Of a DNA stretch of 64,000 bases, positions 1-64,000 are shown piece after piece. Made by a program: the position numbers and the translations under genes. Numbering within the stretch: position 1 is the first letter of the stretch; the number at the start of each line of letters is the position of its first letter. The notes beneath the pieces are model-generated. The model was not told the origin of the DNA. It was given only the letters and a program-made list of their open reading frames with translations, and did not search any database. The stretch comes from Sulfurovum sp. (lineage in GTDB: Bacteria; Campylobacterota; Campylobacteria; Campylobacterales; Sulfurovaceae): NCBI GenBank assembly GCA_021647715.1, contig JAKIUE010000001.1, positions 11,285-75,284 on the forward strand, written 5' to 3'.

Positions 1-1
1 C

Positions 2-1417
2 TTTGCCAAGATAGAAGATGCTGATGGTTTAGTACAACTCTACTTTAACCGTGATGACCTTGCTGATGGGTACTACAATGATGTGGTCAAAAAACTTTTT
101 GAAGTGGGTGATATCATTGAAGCAAAAGGTTATCCTTTCGTTACAGGTACAGGTGAACTTACTTTACATTGTCTAGAGGTAAATCTAGTAACTAAAGCCA
201 TCTTCCCATTACCTGAGAAATTTCATGGTATTCAAGACCAAGAAATAAAGTATAGACAACGTTATCTTGATATGATTATGGATGCAGAAGTTACCAAACG
301 TTTCAAGCTCCGATCACGTATAGTCTCAGGCATACGAAGATTTTTTGAAGACAATGGGTTCTTGGAAGTTGAAACCCCTATGATGCACCCCATTCCTGGT
401 GGAGCTAATGCCAAACCATTTGTTACGCATCATAATGCTTTGGGTGTGGACAGATACCTACGCATAGCACCAGAGCTTTACCTAAAACGTCTCATAGTGG
501 GTGGCATGGATGCAGTATTTGAGATAAACAGAAACTTCAGAAATGAAGGCATAGATGCCACACATAACCCTGAGTTTACTTCTATAGAGTTCTATTGGGC
601 ATACAAAACCTACATCGAGCTTATGGTAGTGACTGAAGAGTTGTTTGACTATCTTTTTGATACTTTAGAACTAGAAAGAACCCTCCCCTATGGAGACATG
701 AAGATAAACTTTACTACACCATTTGCAAAAGTACCATGGGTAGACAGCATCGTAGATGTCGGTGGCGTACCACGTGAGATAGCCACTGACAGAGATGCTG
801 GGCTTGCTTACCTAAAAGAGCGTAACCTAAAAGCAGACAAAAACTGGACACTAGGCTACGTACAAGCAGAACTTTTTGACGAGTTCGTAGAATCTAAACT
901 CATCAACCCTACTTTCATCACAGACTACCCAGTAGACATCTCTCCGCTTGCTAGAAGAAATGACGAAAATCCAGAAGTGACAGAAAGATTTGAACTTTTC
1001 ATGGCAGGCAAAGAAATAGCCAATGGGTTTTCTGAGCTCAACGACCCACTTGACCAATATGAAAGGTTTATGGGACAAGTAGATGCAAAAGAAGCCACAG
1101 GAGATGACGAAGCCATGCACATGGACACAGACTTTGTTAAAGCCCTAGGCTACGGCATGACACCCACAGCGGGTGAAGGCATAGGCATCGACCGATTAGT
1201 TATGATGCTCACCAACCAACACACTATCCGTGACGTACTTCTCTTCCCAGCGATGAGACCAGAAGTCATACAAGAAACACCAAAAGTAGATGCTGCTACA
1301 CAATGTAAAAAATGTGGACATGAGGTCGCAGAAGAACTCAAGCCTGCTAAAAAGGGTAAGGGTATGTTTTGTATGGATGTTGCGGCTTGTAAAGGGCGAG
1401 TTTCGGAAAGGGCATAA
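2..1417 (+). CDS. lysS: Lysine--tRNA ligase (class II), 5'-truncated by the window edge; carries a Cys-rich C-terminal extension
   Basis: The frame is open from position 2 ([14 protein letters not shown]...). Motifs [33 protein letters not shown] and [11 protein letters not shown] are present. Confidence 0.97.
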
Positions 1418-1558
1418 CCTTTCTTCTTTCTCTCACTAGGCTTATAAGTAAAATCTCTTCCTTCCTAAAATCAACCTCTTATCTATATTTTTGACATTTT
1501 TTGACTTATTTATGTAAAACTTTAACTAATAATAACATTTTATATCAAAGGGGAAAAG

Positions 1559-2125
1559 ATGAAATACACAATGATTTTTACCGCAAGTCTATTAAGTGTA
1601 AGCCTATTTACAGGTTGTGATCTAAATAAGACATCAGACAACGAAACAGATAGTTGTCAATCAATACAAACAGATATACATCACAAAAAAACCAACCCTC
1701 TTCAAAAGAATATTGCAGGAACATGGCTAGGTAATTGTCACTATGACGAAGATTATGATGAATCATACCAAGCAGAATTAATTTTTAATCTAGATTTATC
1801 ATTTAATTATATTGAAAAAACTTACCCTACAGAGGACTGTTTAGGAGATTCTTATAATGAAGGTAATAAAAAATTAGGTAGTTACAAAATAGGTGATATT
1901 ACAAGATCTGAAAATAATGAAAAAGCATATGAATTTGAAACACACTCCCTGATAAATTCGCAAATTGAGGATAAGTACTTCATGGTAAAAATAACCTCTT
2001 CAAGACTTATTTTTACAGATGAAAAAATAGACCAAAGTCAACCAAATGGAAAAACACTTCAAACACGGAATAACTACTTCAAAGAGGTACCCCGTATTAC
2101 GTTTACTAAAAAACACAATAAGTGA
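1559..2125 (+). CDS. Hypothetical lipoprotein
   Basis: Lipobox LFTG-C follows a hydrophobic N-terminus, with a GGGAA RBS upstream. No family recognised. Confidence 0.75.
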   Translation: MKYTMIFTASLLSVSLFTGCDLNKTSDNETDSCQSIQTDIHHKKTNPLQKNIAGTWLGNCHYDEDYDESYQAELIFNLDLSFNYIEKTYPTEDCLGDSYNEGNKKLGSYKIGDITRSENNEKAYEFETHSLINSQIEDKYFMVKITSSRLIFTDEKIDQSQPNGKTLQTRNNYFKEVPRITFTKKHNK

Positions 2126-2157
2126 GTAAGAATATTTTCATAAATAATATCACATAT

Positions 2158-3594
2158 CTAGTTTTGATAGAAATTAGGTAGATTTTTTATGTCTAGTGCT
2201 GAACCTTCTGAAAAATTGATATACGATGATACCTTGCTAATATCCCAATTATTCAATGGTTTATTGAAAGCTTCTGCATGGTAAAACATAAAAGAAAAAT
2301 TGATTACAGATGAAGTATCCCACTTTCCTATTGGTTGATTAAAAGAAATTGCATTAGTAAACATTTCAGACATATTAACCACTGATGAAGTGTTCCATTT
2401 TTCTATAGGGTGATTAAAGGCTGTTGCGAAACTGAACATAGCATTCATTTCTGTTACTGATGAAATATCCCACTTTCCAATTGGCTGGTTAAATGAGTCT
2501 GCATAAAAAAACATCTGGTTCATTTTTTTCACTGACGATGTATCCCAATTGCTAATATCTAAATTAAATTTTTGTAAAGTTTGTTTTTCAGAAAAACTTA
2601 AATCATTATACTCATAACCATAAAGATAAAATAAATCACTCATATCTGTAATTTTAGATGTATTTGCTGTGGTAAGTATATGTTCGTTTTTTTGACTTGG
2701 ATTTTTAGCCCAATTTTTAATATGCTGTACAAGCTCCTCTCTTATAAGTGTTTCATTGACAACATCTTCTACCACAATATTTCTACTAACTTCTTTTGCT
2801 TTATTTCCTGCTTCATCCTTAACATTATATGTAACAATATAACGTCCTGCAGTAGCAGTATCTACTAAATTAGTTATATGAATATTCTTTGTAATATTTC
2901 CATCAACCATATCAACGGCTGTAGCTCCTGCATCAGAATAAGTATCTCCCAAACTTAATCTTATCTTGCTTTTACCATGAAGTGTAATTATTGGCGAAAT
3001 AGTATCTATCTTCTTCTGAACTACCTCTTTTTTCTTTTGGGATACATCATCTCTTGATACTGAGGAATCACTTACATTTTTCACAGATAGCGAATAAAGG
3101 TGAGGGTTCCTCCAGGCTGTGTCCCCTCTCAATATAACATAAGTCAAGGGGCTTTTAGCTACAAAAGTAAAAACTTCTTCTATAGGTGTATCCCCTGTAA
3201 TACTTTTACTTTGCAGCATCTCATTTACACCATAAAACTTCGGGAGAGTATTAGATATTGCTATAATCGAAGCTCCATCAAAATTTTCATCACTTGAAGT
3301 ATCCGCACCAATTAATGTTGCTTTTACTCTATATGTTTCACCTTCTATAGTTTCAAAAGCCTGATAAATATAAGGATGCTTTTCATTACCTGTTAAGAGA
3401 TATAATTTATCTTTATAATTTCTTCGCATGTAGAAAGAACCTTTCCACTCCTGCTTATTGTCTTTGTCAATACTACTTCTAAATATACCATTTTCATTAT
3501 TTGCATTATAAATTAGTTCTACACCTTCACTTGCAAAAAGCATTGGCATTAAAAACAAAAATATTAAAAATCTTACGATTTGTAACTTTATCAT
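2158..3594 (-). CDS. Exported surface protein with a DUF5011/Ig-like domain and C-terminal DUF285 (BspA-like) repeats
   Basis: Signal peptide, then DTISPIITLHG...YIVTYNVKDEAGN (Ig-like), then about four 25-aa repeats of the form FNQPIGKWDISSVTEMNAMF. Confidence 0.85.
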   Translation of the reverse strand: MIKLQIVRFLIFLFLMPMLFASEGVELIYNANNENGIFRSSIDKDNKQEWKGSFYMRRNYKDKLYLLTGNEKHPYIYQAFETIEGETYRVKATLIGADTSSDENFDGASIIAISNTLPKFYGVNEMLQSKSITGDTPIEEVFTFVAKSPLTYVILRGDTAWRNPHLYSLSVKNVSDSSVSRDDVSQKKKEVVQKKIDTISPIITLHGKSKIRLSLGDTYSDAGATAVDMVDGNITKNIHITNLVDTATAGRYIVTYNVKDEAGNKAKEVSRNIVVEDVVNETLIREELVQHIKNWAKNPSQKNEHILTTANTSKITDMSDLFYLYGYEYNDLSFSEKQTLQKFNLDISNWDTSSVKKMNQMFFYADSFNQPIGKWDISSVTEMNAMFSFATAFNHPIEKWNTSSVVNMSEMFTNAISFNQPIGKWDTSSVINFSFMFYHAEAFNKPLNNWDISKVSSYINFSEGSALDIKNLPNFYQN

Positions 3595-3822
3595 TTACTT
3601 ATTCCTTTTAAATTTAACTCATATTAAATACCAAATTCTTCATTTAGTATAGATTATATTAACCCAATATTTATACTATATTATACAATATAAAGTCTTA
3701 CCTTTTTGTTAGTCATGTCTAAGTCTAGATTATTTATGGATTTTATGCGGTAATCAAAATAAAAGAGGAATTTTGATATAAATACACAATTTAAAAACTT
3801 CTTCCAACAGAAAAGGAATCTA

Positions 3823-5073
3823 ATGTCATATGAAATAAAGAGTTTTGACCCAGAGATATTTGCTGCCATTGAAAATGAAAGAGAGAGACAAACAGACCAT
3901 TTAGAGATGATTGCTTCTGAGAACTTTACCCTTCCTTCTGTAATGGAAGCGATGGGTTCAGTGTTTACAAACAAATATGCTGAAGGGTACCCCCATAAAC
4001 GTTACTATGGTGGCTGTGAATTTGCGGATGTGGTAGAGCAACTTGCCATAGATAGAGCTTGTGAACTCTTTGATTGCAAATTCGCCAATGTGCAACCTCA
4101 CTCAGGAAGTCAAGCCAATGGTGCTGTATATGCCGCACTTATTAAAGCTGGGGAGAAAATCTTAGGAATGGACTTAAGTCATGGTGGGCACTTAACACAT
4201 GGAAGTAAACCTAGTTTTTCTGGTAAGAACTACTCTTCATTTACCTATGGGGTAGAACTTGATGGTCGCATAAACTATGACGAAGTAATGAGAATAGCTA
4301 AAACTGTTAATCCAAAAATCATCGTATGTGGAGCTTCCGCATACGCTAGAGAAATAGACTTTAAAAAGTTTCGTGAAATTGCAGACGAAGTAGGAGCCAT
4401 CCTTTTTGCTGACATAGCTCACATCGCTGGTCTTGTCTGTGCAGGTGAACACCCTAGCCCATTCCCTTATGCGGACGTTGTAACTACAACGACACACAAA
4501 ACCCTAGCAGGACCTCGTGGTGGCATGATTATGACTAATGATGAAACGATAGCAAAGAAAATAAACTCTGCTATCTTCCCAGGACTTCAAGGTGGACCAC
4601 TCGTACACGTCATAGCTGCAAAAGCTGTTGGATTTAAATACAACCTGAGTGATGATTGGAAAATATATGCAAAACAAGTCAAAGCCAATGCGAGTAAACT
4701 TGCAGAAGTACTTGTAAACCGTGGATACGATGTAGTCTCAGGTGGAACAGATAACCACCTCATACTTGTTTCTTTTTTAAACAAAAGCTTCTCAGGAAAA
4801 GAGGCTGATACAGCATTAGGTAATGCGGGTATCACTGTAAACATGAACACAGTACCAGGTGAAACCAGAAGTCCATTTGTTACTTCTGGTGTACGTATAG
4901 GTTCCCCTGCCTTAACTTCCCGTGGTATGAAAGAAAAAGAGTTTGAAATCATCGCAAACAAAATAGCTGATATACTTGATAATATCAACGATTCTGACTT
5001 ACAAGTAAAAATAAAAGATGAAATGAAAATACTTGCTCAAAACTTTGTTATCTATGACAAATCAATCTATTAA
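3823..5073 (+). CDS. glyA: Serine hydroxymethyltransferase
   Basis: [16 protein letters not shown] and the PLP-lysine motif [14 protein letters not shown]. Confidence 0.98.
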
Positions 5074-5085
5074 TCGGATTTTAAT

Positions 5086-5601
5086 ATAGAAGTCTTTGAT
5101 TTAGAGCTTTTTAATAGCCATTATTACATTAAACATAATACTATTGTAAAAAAAATAGAGTTTGACAATCGGACTTTTTATACAAAATTTGAACGTATTG
5201 ATGAACCACTTAATACCCTATTGATTAAACAACATCTCAATAGAGAATATACTATCGCTGTACCTCTACTGCACAACAATCAGACAAACTACCTAGTCAT
5301 TGAATACAAGGGTGATGAAAAAACACGATTTTATCACCTTATGCAACATCTTTTTAAAACACTAAAGATAACAAAATATCAAATCTATGAAGGTTATTCT
5401 CCAACACAATTATGTGTATTTATAGAAGTCGAAAAGTATACGTTAAAAGAAGCCGACAATCATTTAGAGGTTATTTCAATGGCATTAAAAGAAAAAATGA
5501 TAAAAAACTGGAAGTGCTTACCTTCCTCTTCTCTTCCAATAGAATATAATATTGTAACTTTACCTTATAAAAAATATACTACTATAACAAAAAAAATCTA
5601 G
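5086..5601 (+). CDS. DUF1882-family protein; start uncertain (ATA at 5086 proposed, ORF track gives TTG at 5221)
   Basis: The frame is open from 5074 and reads IEVFDLELFNSHYYIKHNTIVKKIEF.... The position between glyA and the SPOR gene matches the Campylobacterota DUF1882 gene as I recall it. Confidence 0.7.
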   Translation: MEVFDLELFNSHYYIKHNTIVKKIEFDNRTFYTKFERIDEPLNTLLIKQHLNREYTIAVPLLHNNQTNYLVIEYKGDEKTRFYHLMQHLFKTLKITKYQIYEGYSPTQLCVFIEVEKYTLKEADNHLEVISMALKEKMIKNWKCLPSSSLPIEYNIVTLPYKKYTTITKKI

Positions 5602-5702
5602 TATTTATTCATTACATAAGCTATATTTAAATATAACAATTCTTTTAATATATATAAATATGATATAATACCCTTAAATATCACACTCTGGAGATTCCCC
5701 GT

Positions 5703-6602
5703 ATGAACGATCATAATCTAGATGACCTCATCATAGACAACATAAACACAAGAACTTCTAAATCAAAAAACCTCTTGACTATCATTGCCTTGGCTATTGT
5801 AGTACTTGTTATAGCTATTATACTTACTAAAACTATACTAAGAAACCCTAATGATACACTGGATATTAGTAATGATAGTGACACTGAAATGATTAGTCCT
5901 GAACTTACCCTGCAAAATGCCATTAAAGAAGAAGATACCCAAGAAAAACTTTCTTTAAAAACTAAAAAAGAGACTAAAAACCAATCAAAGCTTGAGGACG
6001 TAGCGCCTCTCAAAGAAAAAAATACTGCCATTAATGAAGAAAGCACAGCAAAACCTAAAACACTAAATACAGCTATTGAAGAACCAGTTAAAGAGAAAAT
6101 TAAAACAACTACAACAACGCTTGAAAAAACTGTAAATGAAAAAACAAAACCAAAGACAGTAACTATTGCAGAAGACATATTTGATGAGGAGGAAGAAGCA
6201 GCAAGTGCACTAGCCAAAAAAGAAGCAGAAAAAAAATATAAACAAGCCCAAGCAAAAAAAGAAGCAAAAAAGAAACAATTAGAAGCTAAAAAAAAGGCAA
6301 AAGAAAAAGAACTTTCTAGCAGCAAAAAAGTAGTAAAAAAAGAAAAACAACCAACAAAACCTACAATAAATAGTGGAAGTGGACGTTATTATATTCAAGT
6401 AGGGTCTTTTAAACAAGTCCCTAGTAAACAATTTTTATCTATCATTAAAAAAAGTGGGTTTAATTATAAAGTTACATCACCTTCAAGTTCAGGTATGAAG
6501 AAATTACTGATAGGTCCATACACAAATAAATCTACTGTGAATTCTGCTCTGCCTCGTGTAAGAGAACGCATCAATAAAGGTGCCTTTGTTGTTACAAAGT
6601 AA
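5703..6602 (+). CDS. SPOR-domain (FtsN/DedD-like) membrane-anchored protein
   Basis: N-terminal TM helix, Lys/Glu-rich linker and C-terminal YYIQVGSF...KLLIGPY SPOR domain. Confidence 0.88.
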   Translation: MNDHNLDDLIIDNINTRTSKSKNLLTIIALAIVVLVIAIILTKTILRNPNDTLDISNDSDTEMISPELTLQNAIKEEDTQEKLSLKTKKETKNQSKLEDVAPLKEKNTAINEESTAKPKTLNTAIEEPVKEKIKTTTTTLEKTVNEKTKPKTVTIAEDIFDEEEEAASALAKKEAEKKYKQAQAKKEAKKKQLEAKKKAKEKELSSSKKVVKKEKQPTKPTINSGSGRYYIQVGSFKQVPSKQFLSIIKKSGFNYKVTSPSSSGMKKLLIGPYTNKSTVNSALPRVRERINKGAFVVTK

Positions 6603-6608
6603 TGCATT

Positions 6609-8015
6609 ATGCATAAAACATTACTATTTGACCAATTAACCCCTGTAGCACTTTATGGAAAAATAAAAAACATTTTTCCAAATAAAGTGACCATGCTCTT
6701 TGAATCTGTAGTAAATACTACTGAAGGAAATTTTTCTTTTATTACTATAGGTGCTCAAGAACGCTTAATCTATAAAAATAATATCACTTCATATATTGAT
6801 ACAGATTCAAAAAGACATACACTTAACGATGATCCTTTTTCATTTTTAAAAAAACATTATAAAGATATTGATGAAGAAGTGTATATAAACAAAGCACAAG
6901 AAGTTGGATTTTCTTTTGTAGATGGATTCATAGGATTTATCGCTTATGATATGGTCAAAGTTTTCGAACCTACCCTTAAAGAAAGTATGGATGATTTAGA
7001 AGACACGTTAAATACACCTGACCTTGACCTTGTTCGTCCATCTATCATCATGGCATATTCGCATAAGTCTTCCAAACTTACCATTATACTTAATGATGAC
7101 AATATGAAAGATAGTGTAGCAGAGATAGAAGCTATCTTACATAGTACATGTACTCCAATGCCATTAAAAGCAGTAGTACTCGATGGCGAGGGTAGATTTA
7201 GCATAGATGAGGAACGCTACAAAAAACTTGTAGATGAATCAAAGGAAAACATACGCTCAGGAGATATCTTTCAAATACTTCTTTCTAACAGATATACACA
7301 AAAAGGTAAAATAGACCCTCTTAGTTTTTATAGAGTACTTCGTTCTAAGAATCCTTCACCCTATCTCTTTTTACTTGACTATGAAGATTTTTCTATTTGT
7401 GGATCTAGCCCTGAAGTTATGGTTCGTCTCACCGGAGATGAGATACTCCTTCGCCCTATAGCTGGTACACGAAAACGTGGTAAAAATGCAACTAGAGATA
7501 AAGAACTTGAACTTGAAATGCTTGCTGATCCTAAAGAGTGTGCAGAACACCTTATGCTCATAGACCTTGGACGTAATGATGTAGGACGCGTGGCAAAAAC
7601 AGGAACAGTAAATGTCACAGATATGATGCGTGTAGAAAAGTATTCTCATGTGATGCATATGGTGACAGATGTGAGAGCAAAACTCGATGAGAATAAAGAT
7701 ATGTTTGACCTCTTTGCTGCAACCTTTACTGCTGGTACAATGACAGGAGCACCTAAAATTGAAGCTATGAAACTCATTGCATCCTTCGAAAGACTTAAAC
7801 GTGGATTCTACTCAGGGTCAGTTGGGTATTTTTCTTTTGATGGTAATATGGATTCATCCATTGCCATTAGAACGTCACTTATCAAACCTGATAGTATTAC
7901 CTTGCAAGCTGGAGGAGGAGTAGTGGCAGATTCTATTCCAGAACTTGAATACCTTGAGATGAACAATAAACTAGGTGCCCTGCTTGCAACACTCAAAGAG
8001 ATGGAAAAACTTTAA
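6609..8015 (+). CDS. trpE: Anthranilate synthase component I (chorismate-binding enzyme)
   Basis: LFES, GDIFQILLS, NPSPY (TrpE-type), PIAGTRKRG, EHLMLIDLGRND and QAGGGVVADS. Confidence 0.85.
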   Translation: MHKTLLFDQLTPVALYGKIKNIFPNKVTMLFESVVNTTEGNFSFITIGAQERLIYKNNITSYIDTDSKRHTLNDDPFSFLKKHYKDIDEEVYINKAQEVGFSFVDGFIGFIAYDMVKVFEPTLKESMDDLEDTLNTPDLDLVRPSIIMAYSHKSSKLTIILNDDNMKDSVAEIEAILHSTCTPMPLKAVVLDGEGRFSIDEERYKKLVDESKENIRSGDIFQILLSNRYTQKGKIDPLSFYRVLRSKNPSPYLFLLDYEDFSICGSSPEVMVRLTGDEILLRPIAGTRKRGKNATRDKELELEMLADPKECAEHLMLIDLGRNDVGRVAKTGTVNVTDMMRVEKYSHVMHMVTDVRAKLDENKDMFDLFAATFTAGTMTGAPKIEAMKLIASFERLKRGFYSGSVGYFSFDGNMDSSIAIRTSLIKPDSITLQAGGGVVADSIPELEYLEMNNKLGALLATLKEMEKL

Positions 8016-8038
8016 AAATGCAAAAGGTTTAATTTAAT

Positions 8039-8833
8039 ATGAAAAAACTTTTTGCCATATTTGGTAATCCAGTCTCGCACTCTAAATCACCACTTATGCA
8101 CAACCTCACCTTTCAAGGGCTAAATTATGATGCATGTTATACACGCCACCTCTTAGAAAAAGGTAACACCCTAAAAGAGACTTTCTTTACGCTAGGACTC
8201 AAAGGTATTAATGTAACAATACCGCATAAAGAAGCTGCTTTTAACGCCTGTGATACACTTGATCCTTTTGCACAAAAGATAGGTGTTGTCAATACAATTG
8301 TTGAGAGAGAGGGGAGTCTTCATGGCTACAATACAGATGCCCCAGGATTTTTAAAAGCAATTTCTGAATTTAACCATGTAAAAACGGTACTTTTTTTAGG
8401 CGCAGGAGGTACAGCACAATCAACTTCAAACATCTTACGTGATGAGGGATACGAAGTGACTCTTCTTAACCGAAGTGCCTCACGATTAGAGAAGTTTACT
8501 GCTAAAGGCTTTACTACCTATACTTTTGAAACTTTCAAGCCCAAAGTATATGACCTTATTATCAACATGACATCCGCAGGACTTGAAGATGACTCTTTAC
8601 CTTGTCCTAAAGAAATACTTGATATGGTTATACCCAAAGCCAAAGCAGCTGTAGATGTTATTTATGGCAAAGAAACACCTTTTTTAAAATGTGCAAAAAG
8701 TTATAATATACCTACTAAAGATGGTTCTGATATGTTACTCTATCAAGGGATTATAGCCTTCGAATATTTTACTGAAAACACCTACTCCTTTGATGAGATA
8801 AAACCTCATATGCAAAAAGCATTTTTACTATAA
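8039..8833 (+). CDS. aroE: Shikimate dehydrogenase
   Basis: FGNPVSHSKSP, NVTIPHKE, VNT, GYNTD and GAGG. Confidence 0.96.
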   Translation: MKKLFAIFGNPVSHSKSPLMHNLTFQGLNYDACYTRHLLEKGNTLKETFFTLGLKGINVTIPHKEAAFNACDTLDPFAQKIGVVNTIVEREGSLHGYNTDAPGFLKAISEFNHVKTVLFLGAGGTAQSTSNILRDEGYEVTLLNRSASRLEKFTAKGFTTYTFETFKPKVYDLIINMTSAGLEDDSLPCPKEILDMVIPKAKAAVDVIYGKETPFLKCAKSYNIPTKDGSDMLLYQGIIAFEYFTENTYSFDEIKPHMQKAFLL

Positions 8834-8846
8834 AATAGTTAAAAAG

Positions 8847-10181
8847 ATGTTTTACTTTAAAAAAAATCTACTGCTTATTGGACTATCAATCTTCATTATT
8901 GTTACTATAGTTTGGTACAATCTTCCTAAAATTACTCCCTATTACACACAACTTACAAAAGCACGTATATCCATGAACATTGATTTACAACCTGATTCAC
9001 AAAAAAAATCACGCTTCGTAGGTTCTCATAAATGTAAAGAATGTCATAAAGAAGAACATCACGATTGGCAAAACTCTCTCCACTCTAAAATGATACAAGA
9101 CATTCAGAAAAACCCAAATGCCGTTATAGCTGACTTTACAAAACTACCCAAAGATGCAGACTTTACACTTGCAGAAGCTATATATACTGTAGGGTCAAAA
9201 TTCAAACAACGCTATATGATACCAGCGACTATAAATGGTAAAGATGATTTTAGACTGGGAAACTATCAATGGAACCAACAAACTAACAAATGGCAAAATT
9301 TCAAACCTTATAAATATTGGTATAAAGACTCCTACCCTCATGACAATAAAAATTTTCCAACATCAAATACTTGTGATGGATGTCACTTTACTGGCTATAT
9401 GTCTACAGGTGAAAGGGTAGAACCTTCTATCTCTTGTGAGTCATGTCATGGTCCTGGTAGTGCACATAGTAAAGACCCTGAATCAGCTATATTTAAAGCA
9501 AGTCTCTCTGACCCCATACGTACTAATGAAGTCTGCTTACAGTGTCATATGAGAAATAGAGATAAACGTATAGAAACAAAAAAAATGACCGCTAAAAAAA
9601 TATGGATGAGTGCAAAAGATTACCCCCATGGTTATGAAGCAGGTCGTCCGCTCATAGACTATAAACTACCTGCACCTTTTACATTTGGTCAAGAGACAAA
9701 AGAATTTTGGGCAAATGGGGCAGCAAAGAAGAACCGTACTCAAGGAAATGAATATGTTCATAACACTATGTACAAACATGGTATCACCTGTATTAACTGT
9801 CATGATCCTCATAAACTTACCAATACTGCACAAAAACCCCAAGGAAATACTGCGTGTATGAAGTGTCATACATTTGGATCTCTTATTGGTCCCCACCAAA
9901 ACAGTTTAGAAGAACATACCCATCATAAAGAAGATTCAAAAGGCTCACAATGTATAGAATGCCATATGCCCAAAACTGCCAAACATACAGGAAAATCTCC
10001 ACTTACTGTACGTTCTCACCTCTTTAGCTTTACCTATCCTGCACAAACTAAAGCATATAAAATGCCTCCTGAAACCAATGCTTGTTATGCTTGTCATAAA
10101 AATAAAACATTAGATACCTTACAAAAAAACTTAAAAGATTGGGGAATGCTTGAGTGGGGGAAACTTAAGCCACTATTGTAA
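8847..10181 (+). CDS. Membrane-anchored octaheme c-type cytochrome (c554/c552-like)
   Basis: Eight CxxCH motifs (CKECH, CDGCH, CESCH, CLQCH, CINCH, CMKCH, CIECH, CYACH) and an N-terminal hydrophobic segment. Confidence 0.9.
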   Translation: MFYFKKNLLLIGLSIFIIVTIVWYNLPKITPYYTQLTKARISMNIDLQPDSQKKSRFVGSHKCKECHKEEHHDWQNSLHSKMIQDIQKNPNAVIADFTKLPKDADFTLAEAIYTVGSKFKQRYMIPATINGKDDFRLGNYQWNQQTNKWQNFKPYKYWYKDSYPHDNKNFPTSNTCDGCHFTGYMSTGERVEPSISCESCHGPGSAHSKDPESAIFKASLSDPIRTNEVCLQCHMRNRDKRIETKKMTAKKIWMSAKDYPHGYEAGRPLIDYKLPAPFTFGQETKEFWANGAAKKNRTQGNEYVHNTMYKHGITCINCHDPHKLTNTAQKPQGNTACMKCHTFGSLIGPHQNSLEEHTHHKEDSKGSQCIECHMPKTAKHTGKSPLTVRSHLFSFTYPAQTKAYKMPPETNACYACHKNKTLDTLQKNLKDWGMLEWGKLKPLL

Positions 10182-10261
10182 ATATTACAGAGTATTTGTA
10201 TTTAATTAACCTTTTCTGACTACAATACTAAAACTACGCTATGAAAAGGAGTCACTACCTC

Positions 10262-10930
10262 ATGATAAATATACTAATGATAGAAGATGATCCAGAATTT
10301 GCAGAACTTCTAAGTGAATACTTAGCACAATATGATATAAAAGTGACTAATTTTGAAGATCCTTTTTTAGGCTTAAGTGCCGGTGTTAAAAAATATGACT
10401 TACTCATTTTAGATCTTACTTTACCAGGTATGGATGGACTTGAGGTTTGTGAAGAAGTCATACGTAAATATGATATTCCTGTGATTATATCATCAGCTCG
10501 TTCTGATATTAACGATAAAGTTGAAGCACTCGCCATTGGAGCAGATGATTACTTGCCTAAACCTTATGACCCAAAAGAGATGTATGCGCGTATTATGTCT
10601 CTGCTTCGTCGTTATGAAAAATCAAATACAAATGAACAAAATACACCAAAAAGTGATTTTGATATTAAAGGTGATACTATCTATTTTAAAGGAAATGCAC
10701 TTTCTTTAACGCCTGCAGAATTTGAAGTACTCTCTTTACTCGTACAACACCAAGGTATCACACAATCACGTGAACAAATTATCAACACCTCAGGAAATAT
10801 GAGTATTGATTCTCAAGGAAAAAGCTTAGATGTCATTATCTCTAAGATTCGTACAAAACTTGGGGAAAAAGATACAGCTGATTCAAAGCGTATACAGGCA
10901 GTCCGTGGTATAGGGTACAAACTTGTTTGA
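10262..10930 (+). CDS. OmpR-family response regulator (RacR/ArsR-like)
   Basis: MINILMIEDD, LDLTLPGMDG, GADDYLPKPYDPKEMYARI and a winged-helix end AVRGIGYKL. Start set at the second ATG. Confidence 0.93.
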   Translation: MINILMIEDDPEFAELLSEYLAQYDIKVTNFEDPFLGLSAGVKKYDLLILDLTLPGMDGLEVCEEVIRKYDIPVIISSARSDINDKVEALAIGADDYLPKPYDPKEMYARIMSLLRRYEKSNTNEQNTPKSDFDIKGDTIYFKGNALSLTPAEFEVLSLLVQHQGITQSREQIINTSGNMSIDSQGKSLDVIISKIRTKLGEKDTADSKRIQAVRGIGYKLV

Positions 10931-12119
10931 AGGTTTTAAATCTCTAAAAAGTAAAATACGACTTATATTTACACTAACACTTCTACTTCTCTCTTTTTTG
11001 TTTATAGGATCAATCAAATATGACCAACTAAAATATGAAGAGAACAATGCCATACATGAGCGTTTAGTCTCACATTATCTTTATAATTACTACCTCATAC
11101 ATGGAAAAATAGATGAAGCTTACCTTGAATCACAAAACTTTTCACTGATTAAAGATAAAGAAAAAGTTGTACAAATTGAACACTTTTTTAAAAAGAAAGA
11201 TAAATATAAAAAATATGCTGTAGACACCTATAAATTACAACGAATTATCCTTATAAATAATGATAGATTCAAACTTTTTTTACAAAATAAAAATAGAGCA
11301 AAAGTACCCGCTAAACGTATTTTAGTTTTTAGTATTGTCTTTTTACTTCTTATGTTACTGTACTTTTGGGTTATGAGAAGTTTAAAGCCTCTCTCTACAC
11401 TTAAAAATAAGATTAAAACCTTTTCAGAAGGAAATTTAAACATAGAATGTAGTAGTAATAAAAAAGACGAGATAGCAGAAGTTGCCAATGAATTTAACCA
11501 TGCGGTAACAATGATACGAGAGCTCATACAATCTAGACAACTCTTTTTACGTGCTATTATGCATGAGCTTAAAACGCCTATAGGAAAGGGCAGACTCGTC
11601 GCAGAGATGATCCATGATGAAAAAAATAAAGCACGCCTACATAGTATTTTTGAGCGTCTAAATTTACTCATAGATGAATTTGCTAAAATGGAACAAATTA
11701 CCTCTAAGAACTTTCAGCTCACGACAAAACCATATAAAATATCTGACCTTATAGAAGCAAGTATTGATTTACTCATGTTAGAGCATCCTGAAAACCTTAT
11801 TGAGCTACAGATTATACATGACTATACACTTGAAGTTGACTTTGAGCTCTTTGTCCTTGTCATAAAAAATCTTCTTGACAATGCCATAAAATACAAGACC
11901 CAAAACAAAATCATTGTACAAGTAAATAATAAAAAATTAGCCATCGTTAATAAAGGACCTAAGTTAGAAGAAGCTATGGAAAATTACTATAAACCTTTTC
12001 ATACCTCTAAACAAGGATTAGGTCTTGGGTTATATATTGTAAAAAGTATTTTGGATATTCACCATAAGAGATTAGATTATAGATATGAAAATGAAGAAAA
12101 TATTTTCACTATAGCCTAA
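10923..12119 (+). CDS. Sensor histidine kinase (RacS/ArsS-like)
   Basis: Two TM segments, a HAMP domain, H-box IMHELKTP, N-box NLLDNAIKY and GLGLGL. Overlaps the regulator stop codon. Confidence 0.93.
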   Translation: MFEGFKSLKSKIRLIFTLTLLLLSFLFIGSIKYDQLKYEENNAIHERLVSHYLYNYYLIHGKIDEAYLESQNFSLIKDKEKVVQIEHFFKKKDKYKKYAVDTYKLQRIILINNDRFKLFLQNKNRAKVPAKRILVFSIVFLLLMLLYFWVMRSLKPLSTLKNKIKTFSEGNLNIECSSNKKDEIAEVANEFNHAVTMIRELIQSRQLFLRAIMHELKTPIGKGRLVAEMIHDEKNKARLHSIFERLNLLIDEFAKMEQITSKNFQLTTKPYKISDLIEASIDLLMLEHPENLIELQIIHDYTLEVDFELFVLVIKNLLDNAIKYKTQNKIIVQVNNKKLAIVNKGPKLEEAMENYYKPFHTSKQGLGLGLYIVKSILDIHHKRLDYRYENEENIFTIA

Positions 12120-12140
12120 TCAAGAATTACATAGATTGAT

Positions 12141-13484
12141 TTAATCTTCTTTAATCGTGTCTGAAAGCATAAAAGCAAGCTCTAAAGCTTGAGAAGCATT
12201 GAGCCTAGGGTCACACTGCGTATGGTAACGACTAGCAAGCCCTTCATCGGTTATGGCACAAGAAGTACTTCCTGTACATTCAGTAACATCATTACCAGTC
12301 ATTTCTAAATGAATACCCGCTCCTATGGTTCCCATCTCTTTATGTATAGCAAAGAACTGTTCCACTTCAGAGAGTATATTATCAAAATTTCTCGTCTTAA
12401 ATCCAGTAGATGATTTTTCAACGTTCCCATGCATAGGGTCTATCGTCCATACAACGTTTTTACCAGCATCTCTTACTCTCTTCAAAAGTGGTGGAAAATA
12501 TTCTGATATCTTACTTGCACCCATACGCACAATAAGTGTTAATCTTCCTTCTTCATTCTCAGGATTCAACGCCTCTATGAGTTCGATAAGCTCGTCTTCT
12601 TGCATACTTGGTCCCACTTTACAGCCTATAGGGTTCTTTATGCCCCTAAAATACTCAATGTGTGCTTCACTTAAATCTCTTGTTCTATCCCCTATCCATA
12701 ACATATGTGCTGAACAGTCATAATATTCACCACTTTCTGTGTCTTGTCTAGTCATGGATTCTTCATAATTTAATAACAATGCTTCATGTGAAGTATAAAG
12801 TGTTGTTTGATGCAATTGTGGCATCACATCAGAAGTCAAGCCACATGCAGCCATAAACTTCATAGAGTGGTCTATTTTATTAGAGAGTTCATCATACTTC
12901 TTACCAAGTGGATTGTCTTTTATAAACTCCAAGTTCCATTGATGCACTTTATTTAAATCTGCAAGTCCTCCACGTGAAAATGCACGTAAAAGATTGAGCG
13001 TTGCCGCAGATTGATTATATGCACGTATCATATTGTAAGGATTAGGTACTCTTGCTTCTTCAGTAAACTCAATACCATTAATAATATCACCTCTATAACT
13101 AGGGAGTTTCACACCATCTATTTCTTCAAAATCTGAAGATCTTGGCTTTGCAAATTGCCCTGCGATACGCCCTACCTTTACTACTGGTTTTCCCGTAGAG
13201 TACATAAGCACCATATTCATCTGAAGCATAAGTTTAAATAAGTTCTTTATATTCTTAGCATTAAAATCAGAAAAACTCTCTGCACAATCTCCACCTTGAA
13301 GTAAAAATGCCTCACCTCTTCCAGCAGCTGCAAGTTTACTTTTTAACTTTCTAGCTTCACCAGCAAAGATAATAGGAGGGTACGAACTTAGCTTCTCCTC
13401 TACTTCTTTCAAGAGTACTTCATCTTCATACGTAGGTTGCTGCTTTATAGTAAATTTTCTCCAACTACTTGGTGTCCAACTCAT
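12141..13484 (-). CDS. aroG: Class II DAHP synthase
   Basis: LLQGGDCAESF, GRIAGQFAKPRS, LWIGDRTR, DPMHGN and CDPRLN. Confidence 0.95.
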   Translation of the reverse strand: MSWTPSSWRKFTIKQQPTYEDEVLLKEVEEKLSSYPPIIFAGEARKLKSKLAAAGRGEAFLLQGGDCAESFSDFNAKNIKNLFKLMLQMNMVLMYSTGKPVVKVGRIAGQFAKPRSSDFEEIDGVKLPSYRGDIINGIEFTEEARVPNPYNMIRAYNQSAATLNLLRAFSRGGLADLNKVHQWNLEFIKDNPLGKKYDELSNKIDHSMKFMAACGLTSDVMPQLHQTTLYTSHEALLLNYEESMTRQDTESGEYYDCSAHMLWIGDRTRDLSEAHIEYFRGIKNPIGCKVGPSMQEDELIELIEALNPENEEGRLTLIVRMGASKISEYFPPLLKRVRDAGKNVVWTIDPMHGNVEKSSTGFKTRNFDNILSEVEQFFAIHKEMGTIGAGIHLEMTGNDVTECTGSTSCAITDEGLASRYHTQCDPRLNASQALELAFMLSDTIKED

Positions 13485-13705
13485 ATGTTATCCTTCTGTG
13501 ATTTAGGAAATATTTCTTACCTAAAATTAATTTTGAGATTATATCTTAAAAATGATGAAATTGTAAGCGCTCAGCGACAATAGAAAAAATATGATGATTT
13601 TTTATGATTTTTAAGCTAAAAAATACTTTTTCACATGGTGAATAAGTAGTGAATAACTCATATTAAAAAATGAAACCCGTGTTTTAGGGCATGAAACATT
13701 TTGAA

Positions 13706-14416
13706 CTATTTTTTCACGACAAATGTCACAAAATTTGCCCATTGAAATACCGTTTCTATTTTTGTAAAACCTGCATCTTTACACATCTGAATATTTTCTT
13801 TTATCGTAAACGGTATAAGCACATTTTCTAGGGCTTCGCGTTTTTGTGCAATCTCATATTCACTATAACCTTGCTCTTTTTTGTAGTCATAATATATATC
13901 TATCATCTCTTTGTCTAAAGCTTTATCTTCAAAGACTATTTTTTCAGAAAAAATGAAAATACCATCGTCATTTAATCCTTCATAAATCTTCTTCATCAGC
14001 TCCAAACGCTGTATAGGGCGTATAAACTGTAAGGTGTAATTAGCCACAATCACATCTTCATTGTCATAGTTATATTCTAACATATCTGCAAGTTCTAGTT
14101 CTATATCTGCACCAAATGCCTGACATTTTTGATTAGCTCTATCAAGCATAGCAGAAGAGTTGTCTAGTCCCTTTAGTTTCATATCCAGAGTCTTCTTTGC
14201 ATGTAAGTCAAGTAAGAATTTCGCCGTGGAAGAACCCAAATCAAGCACTCGCATACCCTCTTTTTGTCGTGCCAATATAAGTGAAATCACAAGCTTTCGT
14301 ACCTCATCATAAAAGGGTACAGAACGGCTCAACATATCATCAAATACCGAAGCTACAGCTTCATCAAACTCAAATTTTTTATTCACCTTCTTTGTGAATA
14401 CTTTGTCTTTTTCCAT
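13706..14416 (-). CDS. cmoA: Carboxy-SAM synthase
   Basis: [37 protein letters not shown] and [10 protein letters not shown]. Confidence 0.95.
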
Positions 14417-14418
14417 AT

Positions 14419-15189
14419 TTACCCTGCCCCTATAAAATCTTGTACAGATTTGTAATATTTGTCATCAGAAGAGATATCAATATGCCCTCTATTGTCAATT
14501 ATAATCACTTCCAGTTCTTTTTCCATAAATGCATCAATGAGGTTTTGTGTACTTTCTCTTGGGATAACCTTATCATTTTGTGCAAAGATAATCAATGTTT
14601 TCGCATGAATCATTGGTACGCGACTCAAAGAGTCATACCTCTCCTTTAAAAGTAATGAAGCAGGATATAGTGGGTACTTCCCTTGTGCCACATTCACTAT
14701 ACTATCAAAAGGTGTGATGAGTACAAGCTTAGAAACCTCTCTATGGGCAGCTACATATGTGGCTATTCCTGAACCTAGACTGCGTCCTCCTACGGAGATA
14801 CGCTTGTGCTTAGACTTGATAGTGTCATAAAGTTTTAAAGCATCTTTATACAAGGCATCCTCACCCGCCACACCTGAACTTTTCCCATAGCCTCTATAGT
14901 CAAGTAAATACACCGTAAACTGAGGAAACTGCTTAGCAATGTAGTCTGCACTACCTACCATGGACTCTGCATTGCCTCCAAAATAAAGTATAGCATTGGG
15001 ATGACCAACATTAAGCGTAATCACATTAATACTTTCTCCATCTACTTTTAAAGTGAGATTAGAATATTTCGTTGTGCCATCTGGTGTAGGGAAATAAAGA
15101 AAATGACGTTGATTCAAATAAAGATACACACCAAAAGCCACATACACTAAAAATAAAACTATACTTATTTTTTTTAACATATTTTTCAT
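14419..15189 (-). CDS. Alpha/beta hydrolase (membrane-anchored)
   Basis: [15 protein letters not shown], nucleophile elbow GRSLG and a late GH. Confidence 0.9.
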
Positions 15190-15992
15190 CTAAGTAGTTC
15201 TTTTGCTTTGCGTATGTCATCTTCTATTTGCTTTTTCAGTGCTTCTAATCCATCAAACTTCTTGTTTGCTCGTATATATTCCACAAGTTTAAGAGCCACT
15301 CTGCCTTTTACCACCCCTATGTCTTCACCAATAACATGTGTCTCCACAGCAAAAGAACCATCTGTACTCACACGATGTCCCAAAAAACTCACAGAATCAA
15401 GCCACTTTTCATTAACATACGTACGTGTTGCATAAACACCCTCTAAAGGCAACTGATACTCTTTGACATTGAGATTTAAAGTAGCCACTAGCTCCTTTTT
15501 ACCTAACCCCTGTCCTTTTACCACTACACCTTCTAAACTATGTTCTCTACCCAACAGTTTATTCGCCATGACAATGTTACCCTCACGTAAATACGCTTTA
15601 ATGGTACGAGAATGCACAGAGACACCCTCTACACTCACTTCATCTATGACTTCTACCTTGCCATTAAAAAGTGCTTTAAGCACCTTTGTATTGCCTGCTC
15701 TTTGCTTACCAAAAACAAAGTCATACCCCACAACTATCTTTTCTAGTTGAGAGAAGTCTGTTTGTAGCTTTTCTACAAATGCTTCAGGGCTTAAACCCTT
15801 GATGACATCAAAATGATAAAAACAACACATCTTAGCAGTAAAGTCCGACCGCTTGTATCCACTAGTCAAGTATCCACCATTACGCTCTATGATGACCAAA
15901 GCATCGGCTTTGTCTATAAGTGCTTGATGGGCGATGTGTATGCCGTCAAAAGAGCCTATAGCTATGGATTTTATTTGATTATTGTATTTCAA
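15186..15992 (-). CDS. ribF: Bifunctional riboflavin kinase/FAD synthetase
   Basis: IGSFDGIHIAHQ, VVGYDFVFG, GQGLGKKELVATLN and ETH. TTG start with a GGAG RBS. Confidence 0.95.
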   Translation of the reverse strand: MKYNNQIKSIAIGSFDGIHIAHQALIDKADALVIIERNGGYLTSGYKRSDFTAKMCCFYHFDVIKGLSPEAFVEKLQTDFSQLEKIVVGYDFVFGKQRAGNTKVLKALFNGKVEVIDEVSVEGVSVHSRTIKAYLREGNIVMANKLLGREHSLEGVVVKGQGLGKKELVATLNLNVKEYQLPLEGVYATRTYVNEKWLDSVSFLGHRVSTDGSFAVETHVIGEDIGVVKGRVALKLVEYIRANKKFDGLEALKKQIEDDIRKAKELLR

Positions 15993-16002
15993 TCATTTCT
16001 CC

Positions 16003-16083
16003 GTAGGGTGTTGTCCCACGACAACACCTTTTTAATTTCTATTATATTCACATTTTTGGTGTTGTAATGGTACAACACCCTAC
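16003..16083. repeat. Inverted doublet of GTAG-type REP-like hairpins (REPIN-like)
   Basis: 16003-16028 reads GTAG-GGTGTTGTC-CCAC-GACAACACC on the + strand. 16058-16083 reads GTAG-GGTGTTGTA-CCAT-TACAACACC on the - strand. Confidence 0.8.
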
Positions 16084-16793
16084 ATCTTTTCAAAGTGATA
16101 AAGATACTCCTGATTACCCTCTTTACCCTGCACTTTTGAAAGTGCTTGGTACTTCTCATCCCAACCCATCTTTTTGGCACAAGCTTCAAACTCCTCTTTT
16201 CGTCTAGCTATGGTATCTACATCTTGTACCACTCCCTTAGCGTCACGTTTCACGTCTTTGCCTACTTCAAACTGTGGCTTGTAGAGTATGACGATGTCTG
16301 TTCCAGCTTGTGATAATCTATCTATATCATCTACTATCTTCAGCACAGAGATAAACGACACATCACATGTAATAATCTCAAACTTCTCATCACTCTCATA
16401 GTCACGGATGTCTGTCTCTTCATGGAGTGACACTTTCTCGTTTTCACGTAAAGAGATGTGCAACTGGTCTTTGCCTACATCCACACAGCTAAGTGAGGCA
16501 GCCCCATTTTCAAGTACTATCTGAGCAAATCCACCTGTACTAGAACCTATATCTAGGGCTCTTTTATTTTTCATATCTACAGTGTATTCAGCCAAAAAGT
16601 CTTCTAACTTTCGTGCCGCACGTGAGACATAAAACTTGGTATCTTTAACTTCTACGACTGTGTTTTCGTCTACTTTAGCAGAAGCTTTAGGCTTTTTACC
16701 ATCCATAGTCACAAGCCCAGCTTTTATCGCATCATTCGCACGGTTACGACTCTCGAAGTAACCCTCATCTACTAGGTATTTGTCTAATCTCAT
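16080..16793 (-). CDS. tlyA: TlyA-family rRNA methyltransferase (S4 + FtsJ-like)
   Basis: MRLDKYLV S4 domain, YVSRAARKL, LDIGSSTGGF, DVSFIS and KPQFE. Confidence 0.95.
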   Translation of the reverse strand: MRLDKYLVDEGYFESRNRANDAIKAGLVTMDGKKPKASAKVDENTVVEVKDTKFYVSRAARKLEDFLAEYTVDMKNKRALDIGSSTGGFAQIVLENGAASLSCVDVGKDQLHISLRENEKVSLHEETDIRDYESDEKFEIITCDVSFISVLKIVDDIDRLSQAGTDIVILYKPQFEVGKDVKRDAKGVVQDVDTIARRKEEFEACAKKMGWDEKYQALSKVQGKEGNQEYLYHFEKM

Positions 16794-17098
16794 TAAAATC
16801 CATTCACTAAAAAATCTAACGCATCTACTATCTTGGTACGATACTCTTCTATGTTGGTTACTTTTACACTTAAAACATCTTGCATTACACTTGTCATATC
16901 CATGGTATACATCACTACCGTTTGACCTTCTATCTCAAAGACGGGAGTCAAATGCCGTACAGGCTTTTCACCTACCACCAATGGCACTACAAGTCTACTA
17001 TGTAGCCGATTATGCAAGTTACTTTGTAACTCTAATAAATATGGTGCTTTTTTAGATGTTATTTTACTAGGGTTTCTATAGACATCAAACTGAGCCAC
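16793..17098 (-). CDS. ccdB: CcdB-family toxin
   Basis: MAQFDVYRN...PYLLELQSNL...SRLVVPL...IVDALDFLVNGF. GTG start overlaps the antitoxin stop codon. Confidence 0.9.
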   Translation of the reverse strand: MAQFDVYRNPSKITSKKAPYLLELQSNLHNRLHSRLVVPLVVGEKPVRHLTPVFEIEGQTVVMYTMDMTSVMQDVLSVKVTNIEEYRTKIVDALDFLVNGF

Positions 17099-17343
17099 TA
17101 AAATCTCCTATGTTCATCAGAAAACAAGCCCTCTTTTTGTATGCGTTCATTATATGCATCTATAGCTTCAATATTTTCTTCAAGCCACTGTTGCTCTTCT
17201 CTTTTTTTTACTACCTCAGCCAAATAAGTTTCAAAACTTTTAGAGATATTGATCTTGTAACTTTTTGCTTTTTGGAGTAAATCAGAGTTGATAGTCACAT
17301 TGGTTGCTTTTTTTATAGCCGTTTCATCATATATAGCTGACAT
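17098..17343 (-). CDS. ccdA: CcdA-family antitoxin
   Basis: KKATNVTINSDLL...INIS...WLEENIEAIDAYN...GLFSDEHRRF, directly upstream of ccdB. Confidence 0.92.
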   Translation of the reverse strand: MSAIYDETAIKKATNVTINSDLLQKAKSYKINISKSFETYLAEVVKKREEQQWLEENIEAIDAYNERIQKEGLFSDEHRRF

Positions 17344-17399
17344 GTGTATCCTTTATGTGGGTATAGTATGTGTATTATAACATCCTATACTAAAATGTA

Positions 17400-17425
17400 G
17401 ATGTATGAAAATTGATATACATCAA
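17400..17425. promoter_or_regulatory. Possible operator (inverted repeat) between ccdA and the divergent exported-protein gene
   Basis: GATGTAT-N10-ATACATC, plus TTGAT-ATAC-ATCAA. TA operons usually autoregulate at palindromes. The assignment is inference. Confidence 0.25.
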
Positions 17426-17469
17426 ATAAAAAAAAGCAGGAACTTGATAAAATTTATCAGGAGTCAATC

Positions 17470-17763
17470 ATGAAAAATATTTTAGTTTTACTGCTACTCT
17501 CTAGCCTAACACTCATGGCTGAGAACAATGAAAGCAAGCAAACACAAACAGAAGAAAAAAACAGTCCCCAACAAAAAAATGCTACTGAAGCATCCATTCA
17601 AAAAGTGATGGAACAAGAGAAGAAATTTGCAAAAGAGAAAAAGTTTTATAATGCAGATGAATACGACTTCAAAGGAGCCGAAGTAGACCCCAAATCACTC
17701 GACAAGATAAAAGCCCCAGAGCCTGATGATGATTTTGATATGAGTACAGGGGTGTATGATTAA
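17470..17763 (+). CDS. Small exported acidic hypothetical protein
   Basis: Signal peptide MKNILVLLLLSSLTLMA and a GGAG RBS. Confidence 0.75.
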   Translation: MKNILVLLLLSSLTLMAENNESKQTQTEEKNSPQQKNATEASIQKVMEQEKKFAKEKKFYNADEYDFKGAEVDPKSLDKIKAPEPDDDFDMSTGVYD

Positions 17764-17792
17764 AGTCCTCTTTTCTCGATGTGAATGTCACT

Positions 17793-17907
17793 CTCGTTCC
17801 CATCGCTCCTGCGTGGGAATGTATATGGTAAGTTGATTAGATATAAAACATTGATTACATTATTCACTTTTAAGTATGAATTCCCACCGAGGACGGATGG
17901 GAACTAG
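17793..17907. repeat. Inverted doublet of TTCCCA...TGGGAA hairpins (REP/MITE-like)
   Basis: Left arm GTTCCCATCGCTCCTGCGTGGGAAT (17796-17820) and right arm ATTCCCACCGAGGACGGATGGGAAC (17880-17904). The arms are imperfect reverse complements and each forms a hairpin. Confidence 0.78.
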
Positions 17908-17913
17908 AAAAAT

Positions 17914-18837
17914 CTATTTCTTCTCCAAATGTTTTAAAAACAACTGCATAAAACTTACTATTCTATAAAAGAAATAATCAATTTGATTATTGTCTATAAT
18001 ATTATTTTTATCTGTTTCATGATGTCTTATTCTAAAATCATTTCCTATATTTGTCAAAGCAACTGCTTCATCATTTAATAATTTCATATACTCTGAATTA
18101 GTACTTGAAACTTCTTTTATCAATTCTGTAATAGATTCTTTTTTATTTTTTTCTTGATAATATGTTTTCATCCTCTCAAATGCATCCCATATCTTTTCAA
18201 GAGCTATTTGCCTATCTTCAATTTTTGGCTTTAAAAAGTTATCACAAGCTTTCTCAACCAAGCTATTTAACTCATCATCCCCAGTTAAATATATTTTAGA
18301 TACTAGTGGTTGTAAAGCTTGTGGAATTGTTCTTACTATCTTACCATCTTCTTGAAGTTCAAAAACTAAACCGTTTCTTCTAAAAAGTGTATTTATATCA
18401 TTTCTAAAAGCTTTTTTTTCACTATCACTTTCTTCAAATGTATATGAAGTTGCATAGCTTGTATCCGAGTTGTAACCATTGTCATATGGAATTCTTTCAC
18501 TTTTTATAGCTTTTTTAATATTCTTATAGCAAAATTGTATAAAATCAAGAGTCGTATATTGATCATAGGACTTATCTGAACCATCTTCCCATATACTTTT
18601 AGGATACACTATATCAAAATTTGGTATTTCTCCTTTTGCTAAGTTGAGAAATTTTACGTTATTAAATCCACATATTCCAGGTATGCCATCAGGGCAATCA
18701 ACTGGTGCAGACTCCGAAAAACAATTTTTTACAGCATATTTTTCATACACTCCAACTATCCTATTATGAATATCTTCAGTAATCTCTTCTGAGATTCTTT
18801 CTTTTTCACCTAATTCTATATCACTAAAGTATTTCAT
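17914..18837 (-). CDS. AbiJ-like protein with a probable C-terminal HEPN-type domain (putative anti-phage)
   Basis: N-terminal DCPDG motif, central LFRRNGLVFELQEDG and C-terminal ALEKIWDAFERMKT...LTNIGNDFRIRHHE. Very AT-rich. Family assignment is from recall. Confidence 0.6.
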   Translation of the reverse strand: MKYFSDIELGEKERISEEITEDIHNRIVGVYEKYAVKNCFSESAPVDCPDGIPGICGFNNVKFLNLAKGEIPNFDIVYPKSIWEDGSDKSYDQYTTLDFIQFCYKNIKKAIKSERIPYDNGYNSDTSYATSYTFEESDSEKKAFRNDINTLFRRNGLVFELQEDGKIVRTIPQALQPLVSKIYLTGDDELNSLVEKACDNFLKPKIEDRQIALEKIWDAFERMKTYYQEKNKKESITELIKEVSSTNSEYMKLLNDEAVALTNIGNDFRIRHHETDKNNIIDNNQIDYFFYRIVSFMQLFLKHLEKK

Positions 18838-20784
<1,947 letters not shown>

Positions 20785-20911
20785 TTAATCACAGCTTCTT
20801 TTTTTTAGTACAATAATTATATCAAAGACCGCTTCATCCTAACAACACTAAAAGATAATGCACTATTAAGCCCATACCTTATAAAATAATACCAAACAAG
20901 GATAAAACACA

Positions 20912-21901
20912 ATGAAAAGATACGCCTTCATACTCAGCTTACTACTCATGAACCTCACACATGCCCAAGTAGCCCCTGAAAATATATTACTCCAAAAATG
21001 TCTCTTTACCTATACTACCCATTATAAATACCTCAAAGGAGATAAAGCCTTTGCTTATGCTAGAGTAGCCTTAGGTGAAGAAGATACATGTACATGGGCA
21101 CATAAAGCAACAAGTCCTAAAGATGCCAAGTCTATCGCACTTAAAGTCTGTAAACAAGAAAATATAAATGCCGAGTGTAAAATAGTTGATCTTAACAACA
21201 AATGGCTGGTACAAGAAGGAGATTTTTCTACTGTTATTCCTCCAGATAATACACCTTTGCCTTCAGAGAACATCAAACAACTCAAAACAAAAGCAAAAAC
21301 CATTGTTTTAGGTGAGTGCTTATCACTTTTTAATACCCATCTTCAAGACAAAGGCCATAAGGTTTTTGCATACAGTGTGGATGAAGATGGAGCGTTTACT
21401 TGTGGTGTTTCCCGTGAACAACAGACACTAAGACAAGCCGCAATTATAGCCAATAAAATATGTGAAAAACAAAAAATATCTATGAATACTAAAGCCCCTA
21501 AACACCCTTGTCTCTCGCTATCTGACGGAAAAAAGATACTTGTCTCCGCAAAAGACTACAACATCACTCTTCACCAAAAAACCAATAAACTCCTAACTAC
21601 CCCAAGCTATAACACCTATATAAGTAAAGCAAACAAACATTTCTCAGGTTCCTGTCTCACGCAATACAAATACTTTTTACGTATTAAAGATCACAAGGCC
21701 TTTTATTTTGCTAAAAGTACCGCAGGAAAAGTTGTATGCAGTTATAGCTTCAATCAATTCACTATCAATGCAGCCAAAAAGAGTGCACGCAAAAAATGCG
21801 AAACTGCTGCAAAATTTAAAAAAATCACACAAAAGTGCCAACTCTATAGTCTAGATTTACTCACTACTGAAGAGTTGAAAAGTAAACGTATGATAAAATA
21901 G
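20912..21901 (+). CDS. Exported protein with three tandem 4-Cys domains
   Basis: Signal peptide and three repeats of CL-x-(H/D)K(A/V)F(A/Y)-x-C-x-A-x-C-x-C. Confidence 0.75.
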   Translation: MKRYAFILSLLLMNLTHAQVAPENILLQKCLFTYTTHYKYLKGDKAFAYARVALGEEDTCTWAHKATSPKDAKSIALKVCKQENINAECKIVDLNNKWLVQEGDFSTVIPPDNTPLPSENIKQLKTKAKTIVLGECLSLFNTHLQDKGHKVFAYSVDEDGAFTCGVSREQQTLRQAAIIANKICEKQKISMNTKAPKHPCLSLSDGKKILVSAKDYNITLHQKTNKLLTTPSYNTYISKANKHFSGSCLTQYKYFLRIKDHKAFYFAKSTAGKVVCSYSFNQFTINAAKKSARKKCETAAKFKKITQKCQLYSLDLLTTEELKSKRMIK

Positions 21902-21909
21902 TTTAAGAT

Positions 21910-22635
21910 TTAAACTTGATCTTCTAATATCAAATACTCTTCTATAAGTGCAGTTACTTTGTCCACACCTGTACTTGCCGGTTCATGTATACATGTTTTA
22001 AAATGTTTATCTATACTAGGATCAGGATCCAAGTTACTTAAAATAGAATTTTTCACGATTTGTGCAAGTGATGCAGTGTCAATCACTTGTCCAGATGTAC
22101 CAAGCACTACAAGCATATCCGCTTGCTGACAAAGCGCAGATAAAAAAGCATACTTAGGTGCATCTTCACCAAACATAACTACATTATGACGTACGTTATC
22201 ACTATGACATTTGGGGCATTTCAACCCTTCTTGGCTTTTGTATCCTACATTAAACTCTTTACTACAATTCTCACAGCGAAGATCAGTGAGTGTTCCATGT
22301 AGATGTATCACTTCATCACATCCAGCTTTTTCTAACAAATTATCTACATTTTGTGTCAATAAAACGATATTATTTGAATACTTTTTTTTCAACTCTGCCA
22401 ATGCATAATGTGCACGGTTTGGTTCCTTATCTTCTAAGTCTGCACGTCTAGCATCATAAAAGTCAGATACCTTTTGACGGTCATTCTCCCAACCTTGTAC
22501 TGAACATACTTCTTCTACAGAGTAGTTTTCCCATAAACCGTCATTGTCTCTAAAAGTTTTTATACCTGACTCTGCACTAATACCTGCACCCGAAAGTATA
22601 TATATTTTTCTTGTTGTTTTTGCATCTTTCATCAT
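21910..22635 (-). CDS. cobB: NAD-dependent deacylase (class III sirtuin)
   Basis: GAGISAESG, TQNVDNL, HLHG, Zn CENC/CPKC, and the YxxR (YDAR) succinyl pocket. Confidence 0.93.
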   Translation of the reverse strand: MMKDAKTTRKIYILSGAGISAESGIKTFRDNDGLWENYSVEEVCSVQGWENDRQKVSDFYDARRADLEDKEPNRAHYALAELKKKYSNNIVLLTQNVDNLLEKAGCDEVIHLHGTLTDLRCENCSKEFNVGYKSQEGLKCPKCHSDNVRHNVVMFGEDAPKYAFLSALCQQADMLVVLGTSGQVIDTASLAQIVKNSILSNLDPDPSIDKHFKTCIHEPASTGVDKVTALIEEYLILEDQV

Positions 22636-22641
22636 TTTCTC

Positions 22642-24000
22642 CTATTTTTTACAAGTACTTTTTCTTGCAAATGCGGCACTTTTTAATGCCCAATCTAAAT
22701 TTTTCTTTTTACAGTCTTTACTCTTTTTACATTTTTGAGCATAAATATCTGCTGATTTAACAAATTCACAATCACGATTATGCCATTGTGATGCTGTAAT
22801 TAAATACCATATATGTGACTTTTTATTCCCAAACTCACTAGCTTTTTTCAGCGATTCTGCAGCAAGACGATAGTTCTTTTTTGTATAGTAATGTATATAC
22901 CCTATATATGTATGTGTCGTTTTGTTCTCATATCCATAAACCAAGGAATCAGTCAAGTCAAGCAAAGCGTGATCTTTATGTTTCAATTTATAATAAATAA
23001 GACCTCTTGTTTGTAATGCTTTAGGATTCATTTTGTCATATAGTATTGCTTTGTTTACATCTGATAGTGCAAAGTCATACTGTTTTAATTTATAATATAC
23101 TTTTGCTCTACCTTCTAATAATTCACTATCTTGCGGAAGCATTTCTAGTGCTTTTGTATAATCTTCTATAGATTTTTTATATAGTTTCATATATCTATAT
23201 ACTTGAGCTCTCCTATTTATGTATTTAGTATAGTTACTTTTTGATATCGCTCTATCGAAATACTTTAAAGCTTTTTCATATGCATTATTTTCATCACTTG
23301 TAAATATTTTATCTCCCTGAGCATATTCTAAAAATCCATCTTGTATAGATAAAGCAGGATTCTTACTATAAAGCGTAGATGTCTCTCCTAAAAAATCTTC
23401 TATCTCTTTATATGAACCGCCCCACTTAGGCAGTAAACCTACAAGATACGTTGTTCGTATCACAGATGAGAGAGGATTATGTTTTATGGCTTCTTCAAAT
23501 AATTGTTTTTTCTTTACTCTCACTGCTGTTTCCACACTAATCAATCCTGCATAAGCAATGGAAAGTTTTGGATTTTTATCAACCACCCAAGTCAATTGAT
23601 CTTTTGCCTCTCTAAAATGCCCACGCATTTTAGCAAACTGCTGCGATGTTGTATCTGTACTCCAACGACTACCACGGGATAACCAACCCAAATGAACATG
23701 ATACATGCCATACGCTAAATGAGAAAAAATAGAATCAGGTTTCTCTCTCAACCATAATGCCAATTTATTTTCCAATAAAGGATCACTATTTTTAAATGAA
23801 GTTAATGCATATAGTAATTTCCTTTCTCTGCTTGCATCATTCTCATAAGCTACTTGTAGAATATTTAACTTTTCCTCTAAGATATTGTATTTTTTATCTT
23901 CAAGTAATTGAATCCAATACGCTTTATCTTGTAAGAGATTCGCAAATAATACTTCACTAAAACCAAACAGTAACATTACTACAAAAACTATTTTTTTCAT
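22642..24000 (-). CDS. Exported DUF4034-like/TPR-repeat protein
   Basis: Signal peptide, GWLSRG...F and L.PKWGGS (DUF4034-like), followed by several TPR helices. Confidence 0.7.
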   Translation of the reverse strand: MKKIVFVVMLLFGFSEVLFANLLQDKAYWIQLLEDKKYNILEEKLNILQVAYENDASRERKLLYALTSFKNSDPLLENKLALWLREKPDSIFSHLAYGMYHVHLGWLSRGSRWSTDTTSQQFAKMRGHFREAKDQLTWVVDKNPKLSIAYAGLISVETAVRVKKKQLFEEAIKHNPLSSVIRTTYLVGLLPKWGGSYKEIEDFLGETSTLYSKNPALSIQDGFLEYAQGDKIFTSDENNAYEKALKYFDRAISKSNYTKYINRRAQVYRYMKLYKKSIEDYTKALEMLPQDSELLEGRAKVYYKLKQYDFALSDVNKAILYDKMNPKALQTRGLIYYKLKHKDHALLDLTDSLVYGYENKTTHTYIGYIHYYTKKNYRLAAESLKKASEFGNKKSHIWYLITASQWHNRDCEFVKSADIYAQKCKKSKDCKKKNLDWALKSAAFARKSTCKK

Positions 24001-24017
24001 ATTTGTATTTCCTTTAT

Positions 24018-25157
24018 TTATAGTAATACTTTATTTACTTCCAAAGCCTGCACATGCTCTTTCACATCATGACAACGCACAATACTCGCTCCATTTTCCA
24101 CAGCTTTTAAATGTATGGCAAGTGTCCCTGCCAATCTCTCTTCCACAGACGTAGATATAATCTTATCTATCATAGACTTACGACTTGCACCAATTAATAC
24201 TTCACAACCAAAGACTTGAAAGTGAGCCATATTTTTGATGAGGGTAAGATTATGCTCCAGAGTTTTACCAAAACCTATACCCACATCTAGGATGATATTT
24301 TTTCTATCCATGCCCAATGCTTCGCACTTGGCTATACGCACTTCAAAAAACTGACTCACTTCCACCATCACATCATCATAACTAGGGTTTTTCTGCATGG
24401 TTTGTGGAGTGCCTTGCATATGCATGATGCAGAGTTTGGCATCATATTTTACAGCTAGTTTTATGATAGCTTCATCACTAGCACCTGTAATATCATTAAT
24501 AAGTGTAAACCCACTTTTGAGTGCATACTCTACCACCGATGGCGTATAAGAATCTACAGAAAAAACCACTTTCTCATAGAGCTTTTCAGAAGCTATAACA
24601 TCACAAATAAACTTCATACGTTCCAGTTCTACAAGTTCACTGACCACCTGTGCATTGGGTCTAGAACTTACAGCCCCTATGTCTATGATGCATCCACCAT
24701 CATCTATCATTTGTTTTATCTGTGCTATGGCATCTACTTCTTTAAAACGACTTCCCACAAAAAAACTATCATCATTTGCATTGATAACACCCATAATTTG
24801 CGTAGGTACATCTTTCACTGCTAAAAACTTTTTGAGTTCACTTGCAACAGTTTTAAGTCCAAAAGGCTGTGCCAATTCTTTTTTGGAAAGTACTTCCATA
24901 TGCTTACGAGTACCCACAAGTATGCAGTCATACAAAGGCTTTTCACAAAGTATAACCCCACCTGGTACTGCCAAATCAGCCCCTATACTCAGTGCATCTT
25001 GCTTAAGGATGTTTGCCGCTGGACATTTAAGATCTTTGATGAAAAAGTACATCAACTCCATCTTCTTAGCCATAATCCCCACCCCACCAGACTCCACACC
25101 CAATGTTTTAAGGGCTTGTTTTTTATCTTTAATAGTTCCTAATTTATAAATATGCAC
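24018..25157 (-). CDS. folP: Dihydropteroate synthase (epsilon type with N-terminal extension)
   Basis: IMGVINANDDSF, IDIGAVSSRP, SVDSY, LDVGIGFGK, GASRK and VRCHDV. GTG start with an AAGGAG RBS. Confidence 0.95.
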   Translation of the reverse strand: MHIYKLGTIKDKKQALKTLGVESGGVGIMAKKMELMYFFIKDLKCPAANILKQDALSIGADLAVPGGVILCEKPLYDCILVGTRKHMEVLSKKELAQPFGLKTVASELKKFLAVKDVPTQIMGVINANDDSFFVGSRFKEVDAIAQIKQMIDDGGCIIDIGAVSSRPNAQVVSELVELERMKFICDVIASEKLYEKVVFSVDSYTPSVVEYALKSGFTLINDITGASDEAIIKLAVKYDAKLCIMHMQGTPQTMQKNPSYDDVMVEVSQFFEVRIAKCEALGMDRKNIILDVGIGFGKTLEHNLTLIKNMAHFQVFGCEVLIGASRKSMIDKIISTSVEERLAGTLAIHLKAVENGASIVRCHDVKEHVQALEVNKVLL

Positions 25158-25169
25158 AAAAGCTCCTTA

Positions 25170-25270
25170 TCAAATCACGCAACGCGTGCTCTGTTGTCTC
25201 GAACACCCTTGAAAGCAGAGCGATTTGAGAGAGACAACGATTTTTTGCTTCGTTTTTTCTAAAAAATGAA
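25170..25270. other. Structured intergenic element in the folP leader (cis-RNA or small repeat element)
   Basis: Complementary pairs TCAAATC/GATTTGA, GCTCTG/CAGAGC, GTTGTCTC/GAGACAAC, hairpin CACGC-AAC-GCGTG and TTCGTTTTT/AAAAATGAA. Confidence 0.5.
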
Positions 25271-25329
25271 GAGAGAAACAACGCCACAAATTTATAATAT
25301 GGCAATTCAGAAAAACAAATATAAATATT

Positions 25330-25962
25330 CTACCGTTTTTTTCTTGCTAAAAGTTTCAGCAAAAGCACATTCAACACGAACTGAGGTGGAGAACCCATAT
25401 CTAACGCCACATAACAATCACTAAAAAGTGAAAGTGACTTTGCATCCAAGTCATAGATTCCAGAGACAATGGCTTCTTTGCAAATGTCTTCCACTAAATG
25501 CTTCATAGTAACAGCGTCAGTGCGTTTATGCTCTTGTATAAAAGCATAGACCGTTGCAAGAGAAAGTAGTTTAACATCTAATCCAAAATCCTCCTCTTCA
25601 TGTTCACTACTCAATATTGTTATGGGTAACCGTGACTTGATAGTCCCAAGTATCGTTGACTTACTGTGAGTTACAAGTATAAATTCTTTATTTAAAGGAG
25701 GTTCTTCTATCACCTTAAGTAGTTTGTTTTGAACAAGAGGAGAAAATATCTTAGCACTAAGTATAATGACTGTAGTCTCTTCACTAGCCATATATGATTT
25801 TTCTATAGCTACTTGTGCATCTTTTACTGAAAATATTTTATCTTCTTCTAATATCTTAACAATACGTTCATTATTTTGAAGTGACTCTAGCATAGCAATC
25901 GTCTCTTCTATATTAGTGGTAATGATTACTTGGCTTGTAAGTTTTTGATTTATGAATTTCAT
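25330..25962 (-). CDS. holB: DNA polymerase III subunit delta'
   Basis: QNKLLKVIEEPP and LGTIKSRL; conserved hobA-holB-folP order. Confidence 0.88.
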   Translation of the reverse strand: MKFINQKLTSQVIITTNIEETIAMLESLQNNERIVKILEEDKIFSVKDAQVAIEKSYMASEETTVIILSAKIFSPLVQNKLLKVIEEPPLNKEFILVTHSKSTILGTIKSRLPITILSSEHEEEDFGLDVKLLSLATVYAFIQEHKRTDAVTMKHLVEDICKEAIVSGIYDLDAKSLSLFSDCYVALDMGSPPQFVLNVLLLKLLARKKR

Positions 25963-26507
25963 ACGTCTAAATCTAAATCTCCAAAAAGAACTGCCGAAAG
26001 CGTATCGTCAAAAAGTTTAAACAGCTGTAAAAGCTTAATATCTAGTAACGTGTCTGATGAACGAAGTGCAAAACTATTTTGTACTTCTTCATCCAGTATC
26101 CATAAAAAATTTTCTTCTTTTCTAAAAGCCAATTTGGTATAAGGATGGTCCCCTTTTCCTATGTACCATACATAATAACCATTGGGATAAGAGATATCCA
26201 ACATATCTTCCAAAAGCTGTAAGTCCTGTGTATTATTATTAGTATATAAATTTGGGAAAGATTCAGAAAGCTGATAAAAAGGCAACAGAGGTCTATTTTT
26301 CTGCATATCATTTATGGAGTTTACAATATACTTTCCAAACCACTTTCTAGATTCATCTGTAAGTATCAGTACTGTTTTACCTTCTATACTTTGCGATACT
26401 GCATTCTTAACAAGTGGTGCCCACTCATAACGATACTCTTCCATCCAGGAAAAACATGAATCATCTTCACGTATGGTTTCGAGTGTCCATTTGAGTAGCT
26501 GCTGCAT
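25959..26507 (-). CDS. hobA: DnaA regulator HobA
   Basis: LKWTLETIR...SWMEEYRYEW, NRPLLP, DMLDISY and DIKLLQLFKLF; lies downstream of lysC. Confidence 0.88.
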   Translation of the reverse strand: MQQLLKWTLETIREDDSCFSWMEEYRYEWAPLVKNAVSQSIEGKTVLILTDESRKWFGKYIVNSINDMQKNRPLLPFYQLSESFPNLYTNNNTQDLQLLEDMLDISYPNGYYVWYIGKGDHPYTKLAFRKEENFLWILDEEVQNSFALRSSDTLLDIKLLQLFKLFDDTLSAVLFGDLDLDV

Positions 26508-26512
26508 ATAAT

Positions 26513-27718
26513 TTACTTATCTAACTCGTACGCTTCATGTAAGGCACGGATAGCAAGTTCACCATACTTTTCATCTATAACCATAGAAACTTTTATTTCC
26601 GAAGTTGATATCATTTGTATGTTGATATTTGAATTTGCAAGCACCGTAAATGCTGTAGCTGCCACACCAGAATGAGACTTCATACCTACTCCCACAACTG
26701 AAACTTTACATACATTCTCATCAAAATCTACACCTTCAACGTCATGATCAAAAGAAGCCATGAGCTTTCTTGCTTGTTCATGTTCAGATTGAGGTACCGT
26801 AAATCCAAGGTTTGTTGAACCATCTGTACCCATATTTTGAATAATCATATCTACGTTTATATTTTCATTTGCAAGCATCGTAAAAATTTCTGCTGCTATC
26901 CCTGGTCTATCTGAAACACCTCTTAAACTTACCCTTGCCTGATTTTTATCTAGTACTACGCCCGATACCAATACTTCTTCCATATTGTCACTCTCCTCTG
27001 TTATCAATGTGCCTATATTGTCTGAAAAACTACTTTTTGCGTAAAGTTTAACTTTTAATTTTTTTGCCAGTTCTACAGAACGACTTTGTAATACTTTTGC
27101 TCCCAAAGAAGAAAGTTCAAGCATTTCGTCATAGGAAATACTCTCAAGTTTCTTTGCATTAGGCTCTATACGTGGGTCTGTCGTATAAATACCATCTACA
27201 TCAGAATAGATTTCACATTGGTCTGCTTTTAATGCACCCGCAAGTGCCACAGCGGAAAGATCCGAACCACCACGCCCAAGTGTCGTAATAGAACCATCTT
27301 TATCTACACCTTGAAAGCCTGCTACTATGACAATCTTCCCTGCTTTAATCGCATTTTGCATCGCAGTTGGATCTATAGAAGTAATACGTGCATACGTGTG
27401 TGTATTGTCTGTTACTATCCCAGCACCTCTTCCTGTCATAGCAACGGCATCATAGCCACGAGCTTGCAAAGCAATAGATAGAAGTGCCGCTGTTACACGT
27501 TCTCCAGATGACAGCAACATATCCATCTCTTTTTTGGCGGGCTCTTTGGTAAAATGTTCTGCAAATCCTATGAGCTTATTCGTCTCCCCTGACATAGCTG
27601 AAACTACAACTACTATATCATTTCCTGCTTCTCTAGCTTTAGCTACACGATTGGTAACATTTTCTATACGTTCAACATCACCAACGCTTGTGCCTCCATA
27701 TTTCTGTACTACTAACAT
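26513..27718 (-). CDS. lysC: Aspartate kinase
   Basis: VQKYGGTSVG, TLGRGGSD, DVDGIYTTDPR and two ACT domains. Confidence 0.97.
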   Translation of the reverse strand: MLVVQKYGGTSVGDVERIENVTNRVAKAREAGNDIVVVVSAMSGETNKLIGFAEHFTKEPAKKEMDMLLSSGERVTAALLSIALQARGYDAVAMTGRGAGIVTDNTHTYARITSIDPTAMQNAIKAGKIVIVAGFQGVDKDGSITTLGRGGSDLSAVALAGALKADQCEIYSDVDGIYTTDPRIEPNAKKLESISYDEMLELSSLGAKVLQSRSVELAKKLKVKLYAKSSFSDNIGTLITEESDNMEEVLVSGVVLDKNQARVSLRGVSDRPGIAAEIFTMLANENINVDMIIQNMGTDGSTNLGFTVPQSEHEQARKLMASFDHDVEGVDFDENVCKVSVVGVGMKSHSGVAATAFTVLANSNINIQMISTSEIKVSMVIDEKYGELAIRALHEAYELDK

Positions 27719-27720
27719 CG

Positions 27721-28197
27721 TTATATTAAACCCTCTTTTATAAAATAATCAATCACTTTCTTGTATACAGGCCGCTTAAAATACGTTACCTTCTTGAGTA
27801 AGTCTTCATATCTCATATATTTATATTCTTTAAACTCTGGAATTTCATAGGCATCCAAATCTATCTCTGCATCTTCTAATAATCGTACCAAAAAATACTT
27901 CTGTGTTTGACCATCAAAGTTATAGAGTTTTTTATTTTTTGTTTTCTCAGGAAAATCATAAGTTATCCATTCTGGAAACTCACCTAGTACCTCTACATTA
28001 TCACAACCTATTTCTTCTAGTAATTCTCTTTTCAACGCTTCTAGAGGAGTTTCACCATCGTCTATACCTCCTTGCGGAAATTGCCACACATTTTTTATAT
28101 CGCATCTATGTGCCACAAAAAACTCTTGTTTGTCTGGATAATTTGAAGAGAGTATAACGGCTGCTACATTTGGTCTATAGCTTTTCTTTCTTTCCAT
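27721..28197 (-). CDS. rppH: RNA pyrophosphohydrolase
   Basis: YRPNVA, Nudix box WQFPQGGIDDGETPLEALKRELLEEIG and GQTQKYFL. Start set at MERKK; upstream in-frame starts also exist. Confidence 0.92.
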   Translation of the reverse strand: MERKKSYRPNVAAVILSSNYPDKQEFFVAHRCDIKNVWQFPQGGIDDGETPLEALKRELLEEIGCDNVEVLGEFPEWITYDFPEKTKNKKLYNFDGQTQKYFLVRLLEDAEIDLDAYEIPEFKEYKYMRYEDLLKKVTYFKRPVYKKVIDYFIKEGLI

Positions 28198-28309
28198 TTT
28201 TATACCCATTTCCAATCAATTTAAATATCAAACTTCAACAGAAGCCTTTTAGTTTTCTGATATTATCTTATCTAAAAAACGGTTATAACCATTTGAAAGG
28301 GGTGTTGAT

Positions 28310-29365
28310 TTGTTATTCTATATACACATCCCTTATTGTGATTCAAAATGTCACTATTGTTCTTTTAACACTTATGTAGATAAGTTTGATACCCGTGATG
28401 ACTATATGCACGCATTACACACACAAATAGTCTTTGAACTAAAGCGTTTTAATGCAAAAGAAAATAGTATAACAACACTCTTTATTGGTGGGGGTACTCC
28501 TTCTACTGTTTCACCTGAACTTTATAAACCTATCTTTAAACTCCTTTCTCCATATTTAGAAAAAAATGCAGAAATCACCACTGAAGCTAACCCAAACTCT
28601 GCTACCAAAGAATGGCTAGAAGGCATGAAAAACCTTGGAGTAAACCGTGTGAGTTTTGGTGTACAAAGTTTTAATGAAAAAAAACTCAAAGCATTAAACC
28701 GAGCACACAACCCAAAAGAAGCAAAAGAAGCGATACTCCAAGCAAAAGAAATCGGTTTTAAACACCTCTCTTTAGACCTCATCTATAACTATCAAGGGGA
28801 TACTAAAGAATTACTCTCCCACGATATAGACACTGCCTTTAGTCTGCCCATAGACCACATCTCAGCGTATGAACTCACGATAGAAGATGGTACCAAGTTT
28901 TCAGCTACTCCAGAGGTACGACAAGACAACGAAAATCTAGCCTTTTTTGTAAGTGATGAGATAGAAAAAAAAGGTTTTAAAGCCTACGAAATCTCAAACT
29001 TTGGAACATACCAAAGCAAACATAACAAAGGTTATTGGGAAATAAAAGACTACATAGGGGCTGGAGCGGGAGCTGTAGGATTTTATAAAGACAAAAGGTT
29101 TTATCCTCAAACGAATATAGATGCCTACATCAAAAATCCTTTACATATTACAGAGGAATTACTTACCGTAGAAGAATTACTGACTGAAAAAATATTCTTA
29201 GGCTTACGCTCAATCATAGGTATAAAAAAAACCTTACTAACGACAAGTATGCAAAATAGAGCCGAATTTTTATGTGAAGAAAATAAATTACGTTCTAACA
29301 CAACACACTATTTTAATGAGAATTTTTTTCTAAGTGATGAGTTATCCCTCTACATTTTAGGATAA
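28310..29365 (+). CDS. hemW: Radical SAM heme chaperone HemW (HemN-like)
   Basis: YIHIPYCDSKCHYCSF (CxxxCxxC), GGGTPS, RVSFGVQSF and YEISNF. Confidence 0.92.
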   Translation: MLFYIHIPYCDSKCHYCSFNTYVDKFDTRDDYMHALHTQIVFELKRFNAKENSITTLFIGGGTPSTVSPELYKPIFKLLSPYLEKNAEITTEANPNSATKEWLEGMKNLGVNRVSFGVQSFNEKKLKALNRAHNPKEAKEAILQAKEIGFKHLSLDLIYNYQGDTKELLSHDIDTAFSLPIDHISAYELTIEDGTKFSATPEVRQDNENLAFFVSDEIEKKGFKAYEISNFGTYQSKHNKGYWEIKDYIGAGAGAVGFYKDKRFYPQTNIDAYIKNPLHITEELLTVEELLTEKIFLGLRSIIGIKKTLLTTSMQNRAEFLCEENKLRSNTTHYFNENFFLSDELSLYILG

Positions 29366-29403
29366 TTGGTTAAAATACAGTAATTAAATTCTTAAGGTTA
29401 TGT

Positions 29404-29931
29404 ATGTTTGGCATCGGATTTACCGAGTTACTTCTTATTTCTGTTATAGCAATACTTTTTTTAGGCCCAGACAAGTTACCAGAGGCACTTGTTGATATGG
29501 CAAAATTCATCAAAAGTGTCAAAAAAACCATTACAGATGCCAAAGACTCATTTGAAGAAGAGATAAAGTTGAATGACCTCAAAGAAGAGGCACTTACTTA
29601 CAAAAAACAGCTAGATGATGCCACAGCTGAACTCAAAAGTTTTAAAAACATTTCACTCGATGACTTTGACAACGAAAGTTATGATGATGAGGTATCTGAC
29701 ATCTCACCTATGGAACATGTAAAAGCCACACAAAATGCGAGTAAACCATATGCTGAGGCTCCAAGAGAAGCAAACAAAGATACAAGTAAAAATACAGAAA
29801 AAGACATGCCCAAAGAAATCTCTTCTAAAGAAAGTAACGTTGAACCAAAGAACACTACTGTGACATTTAAGAAAAAAAAGAAAACCACAACAAAAAAAGA
29901 AGACAAAATGAAGTCAAAGGATGATAATTAA
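29404..29931 (+). CDS. tatB: Tat translocase subunit TatB
   Basis: MFGIGFTELLLISVIAILFLGPDKLP; directly upstream of tatC. Confidence 0.93.
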   Translation: MFGIGFTELLLISVIAILFLGPDKLPEALVDMAKFIKSVKKTITDAKDSFEEEIKLNDLKEEALTYKKQLDDATAELKSFKNISLDDFDNESYDDEVSDISPMEHVKATQNASKPYAEAPREANKDTSKNTEKDMPKEISSKESNVEPKNTTVTFKKKKKTTTKKEDKMKSKDDN

Positions 29932-30695
29932 TGTTTGATGACTTAAGACCTCACCTCGTTGAACTACGTAAAAGACTCGGGCTTTCCGTACTCTCAATAT
30001 TTATTGCATTTATCATTGCATTTACTTTTCATACAAGCATACTCGAATGGATTACCGCCCCACTGAATGAGGCACTAGAACAAGTGGCTCATCTTTCTAA
30101 AAAAGCTGCAGATGGCATGGTCACCACACATCAAGTAGGAGGAGCATTTTTTGTTGCCTTAAAGGTCTCTTTCTTTGCAGGCTTACTAGGTGCATTACCT
30201 TTTATACTCTATCAAATTTGGCTTTTTATAGCTCCAGGCCTTTACAATGAAGAGAAAAAAATGGTTATTCCTTTTGTAGTGGGTGGCTCTTTGATGTTTT
30301 TCATCGGTGTGCTTTTTGCTTATTATGTAGTAACACCATTTGGATTTCAGTTTCTCATTACCTTTGGGTCATTCCTCTATACACCTCTTATTAACATAGA
30401 AGATTATGTAGGATTTTTTACAAAAATCATGATGGGCTTTGGTATCTCCTTTGAGCTTCCAGTTTTTGCCTACTTCTTAGCACTTTTAGGACTTGTAACA
30501 GACAAAACGCTCAAAGACTTTTTCAAATATGCGGTACTTTTGATTTTTGTACTCGCAGCACTTTTAACCCCTCCAGATGTGCTAACACAACTACTCATGG
30601 CTGCTCCTCTCATACTTCTCTATGGATTGTCTATCCTCATTGTAAAAGCTGTAAATCCCCATATTGAAGACGAAGACGAAGATGACAGTAAGTAA
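29931..30695 (+). CDS. tatC: Tat translocase subunit TatC
   Basis: HLVELRKRL, YQIWLFIAPGLY and LTPPDV; six TM segments. Confidence 0.96.
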   Translation: MFDDLRPHLVELRKRLGLSVLSIFIAFIIAFTFHTSILEWITAPLNEALEQVAHLSKKAADGMVTTHQVGGAFFVALKVSFFAGLLGALPFILYQIWLFIAPGLYNEEKKMVIPFVVGGSLMFFIGVLFAYYVVTPFGFQFLITFGSFLYTPLINIEDYVGFFTKIMMGFGISFELPVFAYFLALLGLVTDKTLKDFFKYAVLLIFVLAALLTPPDVLTQLLMAAPLILLYGLSILIVKAVNPHIEDEDEDDSK

Positions 30696-31750
30696 TGTCA
30701 CTTGATTTACTCACAAAAAGTTATGACTACACTCTCCCTGAAGGCTTCATAGCCACATCACCGGTACAACCTAGAGACCATGCCAAACTTCTTGTATATG
30801 ATAGAAAGTCTGACACCATCACACATACTACATTTAAATATCTTCTTGATTTTCTTCCGAAAAATTGTGATGTCTTTTTAAATGACACACGTGTCATCAA
30901 AGCAAGAATATTTGGACATAAACAAGCAACACATACTAACGCAGATGGCTTCTCTCAAGGTGGAGGAAAAGTAGAATTACTTTTCAATAAACCTCTCGAT
31001 GCACATCACTACCTTGTCATGATAAAAGGTAAAGTACAAATAGGAACCATACTACTATTTGACAATACATTAACGGCAACCATTACAAAACTCAATGATG
31101 ATGGATCACGTGTAGTAACGTTCTCCTATAAAGAAAAAGAAATACGTTTTGAAGAACTTGTTCAAATCTTGGATAACATAGGACACCTTCCCCTCCCCCC
31201 TTATATGCAACGTGAAGATACAAAAGAAGATGAGACAGACTACCAAACTCTCTTTGCAAAAAATGCGGGTGCTGTGGCTGCCCCCACTGCTTCCCTACAT
31301 TTTACAGAAGCACTTTTTAATGATTTACAGAACAAATACTCAACACATACCCTCACATTACATGTAGGAGCTGGAACATTTAAGCCTGTGGACGCAGAAC
31401 ACATACTGGAACATCCAATGCATTCTGAGTACTTTCACATACCTGAAAAATCCATAAAATTTTTAGAAGGAAATAATCCAATCTTGGCTATTGGTACGAC
31501 TGTAACTCGAACTATAGAATATTATGTGCGTACACAAAAAAGCCAAGGCGAATGTGATTTATTCTTAAACCCTATTAATCCTCCCCAAAGGGTCACGCAC
31601 CTTTTAACAAATTTTCATCTACCTAAAAGTACACTTATTATGTTGGTATCTGCCTTTATTGGAAGAGAAAAAACGTTATACTTATACAAAGAAGCTATTG
31701 AAAAAAAATATCGTTTTTTCTCTTATGGCGATGCTATGCTTATACTTTAA
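30695..31750 (+). CDS. queA: SAM:tRNA ribosyltransferase-isomerase
   Basis: NDTRVIKAR, GAVAAPTASLHF, TLHVGAGTF, TNFHLPKST and FFSYGDAMLI. Confidence 0.97.
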   Translation: MSLDLLTKSYDYTLPEGFIATSPVQPRDHAKLLVYDRKSDTITHTTFKYLLDFLPKNCDVFLNDTRVIKARIFGHKQATHTNADGFSQGGGKVELLFNKPLDAHHYLVMIKGKVQIGTILLFDNTLTATITKLNDDGSRVVTFSYKEKEIRFEELVQILDNIGHLPLPPYMQREDTKEDETDYQTLFAKNAGAVAAPTASLHFTEALFNDLQNKYSTHTLTLHVGAGTFKPVDAEHILEHPMHSEYFHIPEKSIKFLEGNNPILAIGTTVTRTIEYYVRTQKSQGECDLFLNPINPPQRVTHLLTNFHLPKSTLIMLVSAFIGREKTLYLYKEAIEKKYRFFSYGDAMLIL

Positions 31751-31774
31751 AAATAAATAGTTGAAAGGTTACAA

Positions 31775-32407
31775 ATGAAAACCCTTGTAAATTACATATT
31801 TATCTCATTTGTAGTCATTTTATTTTTTACATCATGTGCACAAAAAAAACCTTACAATTATCCAAATTACTCTATCATCAAGCCAGAAAAAATATGTAAA
31901 CCAAATAGAAAAAATATTCAAAAACTTCTTCTATCTTATTTAGGTAAACCTTATGTTTGGGCAGAAGAAGGACCCGATGCATTTGATTGTTCAGGACTTA
32001 CCTATAGTATCTATGGTCAAATGGGTATAGAAATACCACGTGTTGCAAGAAATCAGGCTAAAGTAGGTAAAACAATAGCATTTCAAAATCTAGACTATGG
32101 GGACCTTATCTTTTTTGGAAATACAAACAAACAAAGTAGCTATATTGACCATGTTGGTATTTATTTAGGTGAAGGTTGGTTTGCACATGCCAGTAGCCAA
32201 GATAGAAAAGTCACTGTCTCACATTTTCAAAAAGAACCTATTTACCTAAAACGTATGAAAAGCTGCAGACGATATCTAAGTAAAGATGAAAAAGCAAAAT
32301 ATATTAATTGTAATGCAAACTTAAAAAAAATAAAAACAACAAGTACACGCTACACTACACCTTGGAAAACGGGCATGAAACTACCACAAAAAGCAGTTCC
32401 CAAATAA
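31775..32407 (+). CDS. NlpC/P60 peptidoglycan endopeptidase lipoprotein
   Basis: Lipobox FTS-C, PYVWAEEGP.AFDCSG, HVGIY and FAHAS. Confidence 0.92.
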   Translation: MKTLVNYIFISFVVILFFTSCAQKKPYNYPNYSIIKPEKICKPNRKNIQKLLLSYLGKPYVWAEEGPDAFDCSGLTYSIYGQMGIEIPRVARNQAKVGKTIAFQNLDYGDLIFFGNTNKQSSYIDHVGIYLGEGWFAHASSQDRKVTVSHFQKEPIYLKRMKSCRRYLSKDEKAKYINCNANLKKIKTTSTRYTTPWKTGMKLPQKAVPK

Positions 32408-32489
32408 AAAATGTTATTTAAAAAATCTATAGGTATATGAAAGTATGAAATTAAAGCAGTTTTAAACGCAATCGCCTATAATACACGCT

Positions 32490-33404
32490 ATGAAACAATA
32501 TACTTATGCCTTACTTTTTATTGTACTACTTTTAGGATGTACCCCACCACATCATCCGAAGAATCCAAATTATGGCATAGAGAAACCTAGCGTTAAATAC
32601 CAACCCAACAAAAAAAATCTAGGTAAGATGGTCAAACAACTTCAAGGTAGTCCCTATGTATGGGCAGAAGAAGGACCAAGTCAATTTGACTGTTCTGGTT
32701 TTACCTATTATATGTATGGGAGTATGGGAATCAATATTCCTCGTGTTGCAAGACACCAAGCAAGGGTAGGTAAACGTGTTTCACCTAAAGATTTACGTTA
32801 CGGAGATCTTATATTCTTTGCAACCAGTAAAAAAAGCAATAGAAAAATTACCCATGTAGGTATGTATTTGGGTGATGGGTGGTTTACCCATGCTAGCACA
32901 ATAAAGCATGAAGTCATCTATTCTAACCTATTTACTTCATCTTACTATAAAAATAAACTACGTGTATGTCGTAGATATTTACCTGAAAATACTAGTAGAA
33001 CTGCTAAAGCTTCTACTCCAGTATGGAAAAGAACAAAAAGTGCAGAAGTCATCACTAAACCTAGCATTATTGCCACAATACAACAACCTGAGATACCTAA
33101 AAAGGGTTCATCTGCCAAAAAAGCTATTGTGATACAAGCACCCATAGAAGAAATAGAACAAACACATACAAGTGGAAATTATTATATTCAAGTTGGTTCG
33201 TTTATAGGAAACCCTAAAAATACTTTAATTAATAAAATAAGAAGACAAGGTTTCAATCATAAGATTATAAAATTCCCAAAAGGTGATAAACAAATTTCAA
33301 AGCTTCTTATAGGTGCATATGTAACACAAGCTGAAGCAACTTCTGCATTGAAAAAAGTAAAAATAAGTATTCAAAAAGATGCATTTATCGCAGAAATTCG
33401 TTAA
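32490..33404 (+). CDS. NlpC/P60 + SPOR-domain lipoprotein
   Basis: Lipobox LLG-C, FDCSG, HVGMY and a C-terminal YYIQVGSF SPOR domain. Confidence 0.92.
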   Translation: MKQYTYALLFIVLLLGCTPPHHPKNPNYGIEKPSVKYQPNKKNLGKMVKQLQGSPYVWAEEGPSQFDCSGFTYYMYGSMGINIPRVARHQARVGKRVSPKDLRYGDLIFFATSKKSNRKITHVGMYLGDGWFTHASTIKHEVIYSNLFTSSYYKNKLRVCRRYLPENTSRTAKASTPVWKRTKSAEVITKPSIIATIQQPEIPKKGSSAKKAIVIQAPIEEIEQTHTSGNYYIQVGSFIGNPKNTLINKIRRQGFNHKIIKFPKGDKQISKLLIGAYVTQAEATSALKKVKISIQKDAFIAEIR

Positions 33405-33465
33405 TTAAAAATCTTTGTAACTCTAAAATAAAGAACCTTTACCTGAAACTTGCTATACTATTTTC

Positions 33466-33855
33466 ATGAAATTAGCCAGTATAGATGTAGGACTCAAAAG
33501 AATTGGTGTGGCTATATGTCTAAATAGTGACATTGTCATACCGCAAAATGCCATTTTACGTAAAAACCGTAACCAAGCTGCACGTGAAGTAAACCTATTT
33601 TTAAAAGAGTGGGAAATAGAAAAACTTGTTGTAGGTCTTCCTCTTAATGCAAGAAGTTCAGAAGAAATGGAACGGCGTATCAAACATTTTGTATCTCTCC
33701 TTGATATCTCTATCCCTATTTCATACCAAGATGAGCAAATCTCAAGTATAGAAGCCAAAGAACTCACACAAGGAATATTCAAACATAAAAAAGATGGGAA
33801 GATAGATTCTATTGCTGCAAAAATAATATTAGAACGTTATCTTATAAAAAAATAA
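33466..33855 (+). CDS. ruvX: RuvX/YqgF pre-16S rRNA nuclease
   Basis: IDVGLKRIGVA, VVGLP, DEQISS and IDSIAAKIIL. Confidence 0.93.
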   Translation: MKLASIDVGLKRIGVAICLNSDIVIPQNAILRKNRNQAAREVNLFLKEWEIEKLVVGLPLNARSSEEMERRIKHFVSLLDISIPISYQDEQISSIEAKELTQGIFKHKKDGKIDSIAAKIILERYLIKK

Positions 33856-33944
33856 ACTATTTTCTTCTAAACTTTTTATATAATCCAAACAAGATTGGGC
33901 CATATCTAATTACTTTCCATATGATATTTTTCATTTTTTCTCCT

Positions 33945-35027
33945 TTACAGTTTTTCTTTTAATTTTTGTATACGCGTGTATGCTTTTTCTATAGTCTTTT
34001 TTCTTACTTTACCTGATTCTATCAAGTTTCTAATTGTATTCACCAACTTTTTAGTTGTTTTAACACGTTTAGAATCCAATTGATTTCCTATTAAAAGAAT
34101 ATCGTTTCCTGCATTGATTGCCAACTGAAGTGTATTTTTTAAACCATACTTTTTACTTATAGCACCCATTTGTAAATCATCAGTTATTACAACCCCATGA
34201 TATCCTAACTTCCAACGCAATATTTTTGTTATCGTCTTATAAGAAAGACTTGCTGGGTATTTACTATCTAGTTTTTTATTAAACACATGTGCTACCATAA
34301 CAGTATCAGCCTTATCTTTTAGCAGTCTATATGGTTCTAGTTCAACCTTTTTCCAAAGCTTAGTAACATCCACATAACCTTTATGTGTATCTCCCATAGA
34401 GGAGCCATGCCCTGGAAAATGTTTTATCGAAGTAAGCACACCATTTTTATGCATAGCATCTATAAAAGTGGAAGCGTATTTAGCAACAATTTTAGGATCT
34501 TTTCCAAAAGAACGTCCTAATCCATGGATAACATGATTCTTCATATTAATGTCTAAATCTACCACAGGCGCTAAATCATAATTAATACCTACGGACTTAA
34601 GTTCTAAACTCATTTTTTCATAAGTACTTTTAATCTGTCCTTGATTCATCTTTATAACATCAGAAGCCTTTGGAAACTTACCATAAAATCCATATTTTCT
34701 TTTTAAACGCTGTACTTTACCACCTTCTTGATCAACTGCAATGAGCAGTTTACCATCTTTACTACAGTCTTGTAATTCTTTTGTAAGTTGCTTTAATTGG
34801 CTTTTTCTTGCAATGTTTTTAGGTTTATTTTTATTGACAGGATTATAATCAAAAAGTATGACTGCCCCTATATTATATTTTTTTATATCTTTACAAATTT
34901 GACTGTTCTTATCTGCAGTAGTACCATAGAAACCAACCATAAGCATCTGACCTATCTTTTCTTCAAGTGTTACTGCATTTAAAGGGTATATTACGCCTAT
35001 CGTAAGAAGTAAAATCTTTTTTATCAT
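33945..35027 (-). CDS. Exported GH3 beta-N-acetylhexosaminidase (NagZ-like)
   Basis: Signal peptide, AVDQEGG, LAPVVD, KHFPGHG and ITDDLQM. Confidence 0.9.
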   Translation of the reverse strand: MIKKILLLTIGVIYPLNAVTLEEKIGQMLMVGFYGTTADKNSQICKDIKKYNIGAVILFDYNPVNKNKPKNIARKSQLKQLTKELQDCSKDGKLLIAVDQEGGKVQRLKRKYGFYGKFPKASDVIKMNQGQIKSTYEKMSLELKSVGINYDLAPVVDLDINMKNHVIHGLGRSFGKDPKIVAKYASTFIDAMHKNGVLTSIKHFPGHGSSMGDTHKGYVDVTKLWKKVELEPYRLLKDKADTVMVAHVFNKKLDSKYPASLSYKTITKILRWKLGYHGVVITDDLQMGAISKKYGLKNTLQLAINAGNDILLIGNQLDSKRVKTTKKLVNTIRNLIESGKVRKKTIEKAYTRIQKLKEKL

Positions 35028-35298
35028 TTATATGTCCTCTATTTTAATTCAATATTATAGTGTAATACTCTTTATTTGCATACGGTTAACCTTAGTAACT
35101 TATAATACTTCCATAAGAGCATTTGGGCTATCTAAAATATTCCCTCCCTATCCCTTTATTTTAGATTTCTCCTTTTATAATTTTCCTAAAACATTTACCA
35201 AATGCTCTTTAATTCGACACACAAATAAAAAATCATTGAAAACTACACAATTATTACATAATATTTATTGTATAATAAAAGAAAAAGGCTCATTTATC

Positions 35299-35850
35299 AT
35301 GAAACATAACATAATTAAATTACTACTATTACTTTCATTTTTTACCATGTCTCAAGCAGTAGAAAAAAAACCAGCACCACTGATGATGTCTATGACAGAT
35401 ATCAATGGTAAAACGTATAATGTTGAAGGAACAGAACAAGGACTGAACATTCAAGGACTTAAAGGTAAAGTAGTCTTTTTAGAGTTTTTTGGACATAAAT
35501 GTCCCCCATGTTTAGCATCTATCCCTCATCTTATCAAATTACAAGAAAAACATAAAGATAAACTTGCAATTGTCTCCATTGAGGTACAAGGCTACAACAG
35601 CGAACAAACAAAAAAGTTTGTCAAAGAGAAAAACATAAACTATATTGTACTCTCCGAAGAAAAAGCTTCTGATGTTGTAAGATATATTCAACAAAGAGCT
35701 CAATGGAAAGGTAGTATTCCTTTTCTTGTTGCACTAGATACAAAAGGGGATGTCCAGTTTGTACAAGCAGGTATGCTTCCGGAAGCATCACTAGAAGACC
35801 TTATACAACAATTATCAGAAAAAAGTATAGATACAAATACTTCAAAATAA
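35299..35850 (+). CDS. TlpA-family thiol:disulfide oxidoreductase
   Basis: Signal peptide from ATG 35299, CPPC active site and cis-Pro IP. The upstream 89 aa in the ORF track look spurious. Confidence 0.88.
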   Translation: MKHNIIKLLLLLSFFTMSQAVEKKPAPLMMSMTDINGKTYNVEGTEQGLNIQGLKGKVVFLEFFGHKCPPCLASIPHLIKLQEKHKDKLAIVSIEVQGYNSEQTKKFVKEKNINYIVLSEEKASDVVRYIQQRAQWKGSIPFLVALDTKGDVQFVQAGMLPEASLEDLIQQLSEKSIDTNTSK

Positions 35851-35869
35851 AGCACAAAATCTACAGTTA

Positions 35870-36646
35870 TTAATTCAGTCTCACGGTACCATTATGTACC
35901 GTGATGAGTCCATCAAGTTCTGCTTCATACACTCTGTCACCAAACTTACTTACAGTCGCATCAAAACTTGGTGATAACTGACAAAAGTAAAAAAAATCAT
36001 CTTTTACTACATGATTCTCTGCCCTCTTTCCAAAGTGAGATACAAAAGAGTCTATATTTGTAATGGCTATAGCTTTACCTTCATCTAACAGTTTTTGTGT
36101 CCCTAAGCTCTCGGTTAATCTGTGGGGTAACACATAAATTTGTTTGTCCATTTTTAAGGCATACTCAACTGAACGCATAGACCCACTATCTAAGTCTGCT
36201 TCTGTTACTATGAGAATATCCCCAAGTGCTACGACTAATTCATTTCTAACCACAAAACTCCAACCTGTAGCCCTAAAAGCATCCTTGAATTGACTCAATA
36301 CTAAGCCATTTTCTTCTATCTCTTCTATAAGGTTTTTGTTTACCGCAGGATAGCGAATATCTAGACCATTTGCTACAACAGCTATAGTGCTATCACTTCC
36401 TGCTCCCTCATGGGCAATAGCATCTACACCCATCGCAGCACCACTGACAACACAAACGCCTCTAAGGGAAAGTTCTTTGGCTAATTTATATGTAAATTCT
36501 CGTGTATATGTACTTAAGCGCCTACTCCCTACTATAGATACTTTGGGACGTTTTAGTAAACGTAAATCACCTTTATAAAAAATATTTTCAGGATATTTTT
36601 TCATACTTTCTAATGCAATAATATGTTCTATGATAGTTTGATGCAT
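35870..36646 (-). CDS. dprA: DNA-processing protein DprA (Campylobacterota short form)
   Basis: VSIVGSR, VSGAAMGVDAIAH, RNELVVALG and EADLDSGS. Confidence 0.95.
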   Translation of the reverse strand: MHQTIIEHIIALESMKKYPENIFYKGDLRLLKRPKVSIVGSRRLSTYTREFTYKLAKELSLRGVCVVSGAAMGVDAIAHEGAGSDSTIAVVANGLDIRYPAVNKNLIEEIEENGLVLSQFKDAFRATGWSFVVRNELVVALGDILIVTEADLDSGSMRSVEYALKMDKQIYVLPHRLTESLGTQKLLDEGKAIAITNIDSFVSHFGKRAENHVVKDDFFYFCQLSPSFDATVSKFGDRVYEAELDGLITVHNGTVRLN

Positions 36647-36724
36647 ATTAGACCTTTAATTCCATTTTATGCATCATAACAAAGAAAAACACGTATGTAT
36701 AAAAATATGTCAGATTGTCATACT

Positions 36725-38059
36725 TTATAAAAGTAGGTCCCACAAAAAATAAGCAATCAATGTAAGTACTGTCACCCCAATAAAATTAAGTTTGAATCCC
36801 ACACTAGCCATTTGCTTTATACTAATCACTCGAGAAGACATTACAATAGCATTGGGTGGTGTAGCAATAGGCAACATAAAAGCATAAGACGCTGCTACCG
36901 TAGCTACCATTAGAAGCATCATACCCTCTTGTTCAGGCATTGTTTTTGCAAACTCATAGAAGATAGGTATGGCTATGGAGGTCAATGCTGTATTGGATGT
37001 TATCTCTGTAGAAAAAGTAACAAAAAGTGCTACTACTATAAACATACCCAAAAGAGGGAAAGACGCTATAAAATCTAATTTTGTAGCAATATTTTCTGCA
37101 AGCCCCGTCTGTATAAAGGCTGCAGCAATAGAGAACCCAGCTCCAAACAAAAATATTATTTCATAAGGCATGGATCGTGTATCTTCCCACTCTAAAAAAC
37201 CAATGCGAGGTACAAACATCAAAAGACCAAAACCAAGCAATACCAACTTTTCATCTAAAGCCATTCCAAAAGATTGTTTCATAAATGTATTGGCTATTAA
37301 AACTATTGCGAGTATGACAATAATACTATACAACCTTTTTTGTGTAGAGCTAAGTTCAGGTACACTGTGACTTACATCTTCAACAGATTCATCATTGACC
37401 CCTATAGAGAGTAAATAAGGCATGATAAGCAACATTAACCCTACGACAGGTAGCATTACCATCACCCACTCACCAAAAGCGAGTGTAGGTAATTTATGCT
37501 CTTCTAAGAACCCAAGTAAAATAAGATTTGGTGCTGTACCTATAGGAGTTAATATGCCTCCTATACTTGCTCCGTATGCTGTAGCCAACAAAAACCTTAC
37601 TTTTAATTTTAAATTTTCACTTAAAAAAAGTGCTATAGGCATAAGCATAAGAGTAATAGTCGTATTAGATAAAATAGAACTGAGCAACGCAGAAGTAATC
37701 GCCAATGCATAAATGATCCCTCTTGCAGTTTTAGGGAAAAGACTCAATAGTTTTGAAGAGAAATACTTGTGTAATCCTATCTTTTCTATGGCTATGGCAA
37801 GCATGAAACCGCCTAAAAAAAGAAATATAATAGATTTTGAATAATTTGCAGTAACTGCGTTGGTATCTAAGATACCAAAAATAGGAAAAAGAAGTATCGG
37901 TAAAATAGAGACTGCCCCTAAAGGCATCGCCTCATTTGTCCAAAGTGTGACTAAAAATGCTACCAAACCTATGAGTGTTGCATGCTGTACACTAAACCAC
38001 AATAAAGCTAAAGCAAAAAAGACAATACCTAAGATGATAGCAATAGCAATACCTTTCAT
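36725..38059 (-). CDS. SLC13/DASS sodium-coupled anion transporter
   Basis: SNTTITLMLMP, GGILTPIGTAPN, TEITSNTA and MLPIATPPNAIV. Confidence 0.93.
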   Translation of the reverse strand: MKGIAIAIILGIVFFALALLWFSVQHATLIGLVAFLVTLWTNEAMPLGAVSILPILLFPIFGILDTNAVTANYSKSIIFLFLGGFMLAIAIEKIGLHKYFSSKLLSLFPKTARGIIYALAITSALLSSILSNTTITLMLMPIALFLSENLKLKVRFLLATAYGASIGGILTPIGTAPNLILLGFLEEHKLPTLAFGEWVMVMLPVVGLMLLIMPYLLSIGVNDESVEDVSHSVPELSSTQKRLYSIIVILAIVLIANTFMKQSFGMALDEKLVLLGFGLLMFVPRIGFLEWEDTRSMPYEIIFLFGAGFSIAAAFIQTGLAENIATKLDFIASFPLLGMFIVVALFVTFSTEITSNTALTSIAIPIFYEFAKTMPEQEGMMLLMVATVAASYAFMLPIATPPNAIVMSSRVISIKQMASVGFKLNFIGVTVLTLIAYFLWDLLL

Positions 38060-39115
38060 CTATTTTCTTCTATAAATTTCATCAATATATACCAATTCTA
38101 CATCTTTTAAAATAGATTTCGCATGTTTGAGTGCTTGCATAGTTACTTTGTGAGGATGTCCTATGGCTATGGCATAACCTTTTTTCTTTGCTTTTTTTAC
38201 TGCTAGTTGTAACTTTTTTTTTATATATTTTACAGTATGCACATTATCAATAAAACTATCTCTTCGTACATAAGCATCTCCATATTCATCTGCGATTTTT
38301 TCCACTTTTGAAGAAGCTTTTGTAAAACTATCCACAAAGACAAACCCCTCAATCCTAAGAGCAGTATAAAGCTTTTTCATAACACCATAGTTAGAGGTAA
38401 AAACAGAACCTGTATGATTATTTACATATTTTCCCGTTGGAAAAAGTGTACGAAGCTCCATGACACGATCTGCTATCTGTTCATCTGAAAAAGATTTCAT
38501 AAGTGTTTTAGTCTGTCTATTAAACTTTTTAGTCTTAGATTCCATTGGCAGGTGGATCATGTAATGTTTCAAATCCTTTGCTAAAAGATGACTTTTTTTA
38601 GACAAAGAAAAAGAAGGGAAAATAGAAGGTGTTATTTTCATCTTTAAGTTTTGAATCATTTTCAATTGTTTTTTAGTATGCACATCATCTATTACGATAA
38701 CTAATTTAGGTTTATTCCCTTTATACGCTAAAAGAATACGCTCTTCTTTTGAAAAAGATTTCGTACTTTTTTCTTCTTTCTTTATTTTTTCTTTTTTTCT
38801 CTCATCTTTTATTATCTCTTTGTCTTTGAGGATAACAGGTTTTTTAAGTTCTTTAGTGTCTTGTGGTTTTACAATAACCCTTTTAGTCTCATCATCAGGT
38901 TTTTTAGTTTTAGATAAGTCTTTTGAAACATTGCCCTGCTTCATAGGTTTTGTTTCCGATTTTTGCCCTAGAAAATAGCCAAATACAACTAAAGCAATTA
39001 CCAACAATACAGAAACAATAATAAATAGACTTTTTTTAAACGTAGTTTTAATTTTTTTATTTGATGTTTTGTGTTGACGCTTAGGTGAAGATATTTTTTT
39101 AGGTTTTTCTGCCAT
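38060..39115 (-). CDS. Divergent polysaccharide deacetylase family protein
   Basis: N-terminal TM, VIVIDD, IHLPME, NNHTGS, FVDS and IAIGHPH. Confidence 0.92.
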   Translation of the reverse strand: MAEKPKKISSPKRQHKTSNKKIKTTFKKSLFIIVSVLLVIALVVFGYFLGQKSETKPMKQGNVSKDLSKTKKPDDETKRVIVKPQDTKELKKPVILKDKEIIKDERKKEKIKKEEKSTKSFSKEERILLAYKGNKPKLVIVIDDVHTKKQLKMIQNLKMKITPSIFPSFSLSKKSHLLAKDLKHYMIHLPMESKTKKFNRQTKTLMKSFSDEQIADRVMELRTLFPTGKYVNNHTGSVFTSNYGVMKKLYTALRIEGFVFVDSFTKASSKVEKIADEYGDAYVRRDSFIDNVHTVKYIKKKLQLAVKKAKKKGYAIAIGHPHKVTMQALKHAKSILKDVELVYIDEIYRRK

Positions 39116-39163
39116 AAGTTCCGCTACTATATTTTTAAAATATTATAGCGAATAAGCATTAAG

Positions 39164-39228
39164 ATTTGGAGGAGGGAGGCTACAGAGTAGTAGCTGACTG
39201 AACACACCCTCCGAAGATGCTCTCAAAT
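39164..39228. terminator. Nested hairpin downstream of ilvC
   Basis: ATTTG/CAAAT outer pair, GGAGGG/CCCTCC and GCTAC/GTAGC inner pairs. Confidence 0.4.
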
Positions 39229-39255
39229 AAGAAATCTGTGAAATAAGAAAAAAGC

Positions 39256-40284
<1,029 letters not shown>

Positions 40285-40414
40285 TTATCCTTATGTGTTT
40301 AATAAATTTTCGCGATTATACCTAAAACTTGCTTATTCTCTTTACTTTTTATACAGCGATTTTGCTATTAATCTTTTATGATATAATTAATTTAAATAAA
40401 ACTTAGGAGTTATT

Positions 40415-40867
40415 ATGATTGAATATTTAGATCTAAATATTATATGGTGGCACTGGCTCATCATAGGTTTTATCTTACTTATCTTAGAAATGAACACTGG
40501 AACTTTTGTCATCTTAGGTTTAGGTCTTTCTGCCATCATAGTGGGTATACTAGATTTAGTCATGCCCATGACTTTTATGAACCAAGTTCTTAGCTGGATA
40601 GTTCTTTCTTTACTCTCACTTTGGGCATGGAAACGCTGGGTAAAAATAGAACATGTCAGTAATACTGGGCAATCCAACTATAACCTAGATACCCTAGGAA
40701 CTGTCACATCATCCATAGCACCAAATAGCCGGGGTAAAGTCACCTTTGATACACCAATACTAGGCAACACCACATGGACTGCAACCTCAACACATAGTAT
40801 AGACATAGATTCACGTATTAAAATAGTCGAAATACACGGACAACTCATTGAAGTTGAAAAAGCATAA
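40415..40867 (+). CDS. NfeD-family (short) membrane protein
   Basis: WWHWLIIG..L..LE, TM segments and an OB-like C-terminus; directly upstream of an SPFH gene. Confidence 0.88.
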   Translation: MIEYLDLNIIWWHWLIIGFILLILEMNTGTFVILGLGLSAIIVGILDLVMPMTFMNQVLSWIVLSLLSLWAWKRWVKIEHVSNTGQSNYNLDTLGTVTSSIAPNSRGKVTFDTPILGNTTWTATSTHSIDIDSRIKIVEIHGQLIEVEKA

Positions 40868-40887
40868 CACAAAATTAAGGAGAAATC

Positions 40888-41745
40888 ATGGAAGCATTAA
40901 ATGTAGTAGTCATCTTGGCGATACTTGTCGTAGTCACCCTCTATAAGGGTATCAACATTGTTCCACAAGGTGAAGAGTGGCTCGTAGAAAGACTAGGTAA
41001 GTTTTCACGAGTACTGAACCCTGGATTAAACCTCATCGTACCTTATATTGACTCTGTACGTCAGAAGATAACCACACGTGACATCATCTTAGACATCCCA
41101 CAACAAGAAGTCATCACACGTGATAATGCTGTGATTCTTACTAATGCTGTAGCATTTATAAAGGTAACTAAACCAGAAAATGCACTCTATGGTGTAGAAG
41201 ACTTTCGCGTAGCTATCCAGCAACTTATCATGACAACACTTCGTTCTATACTAGGAGAGATGACTTTAGATGAAGCACTCAGTAACCGTGAACACATAAA
41301 AACCAAGCTCAAAGATGCCATTATAGATGATGTAGCAGATTGGGGAGTCACTGTAAAATCAGTTGAGATTCAAGATATCAACCCAAGCCAATCTATGCAA
41401 GCTTCGATGGAAAGACAAGCCGCAGCAGAACGTGAAAGACGTGCTATTGAGACCACCGCAGAGGGTAACAAAAATGCTGCCATTTTAGAAGCCGACGGTA
41501 AACTAGCAGCCGCAGAGCGTGAAGCCAAAGCACAAATCACCCTAGCAAATGCCTCTGCCGAAGCCATCAGAATGATAAGCGAAAACATCCAAGACAAAGA
41601 ACTCCCTGCAATGTTCCTGCTCGGAGACCGCTACATCAACTCACTTGAGCAAATAAGTAAAAGCGACAACTCAAAGTTCGTCATCTACCCTGCTGACTTA
41701 CAAGGGGCTATTAAAGGTATGTTGGGAAATGTGTTTAAGAAATAA
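40888..41745 (+). CDS. SPFH/stomatin-like protein (QmcA-like)
   Basis: IVPQGEEWLVERLGKF, QEVITRDN and WGVTVKSVEIQDI. Confidence 0.95.
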   Translation: MEALNVVVILAILVVVTLYKGINIVPQGEEWLVERLGKFSRVLNPGLNLIVPYIDSVRQKITTRDIILDIPQQEVITRDNAVILTNAVAFIKVTKPENALYGVEDFRVAIQQLIMTTLRSILGEMTLDEALSNREHIKTKLKDAIIDDVADWGVTVKSVEIQDINPSQSMQASMERQAAAERERRAIETTAEGNKNAAILEADGKLAAAEREAKAQITLANASAEAIRMISENIQDKELPAMFLLGDRYINSLEQISKSDNSKFVIYPADLQGAIKGMLGNVFKK

Positions 41746-41810
41746 AGTATTAAAAAAGCCTTGTTATTTTTTATAAAATATAAAGCAAACAAGGAAGAAG
41801 AGTAAAGTGC

Positions 41811-42233
41811 CTACTCTCCTCCTCTCACACACCTCACATATTTTTTATAATAAGAAGACTTAGAATAATAGTCACTATTCCCACTATCAAATCTAACAAC
41901 AAAGGCATATCTTGTACTATCTGCCTTGGTAGTTGATGACCAATAATTGTCTTGTGCTGTATTTTGAAACACCAATGTAATAGCAGGGTTTGCACGTGTA
42001 TCATCTACAATAGAGTGAAGCTCTCTTATATTTGGCACTCTCCAATCCGTAAACCCACCTAAATCAAGTGCCGCACACTCTTCTATAGCACGTTCCCAAC
42101 TAAGTTCTTCACTGATGGTATCATCTTGCCACTGCAACTTTGTGATACTGTCTGTAACAATACCTCCTTTTTTAGTCAGTCCTGCAAAAAGTATCGTGCT
42201 TAAACCCAGTATTATTAAAAACATTTTTTTCAT
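41811..42233 (-). CDS. DUF1566 (Lcl C-terminal, CLec-like) exported protein
   Basis: VTDSITKLQWQ, SWERAIEEC, WRVPNIREL, YWSST and VRCVR. Confidence 0.88.
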   Translation of the reverse strand: MKKMFLIILGLSTILFAGLTKKGGIVTDSITKLQWQDDTISEELSWERAIEECAALDLGGFTDWRVPNIRELHSIVDDTRANPAITLVFQNTAQDNYWSSTTKADSTRYAFVVRFDSGNSDYYSKSSYYKKYVRCVRGGE

Positions 42234-42316
42234 CTTATACTCCTTTTATCTTTCTAATCATCATTAAGTATAGCTAAGCACTTACTACTTAACTACACCA
42301 CTCTCATTCTCTACTT

Positions 42317-43267
42317 CTATTTACTTGTTCTTACACAACGCACATAATTTTCACTGGTTAAATAAAGACTAATTTGTATTCCAATATTAAATGAAACACA
42401 CCATGCATCTCCATTACTTTTTACTTTTTTAGTAGAAGTAAAATAATAATCACTAGAAAATGCCGTATTTTTAAAGATAGGATGGATGGATGGAGAGACC
42501 CCTGTATAGTAGGTCAAAGACATAAGCTCTTTTCTTGTAGGCAATCTCCAACCACCCCCATCAAGCTTCAATTTATAACAATAGGTTTGTGCACCTTCCC
42601 ATGTTCTTTTTGTATTTTTAGCTGCTGGATCATCTTGCCACTGAAGACCAGTAATATGATCACTCACCACATCGTTATCTCTCGAATAATCAGGAGTTAC
42701 CCCTTTTTTATAAAAACCATCATCAAAATCTTTATATATGGTACCTTGTCCTGTTTTCATAAGACGCAAGGCTTCTGCCGAAGCACTTTTAATGGTAACT
42801 GTAACATTTGTACTTGCAGTTTCATTATCAGTATCGGTAACAGTAAGTATGATATTATGTGTACCTACTGCAAGTGTAAGTGTCGTAAAAGAGGCTGCAC
42901 GAGAGAGTATCTTGTCACCCTCTTTCCACTGATACGAAGTAATTTCTCCATTAGAATCACTACTTTTAGTGCCATCAAAAGAGATGGCCTCACCTTGTGA
43001 CGCTGTTGTAGGTGTTACCTTGGCTACTGCTATTGGCATACCATTTTTAGCAGGTGTCGATGTATTAGAAGAGGTAGATGTAGTACTAGCATCTTCTTTC
43101 GTTGTAGCAGGAACACTCTCTGAAGAGCTACCAGTATTCTCTGTGGTCGTAAGGTTACTTTGTGAATCACTCGCTGGTTTTCCCTTAGCAGGTGCACTTC
43201 CACCACCACAAGCACTCAAAGCAAATAGTATCGTTACTATCCCTAAAATTTTATATATGAATTGCAT
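42317..43267 (-). CDS. Lipoprotein with PKD-like and DUF1566 domains
   Basis: Lipobox LSA-C, Ser/Thr linker, FDGTKSSDSNG.I.SYQW (PKD), then TGLQWQ...WRLPTRKEL...VRCVR. Confidence 0.85.
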   Translation of the reverse strand: MQFIYKILGIVTILFALSACGGGSAPAKGKPASDSQSNLTTTENTGSSSESVPATTKEDASTTSTSSNTSTPAKNGMPIAVAKVTPTTASQGEAISFDGTKSSDSNGEITSYQWKEGDKILSRAASFTTLTLAVGTHNIILTVTDTDNETASTNVTVTIKSASAEALRLMKTGQGTIYKDFDDGFYKKGVTPDYSRDNDVVSDHITGLQWQDDPAAKNTKRTWEGAQTYCYKLKLDGGGWRLPTRKELMSLTYYTGVSPSIHPIFKNTAFSSDYYFTSTKKVKSNGDAWCVSFNIGIQISLYLTSENYVRCVRTSK

Positions 43268-43443
43268 TATTTTCCTTTTATCATAAATTTTACACTATTA
43301 AGTTTATGCTCTTTAAAATTAAATTTTGCTGATAATGTAAAAAGAATATTTAAGAAGATAATATATTGAAAAATATAAAATAGATTAGTTACAGTCTAGT
43401 TATAGATACTAAACCGTCATATATGAATAAAACTATTTTTTGA

Positions 43444-44061
43444 TTAAAAGTGGTAACTAATACCTATGTTTATAGCATCAGATGAGACATCTACATTTTT
43501 GTTTACAAATGCTGTTGCAGATACATCACTCGCTACTTGTATATAATCAATGTAAAGAGAGATGTTTTCATATACTTGGTAGCTTACACCTAGTCCCCAC
43601 TGTAAAGATACATCATCTGCAGATATATTTTGTCCAAAATGATTTGTCCCAGAAGCATCAAAACCACCTATTCCAATCAATCCATAGATTTTAAAATCTT
43701 CTGTAATTGGATACTGTGGTTTGACATAAATACCCCAAGAACTTCTATCTACAATGTCTTCTTTGGCAATAGAAACCATATAACGCGCCTCTAGGCCAAT
43801 ATATTCATTCCAGTCATACCCTAGTGCTAATGAGATGTCACCTGTTCTATCCTGACCTTCGGTAATACTAAAAAAGTCTAAATCTTCTTCATGTGTACTT
43901 ACCGCACTCACACCTAATCCTAGGTAAAACCCACTTACAGATTCATCCACAATCAGAGGTATTTCTACAATGGGATCAACTGTTCTTGTAGTATTTGCAC
44001 CAGCAAAAACAATATTTCCACTTACTATCACCGATAACAAAGAGAGTCCTATATTTTTCAA
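43444..44061 (-). CDS. Outer-membrane beta-barrel (OmpA-TM/porin-like), paralog 1
   Basis: Signal peptide, GFYLGLG, WGIYVKPQY, QWGLG and terminal YHF. TTG start. Confidence 0.85.
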   Translation of the reverse strand: MKNIGLSLLSVIVSGNIVFAGANTTRTVDPIVEIPLIVDESVSGFYLGLGVSAVSTHEEDLDFFSITEGQDRTGDISLALGYDWNEYIGLEARYMVSIAKEDIVDRSSWGIYVKPQYPITEDFKIYGLIGIGGFDASGTNHFGQNISADDVSLQWGLGVSYQVYENISLYIDYIQVASDVSATAFVNKNVDVSSDAINIGISYHF

Positions 44062-44164
44062 AGTATAAGCCTTTTAAAAGTTTTTAGAATATTAACAATA
44101 AAAAGTGAGTGAAGTATTACTAAGAAAGAAAAGAGGAACTACAAATTACCTATGCTCCATGTTT

Positions 44165-44197
44165 AAATCATACCTTTCTTATATAAAGGTATGATTT
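44165..44197. terminator. Perfect 13 bp hairpin between the two beta-barrel genes
   Basis: AAATCATACCTTT-CTTATAT-AAAGGTATGATTT. Confidence 0.6.
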
Positions 44198-44217
44198 TTT
44201 AGAAATGTTTATTAAGA

Positions 44218-44859
44218 TTAAAAACGGTACGAAATACCTATTGTAATAGTATCTGAAGATACATCAACATTTTTATTTATAAATGTTGGCATACGAATAT
44301 CCCTAACAAGATTTAAATAATCAACATAAATAGAAATATTTTCATATACTTCATAACTCAGACCAAGTCCCCACTGAAGACCTGTAGATTCAAGATCTAC
44401 CACAGTAGATTTTCCACCTGTCTTGTTTGTGAGGGAAAGATTAAATCCACCATATCCTAATAAACCATACACTTTAAAATCAGATGTTACATAATATTGT
44501 GGTTTTACAAATATTCCCCAAGATTTTTTACTATTACTGTCTATAGTATCCTCTTCAGAAACAGACATTTGATAACGTCCTTCTATAGCCACATACTCAT
44601 TAATTTCGTATCCTGCAAGTACAGAAGCATCAAATGTTCTATCTTGACCAACTTCTTCGTCAAAAAAAGTCACATCTCCCTCACGTGTACTTGATACACT
44701 TGCTCCAATACCTACATAAAAACCACTTACCGATGTATCTGTATCTGCAATTGCAGGTATAACTACCGCAGGTTCTATTGCTTTTTCTACGCCTCCACCT
44801 GCAAAACTTAGACTTGTTAATGCCATTGCTGTTAAAAGTGATAATTGTAATTTCTTCAT
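44218..44859 (-). CDS. Outer-membrane beta-barrel (OmpA-TM/porin-like), paralog 2
   Basis: Signal peptide, GFYVGIG, WGIFVKPQY and terminal YRF. Shares NKNVDVSSD with paralog 1. Confidence 0.87.
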   Translation of the reverse strand: MKKLQLSLLTAMALTSLSFAGGGVEKAIEPAVVIPAIADTDTSVSGFYVGIGASVSSTREGDVTFFDEEVGQDRTFDASVLAGYEINEYVAIEGRYQMSVSEEDTIDSNSKKSWGIFVKPQYYVTSDFKVYGLLGYGGFNLSLTNKTGGKSTVVDLESTGLQWGLGLSYEVYENISIYVDYLNLVRDIRMPTFINKNVDVSSDTITIGISYRF

Positions 44860-44932
44860 ATAATTTTCCTTAAAAATATTTAATAAAAAGATGATACTAT
44901 TTAATATCTTAAAGTATACTTACACTTATTTT

Positions 44933-45568
44933 TCACTTCGAAAAATGCTGGTAATCCTTATATGGGGTAAAATCCCCACCCCACTTCCATCCATATTTTT
45001 CAAAAATCTTTACTACTTTATCTTTTTTTAATAACAATGCTCTATCTTTAAAAGTACTATTTCTATGGATTCTCTTTTTATACTTATAAGATTCAACATG
45101 AGATATTCGTCCTACTTTTGAAACAAAAGGATTTTCTATAGGATTGATATCTATAGCTTTTCCATACGCATGTTTAGACCATTTCCCACTCTTAGTTGAT
45201 GTCTTTCTACAATTAAAAGCAGAAGTATTATCCGCTTCTATTGACCGCCAATCATTCCCCATAAAATCACTAATGAGTCTCATTTGACGTATGGGGTATC
45301 CTATCTCATACAATTCACGAAATATATTCACAACATCATCTGCCAAATCTTTATGTACGATGAGCTCTCCCATTTTCTCACCACGATAAAAGTTATGATG
45401 CTTCACCCGTATATATCGTAAATCTGAGATACTCACTGGACAACCTTTATGCCAAGACTTTCGTTCAACCATGCGTTGTTTTATATATTTGTTAATAGGC
45501 TTTATTTTTGCTTCAAAAGCACCAAATAACCACACGGAAACAAAACTAAAAAACAATAAAATCTTCAC
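44933..45568 (-). CDS. M15-family metallopeptidase (D-Ala-D-Ala carboxypeptidase-like)
   Basis: NTSAFNCR, SKHAYGKAIDINP, WGGD and DYQHF. Confidence 0.88.
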   Translation of the reverse strand: MKILLFFSFVSVWLFGAFEAKIKPINKYIKQRMVERKSWHKGCPVSISDLRYIRVKHHNFYRGEKMGELIVHKDLADDVVNIFRELYEIGYPIRQMRLISDFMGNDWRSIEADNTSAFNCRKTSTKSGKWSKHAYGKAIDINPIENPFVSKVGRISHVESYKYKKRIHRNSTFKDRALLLKKDKVVKIFEKYGWKWGGDFTPYKDYQHFSK

Positions 45569-45621
45569 TTGTAAATCCTCAATTTTATAATGACAGTTGC
45601 AATAATAACATATATTGTTCT

Positions 45622-46953
45622 TTACTCTTGTCGTGTCTCAATCTCTACATGATATTTTTCTTCATCAAATGCAACTCCCAGATATTTACAAATGGTATGT
45701 GCATCCTTTAAGGCAATAGCTAAAGAGGTTGTTGCACCAGGGCTTGGCGTCATGTTAAAAATAATACCACTTTCTTCTATCTTGGCTTCACCCATTAACA
45801 ACTCTTTATTGACTCTATCAATAATTTGTGGTCGCATACCTCCATATCCTTCTGCAAATTTAATATCTTTTACATGAAGTGAAGGGATGATTTTTCTTGC
45901 ATCACGTATAAATATTTTTTTACCCATCACAGGTATCTCTTCCAAAAAATTCTTAAAAATATAACGTCTTATCGTTTTATCTTTAAAAAGATTCATATAA
46001 ACTTTTGTTACAGCTTTTCCTAAATGTAAGGCACGTAACAAGTCTTTTAAGTGTAAGCGATGATAACGTTCTAGCTTTGGTAATGCAAAAGCAGTAGGCC
46101 CAAAACGTGTATTCCATGATTGTGTACAGTCAGGGTCTGCATGTATAGCTGCAAAAGGAAGTTTTGGGTTTTGCATCGTGTACACCTTAGTATTTAAAAG
46201 TTTTTCTTTTGTAAAAAAGAAAGATCCCCCTATCGGTAATATAGCATACGCTTCACCATATCCCATGGATTGCGCAAAAAGTAAAGAGTATGCACCAGCA
46301 TTAACCACAACTGTTTTTGCATTAAAATTACTATTATTAGTGTGTAGAGTAAAAGTGCCATCATTATTTTCTACAATCATCGTGACCTCTTCATTGTAAT
46401 GAAGTTGTATGTTTTTATCTGTATCTAATGCCTGTTGAGCAAAACTTTCACTTAATTTTTTATAATCAACAGTCGTTATCTGACCTCTCACACCAATTGC
46501 CATAATCGGTTCTTTTCTTTCTTCCATTAATTTAGGTTCATATTCAGATAAGAAATCTTCATCCCATAGTTCCAAGTAAGGATAAAGAGGTAAAAACTCT
46601 TCATAACGTTCTTTGAGTTGCTTAATCTCTTTTTCACCCACAGCAAGAATCATCTTATCTCGTATAAATCCAAAATCATCAATTCCATTAAAATTATAAA
46701 TATAATTAGCTACCAATGAAGAGTCTTTTTTCACCTTAATTGATTTATCAAACGTATAGTTTGTCTCTATATCTCCCACATGTAAGGTTTGTGAATTGGC
46801 TTTAGGGTTTGAATTAAGTTGGGCAAGCTCATCATACTTTTCAAATAATATAATATTTTTCATGTCTGTATATCGAGAAAGTGTGAACAGAAGAGATGCA
46901 CCCGCCACACCTCCACCAATAATCGCTGTATCAAAAAGTTTGTTTATATTCAT
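45622..46953 (-). CDS. mqo: Malate:quinone oxidoreductase, Campylobacterota type
   Basis: IIGGGVAG FAD motif, NSQTLHVGDIETNY, PFAAIHADP, RFGPTA and TPSPGAT. Start set at ATG 46953. Confidence 0.8.
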   Translation of the reverse strand: MNINKLFDTAIIGGGVAGASLLFTLSRYTDMKNIILFEKYDELAQLNSNPKANSQTLHVGDIETNYTFDKSIKVKKDSSLVANYIYNFNGIDDFGFIRDKMILAVGEKEIKQLKERYEEFLPLYPYLELWDEDFLSEYEPKLMEERKEPIMAIGVRGQITTVDYKKLSESFAQQALDTDKNIQLHYNEEVTMIVENNDGTFTLHTNNSNFNAKTVVVNAGAYSLLFAQSMGYGEAYAILPIGGSFFFTKEKLLNTKVYTMQNPKLPFAAIHADPDCTQSWNTRFGPTAFALPKLERYHRLHLKDLLRALHLGKAVTKVYMNLFKDKTIRRYIFKNFLEEIPVMGKKIFIRDARKIIPSLHVKDIKFAEGYGGMRPQIIDRVNKELLMGEAKIEESGIIFNMTPSPGATTSLAIALKDAHTICKYLGVAFDEEKYHVEIETRQE

Positions 46954-47196
46954 GTGTAATTTCCGTTTCAATAAAAAGATTGCGAATTTTACTATATTAT
47001 TCATTATAAATAATACTTATTTAAGAATTTAATTAAATTGATGTATATTTATAATCTTAATGAAACATGTTTGTAACAAATAAATTTAAAATTACAAAAT
47101 CTTACATGGAACAATTAGAAACTTTAAAACATCTATAAGCTATAATCTTTCTATGAATTACACAACACTCTTATACTTTTTAAAAGGCACCAAAAT

Positions 47197-49164
47197 ATGA
47201 ATGCCTTCGCCATACAACTTACAAACGGATGTCTAACGTCTGACATAGAACAAGAGGATAAAAATACCTTTCAAGCATTACAAAAAATGGGTGCTATAGA
47301 AGAGGTAAATGGTCTATGGAAACTGCACTCCCTTTACCGTGCAGGACGTCTTTACATTGGACAACAAGGCAAGGGCTATGTAGAAGCAGAGTTCAAAGAG
47401 CAAAAAGACCTACTCGTAGAGCCAGACCATCTAGGTGATGCCAAACATAGCGACGAAGTAGTGGTCAAACGTATCATAGCACGTCGTGGACGAGCCAGTG
47501 GTAAAGTCGTGGCCGTTATAGACAAAGCCCATCTCTTTACCATAGCTTACACCCACCGTGATGAACAAGGCAATTTTAGCATCCTGAACATTCGTACGGG
47601 TGAGCCCACACATGCAGTCATGGAAGGCATGGACTTAAAAGCGTTTAAGCTAGGCACCGTACTGAAAATTGATATCGATGATGACAAAGTTTTAGAAGTT
47701 TTTGGACACTTAGGTGATGCCAGAGTGGATGAGAAAATCTCTCTAGCACTCTACAATAGAGAAGATGCCTTTCCTCCTGAGTGTGTGACGGAAGCCCTAG
47801 AGGTAGAGAGTGAAGTAGATAAAAGTGAGTATCCTGAGCGTGTAGACCTCACACATCTTGACTTTTGTACTATTGACCCAGTCACTGCCAAAGATTTCGA
47901 TGATGCTATCTATTTTGACATGGAAGCCCATACACTCTACGTCGCCATAGCCGATGTGAGTCACTATGTACCCTACTTTACACCCATAGACAAAGAAGCG
48001 AAAAAACGAGGATTTACCACCTACCTACCACATAAGTCCTTTCCTATGCTCCCACGAGAGCTCAGTGAAAATATCTGTTCACTTAAACCTCGTGTGGATA
48101 GACTGGCATTTGTAGCCAAGATAGAGCTAGATAGAAAGACGCTAAAGCCCATAAAAGAAGAGTTTTTTGAAGCTATCATACACTCTAAACATCGTTTTAA
48201 CTATGATGATATAGACAAAATTATAGACAACAATGGTAGTGAAGCCATAGGTAAAGTGGCAGAAATACTCACCTACTTGATGCCGCTGTATGACATCACC
48301 AAAAGACTAAGAAAAGAACGGCTCAAAGATGGATTTGACTTTAGGAGTGAAGAGACCAAAATCGCTTTAGATGAAAACCATCTTCTCAAAAGCACAGAGA
48401 TAGAGACAGGTACACCCTCTCACTCACTCATAGAAGAGTGTATGCTTCTAGCCAACCAAGCAAGTGCCAAACGCTTCGAGGGGGATGGAGATAGTATTTT
48501 CCGTATCCATGAGCCACCACAGCTGAGTCGCATAGAGCAACTACTCACAGAACTAGCTGCCATCGGGCTGTATGTAGAAGAGTACGAAGATAGCCCTTCA
48601 CTTATACGTGCCATCCAAAAAGAGGCAGACAAAATGGGTCTAGCCTCAGAAGTAGATGCAATGGTCATAAAGTCTTTACGCCAAGCACAATACGCTGCAC
48701 ACAATGTAGGACACTTTGGACTAGGGTTTAGCCACTACTCCCACTTTACCTCACCTATACGTAGATACGCTGACCTCATTTTACACAGGCTCATCAAAAC
48801 ACAACTACGCACCGATGAAGAGGAAGCAAGCTACCTGCTACGCAACATAGAACCCCTAGCTGCGAGAGTATCTGAGCTAGAACGCGAAGCCACCAAAGCA
48901 GAATGGGACTTCAGAGACCGTAAATTCGCACGCTGGGCAGAACAACATTTGGGTGAAATATTCGAAGCAGAAGTCGTAGAAGCTGGCGAATCAGCCAAAG
49001 CCGTACTACTAGGTGACATCAAAGGTATCACTGTAAACCTACATGGCGATAACGTCATGCTATTTGATAAAATACGTGTAAAGATAAGTGAAGTAAACAT
49101 CGCTCAGGCTGTGATTATGACGGAGTTGGTTGAGAAATTGAGTAAAGAAGAGATGGAGTTGTAA
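47197..49164 (+). CDS. rnr: Ribonuclease R (RNB domain)
   Basis: TIDPVTAKDFDDA, VAIADVSHY, IEECMLLAN and HFTSPIRRYADL. Confidence 0.95.
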   Translation: MNAFAIQLTNGCLTSDIEQEDKNTFQALQKMGAIEEVNGLWKLHSLYRAGRLYIGQQGKGYVEAEFKEQKDLLVEPDHLGDAKHSDEVVVKRIIARRGRASGKVVAVIDKAHLFTIAYTHRDEQGNFSILNIRTGEPTHAVMEGMDLKAFKLGTVLKIDIDDDKVLEVFGHLGDARVDEKISLALYNREDAFPPECVTEALEVESEVDKSEYPERVDLTHLDFCTIDPVTAKDFDDAIYFDMEAHTLYVAIADVSHYVPYFTPIDKEAKKRGFTTYLPHKSFPMLPRELSENICSLKPRVDRLAFVAKIELDRKTLKPIKEEFFEAIIHSKHRFNYDDIDKIIDNNGSEAIGKVAEILTYLMPLYDITKRLRKERLKDGFDFRSEETKIALDENHLLKSTEIETGTPSHSLIEECMLLANQASAKRFEGDGDSIFRIHEPPQLSRIEQLLTELAAIGLYVEEYEDSPSLIRAIQKEADKMGLASEVDAMVIKSLRQAQYAAHNVGHFGLGFSHYSHFTSPIRRYADLILHRLIKTQLRTDEEEASYLLRNIEPLAARVSELEREATKAEWDFRDRKFARWAEQHLGEIFEAEVVEAGESAKAVLLGDIKGITVNLHGDNVMLFDKIRVKISEVNIAQAVIMTELVEKLSKEEMEL

Positions 49165-49243
49165 AAATATGGCAATTTGAAAGATTTTTTCTTCTTTCAC
49201 TTTTTTTCAGATAAACTTACATCATCAAATAAATAGAGGTACT

Positions 49244-50089
49244 ATGTCCAATATATTAAAAGCATTTATAAACGTTGTCAATAATTATCAACAAGATATT
49301 TCTAGTATAACTAGTGGTAACAATAGAGCTAATAATATGGGTGAAGGACTAGAACACTATATTCAAGATATATTTGCCTCTACACACAATATTACCAATG
49401 AGACACTTCGATTAGAAAAACTCTCTGAAATATACTCATACCAAGGCAACAAAAATAATCCACCTGATTTAATGCTCAAAAATTCTGATGCTATTGAAAT
49501 TAAGAAACTTGAATCTAAAAATTCTGCTATAGCCCTTAACAGTTCATATCCAAAAGCTAAACTCTATGCTGATAGTCCTATGATTACCAAGGCTTGTAAA
49601 GCTTGTGAAGAATGGACTACTAAGGATATGATTTATGCTATTGGATATACAAATCAATCTTTACTAAAATCACTGTGGCTTGTCCATGGTGATTGTTTTT
49701 GTGCAGATAAAGAGACTTATGAACGTATCAAAGATACTATCTCTTCAGGTATCACCAGTATAGAAGATGTAGAGTTTACACAAACTAAAGAACTAGGTAA
49801 AGTAAAAAAGGTAGACCCATTAGGGATTACTGATTTACGTATACGTGGTATGTGGCATATTGACAATCCTAACAAAACATTTTCATATCTTTATGAGTAT
49901 GATGAAAGTGCAACATTTCAACTTATAACCCTTCTACTAAATGACAAATATAACTCTTTGCCTGAAATAGATAGAGAGCATATAGAAACTTTGAATAATG
50001 ATAATTTTGTCATAAAAGATGTTAAAATAAAAAATCCAAATAATCCTATTGAACTCATAGATGCAAAACTTTTGATATTTAAGGTCTAA
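49244..50089 (+). CDS. Type II restriction endonuclease, NgoPII family (likely GGCC)
   Basis: NNRANNMGEGLE, NNPPDLML..DAIEIKK, LNSSYPK and DPLGITDLRIRGMW.I.NP. Confidence 0.85.
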   Translation: MSNILKAFINVVNNYQQDISSITSGNNRANNMGEGLEHYIQDIFASTHNITNETLRLEKLSEIYSYQGNKNNPPDLMLKNSDAIEIKKLESKNSAIALNSSYPKAKLYADSPMITKACKACEEWTTKDMIYAIGYTNQSLLKSLWLVHGDCFCADKETYERIKDTISSGITSIEDVEFTQTKELGKVKKVDPLGITDLRIRGMWHIDNPNKTFSYLYEYDESATFQLITLLLNDKYNSLPEIDREHIETLNNDNFVIKDVKIKNPNNPIELIDAKLLIFKV

Positions 50090-50092
50090 ATA

Positions 50093-51121
50093 ATGAATAT
50101 AATTTCTCTCTTCTCAGGTGCGGGTGGTCTTGACTTAGGTTTTGAAAAAGCTGGGTTCAACACTATATGGGCAAATGAATATGATAAAGACATATGGGAA
50201 ACCTATGAAAAAAACTTTCCTCATACTAAACTTGATAGACGTAGTATTACCAAAATACCATCTAGTGAAGTGCCTGAAACACTAGGTATCATCGGTGGTC
50301 CACCATGTCAAAGCTGGAGTGAAGCAGGTAGTTTACGTGGAATTGATGACCATAGAGGACAACTCTTTTTTGACTTTATCAGACTTTTAAAAGACAAGAA
50401 GCCTTTATTTTTCTTAGCTGAAAATGTATCTGGAATGCTTGCATCTCGACATAGTGCTGCATTAGAGAACATCAAAACCCTTTTTAAAGAAGCAGGATAT
50501 ACACTATCATTTAAAATGCTCAATGCCCATGATTTCAAAGTACCCCAAGATAGAAAACGAATATTTTTTATAGGCTATAGAGAAGACTTAAATATGAAAT
50601 TTGAATTCCCAACTGGTTTTGATAAAAAACGTTATTTAAAAGATGTCATTTGGGACATTAAAGATACTGCTCTACCTGCAAAAGAAAAGAACTATACCAA
50701 CGGTGACCTTTGCAAATTAGCCAATCATGAATATGCCATAGGTACATTTTCTAGTATGTATATGTCACGTAACCGTGTACGTGCATGGGATGAACCCTCA
50801 TTTACCATACAAGCAGGAGGAAGACATGCACCTATCCATCCACAAGCACCTAAAATGGAATTTGTAGAACAAAATAAACGTATTTTTGTCACTGAAAAAA
50901 AATATCTCTATCGACGACTCTCTGTACGTGAATGTGCTAGAATACAAACATTTCCTGATACGCACAAATTCTATTACAAAAATGTAATGGCAGGATACAA
51001 AATGGTAGGAAATGCCGTCCCTTCTTATTTAGGATATTATCTTGCTCAAAAAATCATGGAAGACATGAAAAGTCTAGGCTTAGCCGATGAAAATAATAAA
51101 ATGATTAAAGCAGCCTCCTAA
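50093..51121 (+). CDS. C5 DNA cytosine methyltransferase, M.HaeIII/M.NgoPII-like
   Basis: LFSGAGGLDLGF, catalytic GGPPCQSWS, ENV, QDRKR, RRLSVRECARIQ and GNAV. Confidence 0.93.
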   Translation: MNIISLFSGAGGLDLGFEKAGFNTIWANEYDKDIWETYEKNFPHTKLDRRSITKIPSSEVPETLGIIGGPPCQSWSEAGSLRGIDDHRGQLFFDFIRLLKDKKPLFFLAENVSGMLASRHSAALENIKTLFKEAGYTLSFKMLNAHDFKVPQDRKRIFFIGYREDLNMKFEFPTGFDKKRYLKDVIWDIKDTALPAKEKNYTNGDLCKLANHEYAIGTFSSMYMSRNRVRAWDEPSFTIQAGGRHAPIHPQAPKMEFVEQNKRIFVTEKKYLYRRLSVRECARIQTFPDTHKFYYKNVMAGYKMVGNAVPSYLGYYLAQKIMEDMKSLGLADENNKMIKAAS

Positions 51122-52098
51122 TGTACCAAAGAGAATTTGACCAACGTATCAAACAAGGCCTACCTAAAGCTGTACTACTCTATGGTGAAAATGACTATCT
51201 TATAGACCACTATATAGCGCTGTATGTAGGGAAGCTTGATGCCAAAGAGTCTATGCTCTCCCTCTACCATGATGAGTGGAATTTTGAACAAGCGAAGAAC
51301 TTTTTATCTCAGACTTCACTCTTTGGGGGGACGAACCTTGTCGTGGTAAAACATGAGAAGAAAATACCTAAAAAAGAGCTAGATGTACTTGTGGCACTAG
51401 CCAATAAAAATAGTGATAACTACTTCATCTATGCCTATGCAGGCGCAGCGAAAGATGCGAAGAGTATGCAAGCTGCCTTTACAGACAAAAAAGGTGGGGT
51501 GTGGGTACGATTTTTTGAGCCTAATATCCGTGATGGTATCGCTGTGCTTCAACAAAAATCCCTAAAAATAAATCTAGACATAGACCACTATGCCCTACAA
51601 CACCTGATGCTTGTACTCAACAACAATCTAGCACTCTGTGCCAATGAGCTAGATAAGCTGGCTATCTTGGGTACTAAAATCACAGGTAAAGACATAGATA
51701 GACTTGTCTACTCTACAGCACCTTTGGCTACAGAGCAACTGCTCATTAATTTGTTTAACAAAAAGCCTATCACCGATACCATTACCAAACTACTAGAAAT
51801 CGGTGAAGATGAAGCATCTCTGCTACGTTCCACACAGTACTTTGTGAACCAAATATTTTTGTTTCATGCCTACATCAAACTCAATGGACATGTAGACTCA
51901 GCTGCTATTCTAGGCTACAAACTACCCAAACAGATAGAAGAGCAAAAAGCACAACTTGCCCTGAAAGTGAAATCAGCCTCATTACTCAAAATTTATGAAC
52001 ATCTACTACAGAGTGAACTTGCTATAAAAAAAGCACCTAATACGCAAAAAGAAGTGTTGATTTATAGTATGTTGATAAAGTTGCAGGGATATCTATAG
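51121..52098 (+). CDS. holA: DNA polymerase III subunit delta
   Basis: LLYGEN, SLFGG and NELDKL. ATG overlaps the MTase stop. Normally adjacent to rnr in this phylum. Confidence 0.9.
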   Translation: MYQREFDQRIKQGLPKAVLLYGENDYLIDHYIALYVGKLDAKESMLSLYHDEWNFEQAKNFLSQTSLFGGTNLVVVKHEKKIPKKELDVLVALANKNSDNYFIYAYAGAAKDAKSMQAAFTDKKGGVWVRFFEPNIRDGIAVLQQKSLKINLDIDHYALQHLMLVLNNNLALCANELDKLAILGTKITGKDIDRLVYSTAPLATEQLLINLFNKKPITDTITKLLEIGEDEASLLRSTQYFVNQIFLFHAYIKLNGHVDSAAILGYKLPKQIEEQKAQLALKVKSASLLKIYEHLLQSELAIKKAPNTQKEVLIYSMLIKLQGYL

Positions 52099-52131
52099 GA
52101 ATTAGGAATTAGGAATTAGGAATTAGGAATT
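52097..52131 (+). repeat. Heptamer tandem repeat (AGGAATT)x5
   Basis: Five perfect copies beginning within the holA TAG stop codon. Confidence 0.95.
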
Positions 52132-52281
52132 TTTTCAGAAAAAACTTAAAATAGATAAAGATTTCTGATTAGTTATACTTAGATCTTGAAGTTTGAGTAG
52201 GTGAGTTAATAGTAAAATATTTTTTATGAGTTGTGCTTAGATTTTTTGGTTTGAGTAAAGGAGCTTACGTTGGTAAGTGAC

Positions 52282-52308
52282 TGCACTCATCCAAAAAAGA
52301 TGAGTGCA
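52282..52308. terminator. Intrinsic terminator hairpin downstream of the SoxF/FccB gene
   Basis: TGCACTCATC-CAAAAAA-GATGAGTGCA, a perfect 10 bp stem between convergent genes. Confidence 0.75.
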
Positions 52309-52329
52309 AATCATGAAAAAGATGAACTA

Positions 52330-53697
52330 TTATGCGAACATTTCTCTCATTACGCCGCCAAACCACTCTCTAGTAGCTTTAGCTGTACCTGCAGATCTAA
52401 ATTTACCTTTTCCATCTTTTGGTTTAGGCACATTTCCTGCACCTTTAAGTACACCAGATTTATCTGCTGTAAATGTATGTGTTACCATAATAGCTTCTTC
52501 AGGTTTACCACCTACCATTGAGAAACATACGTTTGCTGCTTTCGCTGGAAGACCTTCTTTAGTATCTTTTACCTTACCATTAAGTTGAGCGACTATTTGA
52601 CCTGTTGCTCTATGAGCTCCCCAGATAGCTGTTTGTCCTGATGGTGGGATTTTATGTGTCACAGCATCACCAATAACATATACATTTTTATCTGATTTAG
52701 ATCTAAAGCTGTATCCGTCCATCATAGCGTACCCTGCACCGTTGTGCTCAATGTCAGCCATTGCAATTACAGGTGAACATTTATTATTAGGAATCAAGTT
52801 ACATACTTCATATTTTTCAGTTTTAACTGTACCTTTTTCATCATCTACATCTTTAAACTCTGTAAATGTAATAGTCTTTGCAACTGGATCTATATCTGTT
52901 ACTTCTGTAAGACCTTTATACTCAATAAAGTCTGCAAATAAATCTTTCCAAGACTCTTTAAATGCTGCGGCTTTAGCAAATTTACCACCACGTGTATCAA
53001 GAACAATAACTTTCCCTTTGATACCTTCATTTTTAAGATAGTTAGCAATCATAGCTGTTCTCTCATATGGTGCTGGAGGACATCTAAATTTACCTTTTGC
53101 TGGTGGTACAATATATACGTTACCATCATCCATATTTTCAAGTTGTCTTTTAAGTGCTATGTGCTCATTACCTGGCATAAGTGCTGCTGGACACGCTTGT
53201 GTTACATGAGCAATTTTCGTAGCATCCCATTTTGGAAATTGTTTTTCATAGTCATACGCAATACCTGGAGAAAGTACAAGAATATCATATGCAATATCTC
53301 CAGCAGTTGAAGTAGTGACTGTTTTTGCTTTTCTATCTATAGACATTACTTCTGAGTTTACAAAAGTATAGCCATGCTTCATTGCTGGTTGACCATAATC
53401 ACCTACGAACATGCTAAGACTCATGTTATCAAGTCCACCAAGTAATCCATTTGATAATGGACAAGCCATGTGCATAGATCTTTTTTCGATGAGTGTAACT
53501 TCGATGCTCTTGTCACTTTTTCTAAGTGCTTTTGCCATTGTAAGTCCACCAAAACCCGCACCTATAATTACTACTGATTTGCCAGTTGCTTTTTTTGCTG
53601 CTACCTTCTTTTCGCTAGCTGTTGCCATTGTTGGGATTACTGCCGCTGCTGCTGCAACACCTGCAAGTTTAAATGTATCTCTTCTGTCCATTGCCAT
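52330..53697 (-). CDS. soxF: Flavocytochrome c sulfide dehydrogenase flavoprotein (SoxF/FccB)
   Basis: Tat signal RRDTFK, IIGAGFGG, ACPLSNG, FRCPPAPYER, VIGDA and NVCFS. Confidence 0.85.
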   Translation of the reverse strand: MAMDRRDTFKLAGVAAAAAVIPTMATASEKKVAAKKATGKSVVIIGAGFGGLTMAKALRKSDKSIEVTLIEKRSMHMACPLSNGLLGGLDNMSLSMFVGDYGQPAMKHGYTFVNSEVMSIDRKAKTVTTSTAGDIAYDILVLSPGIAYDYEKQFPKWDATKIAHVTQACPAALMPGNEHIALKRQLENMDDGNVYIVPPAKGKFRCPPAPYERTAMIANYLKNEGIKGKVIVLDTRGGKFAKAAAFKESWKDLFADFIEYKGLTEVTDIDPVAKTITFTEFKDVDDEKGTVKTEKYEVCNLIPNNKCSPVIAMADIEHNGAGYAMMDGYSFRSKSDKNVYVIGDAVTHKIPPSGQTAIWGAHRATGQIVAQLNGKVKDTKEGLPAKAANVCFSMVGGKPEEAIMVTHTFTADKSGVLKGAGNVPKPKDGKGKFRSAGTAKATREWFGGVMREMFA

Positions 53698-53732
53698 ATT
53701 GTCTCCTATTTTTTAAAGTATTGTTTATCTCT

Positions 53733-53770
53733 TTATATTACATAAAGTAATTATATTATGTCATAAAGTA
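53733..53770 (-). promoter_or_regulatory. Direct repeat upstream of soxF (possible regulator site)
   Basis: CATAAAGTA occurs at 53741 and 53762 (21 bp apart), each preceded by TTATATTA. Confidence 0.3.
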
Positions 53771-53911
53771 CAGAAATATGCAACCAATTTAAAGAAATAT
53801 ATCAATTATTTTGTACTTGTAACAAAATATCACAGTAACTATAAAAGGAGTTTTTTTGAAGTTATAAGAGTTATAATGTATAGTAAACTTACTATACATT
53901 ATATATAATTT

Positions 53912-54640
53912 TTATGCTTGTATTAGCTCTGCTGAATAGTTTTTAAGGGTTACCACTTTAGCTTCTGTTGCTATAAGCTTTTTAGCGCCACGTCTTCCAA
54001 ATTCTGCTTTATGTTCAGTCTTGAAAGCATCAAAAAACTCTTGAAACTTATTTGGTCCGAGTACTGCTACTGCCCAAATATTATCATCTTTGTCTATTTC
54101 TAGTACAATAGATGCTAAGCCTTGATTTGCTGGTCCACCAACTACCTTACCACCTTGCTTTGGATCATACGCAGCAAGGTGAGAAGAACAGACGAATACA
54201 CCTGGTTTCTCATAAGCAAGTGTTTTACCTGTTGTTGGTACATACTGAAACATACTCATCGCTTTTTGAGGATGTGTAAGTTGATGTGCACAAATAGCTG
54301 AAAAAGCTACAATAGTACCTTTTGAACCTGATCCACTTGTATAAATATATTCTGTTCCATCTTCTGCTTTTAATTTAACTTCTTTCTGCGTAGGTTCAGG
54401 AAGATCAACTAAAATAGCAGGTGTTGCTGCATGTGGATACATAAAAACATAATTTTCTTCTTTAACAAGCTTACTCGCTTTAAGAGGATTACCCTCTGCA
54501 TCTTTAAGTTGTACTTTTTCATACGCCTTAAATAATGCTTTGCCATCTTCTGATTTAAGTGTTTCTGCTATAAGTGATGGTGAAACTGCTACCGCTGCTG
54601 CCGTTGACGCTGAAATCTTTAAAAAACTTCGTCTTTTCAT
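53912..54640 (-). CDS. Tat-exported atypical Rieske [2Fe-2S] protein
   Basis: Tat signal MKRRSFLK, box I AICAHQ and box II VCSSH. Confidence 0.8.
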   Translation of the reverse strand: MKRRSFLKISASTAAAVAVSPSLIAETLKSEDGKALFKAYEKVQLKDAEGNPLKASKLVKEENYVFMYPHAATPAILVDLPEPTQKEVKLKAEDGTEYIYTSGSGSKGTIVAFSAICAHQLTHPQKAMSMFQYVPTTGKTLAYEKPGVFVCSSHLAAYDPKQGGKVVGGPANQGLASIVLEIDKDDNIWAVAVLGPNKFQEFFDAFKTEHKAEFGRRGAKKLIATEAKVVTLKNYSAELIQA

Positions 54641-54894
54641 AATATAATCCTTTTTTAATAGTTAACCTAACCAAATAATACAATATTACTGATTAATTTT
54701 AACTAGTTATGTCAAATAAATATGTGATAATCATTTAATGTGCGACTAAGTGCTCTTATTGTAACATACTGCTTCCAAAAATTCTTGCTCATTATTGGAC
54801 AAAAATTATTATAGCCTTCATAAGGAGGTTCACACGACTAGTCGTTCTTATAATAATATTTGCATATATGGGCTATAAAACCAAAAGGAACCCT

Positions 54895-55338
54895 ATGAAT
54901 TCTTATGAAACACTGTTTGTAGTAAAACCTACGCTTACAGAAGAAGAGATAGCCGCAGCTATCACTAAAGTAAAAGATATACTCTCCAAAGAAGGTGCTG
55001 AACTTGTTGGCACAAATGATATGGGTATGCGAAAACTTGCATACCCAGTACAAAAACATGACAGAGGTTACTACACAGTTCTTTTTTATAAAGCTGAAGG
55101 TACTATCATTACTGAACTAGAAAGAAACCTTAAAATTTCTGAAGATGTGATTAAATTTTTATCTATTAAATATTCAAACACAAAAGAGATGGCACAGTTC
55201 AATAAACTTGTTACTGCTACAAATAAACCTGAAGCAGTCAAAGCTACAGCAGTAGAAACTGAACCTGAAAAAGTTACAGAAACGGAAGCAACTCCAGAAA
55301 CTGAAACTACACCAGAAGCTGAACCAACAAAAGCGTAA
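54895..55338 (+). CDS. rpsF: 30S ribosomal protein S6 with an acidic/Thr-rich C-terminal tail
   Basis: YETLFVVKP, MGMRKLAYPV, RGYY and LERNLKISEDVIKF. Confidence 0.96.
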   Translation: MNSYETLFVVKPTLTEEEIAAAITKVKDILSKEGAELVGTNDMGMRKLAYPVQKHDRGYYTVLFYKAEGTIITELERNLKISEDVIKFLSIKYSNTKEMAQFNKLVTATNKPEAVKATAVETEPEKVTETEATPETETTPEAEPTKA

Positions 55339-55360
55339 TTAAAAGTATAGGAGCAACCTT

Positions 55361-55864
55361 ATGTATAATAAAATTATTTTAGCAGGAAACCTCACTAGAG
55401 ATATTGAAGTAAGATACACTCAAAGTGGTGCAGCTATTGGTAATACTGCCATAGCAACTACAAGAAAATTCAAATCTCAAACAGGTGAACAAAAAGAAGA
55501 GGTCTTATTTGTAGACATTACTTTCTTTGGAAGAACTGCCGAAATAGCAAACCAGTACTTACGTAAAGGTAGCAAAATTCTAGTAGATGGCAGACTAAAG
55601 CTTGACCAGTGGACAGCACAAGATGGCAGCAAACGTTCTAAGCACTCAGTAACCGTTGAGAGCATGACGATGCTAGGTAGTAAAGGTGACAATGAAGGTG
55701 GTGGATACAATGCTGCTCCTTCTGGAGATACCTATGCACAACCAGCACCGCAAGAAAACTACGGAGTACCTAGTCAAAATGCACCAAAAGCTGTACCACA
55801 ACAACAAGAACAGGCGTCTAACATCCCAGAAATCGACATCAATGAAGATGAAATACCGTTTTAG
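55361..55864 (+). CDS. ssb: Single-stranded DNA-binding protein
   Basis: NKIILAGNLTRD, YLRKGS..VDGRL and the acidic tip DEIPF. Confidence 0.97.
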   Translation: MYNKIILAGNLTRDIEVRYTQSGAAIGNTAIATTRKFKSQTGEQKEEVLFVDITFFGRTAEIANQYLRKGSKILVDGRLKLDQWTAQDGSKRSKHSVTVESMTMLGSKGDNEGGGYNAAPSGDTYAQPAPQENYGVPSQNAPKAVPQQQEQASNIPEIDINEDEIPF

Positions 55865-55873
55865 GAGAACACC

Positions 55874-56137
55874 ATGGCAGAAAGAAGAAAGTTTAAAAAG
55901 AGATTTTGTAAATATTGTGAGCAAAAAGTTGAGTTTATCGACTATAAAGACTTAGCAGGTCTTAAATTTTCACTCAGTGAAAGATTTAAAATCATGCCTA
56001 GAAGACTTACAGGTAACTGTAAACGTCACCAAGAGCTTGTAACTGTAGCTATCAAAAGAGCTAGACAAACAGCATTGATTCCGTACATCGTAGATAGAAA
56101 AAATGTTGTAGAAAACCCATTTGAAAATGTAAGATAG
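55874..56137 (+). CDS. rpsR: 30S ribosomal protein S18
   Basis: [16 protein letters not shown] and AIKRAR. Confidence 0.97.
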
Positions 56138-56161
56138 TCTAAAACTATTTTAACATACTAG

Positions 56162-56182
56162 GGGTCGATATAAATTGACCTC
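56162..56182. terminator. Hairpin downstream of rpsR
   Basis: GGGTCGAT-ATAA-ATTGACCT; imperfect stem with G-T pairs. Confidence 0.45.
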
Positions 56183-56271
56183 TACACTTTCGTGAAAACC
56201 ACAAACACCTTATCCGCTTCACCCAAATCATATAAATTCACATCATCGCTAGCTAATAACTCAAATCTAGA
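56181..56271 (-). pseudogene. Remnant second copy of the methyltransferase 3' end (att-like direct repeat, left copy)
   Basis: 56181-56247 is identical over 67 bp to 57379-57445. The next 24 bp encode a diverged version (SRFELLAS versus SGLELVAN). Confidence 0.9.
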
Positions 56272-56401
56272 GTATTACACTTAAAGCTACAGCTTAGCAG
56301 AAATTGGCACTTGTTACTTTGGAGTTACAAGATGACTTAGGATTACGTTCATCTGACTCCTATGCCTTTTATTTTCATCATATTTCTATACTATAAATTG
56401 T

Positions 56402-56590
56402 CTATTTTCTCAGCAACTCGTCCCAAATTATATATGCACCATATAAAATAAAAGCTGATAGTATCAAAGATAATGTAAAATTAATTTCTATTTTTGATAC
56501 TCCAAAATAAATAGGTAGTGTTTGTGTAAATAGTATGCGGATACTACCGTATATTAATACTGCAATTATTAAATACCACATAATTCTCAT
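56402..56590 (-). CDS. Small two-TM hypothetical protein inside the repeat-flanked cassette
   Basis: 62 aa ORF with two hydrophobic segments; AAAGGAA upstream. Confidence 0.55.
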   Translation of the reverse strand: MRIMWYLIIAVLIYGSIRILFTQTLPIYFGVSKIEINFTLSLILSAFILYGAYIIWDELLRK

Positions 56591-56719
56591 AATTGATGAG
56601 TTCCTTTATCAAAAATCTTTCTTATTAAGTTTGTCATATCTTTTAAGATATCTATTGCTTTTTCAAATTTAATCGTATTTTCAAAAGAAAACAAAAGTAG
56701 CATTATCATCACCCTACTC

Positions 56720-57319
56720 TTACTTCCCTACTTCTATTTTTATTCTATCTCTAACTTTTTTAATATCATCATGATTAAATGCTCCATGATCTAAAATTGC
56801 ATCAGCAATAGATTTTAAAAAATCTTCGTATGAATCAGCCCAAACTCCCAATGTATCAAATTCTTGATAAAGATATAGTACCTGCCCATATTTCTCACCA
56901 ATATTTTCACGTAAATCTAATAAAGCCAACTCATCACAATTCCATGAATAAATCGGTATCCAAGCATTATCCCAAACAATGTCTTTAGGAAGAATTTTAG
57001 TGTCAATATGCTTATACGCAAATCCATCAAACATATATTCTTTAAAATCTTGATGTGATGTTTGAATTTCATCAATAGTATAAAGTGTACCTCCTCCCCC
57101 TATCATAAAACATGAGCTCTTAATAACATTTGTTGGTTCAAGAGGATATGCATTACATCTTTTAAGTCTCTCTTTAAAGTCACTTGGAAGTTTAATTTGC
57201 AAATATTCTTCAAGCTCTAAAATCTCTTTTTCTGTTGCATTATTACATCCAACAAAATTTGTCTCAAAAGTTTTCCAATACTTAAATAAAGTATCCCATA
57301 TAATCTCAATTTTACTCAT
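56720..57319 (-). CDS. SMI1/KNR4 (SUKH) family protein
   Basis: GCNNATEKEILELEEYLQIKLPSDF, WIPI, LLDL...GQVL and WADSYEDFL. AAGGAG RBS. Confidence 0.88.
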   Translation of the reverse strand: MSKIEIIWDTLFKYWKTFETNFVGCNNATEKEILELEEYLQIKLPSDFKERLKRCNAYPLEPTNVIKSSCFMIGGGGTLYTIDEIQTSHQDFKEYMFDGFAYKHIDTKILPKDIVWDNAWIPIYSWNCDELALLDLRENIGEKYGQVLYLYQEFDTLGVWADSYEDFLKSIADAILDHGAFNHDDIKKVRDRIKIEVGK

Positions 57320-57378
57320 TAAAACTCCTTTATATAGTAGACTATTCCATTGTCCTGATTTTCTCTATTGAATTAACT

Positions 57379-57445
57379 TCTACACTTTCGTGAAAACCAC
57401 AAACACCTTATCCGCTTCACCCAAATCATATAAATTCACATCATC
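57379..57445 (-). repeat. Right copy of the 67 bp direct repeat (3' end of the intact methyltransferase)
   Basis: Exact match to 56181-56247. Confidence 0.92.
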
Positions 57446-58084
57446 ATTTGCTACCAGTTCTAACCCAGACAGTTTTACCAACGCTTCTACACTATGATAG
57501 TATTGTCTAATCGTCTCTTGAGACTTTTTAAAACAACCTGCTTCTTTCTCAAAGAGTGTAAACTCAGATATATATTCACCATTTTCAAAATCGCTATCTA
57601 CGGTGAGAAATCTATCTTCATCATCTACGATGAAAGAGCCTACTGCTACATTTTCAAACCCATATAATGTGTTGATGTCACAGAGGAATAAGCCTCCATC
57701 ATTTAAATGCTCATACACACAAGCTAAAAATTGCTGAAGAGCCTCCTTAGTGAGATAATTTAGCATATCAAAAACAGCTGTAATCACATCATATTTCTCT
57801 TCTAAGTCACAAAGGTCTACAGAGGTAGCATCTATACCTTTTGACGCTGTTTTAGAGACCATCAGAGGGCTTAAATCGATACCTTTTACTTCTGGTATAT
57901 CTAAAGCTTGTTGCATTTGGAACAAAAAGTCTCCAGAGCCACAACCTACATCGAGTAAGCTATCAAACGCTATAGGACTTAAAAAAAGGAGGTAATGGGC
58001 ATAGAGACTAGGTGCAGCCTCTTTTACCCCAAGTAGATCCTCTACTTTTGCATACAGATCAAGAGAGTCGTGAGTGTTAGGCAT
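57380..58084 (-). CDS. Class I SAM-dependent methyltransferase
   Basis: LLDVGCGSG, DLSP.M, FDMLNY and GGLFLCD. Confidence 0.9.
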   Translation of the reverse strand: MPNTHDSLDLYAKVEDLLGVKEAAPSLYAHYLLFLSPIAFDSLLDVGCGSGDFLFQMQQALDIPEVKGIDLSPLMVSKTASKGIDATSVDLCDLEEKYDVITAVFDMLNYLTKEALQQFLACVYEHLNDGGLFLCDINTLYGFENVAVGSFIVDDEDRFLTVDSDFENGEYISEFTLFEKEAGCFKKSQETIRQYYHSVEALVKLSGLELVANDDVNLYDLGEADKVFVVFTKV

Positions 58085-58697
58085 TTCTTTCTACGACTGC
58101 TTTTATTTTTTCATACAAAGAGAGTATCTCTTCTTTTTTTGCATAAAAACTATTTTTATTAGAGATGAGATGTGCCGAAGAGTCCATAATGTCTTCTGCT
58201 ACTTTGAGTCCATTCTCTTTCATGGTAGCACCCGTCTCTACAATGTCCACTATCGCATCAGCAAGCCCTACTAATGGAGCCAACTCAATAGAACCATAAA
58301 GCTTCACTACTTCAACCCCTACAGCCTTTTTAGCAAAGTATGCCTTAGTAATATTTACCATCTTTGTGGCTACCTTGATGTTAGGACGTGACCAATCAAG
58401 TTCATCTTCATTTTTAATACCAATAGCTACTTTACATTTACCAAGCTGCATATCAAGAAGCTGGATGATGTCTAGCTCTTTTTCGGTGATGACATCTAAG
58501 CCTACTACACCGATATCTGCTGCACCATGCTCTACATAAGTAGGTACATCTTGGTTACGTACATTAAGAAAACGAAATCCCTCTTTTTCCATAATAAGTT
58601 CACGCCCTTCGAACTTAAACTCTCCACCGAAAATCTCTGCAAAAATTTCTAATGTCTGCTCTGATATTCTTCCTTTTGGAAGTGCTACTGTTAACAT
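58077..58697 (-). CDS. hisG: ATP phosphoribosyltransferase (short form)
   Basis: LTVALPKGR, DVPTYVEHGAADIGVVG and GSIELAPLVGLADAIVDIVETG. Confidence 0.96.
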   Translation of the reverse strand: MLTVALPKGRISEQTLEIFAEIFGGEFKFEGRELIMEKEGFRFLNVRNQDVPTYVEHGAADIGVVGLDVITEKELDIIQLLDMQLGKCKVAIGIKNEDELDWSRPNIKVATKMVNITKAYFAKKAVGVEVVKLYGSIELAPLVGLADAIVDIVETGATMKENGLKVAEDIMDSSAHLISNKNSFYAKKEEILSLYEKIKAVVERNA

Positions 58698-58698
58698 A

Positions 58699-59325
58699 TT
58701 ATTCCTTAATCACTTTTATCATTCCTTGAAAGACAAGAGTTTCATCATAAAGTGCACCATCAAAAAATGTGGATAAAAACGCACCATCCCCACCTGTAAA
58801 GTAAAGTTGTTTTGTATCACTATGTTTTTCTATAAGTGCTTTAATAGACGCGATTATACCATAGCTTATCTGCTCTTTTGTTGTAAAAGGAAGTCCATCT
58901 AAATCTATTGATTTGTCTAAATAAGTGTCTAATGCGGGAGATATTTTTTTATACATTTGTATATATCCTTTTAGACCTGGCAAGATAAACCCTCCTTTAT
59001 ATTCTCCTTTTTCTACAACGTCGACAGTAATCGCAGACCCTGCATCTATAAAAATACCACTTGTATGGCTTAGGCAAAGTGCTTTTCTATCTACACCCAT
59101 CGTCTCATAATAGCCCTCTAGTCTCAAAGAAGAAGATATATTTTTCCATATTTTTAACTGAGAAATGTTATGGGAGAGTTGCTCTTTCACGGAAATATAA
59201 TATAAAGAAATATCTTTATATTTTTCTATTGCCTCAGCATGTGAAATATGCTCTACTTTCTTTCCATCATATATATGAACATACGTGTTACCAATATCAG
59301 CTAATATTAAATTACCCTTCATCAT
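58699..59325 (-). CDS. coaX: Type III pantothenate kinase
   Basis: LADIGNT, GVDR, IDAGSAITVD, GGFILPG and TGGDG. Start set at ATG 59325. Confidence 0.92.
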   Translation of the reverse strand: MMKGNLILADIGNTYVHIYDGKKVEHISHAEAIEKYKDISLYYISVKEQLSHNISQLKIWKNISSSLRLEGYYETMGVDRKALCLSHTSGIFIDAGSAITVDVVEKGEYKGGFILPGLKGYIQMYKKISPALDTYLDKSIDLDGLPFTTKEQISYGIIASIKALIEKHSDTKQLYFTGGDGAFLSTFFDGALYDETLVFQGMIKVIKE

Positions 59326-59641
59326 ATACTTTCCATCCATTCTCTTCAAGCAATAACTTTGCCTTTGAACACAAAGGTGCCTTAATAATGATATACTTTT
59401 TTTTGATGACAGTATCAATATATTTTTCTAACTTTTCATGCAATAACATAAGTTCTGTAACTTCCTTACGTAGTACCCTACTTTTTTTTTCAACCTGCAT
59501 CACATCAACATAATATCCTTTTAAATCTACACCTAAATAAATATCTACTTTTTTACGTGAGCCTAACTCTTTTGGTGTTATACTTTTTAATGATTTAAAA
59601 ATAATGTGTTTTTGTTGTAAATACTCTACTAAATTTTTCAT
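59312..59641 (-). CDS. Conserved hypothetical protein
   Basis: 109 aa ORF within the operon, overlapping the coaX start. Confidence 0.7.
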   Translation of the reverse strand: MKNLVEYLQQKHIIFKSLKSITPKELGSRKKVDIYLGVDLKGYYVDVMQVEKKSRVLRKEVTELMLLHEKLEKYIDTVIKKKYIIIKAPLCSKAKLLLEENGWKVYDEG

Positions 59642-59658
59642 TGCTTATCATACCTAAA

Positions 59659-60480
59659 TCAACGTAAAGGGTGAAACTGATTCATAGTATCAGCCAAGTT
59701 TTGTTTTTGTATATGTGTATAGATTTGTGTTGTCTCTAAAGAACTATGTCCCAGCAACTCTTGAACCACTCGTAAATCAGCTCCACCGATAATAAGCGAA
59801 GAAGCAAAAGAATGTCTCAATACATGGGGAGAAACACCCAAATACTTCTTTACAATTTTATATGCAGAAATACGAGAAAGTGGTTCTCCTCTATAGTTTA
59901 GCCACAAATAAGGACTGGACATTGTTTGCTCCAACAAATAGCGTTCAAGCGCTTGCGTAGCCACAGGTGCCAAGGGTACTACCCTCTCTTTCTCCCCTTT
60001 AGCAAAACGTATTTTAAGCCATCCTTCTACAATATCAGCACGCTGCACATTTAAAGCTTCACTTATACGGCAACCACTCGCATATAAGAAAAGTATGAGT
60101 GCATAGTCACGTAAGCCCATAAGTGTACTTCTATCTATCAGATTAATACCATCGAGTATCTCTTCATTATTTACATATTTTGGAAGGTTTTTAGGCACTT
60201 TTGCCATAGGTATTTTAATCTTTTCATGGGAAAAACTTTGCACATGACAAAAATTAAAAAAAACATTGATAGATGAAAGTTTTCGGTTGAGTGTTCTCTT
60301 ATTTTCAAAGGTTGCCAGAAATGCTAAAATATCTGTTGTATTTAGTTTTGTAAGAATTTTATTTGAATGATTCTCAAGTTGTTGTAAATCAGAAAGATAA
60401 GAAGATATAGTAAGAGTATCTAGTGCTTTTGTAACACTTAGATATTCTTCAAAAGCAACTAATAAATTACTCTTACTCAT
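59659..60480 (-). CDS. xerD: XerD-like tyrosine recombinase
   Basis: LYASGCRISE, KGEKERVVP and PHVLRHSFA...GADLRVVQELLGHSSLETTQIY. Sits within a housekeeping operon. Confidence 0.75.
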   Translation of the reverse strand: MSKSNLLVAFEEYLSVTKALDTLTISSYLSDLQQLENHSNKILTKLNTTDILAFLATFENKRTLNRKLSSINVFFNFCHVQSFSHEKIKIPMAKVPKNLPKYVNNEEILDGINLIDRSTLMGLRDYALILFLYASGCRISEALNVQRADIVEGWLKIRFAKGEKERVVPLAPVATQALERYLLEQTMSSPYLWLNYRGEPLSRISAYKIVKKYLGVSPHVLRHSFASSLIIGGADLRVVQELLGHSSLETTQIYTHIQKQNLADTMNQFHPLR

Positions 60481-61480
60481 AACCTAATTTTGACAAATCA
60501 ATCACTTTTCCATCTTTATAAAGTTTTGAACCAGTCACAAATGATGGAGTCACAACTTCACCTATGTCATATATTTTAAATTTACTTAGATTTGATGACA
60601 ATACAATAAGAGAACCTTTTTGATCTAACGCATACACTTTATTACTATACGTTGTTGCAGCAGAAAAATGTGCGAACTTAAATTTCTTCTCAACTTGCAC
60701 ATGAAGGTTATGGCTCAATCGCATAATTTTACCTTCTTTTGTAAAGAGATAAATATGACGATTGGTACTTGCAACTTCAGATATATTAGCATGATATTCA
60801 TGTTGTCCACTATTTCCTAAAGTCATAACCTTTTTTGGTGTTGCTGCTATTAATGTATTACCTACACGGGACAAATAAATAATATTATTAAAAGATTCAT
60901 AACTACTCAGATAGACCACTTTTGCATTATCCGTATTATACATATCAACAATAATTAATTTCCCATCCAACATTGGCATAACTGCCAAATTATCAATAAA
61001 AATAGGACTTGGTACCCTTGTATCTATGGCATATGTCACTTCAGAAGGACTCTCAATTAACTTTTTCTTTCTTGCAATATTATAAAGACCAAAGGTATTA
61101 TTGTTTAGCACATATGCAATAATGCCATTTTTTATACTAGCAGCAACAACAGGAAAATCTAAAGAAAGTTCATGAACAGGTTTTCTATACTTTTTACTTA
61201 TTACTTTTAAAATACCTTTTACATTCGTAACTAAAATATATTTATTTGTTTCGCTTAAGAATCTATACCCTTTGCCTAAATGTATTTTATTTATACCCGA
61301 TTTAGCAATATGCTTTCCACTTTTCAGTGTTCCACCATCACGACTTACACTAACGATGCTACCCCCATATGAATGTGCAGGTGCATTATATGCTTTCTTT
61401 GGTTCAAAGTATTGTTTACCACTACAAGCTGTGAAAATAAATACTGTTACAACAGAGAGAACAAAAGTGATAGATTTCAT
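60473..61480 (-). CDS. Lipoprotein, probable beta-propeller (BamB-like position)
   Basis: Lipobox FTA-C and a beta-rich body; follows a YfgM-like gene. Confidence 0.65.
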   Translation of the reverse strand: MKSITFVLSVVTVFIFTACSGKQYFEPKKAYNAPAHSYGGSIVSVSRDGGTLKSGKHIAKSGINKIHLGKGYRFLSETNKYILVTNVKGILKVISKKYRKPVHELSLDFPVVAASIKNGIIAYVLNNNTFGLYNIARKKKLIESPSEVTYAIDTRVPSPIFIDNLAVMPMLDGKLIIVDMYNTDNAKVVYLSSYESFNNIIYLSRVGNTLIAATPKKVMTLGNSGQHEYHANISEVASTNRHIYLFTKEGKIMRLSHNLHVQVEKKFKFAHFSAATTYSNKVYALDQKGSLIVLSSNLSKFKIYDIGEVVTPSFVTGSKLYKDGKVIDLSKLGYE

Positions 61481-62058
61481 TATTTTTCCTTAATAGTGGA
61501 ATGTTTTAGTAATGATGCCAACATATAAAGTGGTGTATCTTCTTCTATAAGGTCTAACTTTTGTTTTGCTGATTTAATATCACCAGTTTTAATGTCAAGA
61601 TATGCCTTTTGAAACAATGTTAGTTCAGCATAGAGTTTTGAATCTTTAGGTGCTTTTTCTAAAACAGAAGAAACATAACTACTAGCATCTGCTATCACTT
61701 TGTTTTTACTTGTACTTAAATCTTTGAGTACAGTTATATTTTCATTCTTCACTGCCTGTGTATAGTTAAAAAGTTCAAATAACTTTGGATTCTTATCTTT
61801 CAACGTTGCAAGTGCCTGTGCATCATCTGCTTTAGTTTGCAAAGTTAAAAATGCTTCATTTGCCTCTGATAAATTAGATTCATGTGCACTTTGCATATAT
61901 GCTCTACCAAGGAAAAAAACAATAATCCCAATCACAAGTGCCCAAAGTAAATATTTATATTTTTTATAGTAAGTTTCTAACTTAAAGACATTCTCTAATA
62001 CTTTTTCATCATTGCTTAATTCTTTTTTTATCTCTTTTCCCGCATCTGCTAAATTCAC
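61480..62058 (-). CDS. Membrane-anchored TPR-like protein (YfgM-like)
   Basis: N-terminal TM after YYKKYKY, then helical repeats. Confidence 0.65.
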   Translation of the reverse strand: MNLADAGKEIKKELSNDEKVLENVFKLETYYKKYKYLLWALVIGIIVFFLGRAYMQSAHESNLSEANEAFLTLQTKADDAQALATLKDKNPKLFELFNYTQAVKNENITVLKDLSTSKNKVIADASSYVSSVLEKAPKDSKLYAELTLFQKAYLDIKTGDIKSAKQKLDLIEEDTPLYMLASLLKHSTIKEK

Positions 62059-62116
62059 AGTGTTCTCCTCACTAAGTTCATTAAATTATATTATACCTTT
62101 TGGAGTTAAATATTAG

Positions 62117-64000
62117 CTACAACTCAACGACTGTAATACCCAAATTACCAGGCATTCTATAAAACTTTCCTATTTTAGGATGTTTTTTTAGATACTCACT
62201 CACAAGCTTAGACAACACTCCCCCACCCGTACCATGAATAATCTGAACTTCATTCAAATGATTCACCAATGCATCAGAGAGAAACTTATCTACTGTATCT
62301 ATAGCTTCGTCTGCATACATTCCTAATAATTTCACAGAAACCGTCGCACCTGATTTTTCTACAGATACCTCTACTTTAGGTTTACGTGGTTTAGGCTTTA
62401 ATTTTAGCTGTGGCATATCACCTCGACGTTTAAGTTGTGAAAGTGGCACACGCATTTTAAGTCCATCTACAATAATAGTCGCATCTTTCCCACGCAAAGA
62501 GACAATCTCACCCTTATGCGAGCGATACTTTACTTTATCTCCCTCTTTCAAAGGCTCGGTATCATTTTTTGATAATTCTTTTTGTGTAAAATCTTTTCGT
62601 TTATGGGCAACGTTAAGTAATCTTCTACCCTCAGTAGATTCTTTCACTTTTAAAGCTTCTCGTGCTTTTTTCGTTGCTGCATTATAACGATTCTCAAGTG
62701 TTGCTATAGCTTTTCGATGTTGCTCTTGAAGTTTGAACTCTTCATCTTCTAGTTGGACTTTTCTATTCTCTACCTGTTTTAAGTCTTCATCTATTTTTGT
62801 AATTTTCAAACGCATTTCACGTTCTAGGGACGTGGACTTTTCTATAAGTTCGTTAAGGTTTTCTTTATCTTCCCCATATACTTCTTTTGCTTTATTAACA
62901 ATAGCCATAGGTACCCCATACCTCTGTGCTGTCTCAAAAGCATAAGATTTCCCTATGCTTCCTTGTAAAAAAGTATAAGTAGGTAACCTACGCTCCTCAT
63001 CATAAAGTGCGGCAACAAGTTCTACCTCATCATCTACTGCCATAAGTGAAGCCAGACGCTTATGGTGTGTTGTTACTATGAAATGTATGCCCTTTTTCCG
63101 TAACTCATCTAGCATAACTCTAAAAAGTGAAGCTGCTTCATCAGAGTCAGTTCCAAGTTCTATCTCGTCGACTCCTACGATGGCATCTTCTTTGTTAAAA
63201 AGTTTTGCAAACTCCTGCATACGTCCTGCAAAAGTAGAAATATCATTCTTCACTGACTGTGGGTCATCTATCACAGCTTCTATGCTTTTATAATGTCCCA
63301 CTTCTGTTTTAGATGCATCACATTTAAAAGGAAGCAGGTACTTAGACATATACACAGCACTTAACATAGACTTAAGCAACATCGTTTTACCCCCAGCATT
63401 GACCCCTGTAACCAACATAATTTGTTTGTTAAAATCCATACTTATAGGCACTGGGTTTTCTAGAGCTGGATGTGAAAAGTCTGCTAACTTAATACGCTTA
63501 GATTTCGAAGGTAAGATAAACTCATATTCTTTTGCCCTTGCAAAGCTCACCCGTGCCTGATAATGATCAAAACGGTCATATTCTTTGTTGATAAAATGTA
63601 AAAAACGTTCCCACTTAAAGAAAATATCTGATATTTCTTTACAATAACGGTAAAGAATCTCTTCTTTATTTGAAAGTAAAACAGATTCTTTTTCTTTCAA
63701 ATGCGAGATACTCTGAGGTAAAATATAAAAAAAACCTCCCGGACTACGGGCTACTACAGTAGCTTTTATAACATTGTTAAATCCACCTCTTACAAGTAGT
63801 GTCTCTTCTCCACCATTAAAATGTACTTGTGTATCTACCAGATAGTCTCTTAGCTTAGAAGAATGTGCAAGTTTATACAGCGTCTCTTTAATGTCGCCTT
63901 TGTTATGCTTAATAGCACGTTCTAGTTTAAAAAGTTCAGGATCACGTTCAGGGTTAATGTCTCCCTCATCTGTAAAAAAACCTATAATTTCAAATATCTC
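62117..64000 (-). CDS. mutS2: Endonuclease MutS2, 5'-truncated by the window edge
   Basis: The frame is open to 64000. Walker A TGVNAGGKT, STFAGR, DEIELGTD, TTHH and a C-terminal Smr domain IIHGTGGG. Confidence 0.95.
   Translation of the reverse strand, partial: EIFEIIGFFTDEGDINPERDPELFKLERAIKHNKGDIKETLYKLAHSSKLRDYLVDTQVHFNGGEETLLVRGGFNNVIKATVVARSPGGFFYILPQSISHLKEKESVLLSNKEEILYRYCKEISDIFFKWERFLHFINKEYDRFDHYQARVSFARAKEYEFILPSKSKRIKLADFSHPALENPVPISMDFNKQIMLVTGVNAGGKTMLLKSMLSAVYMSKYLLPFKCDASKTEVGHYKSIEAVIDDPQSVKNDISTFAGRMQEFAKLFNKEDAIVGVDEIELGTDSDEAASLFRVMLDELRKKGIHFIVTTHHKRLASLMAVDDEVELVAALYDEERRLPTYTFLQGSIGKSYAFETAQRYGVPMAIVNKAKEVYGEDKENLNELIEKSTSLEREMRLKITKIDEDLKQVENRKVQLEDEEFKLQEQHRKAIATLENRYNAATKKAREALKVKESTEGRRLLNVAHKRKDFTQKELSKNDTEPLKEGDKVKYRSHKGEIVSLRGKDATIIVDGLKMRVPLSQLKRRGDMPQLKLKPKPRKPKVEVSVEKSGATVSVKLLGMYADEAIDTVDKFLSDALVNHLNEVQIIHGTGGGVLSKLVSEYLKKHPKIGKFYRMPGNLGITVVEL

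Follow-up and report, generated by a model that had tools for sequence, protein, structure and literature searches.

A conserved Cys4 module appended to the sole lysyl-tRNA synthetase of Sulfurovaceae

The lysS locus and its C-terminal extension

The window, the whole stretch of 64,000 nucleotides of Sulfurovum sp. DNA that was analysed, opens within lysS, the gene for lysyl-tRNA synthetase (LysRS), which was recovered from the genome as a full-length frame of 551 codons with a TTG start (Table 1). Although truncated at its 5′ end, the protein encoded in the window scored 605 bits with TIGR00499 (lysS_bact; cut-off 427.6), 614 bits with NF001756 and E=4.8e-88 with PF00152, values that place it in class II LysRS as defined by TIGR00499 or PF00152, the latter with PF01336. 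It is the sole LysRS of the genome, which yielded a single class II match; searches for the class I enzyme (PF01921) returned only partial or short matches inside the frames of other large class I synthetases, and control genomes behaved alike. Compared with bacterial LysS proteins at large, the body encoded in the window is a full, high-scoring member of the family that stands in the ancestral fur–lysS–glyA order.

In bacteria, class II LysRS is viewed as an enzyme with a fixed set of two domains. Both NCBIfam lysS models (TIGR00499 and NF001756) stop at residue 421 of the 471 in the window, that is, at nucleotide 1264 and the …FPAMRPE motif, and 50 residues remain. Here and in Sulfurovaceae relatives, the bacterial LysS plan is extended by a linker and by a Cys4 module of 32 residues. 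An earlier sequence-only reading of this DNA had reported about 50 extra residues past LLFPAMRPE that contain C-x2-C-x18-C-x5-C, and both the translation and the end of the NCBIfam matches confirm it. The same reading stated that class II LysRS normally ends soon after this motif. This holds for the lysS models and for the proteins of outgroups and tail-less relatives, which end 3–24 residues past FPAMRP, and it is the canonical C-terminus, a few residues past the motif, that the window LysRS lacks. The C-terminal ends of tail-less relatives are short, acidic (−2 to −6) and unrelated in sequence.

The 50 residues (nucleotides 1265–1414) divide into a 13-residue linker, the 32-residue module and five final residues. 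Across an alignment of 112 tails, the linker is 11–16 residues long with poorly conserved columns and a median charge of −1, and the module has a median net charge of +5; the commonest ending among tail homologues is …SERT or SERA. The count of 25 G against 5 C on the coding strand between 1351 and 1417, to which the sequence-only reading had drawn attention, is exact (A18, C5, G25 and T19, compared with a G/C ratio of 1.02 in the remainder of lysS). AAG and GGT, which encode Lys and Gly in the KKGKG loop, account for this excess, making any other explanation unnecessary.

Table 1 Features of the lysS locus and of related loci (window positions unless a contig or locus is named)
Feature	Position	Strand	Description
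lysS, 3′ part	2–1417	+	Frame +2; 471 codons plus TAA
Canonical class II LysRS body	2–1264	+	Partial OB-fold anticodon-binding domain and complete catalytic domain, ending …LLFPAMRPE
Linker	1265–1303	+	13 residues; variable in sequence and length; slightly acidic
Cys4 module	1304–1399	+	32 residues; C-x2-C-x18-C-x5-C-x2-R
Cys codons	1304–1306, 1313–1315, 1370–1372, 1388–1390	+	From translation
Basic hairpin loop	1340–1363	+	K-P-A-K-K-G-K-G, inside the Cys4 module
Final five residues and stop	1400–1417	+	VSERA and TAA; end of predicted helix (translation)
Insertion between lysS and glyA	1418–3822		About 2.4 kb
Open reading frame	1559–2125	+	188 residues; signal-peptide or lipobox-like start (by eye); no Pfam match
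Surface protein	2158–3594	−	478 residues; DUF285 and bacterial Ig-like (Pfam)
glyA	3823–5073		
Full-length lysS	L001:1261–2916		Recovered from the genome
cvpA-like gene and Fur-family regulator	L001:164–1229		Directly upstream of lysS
P0125 and P0126 loci	L033:5001–5150 and L034:3699–3848		Stand-alone relatives of the tail; metagenome contigs
lysS 3′ region of G117	L106:1600–1920		Early stop codon
tRNA cluster of G000	C133:20398–21298		Asp-Val-Glu-Lys-Asp-Val-Lys

Directly upstream of lysS lie a cvpA-like (Colicin_V) gene and a gene for a Fur-family regulator, the latter separated by 31 nt from the start of lysS. Adjacency of fur and lysS was found at all loci with enough upstream DNA, tail-bearing and tail-less, and at four of five loci from other families. 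The fur–lysS–glyA order is ancestral for the whole order and is kept in tail-less taxa, and the three genes are co-transcribed in Campylobacter jejuni. Downstream, the distance from lysS to glyA is only 2–65 nt in outgroups and many relatives, compared with the inserted segment seen here (Table 1). This spacer is a local insertion hotspot, and many members of the family carry inserts in it.

The hotspot bears on one of two origins that the sequence-only reading had proposed for the tail, replacement of the lysS 3′ end by recombination at such a site. In six tail-bearing relatives (L007, L011, L018, L021, L023 and L026), glyA begins 13–59 nt past the lysS stop; the tail therefore predates the insertion and does not depend on it, and the replacement scenario is not supported. 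Of the other proposal, an appended metal-binding or nucleic-acid-binding module, the addition of a Cys4 module to a class II LysRS is supported, whereas the binding of metal or nucleic acid is putative. No conserved neighbouring gene co-occurred with the tail among the loci compared.

Distribution, history and conservation of the tail

The tail was present in 93 of the 151 genomes of Sulfurovaceae, the family of the window, and in 63 of the 96 of high quality, covering 9 of 11 genera; complete single-contig genomes in the genus are among its bearers. By genus, the tail occurred in 0 of 16 genomes of g10, 0 of 4 of g7 and 3 of 17 of g3. Outside the family, it was found in none of the 276 genomes that represented the order's 25 other families, and a profile search of a phylum sample returned only two marginal partial matches (E 0.007–0.009), one of them with an internal stop. 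The tail is thus restricted to one bacterial family. A search with the tail alone retrieved 273 matching proteins (from NCBI, ENA, JGI and Logan), all of them LysRS of about 548–551 residues, assigned to Sulfurovum or Campylobacterota where the sources name an organism, and annotated only as ‘lysine--tRNA ligase’. In the family genomes, every match sits at the end of a LysRS frame of roughly 550 residues, and a search for paralogues in the window’s own genome found no second copy of the module.

These data also address whether the tail could be an artefact, produced by a frameshift, by loss of a stop codon, by misassembly or by a 3′ replacement peculiar to one strain. Only the local G excess and the inserted downstream genes speak for such an origin. 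Against it, the same frame and module recur in all of these genomes and proteins, complete single-contig genomes included, and alignment of LysS C-termini showed the cysteines to be conserved in every homologous tail examined. Because reading frame, cysteines and module are conserved across the whole family, frameshift, stop loss and strain-specific replacement are excluded, and we give an artefact practically no credence.

In a maximum-likelihood tree of the LysRS body (31 rows, midpoint-rooted), tail-less rows occupied four separate places among tail-bearing clades, beside the starred branches. The tree suggests that the simplest history would be a single acquisition near the family's base, followed by at least four losses, the number of losses being only a minimum, estimated without a test, given the midpoint rooting and the 31 rows. 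With at least four independent losses, the tail is dispensable; it is helpful yet non-essential. In the same tree, the LysRS of a genome assigned to family f9 (L036) branched within the Sulfurovaceae clade, where its sister was a g7 sequence that lacks the tail (L006, family f1; support 100/99); this reflects either a taxonomy boundary issue or transfer of lysS. In one tail-bearing genome (G117; Table 1), a TAG precedes the usual end by two codons (…ACKQRAS, stop, RT, stop). We considered whether this marks a tail loss under way and rejected the idea, as the stop comes merely two codons early and the whole Cys4 module is kept intact.

The four cysteines were invariant in the 120 listed of the 273 tail matches, as well as in 20 further genome loci from nine genera, in which the module was always 32 residues long. 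Twelve positions were invariant in the 112 non-redundant aligned tails (C14, K16, C17, E24, L25, K26, K29, G31, C36, D38, C42 and R45) and ten further positions were at least 90% conserved. The basic loop contributes to both classes, with K26, K29 and G31 invariant and P27, A28, K30, K32 and G33 conserved to at least 90%. Given the invariance of all four cysteines in 112 tails, the pattern is, as judged from the alignment, far beyond chance. At the codon level, 21 diverse loci gave pN 0.16 and pS 0.82 for the Cys4 module, with synonymous sites saturated, and pN 0.17 and pS 0.80 for the final 156 catalytic-core codons; across nine genera these loci contained no indels in the 32-residue module. 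Purifying selection on the tail is as strong as that on the catalytic core.

Predicted fold and relatives of the module

The four invariant putative metal ligands stand in two pairs on a predicted knuckle and hairpin scaffold, the arrangement of a Cys4 mini-domain. AlphaFold2, run on the 112-tail alignment, gave a mean pLDDT of 80 (56 for the first 10 linker residues), a confident value for so small a module, and predicted a knuckle bearing C14 and C17, a hairpin (25–27/34–36) ending in C36 and a helix (39–49) bearing C42. The predicted fold is treble-clef-like and not a four-stranded ribbon. The tail had been described as zinc-ribbon-like in the sequence-only reading, a label that survives only in part: the resemblance to a small Cys4 fold is approximate, but the predicted knuckle, β-hairpin and helix depart from a ribbon and the Pfam zinc-ribbon models gave no match. 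The same secondary structure of the tail recurred in a full-length AlphaFold2 model; owing to a shallow alignment this model is of low quality, with a mean pLDDT of 57 that drops below 50 in the catalytic core, and is unusable for placing the tail. A predicted complex of the LysRS body (residues 1–500) with the tail had an ipSAE of 0.00 in two runs for which controls were not run, and is neutral on docking.

Searches by sequence and by fold returned no close relative among described families. No Pfam family matched the window tail above noise, the 112 tails gave only scattered weak matches to many Cys-rich families, and the module lies outside all Pfam and NCBIfam models. A Foldseek search of the PDB returned no row at E≤0.001; the best E was 1.5, and the top rows were PHD, FYVE, GATA, LIM and RING fingers, all at E≥1.5. 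A wide fold search with VIA returned a single row, with Z 3.6. A sequence profile search of the PDB produced non-significant matches to knuckles in 1qyp_A, an RNA polymerase II chain (E=0.0099), in a ribosomal chain that we take to be eL42 (E=0.14) and in TopA (E=2.3).

PhnJ was the only recurring structural match and the best-controlled profile match. Chains D/H of 7z19, 7z18 and 7z17 appeared in the Foldseek PDB list with TM 0.52–0.57, which is weak for so small a domain; the sole VIA match was PhnJ (4xb6_D, residues 230–278), again weak with an rmsd of 6.8 over 44 residues, and a PhnJ cluster in the Atlas aligned with TM 0.59 and an rmsd of 1.7 over 35 residues. At the sequence level, 7 of the 112 tails touched Pfam PhnJ (PF06007) weakly (best E 0.03), and hhalign of the tail against a profile built from seven Campylobacterota PhnJ C-termini gave a weak match with all four cysteines in register (probability 65%, P=6.2e-5), a score reached by none of 150 shuffles in which the Cys columns were kept fixed. 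Like the PhnJ C-terminal domain (E. coli residues 235–281; PDB 4XB6 and 7Z19), the tail is a small Cys4 module added at a C-terminus. The cysteines of the two follow in the same order, and the two have in common C-[KR]-[KR]-C-G, a hydrophobic pair before the third cysteine and C-x-D-x3-C. They differ in spacing (x18 in the tail, x21 in PhnJ), the loop of the tail being three residues shorter and basic whereas that of PhnJ is acidic, and in host, the enzyme (C–P lyase) and chemistry of PhnJ being distinct from those of LysRS and cluster binding by the tail being putative. PhnJ itself was absent from the 12 family genomes searched.

The resemblance raises the question of which metal centre the module might hold. 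In E. coli PhnJ, Cys241/244/266/272 (C-x2-C-x21-C-x5-C) form a putative Fe4S4 site in a distinct C-terminal domain (PMC9947105, PMC7916636), and among synthetases there is a precedent in the Fe–S cluster of Thermotoga maritima TrpRS (PMC2954223). As a relative of PhnJ, the tail could then bind an Fe–S cluster or redox-active iron through its four cysteines, with the activity or stability of LysRS, or its synthesis of Ap4A, responding to oxygen, sulfide or iron. We regard this as unlikely, as the similarity scores are all weak, the zinc ribbons of topoisomerase score about equally by profile, and Zn and Fe–S sites are indistinguishable from sequence alone. Moreover, small Cys4 folds converge easily. 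The stronger form of the proposal, in which the tail and the PhnJ Fe4S4 domain are related and the tail carries a redox-active cluster through which the sole LysRS senses oxygen, sulfide or iron status, seems to us quite improbable. If true, it would tie translation or synthesis of the alarmone Ap4A to redox or iron status in sulfur oxidizers of vents and sulfidic habitats, and would define a new class of regulated bacterial synthetase together with a new small Fe–S domain family that is rarely free-standing.

The second weak resemblance was to the zinc ribbons of topoisomerase I. Aligned by hhalign to a profile of 87 Campylobacterales TopA ribbons, the tail gave a probability of 71% (P=3.7e-5) over 34 columns, with the four cysteines in register; Cys-fixed shuffles scored 13.5 on average (s.d. 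4.2) compared with 23.9 for the real tail, and 3 of 200 reached the real score. The nearest language-model clusters were all Zn_ribbon_Top1 small proteins, at 0.79–0.83, and the PDB profile search touched E. coli TopA ribbons (E about 2.3) over profile positions 13–44. Both modules are basic and share the pattern CxxCG…G-K-x-F-x-C-x5-C-K, and the TopA ribbon binds nucleic acid (ssDNA). However, where the topoisomerase ribbon has its final (fourth) strand, the predicted fold of the tail has a C-terminal helix. PF01396 (Zn_ribbon_Top1, gathering score 32 bits) gave no match, even at E≤10, to the window tail, to the 112 tails or in a six-frame search of the genome, in which the three ribbons of its own TopA scored 54–63 bits; solved TopA chains were missing both from the 50 Foldseek rows listed and from the VIA search. 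An identity as a topoisomerase-type ribbon was thus unconfirmed by Pfam, leaving a weak resemblance. As the TopA and PhnJ profiles align to each other over the first knuckle only, we file the tail under neither family.

The TopA matches, together with the strongly basic surface of the module, would fit a different ligand: single-stranded DNA or RNA in a moonlighting or autoregulatory role, a protein partner, or a site such as the ribosome or membrane. This is unlikely in our view. Beyond the silence of PF01396 and the helix in place of a fourth strand, the language-model scores lie under the 0.9 lead threshold, where shuffled sequences also lie, and no conserved gene accompanies the tail, the fur–lysS–glyA order being ancestral and found in tail-less taxa as well.

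Stand-alone relatives of the module are rare. When 1.84 billion representatives were searched exhaustively with the profile, five matches emerged, three of them LysRS fragments and two of them small proteins, P0125 (49 residues) and P0126 (55 residues), whose homology to the tail is clear (hhalign probability 97.9%, P=4.5e-13) and which keep its scaffold. A follow-up search with P0125 and P0126 retrieved only themselves, amounting to two stand-alone clusters among 5.8 billion. The P0125 gene belongs to an AT-rich stretch of genes without annotation and neighbours a phage-type integrase and an open reading frame, rich in repeats, that looks Sel1-like by eye; the P0126 gene is near a gene for an AAA_22 ATPase. 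The hairpin loop of both proteins is acidic or neutral, with a module charge of 0 to +1 compared with the LysRS median of +5. Since the basic loop is missing from the stand-alone homologues, the comparison suggests that the basic patch is the adaptation specific to LysRS.

These proteins could also mean that the tail has no catalytic role and began as a small stand-alone Cys4 gene that fused to lysS, perhaps by way of the lysS–glyA spacer, to be kept for folding, stability or dimer packing, or as a nearly neutral appendage. Consistent with this are the existence of homologues of 49–55 residues, one of them encoded next to an integrase within an island of uncharacterized genes, the repeated use of the spacer as an insertion site, and the loss of the tail at least four times without replacement. 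We nevertheless consider it rather unlikely. Transfer may have run in either direction, by fusion or by capture of a lysS fragment, and the two clusters, the only ones among 5.8 billion, may be donors or captured pieces; the conserved basic loop is absent from them. Core-level purifying selection, twelve invariant residues and freedom from indels across nine genera are not expected of a neutral appendage.

A candidate role in tRNA binding

From the conserved Cys4 module, the low-confidence linker, the basic loop specific to LysRS and the polyanionic substrate of the enzyme, we infer that the tail is a tethered, positively charged, metal-stabilized module that aids tRNA binding, a reading to which we assign a probability of about 0.42. 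The linker, placed past motif 3 and …FPAMRPE, would tether the module, presumably flexibly. The four invariant cysteines would most likely coordinate a single metal ion, by default taken to be Zn, and this metal would hold together the knuckle, the β-hairpin and the short helix. The KPAKKGKG hairpin loop, along with nearby Lys and Arg residues, makes the module strongly positive, which would allow it to bind the tRNA backbone without sequence specificity and so to raise the affinity of the enzyme for tRNA-Lys.

Appended tRNA-binding or Zn domains are well known on synthetases, and in eukaryotic LysRS a Lys-rich N-terminal extension aids tRNA binding. ProRS carries a C-terminal Zn-binding domain (PMC7960942). 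With these and with the TrpRS cluster the tail, whose function is putative, shares a design idea, a small extra terminal domain that helps substrate handling; it differs in having no sequence relation to them, and they sit at the other terminus or on another enzyme. Counting against a role in tRNA binding, the closest detectable look-alike, the C-terminal domain of PhnJ, is a putative Fe4S4 site and no nucleic-acid binder (PMC9947105), and the repeated losses within the family mark the tail as dispensable.

Literature searches for a Cys4 or zinc-ribbon C-terminal extension of class II LysRS, or for the LysRS of Sulfurovum, found nothing relevant. One whole family of environmentally important sulfur-oxidizing Campylobacterota has added a strongly conserved Cys4 module to its sole LysRS, with several sublineages that lost it again, and lineages with and without the tail offer a natural contrast in which to see how synthetases are tuned by small added domains. 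The tail may also define a new mini-domain family, possibly linked to the PhnJ Fe4S4 site or to the topoisomerase ribbons.

Comparison of tRNA-Lys(UUU) between six tail-bearing and five tail-less genomes revealed no difference that tracks the tail, and the tRNA of a tail-bearing genome (G001) was identical to that of a tail-less one (G079). The same tRNA-Lys occurring with and without the tail argues that the tail is no adaptation to an unusual tRNA. An unchanged tRNA-Lys fits a non-specific binder but is neutral, lending no positive support to the proposed role. In the G000 assembly, a tRNA cluster (Table 1) consists of a partly duplicated unit, and its two identical copies of tRNA-Lys(UUU) are the only tRNA-Lys genes that aragorn found among the 34 tRNAs of the assembly.

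What the first reader, a model, noticed from the sequence alone, without database searches (positions are those of the whole stretch)
56181..57445. Integrase-less 1.2 kb cassette flanked by an exact 67 bp duplication of a methyltransferase 3' end (attL/attR-like)
Seen: 56181-56247 and 57379-57445 are identical. They cover the last codons and stop of the SAM methyltransferase (DDVNLYDLGEADKVFVVFTKV*). Beyond the identical core, the left copy continues for about 24 bp as a diverged in-frame homolog (SRFELLAS versus SGLELVAN), then hits a stop. Between the copies lie an SMI1/KNR4 gene and a small membrane ORF, with no recombinase. Established: elements that integrate into gene 3' ends duplicate and restore the target. 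Inference: the diverged flank suggests the incoming DNA carried the 3' end of this gene from a relative. This would be either a minimal cassette integrating into a protein-coding 3' end next to rpsR and mobilised in trans, or a reduced island. A XerD-like gene lies about 2.2 kb away but looks like housekeeping.
Basis: partly seen in the sequence, partly recalled or inferred. Interest (0 to 1): 0.75.

Follow-up and report, generated by a model that had tools for sequence, protein, structure and literature searches.

The report
Orphan immunity gene inserted behind methyltransferase
A 1.2-kb piece of foreign DNA carrying a lone toxin-immunity gene sits just behind a housekeeping methyltransferase gene of a vent bacterium (Sulfurovum), bracketed by a 67-base copy of that gene's end; it is a real one-off gene gain, probably made by ordinary recombination and not shown to be a mobile element.

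Summary
Window 56181-56247 and 57379-57445 are identical (67 nt), inside a roughly 108-nt tract of homology.

The insert is lineage-specific. About 19 of 29 related Sulfurovum rpsR/methyltransferase junctions are empty, including the closest relative at 90% nt identity. About ten carry unrelated cargo. Among 116 genomes of the genus, only this one has the tail twice on one contig.

The cargo is an orphan SUKH-1 (SMI1/KNR4) immunity gene. It keeps the last ~10 codons of an Rhs-type NucA/NucB DNase toxin gene, which this genome lacks. It also holds two doubtful small ORFs and a decayed end of a RAYT/IS200-like element.

All 13 mismatches in the homology tract lie outside the 67-nt core (P about 1e-6). 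The diverged edge of the left copy differs mostly by synonymous or conservative codon changes. So the incoming DNA carried another lineage's methyltransferase tail, and it recombined or was converted through the core. This is an insertion-duplication (Campbell-type) footprint.

The nearby XerD-like gene is a syntenic core gene. No integrase lies next to a copy of the core.

Interest is moderate to low.

The parts
55874..56137 (+). rpsR (ribosomal protein S18). It is the convergent neighbour that bounds the insertion site.
   Evidence: ORF. It is 90-100% identical to rpsR of congeners. PF01084 is assigned to the identical product.
56161..56182 (.). Native hairpin between the two convergent genes (GGGGTCGA-TATAAA-TTGACCTC). 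It now lies behind the pseudo-tail and no longer directly behind the methyltransferase.
   Evidence: Read from the sequence. The same GGGTCGA...TCGACCC hairpin follows the methyltransferase stop directly at empty sites L004, L065 and L071. The consensus terminator scan did not call it, because it lacks a T run.
56181..56247 (-). Left copy of the 67-nt core. It is a pseudo-tail holding the last 22 codons, the stop and 1 nt of the methyltransferase, with no gene body.
   Evidence: Identical to 57379-57445. tblastn matches methyltransferase residues 202-234.
56248..56271 (-). f3: a diverged in-frame continuation of the pseudo-tail (SRFELLAS). It is read as a remnant of a foreign lineage's methyltransferase tail.
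   Evidence: 14/24 nt match the resident flank. The codon differences are GAA/GAG, CTG/TTA and GCA/GCT (synonymous) plus V/L and N/S. It matches the closest relative L050 at 15/24, against 21/24 for the resident flank, and no sampled lineage exceeds 15/24. It is not derived from the RAYT gene (7/37).
56266..56366 (+). Decayed 3' end (about 20 codons) and terminal repeat (GATTACGTTCATCTGACTCCTA, 56341-56366) of a RAYT/IS200-like element. It joins the pseudo-tail through a CTAGA overlap.
   Evidence: Local alignment to the 3' end of the intact copy at genome C1:16813-17586 and to its flanking repeat ACGATTACGTTCACCTGACCCCTA.
56402..56590 (-). 62-aa hydrophobic ORF. Its coding status is doubtful.
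   Evidence: ORF. There is no Pfam hit and no homologue in 5.8 billion proteins.
56587..56712 (-). 41-aa ORF between the immunity gene and the hydrophobic ORF. Its coding status is doubtful.
   Evidence: ORF. There is no Pfam hit and no tblastn hit elsewhere.
56720..57319 (-). Orphan SUKH-1 (SMI1/KNR4) immunity gene, 199 aa, with an AAGGAG ribosome-binding site.
   Evidence: PF09346, E = 2.2e-18. Homologues at 73-77% identity sit 10-12 nt behind a NucA/NucB DNase toxin or an Rhs toxin ending in the same domain. It was found in only 2 of 250 genomes of the family.
57320..57361 (-). Leader of the immunity gene. It includes a remnant of the last ~10 codons of the cognate toxin gene (..KSGQWNS..).
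   Evidence: DNA homology to all SMI1 loci starts at 57361. Alignment to the toxin tails ..GFFNKSGQWNSVPKY* is.
57362..57378 (-). f1: the 17 nt after the stop (AAGTTAATTCAATAGAG). It is a weakly similar copy of the start of a methyltransferase-downstream region, and is the other edge of the incoming homology.
   Evidence: 8/10 nt next to the core match the native flank. It scores 10/17 against the downstream flanks of L051, L004 and L065. This part is weak.
57379..57445 (-). Right copy of the 67-nt core. It is the functional end of the methyltransferase gene.
57380..58084 (-). Class I SAM-dependent methyltransferase. It is the last gene of the conserved recombinase / 109-aa ORF / coaX / hisG / methyltransferase row.
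   Evidence: Pfam hits. Orthologues occur in 32 of 41 relatives. Synteny is shown.
59659..60480 (-). XerD-like tyrosine recombinase. It is a conserved core gene and not part of the insert.
   Evidence: PF00589, E = 1.5e-32. It is single-copy, 74-90% identical and in the same position in 23 of 24 congeners, and also in other genera.

Best explanation
**What it is.** A single historical gain of about 1.2 kb of foreign, low-GC DNA at the convergent rpsR/methyltransferase junction of a Sulfurovum genome.

**The useful cargo.** It is an orphan SUKH-1 immunity gene against an Rhs-delivered NucA/NucB-type DNase. The gene was torn from its toxin gene and still carries that gene's last ~10 codons. The rest is debris: two doubtful small ORFs, and the decayed 3' end with the terminal repeat of a RAYT/IS200-like element.

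**How it got in (inferred).**
- The incoming DNA also carried a fragment of about 108 nt from another Sulfurovum lineage. This fragment spans the methyltransferase tail and the start of the downstream region (f3, core, f1).
- The DNA entered by host recombination through that homology. This is an insertion-duplication: either a Campbell-type single crossover of a circular form, or an ends-in event with gap repair.
- The 67 identical bases are the tract exchanged with, or copied from, the resident gene. The diverged edges are what is left of the incoming homologue.

**Consequences.**
- The methyltransferase stays intact.
- The immunity gene, for which no convincing promoter was found, ends up behind the hisG-methyltransferase operon and ahead of the native hairpin.
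- A pseudo-tail is left next to rpsR.

**Shown:** the anatomy, the foreign origin, the empty sites, the orphan status and the mosaic of the repeat.

**Inferred:** the recombination route, RecA dependence, arrival by natural transformation, and co-transcription.
For: **Insertion into a normally empty site**
- 10 of the 18 congener junctions that could be scored are empty.
- 9 of 10 contigs that carry the identical rpsR protein are empty.
- The closest relative, L050 at 90% nt identity, runs methyltransferase, hairpin, rpsR with no insert.

**Foreign origin**
- GC is 25-31% across the insert, against 35-39% for the flanks.
- The immunity gene occurs in 2 of 250 genomes of the family.

**Orphan immunity module**
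- The domain is assigned by Pfam.
- Homologues sit directly behind DNase_NucA_NucB or Rhs toxins.
- The toxin-tail remnant is retained.
- tblastn finds no such toxin domain in the genome.

**Recombination through the homology**
- All 13 mismatches lie outside the core, P about 1e-6.
- f3 differs from the resident sequence in a synonymous or conservative pattern. It matches the nearest relative far worse than the resident flank does.
- The homologous pieces are permuted: f1 lies at one end of the insert and f3 at the other. A single crossover of a circular form, or an ends-in event, produces exactly this arrangement.
- The fragment joins a RAYT remnant through a CTAGA overlap. This fits an earlier illegitimate capture of the fragment.

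**No dedicated recombinase**
- The neighbouring Xer-like gene is a syntenic core gene.
- The genome's other three tyrosine recombinases lie on other contigs, and the genome holds no further copy of the core.

**Other**
- ComEC is present.
- No terminator-like site lies between the methyltransferase stop and the immunity gene.
Against: - No read-level or population evidence is available. No conspecific genome or contig was found, so neither the event nor its direction can be dated or seen in action.
- A simple single crossover with a uniformly diverged homologue would not give two identical cores. The model therefore needs an extra step, and that step is unobserved. It could be gap repair or conversion, or an earlier integration-excision cycle in this species.
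- 67 nt is near the lower limit for efficient RecA-dependent exchange.
- The f1 edge is short (8/10 to 10/17) and could be chance.
- A fixed-site recombinase acting in trans cannot be excluded from sequence alone.
Confidence: 0.55

Rival explanations
1. It is a CIME-like element: an integrase-less remnant or satellite flanked by attL and attR. It would be integrated, and could be excised, by a tyrosine or serine recombinase supplied in trans by a related element that targets the methyltransferase 3' end. Phage 21 and e14 at icd, and ICESt1/CIME at fda, work this way.
For: - A direct repeat ends one base after the stop codon and restores the gene.
- The element-side copy carries diverged target-like sequence.
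- The genome encodes two phage-type integrases and a second Xer-like protein elsewhere.
Against: - No third copy of the core lies anywhere in the genome, so no resident element shares the att site.
- None of 116 genomes of the genus, and none of about 29 sampled junctions, shows a tail duplication or an integrase at this site.
- Target-like homology on both sides of the identical block is what a captured homology segment would give. The arm regions of an attP would not be expected to resemble the target (own reasoning).
- The adjacent Xer-like gene is a core gene.
Confidence: 0.13
2. It is a tail displacement by one-sided homologous plus illegitimate recombination of linear transforming DNA (homology-facilitated illegitimate recombination). 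A donor fragment [methyltransferase 3' part, cargo] crossed over inside the gene. Its far end joined illegitimately about 90 nt before the resident stop, which pushed the old tail downstream. Rhs and CDI C-terminal displacement works in this way.
For: - The architecture is [gene with tail][immunity gene][orphan tail fragment], the same as in displaced toxin-CT/immunity arrays. The cargo itself comes from such a system.
- Identity of the gene to the closest relative drops from 97% to about 82% for the last ~140 nt. This hints at a breakpoint inside the gene.
- ComEC is present.
- Homology-facilitated illegitimate recombination is documented in natural transformation (PMC3410848). Mosaic outcomes of transformation are also documented (PMC13344027).
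Against: - This model makes the left copy, including f3, the native tail. Yet f3 matches the nearest relative at only 15/24, while the right-hand flank matches at 21/24.
- It also needs donor and recipient to be identical over exactly the 67 nt and strongly diverged right next to them.
Confidence: 0.17
3. It is an assembly artefact of a metagenome-assembled genome. The true molecules could be an empty chromosome plus a separate 1.2-kb circle or another strain's segment. These would have been joined wrongly through the 67-nt shared sequence.
For: - The genome is a 166-contig draft with 2.8% estimated contamination.
- A 67-nt repeat is unresolved in de Bruijn graphs with k below 67. The integrated form, and the empty site plus a circle, use the same graph edges.
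- Reads could not be checked.
Against: - Both junction sequences (f3-core and core-f1) must exist in real molecules.
- 67 is not a usual k-mer size.
- Reads of 100-150 nt span the repeat.
- A 1.2-kb circle without a replication gene would not persist. If it did exist, it would be the excised form of this same element.
Confidence: 0.07
4. It is an old insertion whose pseudo-tail was once fully diverged, or was once a longer second gene copy. The two copies were later homogenised over 67 nt by intrachromosomal gene conversion. On this reading the repeat says nothing about how the DNA entered.
For: - The mismatch-free core has sharply diverged edges.
- The core corresponds to the most conserved part of the protein tail among orthologues.
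- Other short duplicated gene ends in this genome show decay and internal deletion, for example C89.
Against: - Conversion between repeats of about 100 nt that started at roughly 60-80% identity should be rare.
- It overlaps with the best explanation, since it is one of the routes that model allows to the identical core. It still needs a methyltransferase-like fragment in the incoming DNA.
Confidence: 0.08

Closest known systems
Orphan immunity genes of polymorphic toxin systems (SUKH/SMI1-KNR4 immunity to Rhs and T6SS nucleases; acquired interbacterial defence, AID/rAID, in Bacteroidales; PMC3482391, PMC12247911)
   Same: - A SUKH-1 immunity gene without its toxin.
- A remnant of the toxin's 3' end upstream.
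- Low GC.
- Close homologues directly behind Rhs or NucA/NucB toxins.
- A presumed role in protecting against neighbours' toxins.
   Different: - It is a single gene, not an array.
- There is no dedicated recombinase and no conserved intergenic motif was seen.
- It is inserted behind a housekeeping operon, with a duplication of that operon's last gene end.
- The host is a vent-dwelling member of the Campylobacterota, not a gut Bacteroidales.
Cis-mobilizable elements (CIMEs) and decayed islands at gene 3' ends (ICESt1/ICESt3 at fda, PMC5704250 and PMC6323972; phage 21 and e14 at icd, from my own knowledge)
   Same: - It is integrase-less.
- It is bounded by direct repeats that cover the 3' end of a conserved protein gene, and the gene is restored.
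- The element-side copy differs from the resident one outside an identical block.
   Different: - No cognate integrase-bearing element or shared att site was found in this genome or in 116 congeners.
- The homology looks like a captured gene fragment with diverged edges on both sides of the core.
- It is only 1.2 kb, and this is a single occurrence.
Insertion-duplication by Campbell-type or ends-in homologous recombination. This covers integrative plasmids and gapped-plasmid repair (classical genetics, from my own knowledge), and additive integration during natural transformation (homology-facilitated illegitimate recombination, PMC3410848)
   Same: - The insert is flanked by a direct duplication of the targeting homology.
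- The foreign edges are permuted.
- The central tract is identical to the chromosome, as after gap repair.
- No element-encoded enzyme is required.
   Different: - This is a natural case with only about 108 nt of homology, of which 67 nt are identical.
- Where the circular or permuted donor molecule came from is unknown.
- Nothing has been demonstrated experimentally.
C-terminal (3'-end) displacement in Rhs, CDI and MafB loci
   Same: - The order is [gene with tail][immunity gene][displaced tail fragment].
- The cargo derives from an Rhs-CT/immunity pair.
   Different: - The carrier gene is a methyltransferase, not a toxin.
- The displaced fragment, not the functional tail, carries the foreign-looking flank.

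Membership tests
Orphan immunity module of a polymorphic (Rhs) toxin system | The protein belongs to a recognised immunity family (SUKH-1 / SMI1_KNR4). | tested here: met
   PF09346, E = 2.2e-18, 67.5 bits against a cut-off of 25.4.
Orphan immunity module of a polymorphic (Rhs) toxin system | Close homologues lie immediately downstream of a toxin gene. | tested here: met
   In L044/L045 (77% aa identity) the gene lies 10 nt behind a 206-aa DNase_NucA_NucB protein. In L048 (73%) it lies 12 nt behind an Rhs-repeat protein ending in the same domain.
Orphan immunity module of a polymorphic (Rhs) toxin system | No cognate toxin in the same genome (orphan status), and often a remnant of the toxin's 3' end. 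| tested here: met
   tblastn with both toxins finds only Rhs core repeats and no NucA/NucB C-terminal domain. The toxin-tail remnant KSGQWNS lies at 57361-57340.
Orphan immunity module of a polymorphic (Rhs) toxin system | The protein neutralises the toxin. | not testable with these tools
   This needs co-expression of the immunity gene with the L044-type DNase.
CIME / att-flanked integrase-less element | It is flanked by direct repeats at the 3' end of a conserved gene, the gene is restored, and it carries no integrase or transfer genes. | tested here: met
CIME / att-flanked integrase-less element | The repeats are att sites of a cognate integrase-bearing element that uses the same target. 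| tested here: not met
   The genome holds only two copies of the core, and none is near its four tyrosine recombinases. No tail duplication or integrase was seen at this junction in about 29 sampled loci or in 116 genomes of the genus. Absence from these samples is not proof.
CIME / att-flanked integrase-less element | It excises as a circle when the integrase is supplied. | not testable with these tools
This needs an experiment.
rAID (recombinase-associated acquired interbacterial defence) | A dedicated tyrosine recombinase heads the locus. | tested here: not met
   The nearby recombinase is a single-copy syntenic core gene in 23 of 24 congeners, with or without cargo. coaX, hisG and the methyltransferase separate it from the insert.
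rAID (recombinase-associated acquired interbacterial defence) | An array of two or more co-oriented orphan immunity genes with conserved intergenic motifs (definition in PMC12247911). | tested here: not met
   There is one immunity gene. The other ORFs have no homologues. No repeated intergenic motif was found.
REP/RAYT or IS200/IS605-type mobilised segment | The segment is bounded on both sides by the element's terminal hairpin or repeat. A target duplication is not expected. | tested here: not met
   There is only one decayed terminal repeat, at 56341-56366, and none at the other end. A 67-nt duplication is not a product of this chemistry (own knowledge).
Insertion-duplication (Campbell-type or ends-in) product | The insert is flanked by direct copies of the homology, and the foreign parts of the homology lie on the insert-proximal sides. 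| tested here: met
   f3 (56248-56271) and f1 (57362-57378) face the insert. Native sequence lies on the outer sides.
Insertion-duplication (Campbell-type or ends-in) product | A circular or permuted donor molecule, and dependence on host homologous recombination. | not testable with these tools
   No reads were available. A scan of JGI metagenome contigs for a 28-mer from the core found nothing.

The most novel reading that the evidence does not exclude
The 1,198-nt unit may be an active, recombinase-less homing cassette.

- A small circle would use a captured 108-nt piece of a housekeeping gene's tail as its attachment site.
- It would integrate and excise by host homologous recombination at the 67-nt core.
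- It would spread between Sulfurovum cells by natural transformation.

On this reading the mosaic repeat (foreign edges, native core) records at least one earlier integration-excision cycle in this species. The cassette would then belong to a wider, undescribed class of gene-tail-homing mini-cassettes that carry orphan immunity or defence genes. Earlier unchecked notes of this scan describe similar units at ftsY, yjbQ and comM. Such cassettes may be seeded by RAYT/REP-associated breakage next to immunity modules.
Probability: 0.12. Interest if true: 0.7.

Novelty: new member of a known kind. Interest (0 to 1): 0.35.

Why it matters
If the best reading holds, this is a clean natural example of how a promoter-less orphan immunity gene can be added to the end of a housekeeping operon without damaging it. 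It would need only a short captured stretch of homology and the host's own recombination.

- It bears on how defence against neighbours' toxins spreads in vent communities that carry Rhs loci.
- It shows that an attL/attR-like repeat does not by itself prove an integrase-driven element.
- It would matter more if circles or polymorphic occupancy were found. Then it would be evidence for recombinase-less homing cassettes.

As it stands it is a single, well-documented gene gain at a known kind of hotspot.

Tried and rejected
- **Search for conspecific DNA.**
  - A 28-mer from the core gave 0 hits in JGI metagenome contigs.
  - An exact hisG look-up found nothing.
  - The best methyltransferase hit is 90% identical, on a 1.2-kb contig that shows an empty site.
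- **The cassette elsewhere.**
  - Metagenome and genome scans with the immunity protein, and then with an alignment of it, gave only 3 contigs and one 58% relative.
  - DNA homology is limited to 57361 to about 56730.
  - The hydrophobic ORF has no homologue.
- **XerD-like gene as the responsible recombinase, or an rAID-like locus.** Rejected. It is a syntenic core gene.
- **A general 'gene-tail duplication' process in this genome.**
  - A self-comparison gave candidates on C44, C89, C150, C154 and C1.
  - Both C44 repeats lie inside a 2.6-kb accessory island that congeners lack.
  - The C89 fragment is a decayed paralogue piece.
  - The generalisation was therefore dropped.
- **Tandem rpsR copies in G006 and G016 as analogous cassettes.** Rejected. 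They are whole-gene duplicates, each with its own leader, in a clade where rpsR is separated from rpsF-ssb. Part of the G016 structure is a scaffold gap.
- **f3 as part of the RAYT remnant.** Rejected, 7/37.
- **A donor lineage for f3 and f1.** None of 43 sampled loci matches better than 15/24.
- **RNA or tRNA target.** There is no Rfam family and no tRNA.
- **Hairpin in the non-coding part of the insert.** Not significant, z = -1.4.
Full report
**1. The observation**

- The two 67-nt stretches, 56181-56247 and 57379-57445, are identical, and the exact match does not extend on either side.
- Weaker similarity continues on both sides. The repeat finder gives 99 nt at 88%.
- The whole draft genome is G000, with 166 contigs and 97% completeness. 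The window is contig C25. It contains only these two copies.
- The right copy is the real end of a 234-aa class I SAM methyltransferase at 57380-58084, minus strand (Methyltransf_25, E = 5.6e-13).
- The core covers the last 22 codons, the stop codon and one more base.
- The left copy is a body-less pseudo-tail. It continues in frame for 8 codons, SRFELLAS against SGLELVAN, and has a TAA two codons further up.
- Between the copies lie three ORFs:
  - a 199-aa SMI1_KNR4 / SUKH-1 gene (PF09346, E = 2.2e-18);
  - a 41-aa ORF;
  - a 62-aa hydrophobic ORF with no family and no homologue.

**2. Setting**

- Source names attached to homologues place the genome in Sulfurovum, a hydrothermal-vent member of the Campylobacterota.
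- The plus strand carries rpsF-ssb-rpsR.
- The minus strand carries a conserved row: 335-aa protein, XerD-like recombinase, 109-aa ORF, coaX, hisG, methyltransferase.
- rpsR and the methyltransferase converge.

**3. Is the insert lineage-specific?** Yes.

- Of the 18 congener loci whose junction could be scored, 10 have rpsR and the methyltransferase 50-90 nt apart.
- Nine of ten further contigs that encode the identical rpsR protein are also empty.
- The closest relative found is L050, at 90% nt identity over hisG and the methyltransferase. It runs from the methyltransferase through a hairpin straight into the rpsR end.
- At empty sites the methyltransferase stop is followed directly by a hairpin, often GGGTCGA..TCGACCC. 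In the window the same hairpin, at 56161-56182, follows the left pseudo-tail.
- The DNA was therefore inserted between the gene and its native hairpin.
- About ten junctions are occupied by unrelated cargo:
  - a protein with a Fic-type HPxxxGNGR motif in G017;
  - a transporter-like gene cluster with a putative molybdopterin oxidoreductase in G016, named from the translated sequences only;
  - lipoprotein and subtilase-like genes in G004, G005, G013 and G015;
  - M6 and M4 peptidases in L072;
  - a 109-aa ORF in L051.
- None of these shows any duplication of the methyltransferase or rpsR tail flanking the cargo.
- A search of 116 genomes of the genus with the tail DNA found two copies on one contig only in this genome.
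- The junction is thus a general hotspot for accessory DNA. The tail duplication is unique to this genome.

**4. What the cargo is**

- The insert has 25-31% GC, against 35-39% around it.
- The immunity gene is rare. It occurs in 2 of 250 genomes of the family, and about ten 90%-identity clusters were found among 5.8 billion proteins.
- In L044/L045 (77% identity) its homologue follows a 206-aa DNase_NucA_NucB protein after 10 nt.
- In L048 (73% identity) it follows an Rhs-repeat protein whose C-terminus is the same DNase domain.
- DNA similarity between the window and all these loci starts at 57361, 42 nt before the ATG, and ends near the stop codon.
- The upstream part aligns to the last codons of the toxin genes..GFFNKSGQWNSVPKY* against ..KSGQWNSLLYK in the window.
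- The genome has Rhs loci but no NucA/NucB toxin domain.
- The cargo is therefore an orphan immunity module torn from an Rhs-CT/immunity pair.
- Orphan copies in two other contexts keep the same truncated toxin tail. These are L041, behind a DUF445 gene, and L056, behind an ABC-F gene. There the tail abuts the terminal repeat (..CACCTGACCCCTA..) of a RAYT/IS200-like element.
- In the window a decayed copy of that element's last ~20 codons and terminal repeat lies at the other end of the insert, at 56266-56366 on the plus strand. It aligns to the intact copy at C1:16813-17586.
- This remnant meets the pseudo-tail through a CTAGA overlap.

**5. What the repeat says about the mechanism**

- The homology tract has three parts, read in the sense of the gene:
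  - f3, 24 nt, 14 of 24 matching;
  - the core, 67 of 67 matching;
  - f1, with 8 of the first 10 nt matching, and weaker similarity over about 17 nt.
- If the 13 mismatches in the 101 aligned positions were spread at random, a clean run of 67 would occur about once in a million trials. The core has therefore been exchanged or converted.
- f3 differs from the resident sequence at the codon level by GAA/GAG, CTG/TTA and GCA/GCT (synonymous), V/L and N/S (conservative), and G/R and L/F. This is the pattern of a gene that diverged under selection, not of chance similarity or decay.
- f3 matches the nearest relative at 15/24, while the resident flank matches at 21/24. No sampled lineage matches f3 better than 15/24.
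- f3 is not derived from the RAYT gene.
- Both foreign edges face the insert, and native sequence lies outside them. This permuted arrangement is what a single crossover of a circular molecule leaves, or an ends-in event of a molecule broken within its homology.
- A plain single crossover with a uniformly diverged homologue would leave one diverged core, so one more step is needed. Three options fit:
  - repair of a gap from the chromosome during ends-in integration;
  - later conversion between the two copies;
  - an earlier integration and excision in the same species at different crossover points, which gives exactly a foreign-native-foreign mosaic.
- I cannot tell these apart.
- The CTAGA overlap between the fragment and the RAYT remnant fits an earlier illegitimate event that captured the ~108-nt tail fragment together with the cargo. 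This is inference.

**6. Recombinases**

- The XerD-like gene, 2.2 kb away, is single-copy and 74-90% identical in 23 of 24 congeners. It is more conserved than the methyltransferase itself.
- It sits in the same position in those congeners and in several other genera, whether the site is empty or occupied.
- The genome has three more tyrosine recombinases, on contigs C116, C112 and C38. The genome holds no further copy of the core, so none of them is associated with one.
- ComEC is present. That is weak support for DNA uptake.

**7. Expression (inferred)**

- The immunity gene has an AAGGAG site.
- The promoter-like matches are no more numerous than in shuffled sequence.
- No terminator-like site lies between it and the methyltransferase stop.
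- It is probably read through from the hisG-methyltransferase transcript.

**8. Comparison with known systems**

- The cargo meets all testable criteria for an orphan immunity gene of a polymorphic toxin system.
- The locus is not an rAID system. It has no dedicated recombinase, no array and no intergenic motif (definition in PMC12247911).
- It looks like a CIME or a decayed island at a gene's 3' end, but the defining cognate integrase and shared att site were not found.
- It works most like an insertion-duplication by host recombination, and its layout also recalls C-terminal displacement in Rhs loci.
- Earlier notes of this scan describe comparable integrase-less units with short gene-tail duplications in other phyla, and SUKH genes in REP/RAYT nests. 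They are unchecked leads.
- The SUKH-RAYT adjacency is seen here again, in L041, L056 and the window.

**9. Verdict**

This is a real, foreign, tail-restoring insertion with an imported gene-tail fragment, and the nearby recombinase is housekeeping.
- Nothing shows that it is a mobile cassette or that the repeats are att sites. It is a single occurrence, and the read test could not be run.
- My best explanation, at confidence 0.55, is a one-off homology-mediated insertion-duplication that brought in an orphan Rhs-DNase immunity gene.
- The rivals are:
  - tail displacement by homology-facilitated illegitimate recombination (0.17);
  - a CIME-like element served in trans (0.13);
  - later gene conversion of an old insert (0.08);
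  - misassembly (0.07).
- Interest is 0.35.

Noticed in passing
Genome contigs C1:15421-17618 and C75:4041-7507; window 56266-56366: A family of RAYT/IS200-like genes (Y1 transposase fold plus a C-terminal HTH, 257-402 aa) is flanked by inverted terminal repeats ACGATTACGTTCACCTGACCCCTA. Solo ends are scattered over the genome. On C1, a 133-nt copy of the gene's tail plus repeat lies 2 kb upstream of the full gene, with two unrelated ORFs in between.
   Followed up: partly
L041:4440-5213 and L056:2780-3450: Two orphan copies of the same immunity module lie in different genomic contexts. Both share the identical junction 'RAYT terminal repeat | last 12 codons of the toxin gene'. This suggests that the module has travelled together with, or been broken off at, the end of a RAYT element.
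   Followed up: partly
L035 (G006:C3) 2343-3391; L034 (G016:C23); In one Sulfurovum clade rpsR lies 43-53 kb (G006, G016), or on a different contig (G017), from ssb. It sits directly behind a leader of the type found upstream of rpsF. In G006 and G016 it is present as two full tandem copies about 97% identical. Part of the G016 structure is a scaffold gap.
   Followed up: partly
Window 57380-57700 against L050: Identity of the methyltransferase to its closest relative drops from about 97% (57522-57700) to about 82% (57380-57520). This may be a recombination breakpoint inside the gene, about 75 nt upstream of the core.
   Followed up: no
Genome contigs C89:2296-4044, C150:20983-21837, C154:7531-9777, C44:2588-3887: Other short direct repeats (57-155 nt, 86-97% identical) cover gene ends and bracket 0.7-2 kb of genes. 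C89 holds a NifU-like tail fragment with an internal deletion. C150 holds the 5' end of a flippase-like gene around an ORF6N gene. The C44 pair lies inside a 2.6-kb accessory island that congeners lack.
   Followed up: partly
Genome contigs C156:19100-23671, C12, C30, C49, C27: Rhs core-end fragments are repeated in tandem with small downstream genes. These are typical orphan Rhs-CT/immunity arrays. None carries the NucA/NucB domain that matches the immunity gene in the window.
   Followed up: no
L033 6321-7430, L034 2310-8969, L072 4441-8185, L051 919-1248: The same rpsR/methyltransferase junction holds quite different cargo in other Sulfurovum lineages, in no case with flanking repeats. The cargo includes a protein with a Fic-type motif, a transporter-like cluster with a putative molybdopterin oxidoreductase, M6/M4 peptidases and a 109-aa ORF. 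Only the peptidases have Pfam calls.
   Followed up: partly
Window 59312-59641: A 109-aa ORF without any Pfam family lies between the Xer-like recombinase and coaX. It is conserved in position and size (109-112 aa) in every Sulfurovum contig examined.
   Followed up: no
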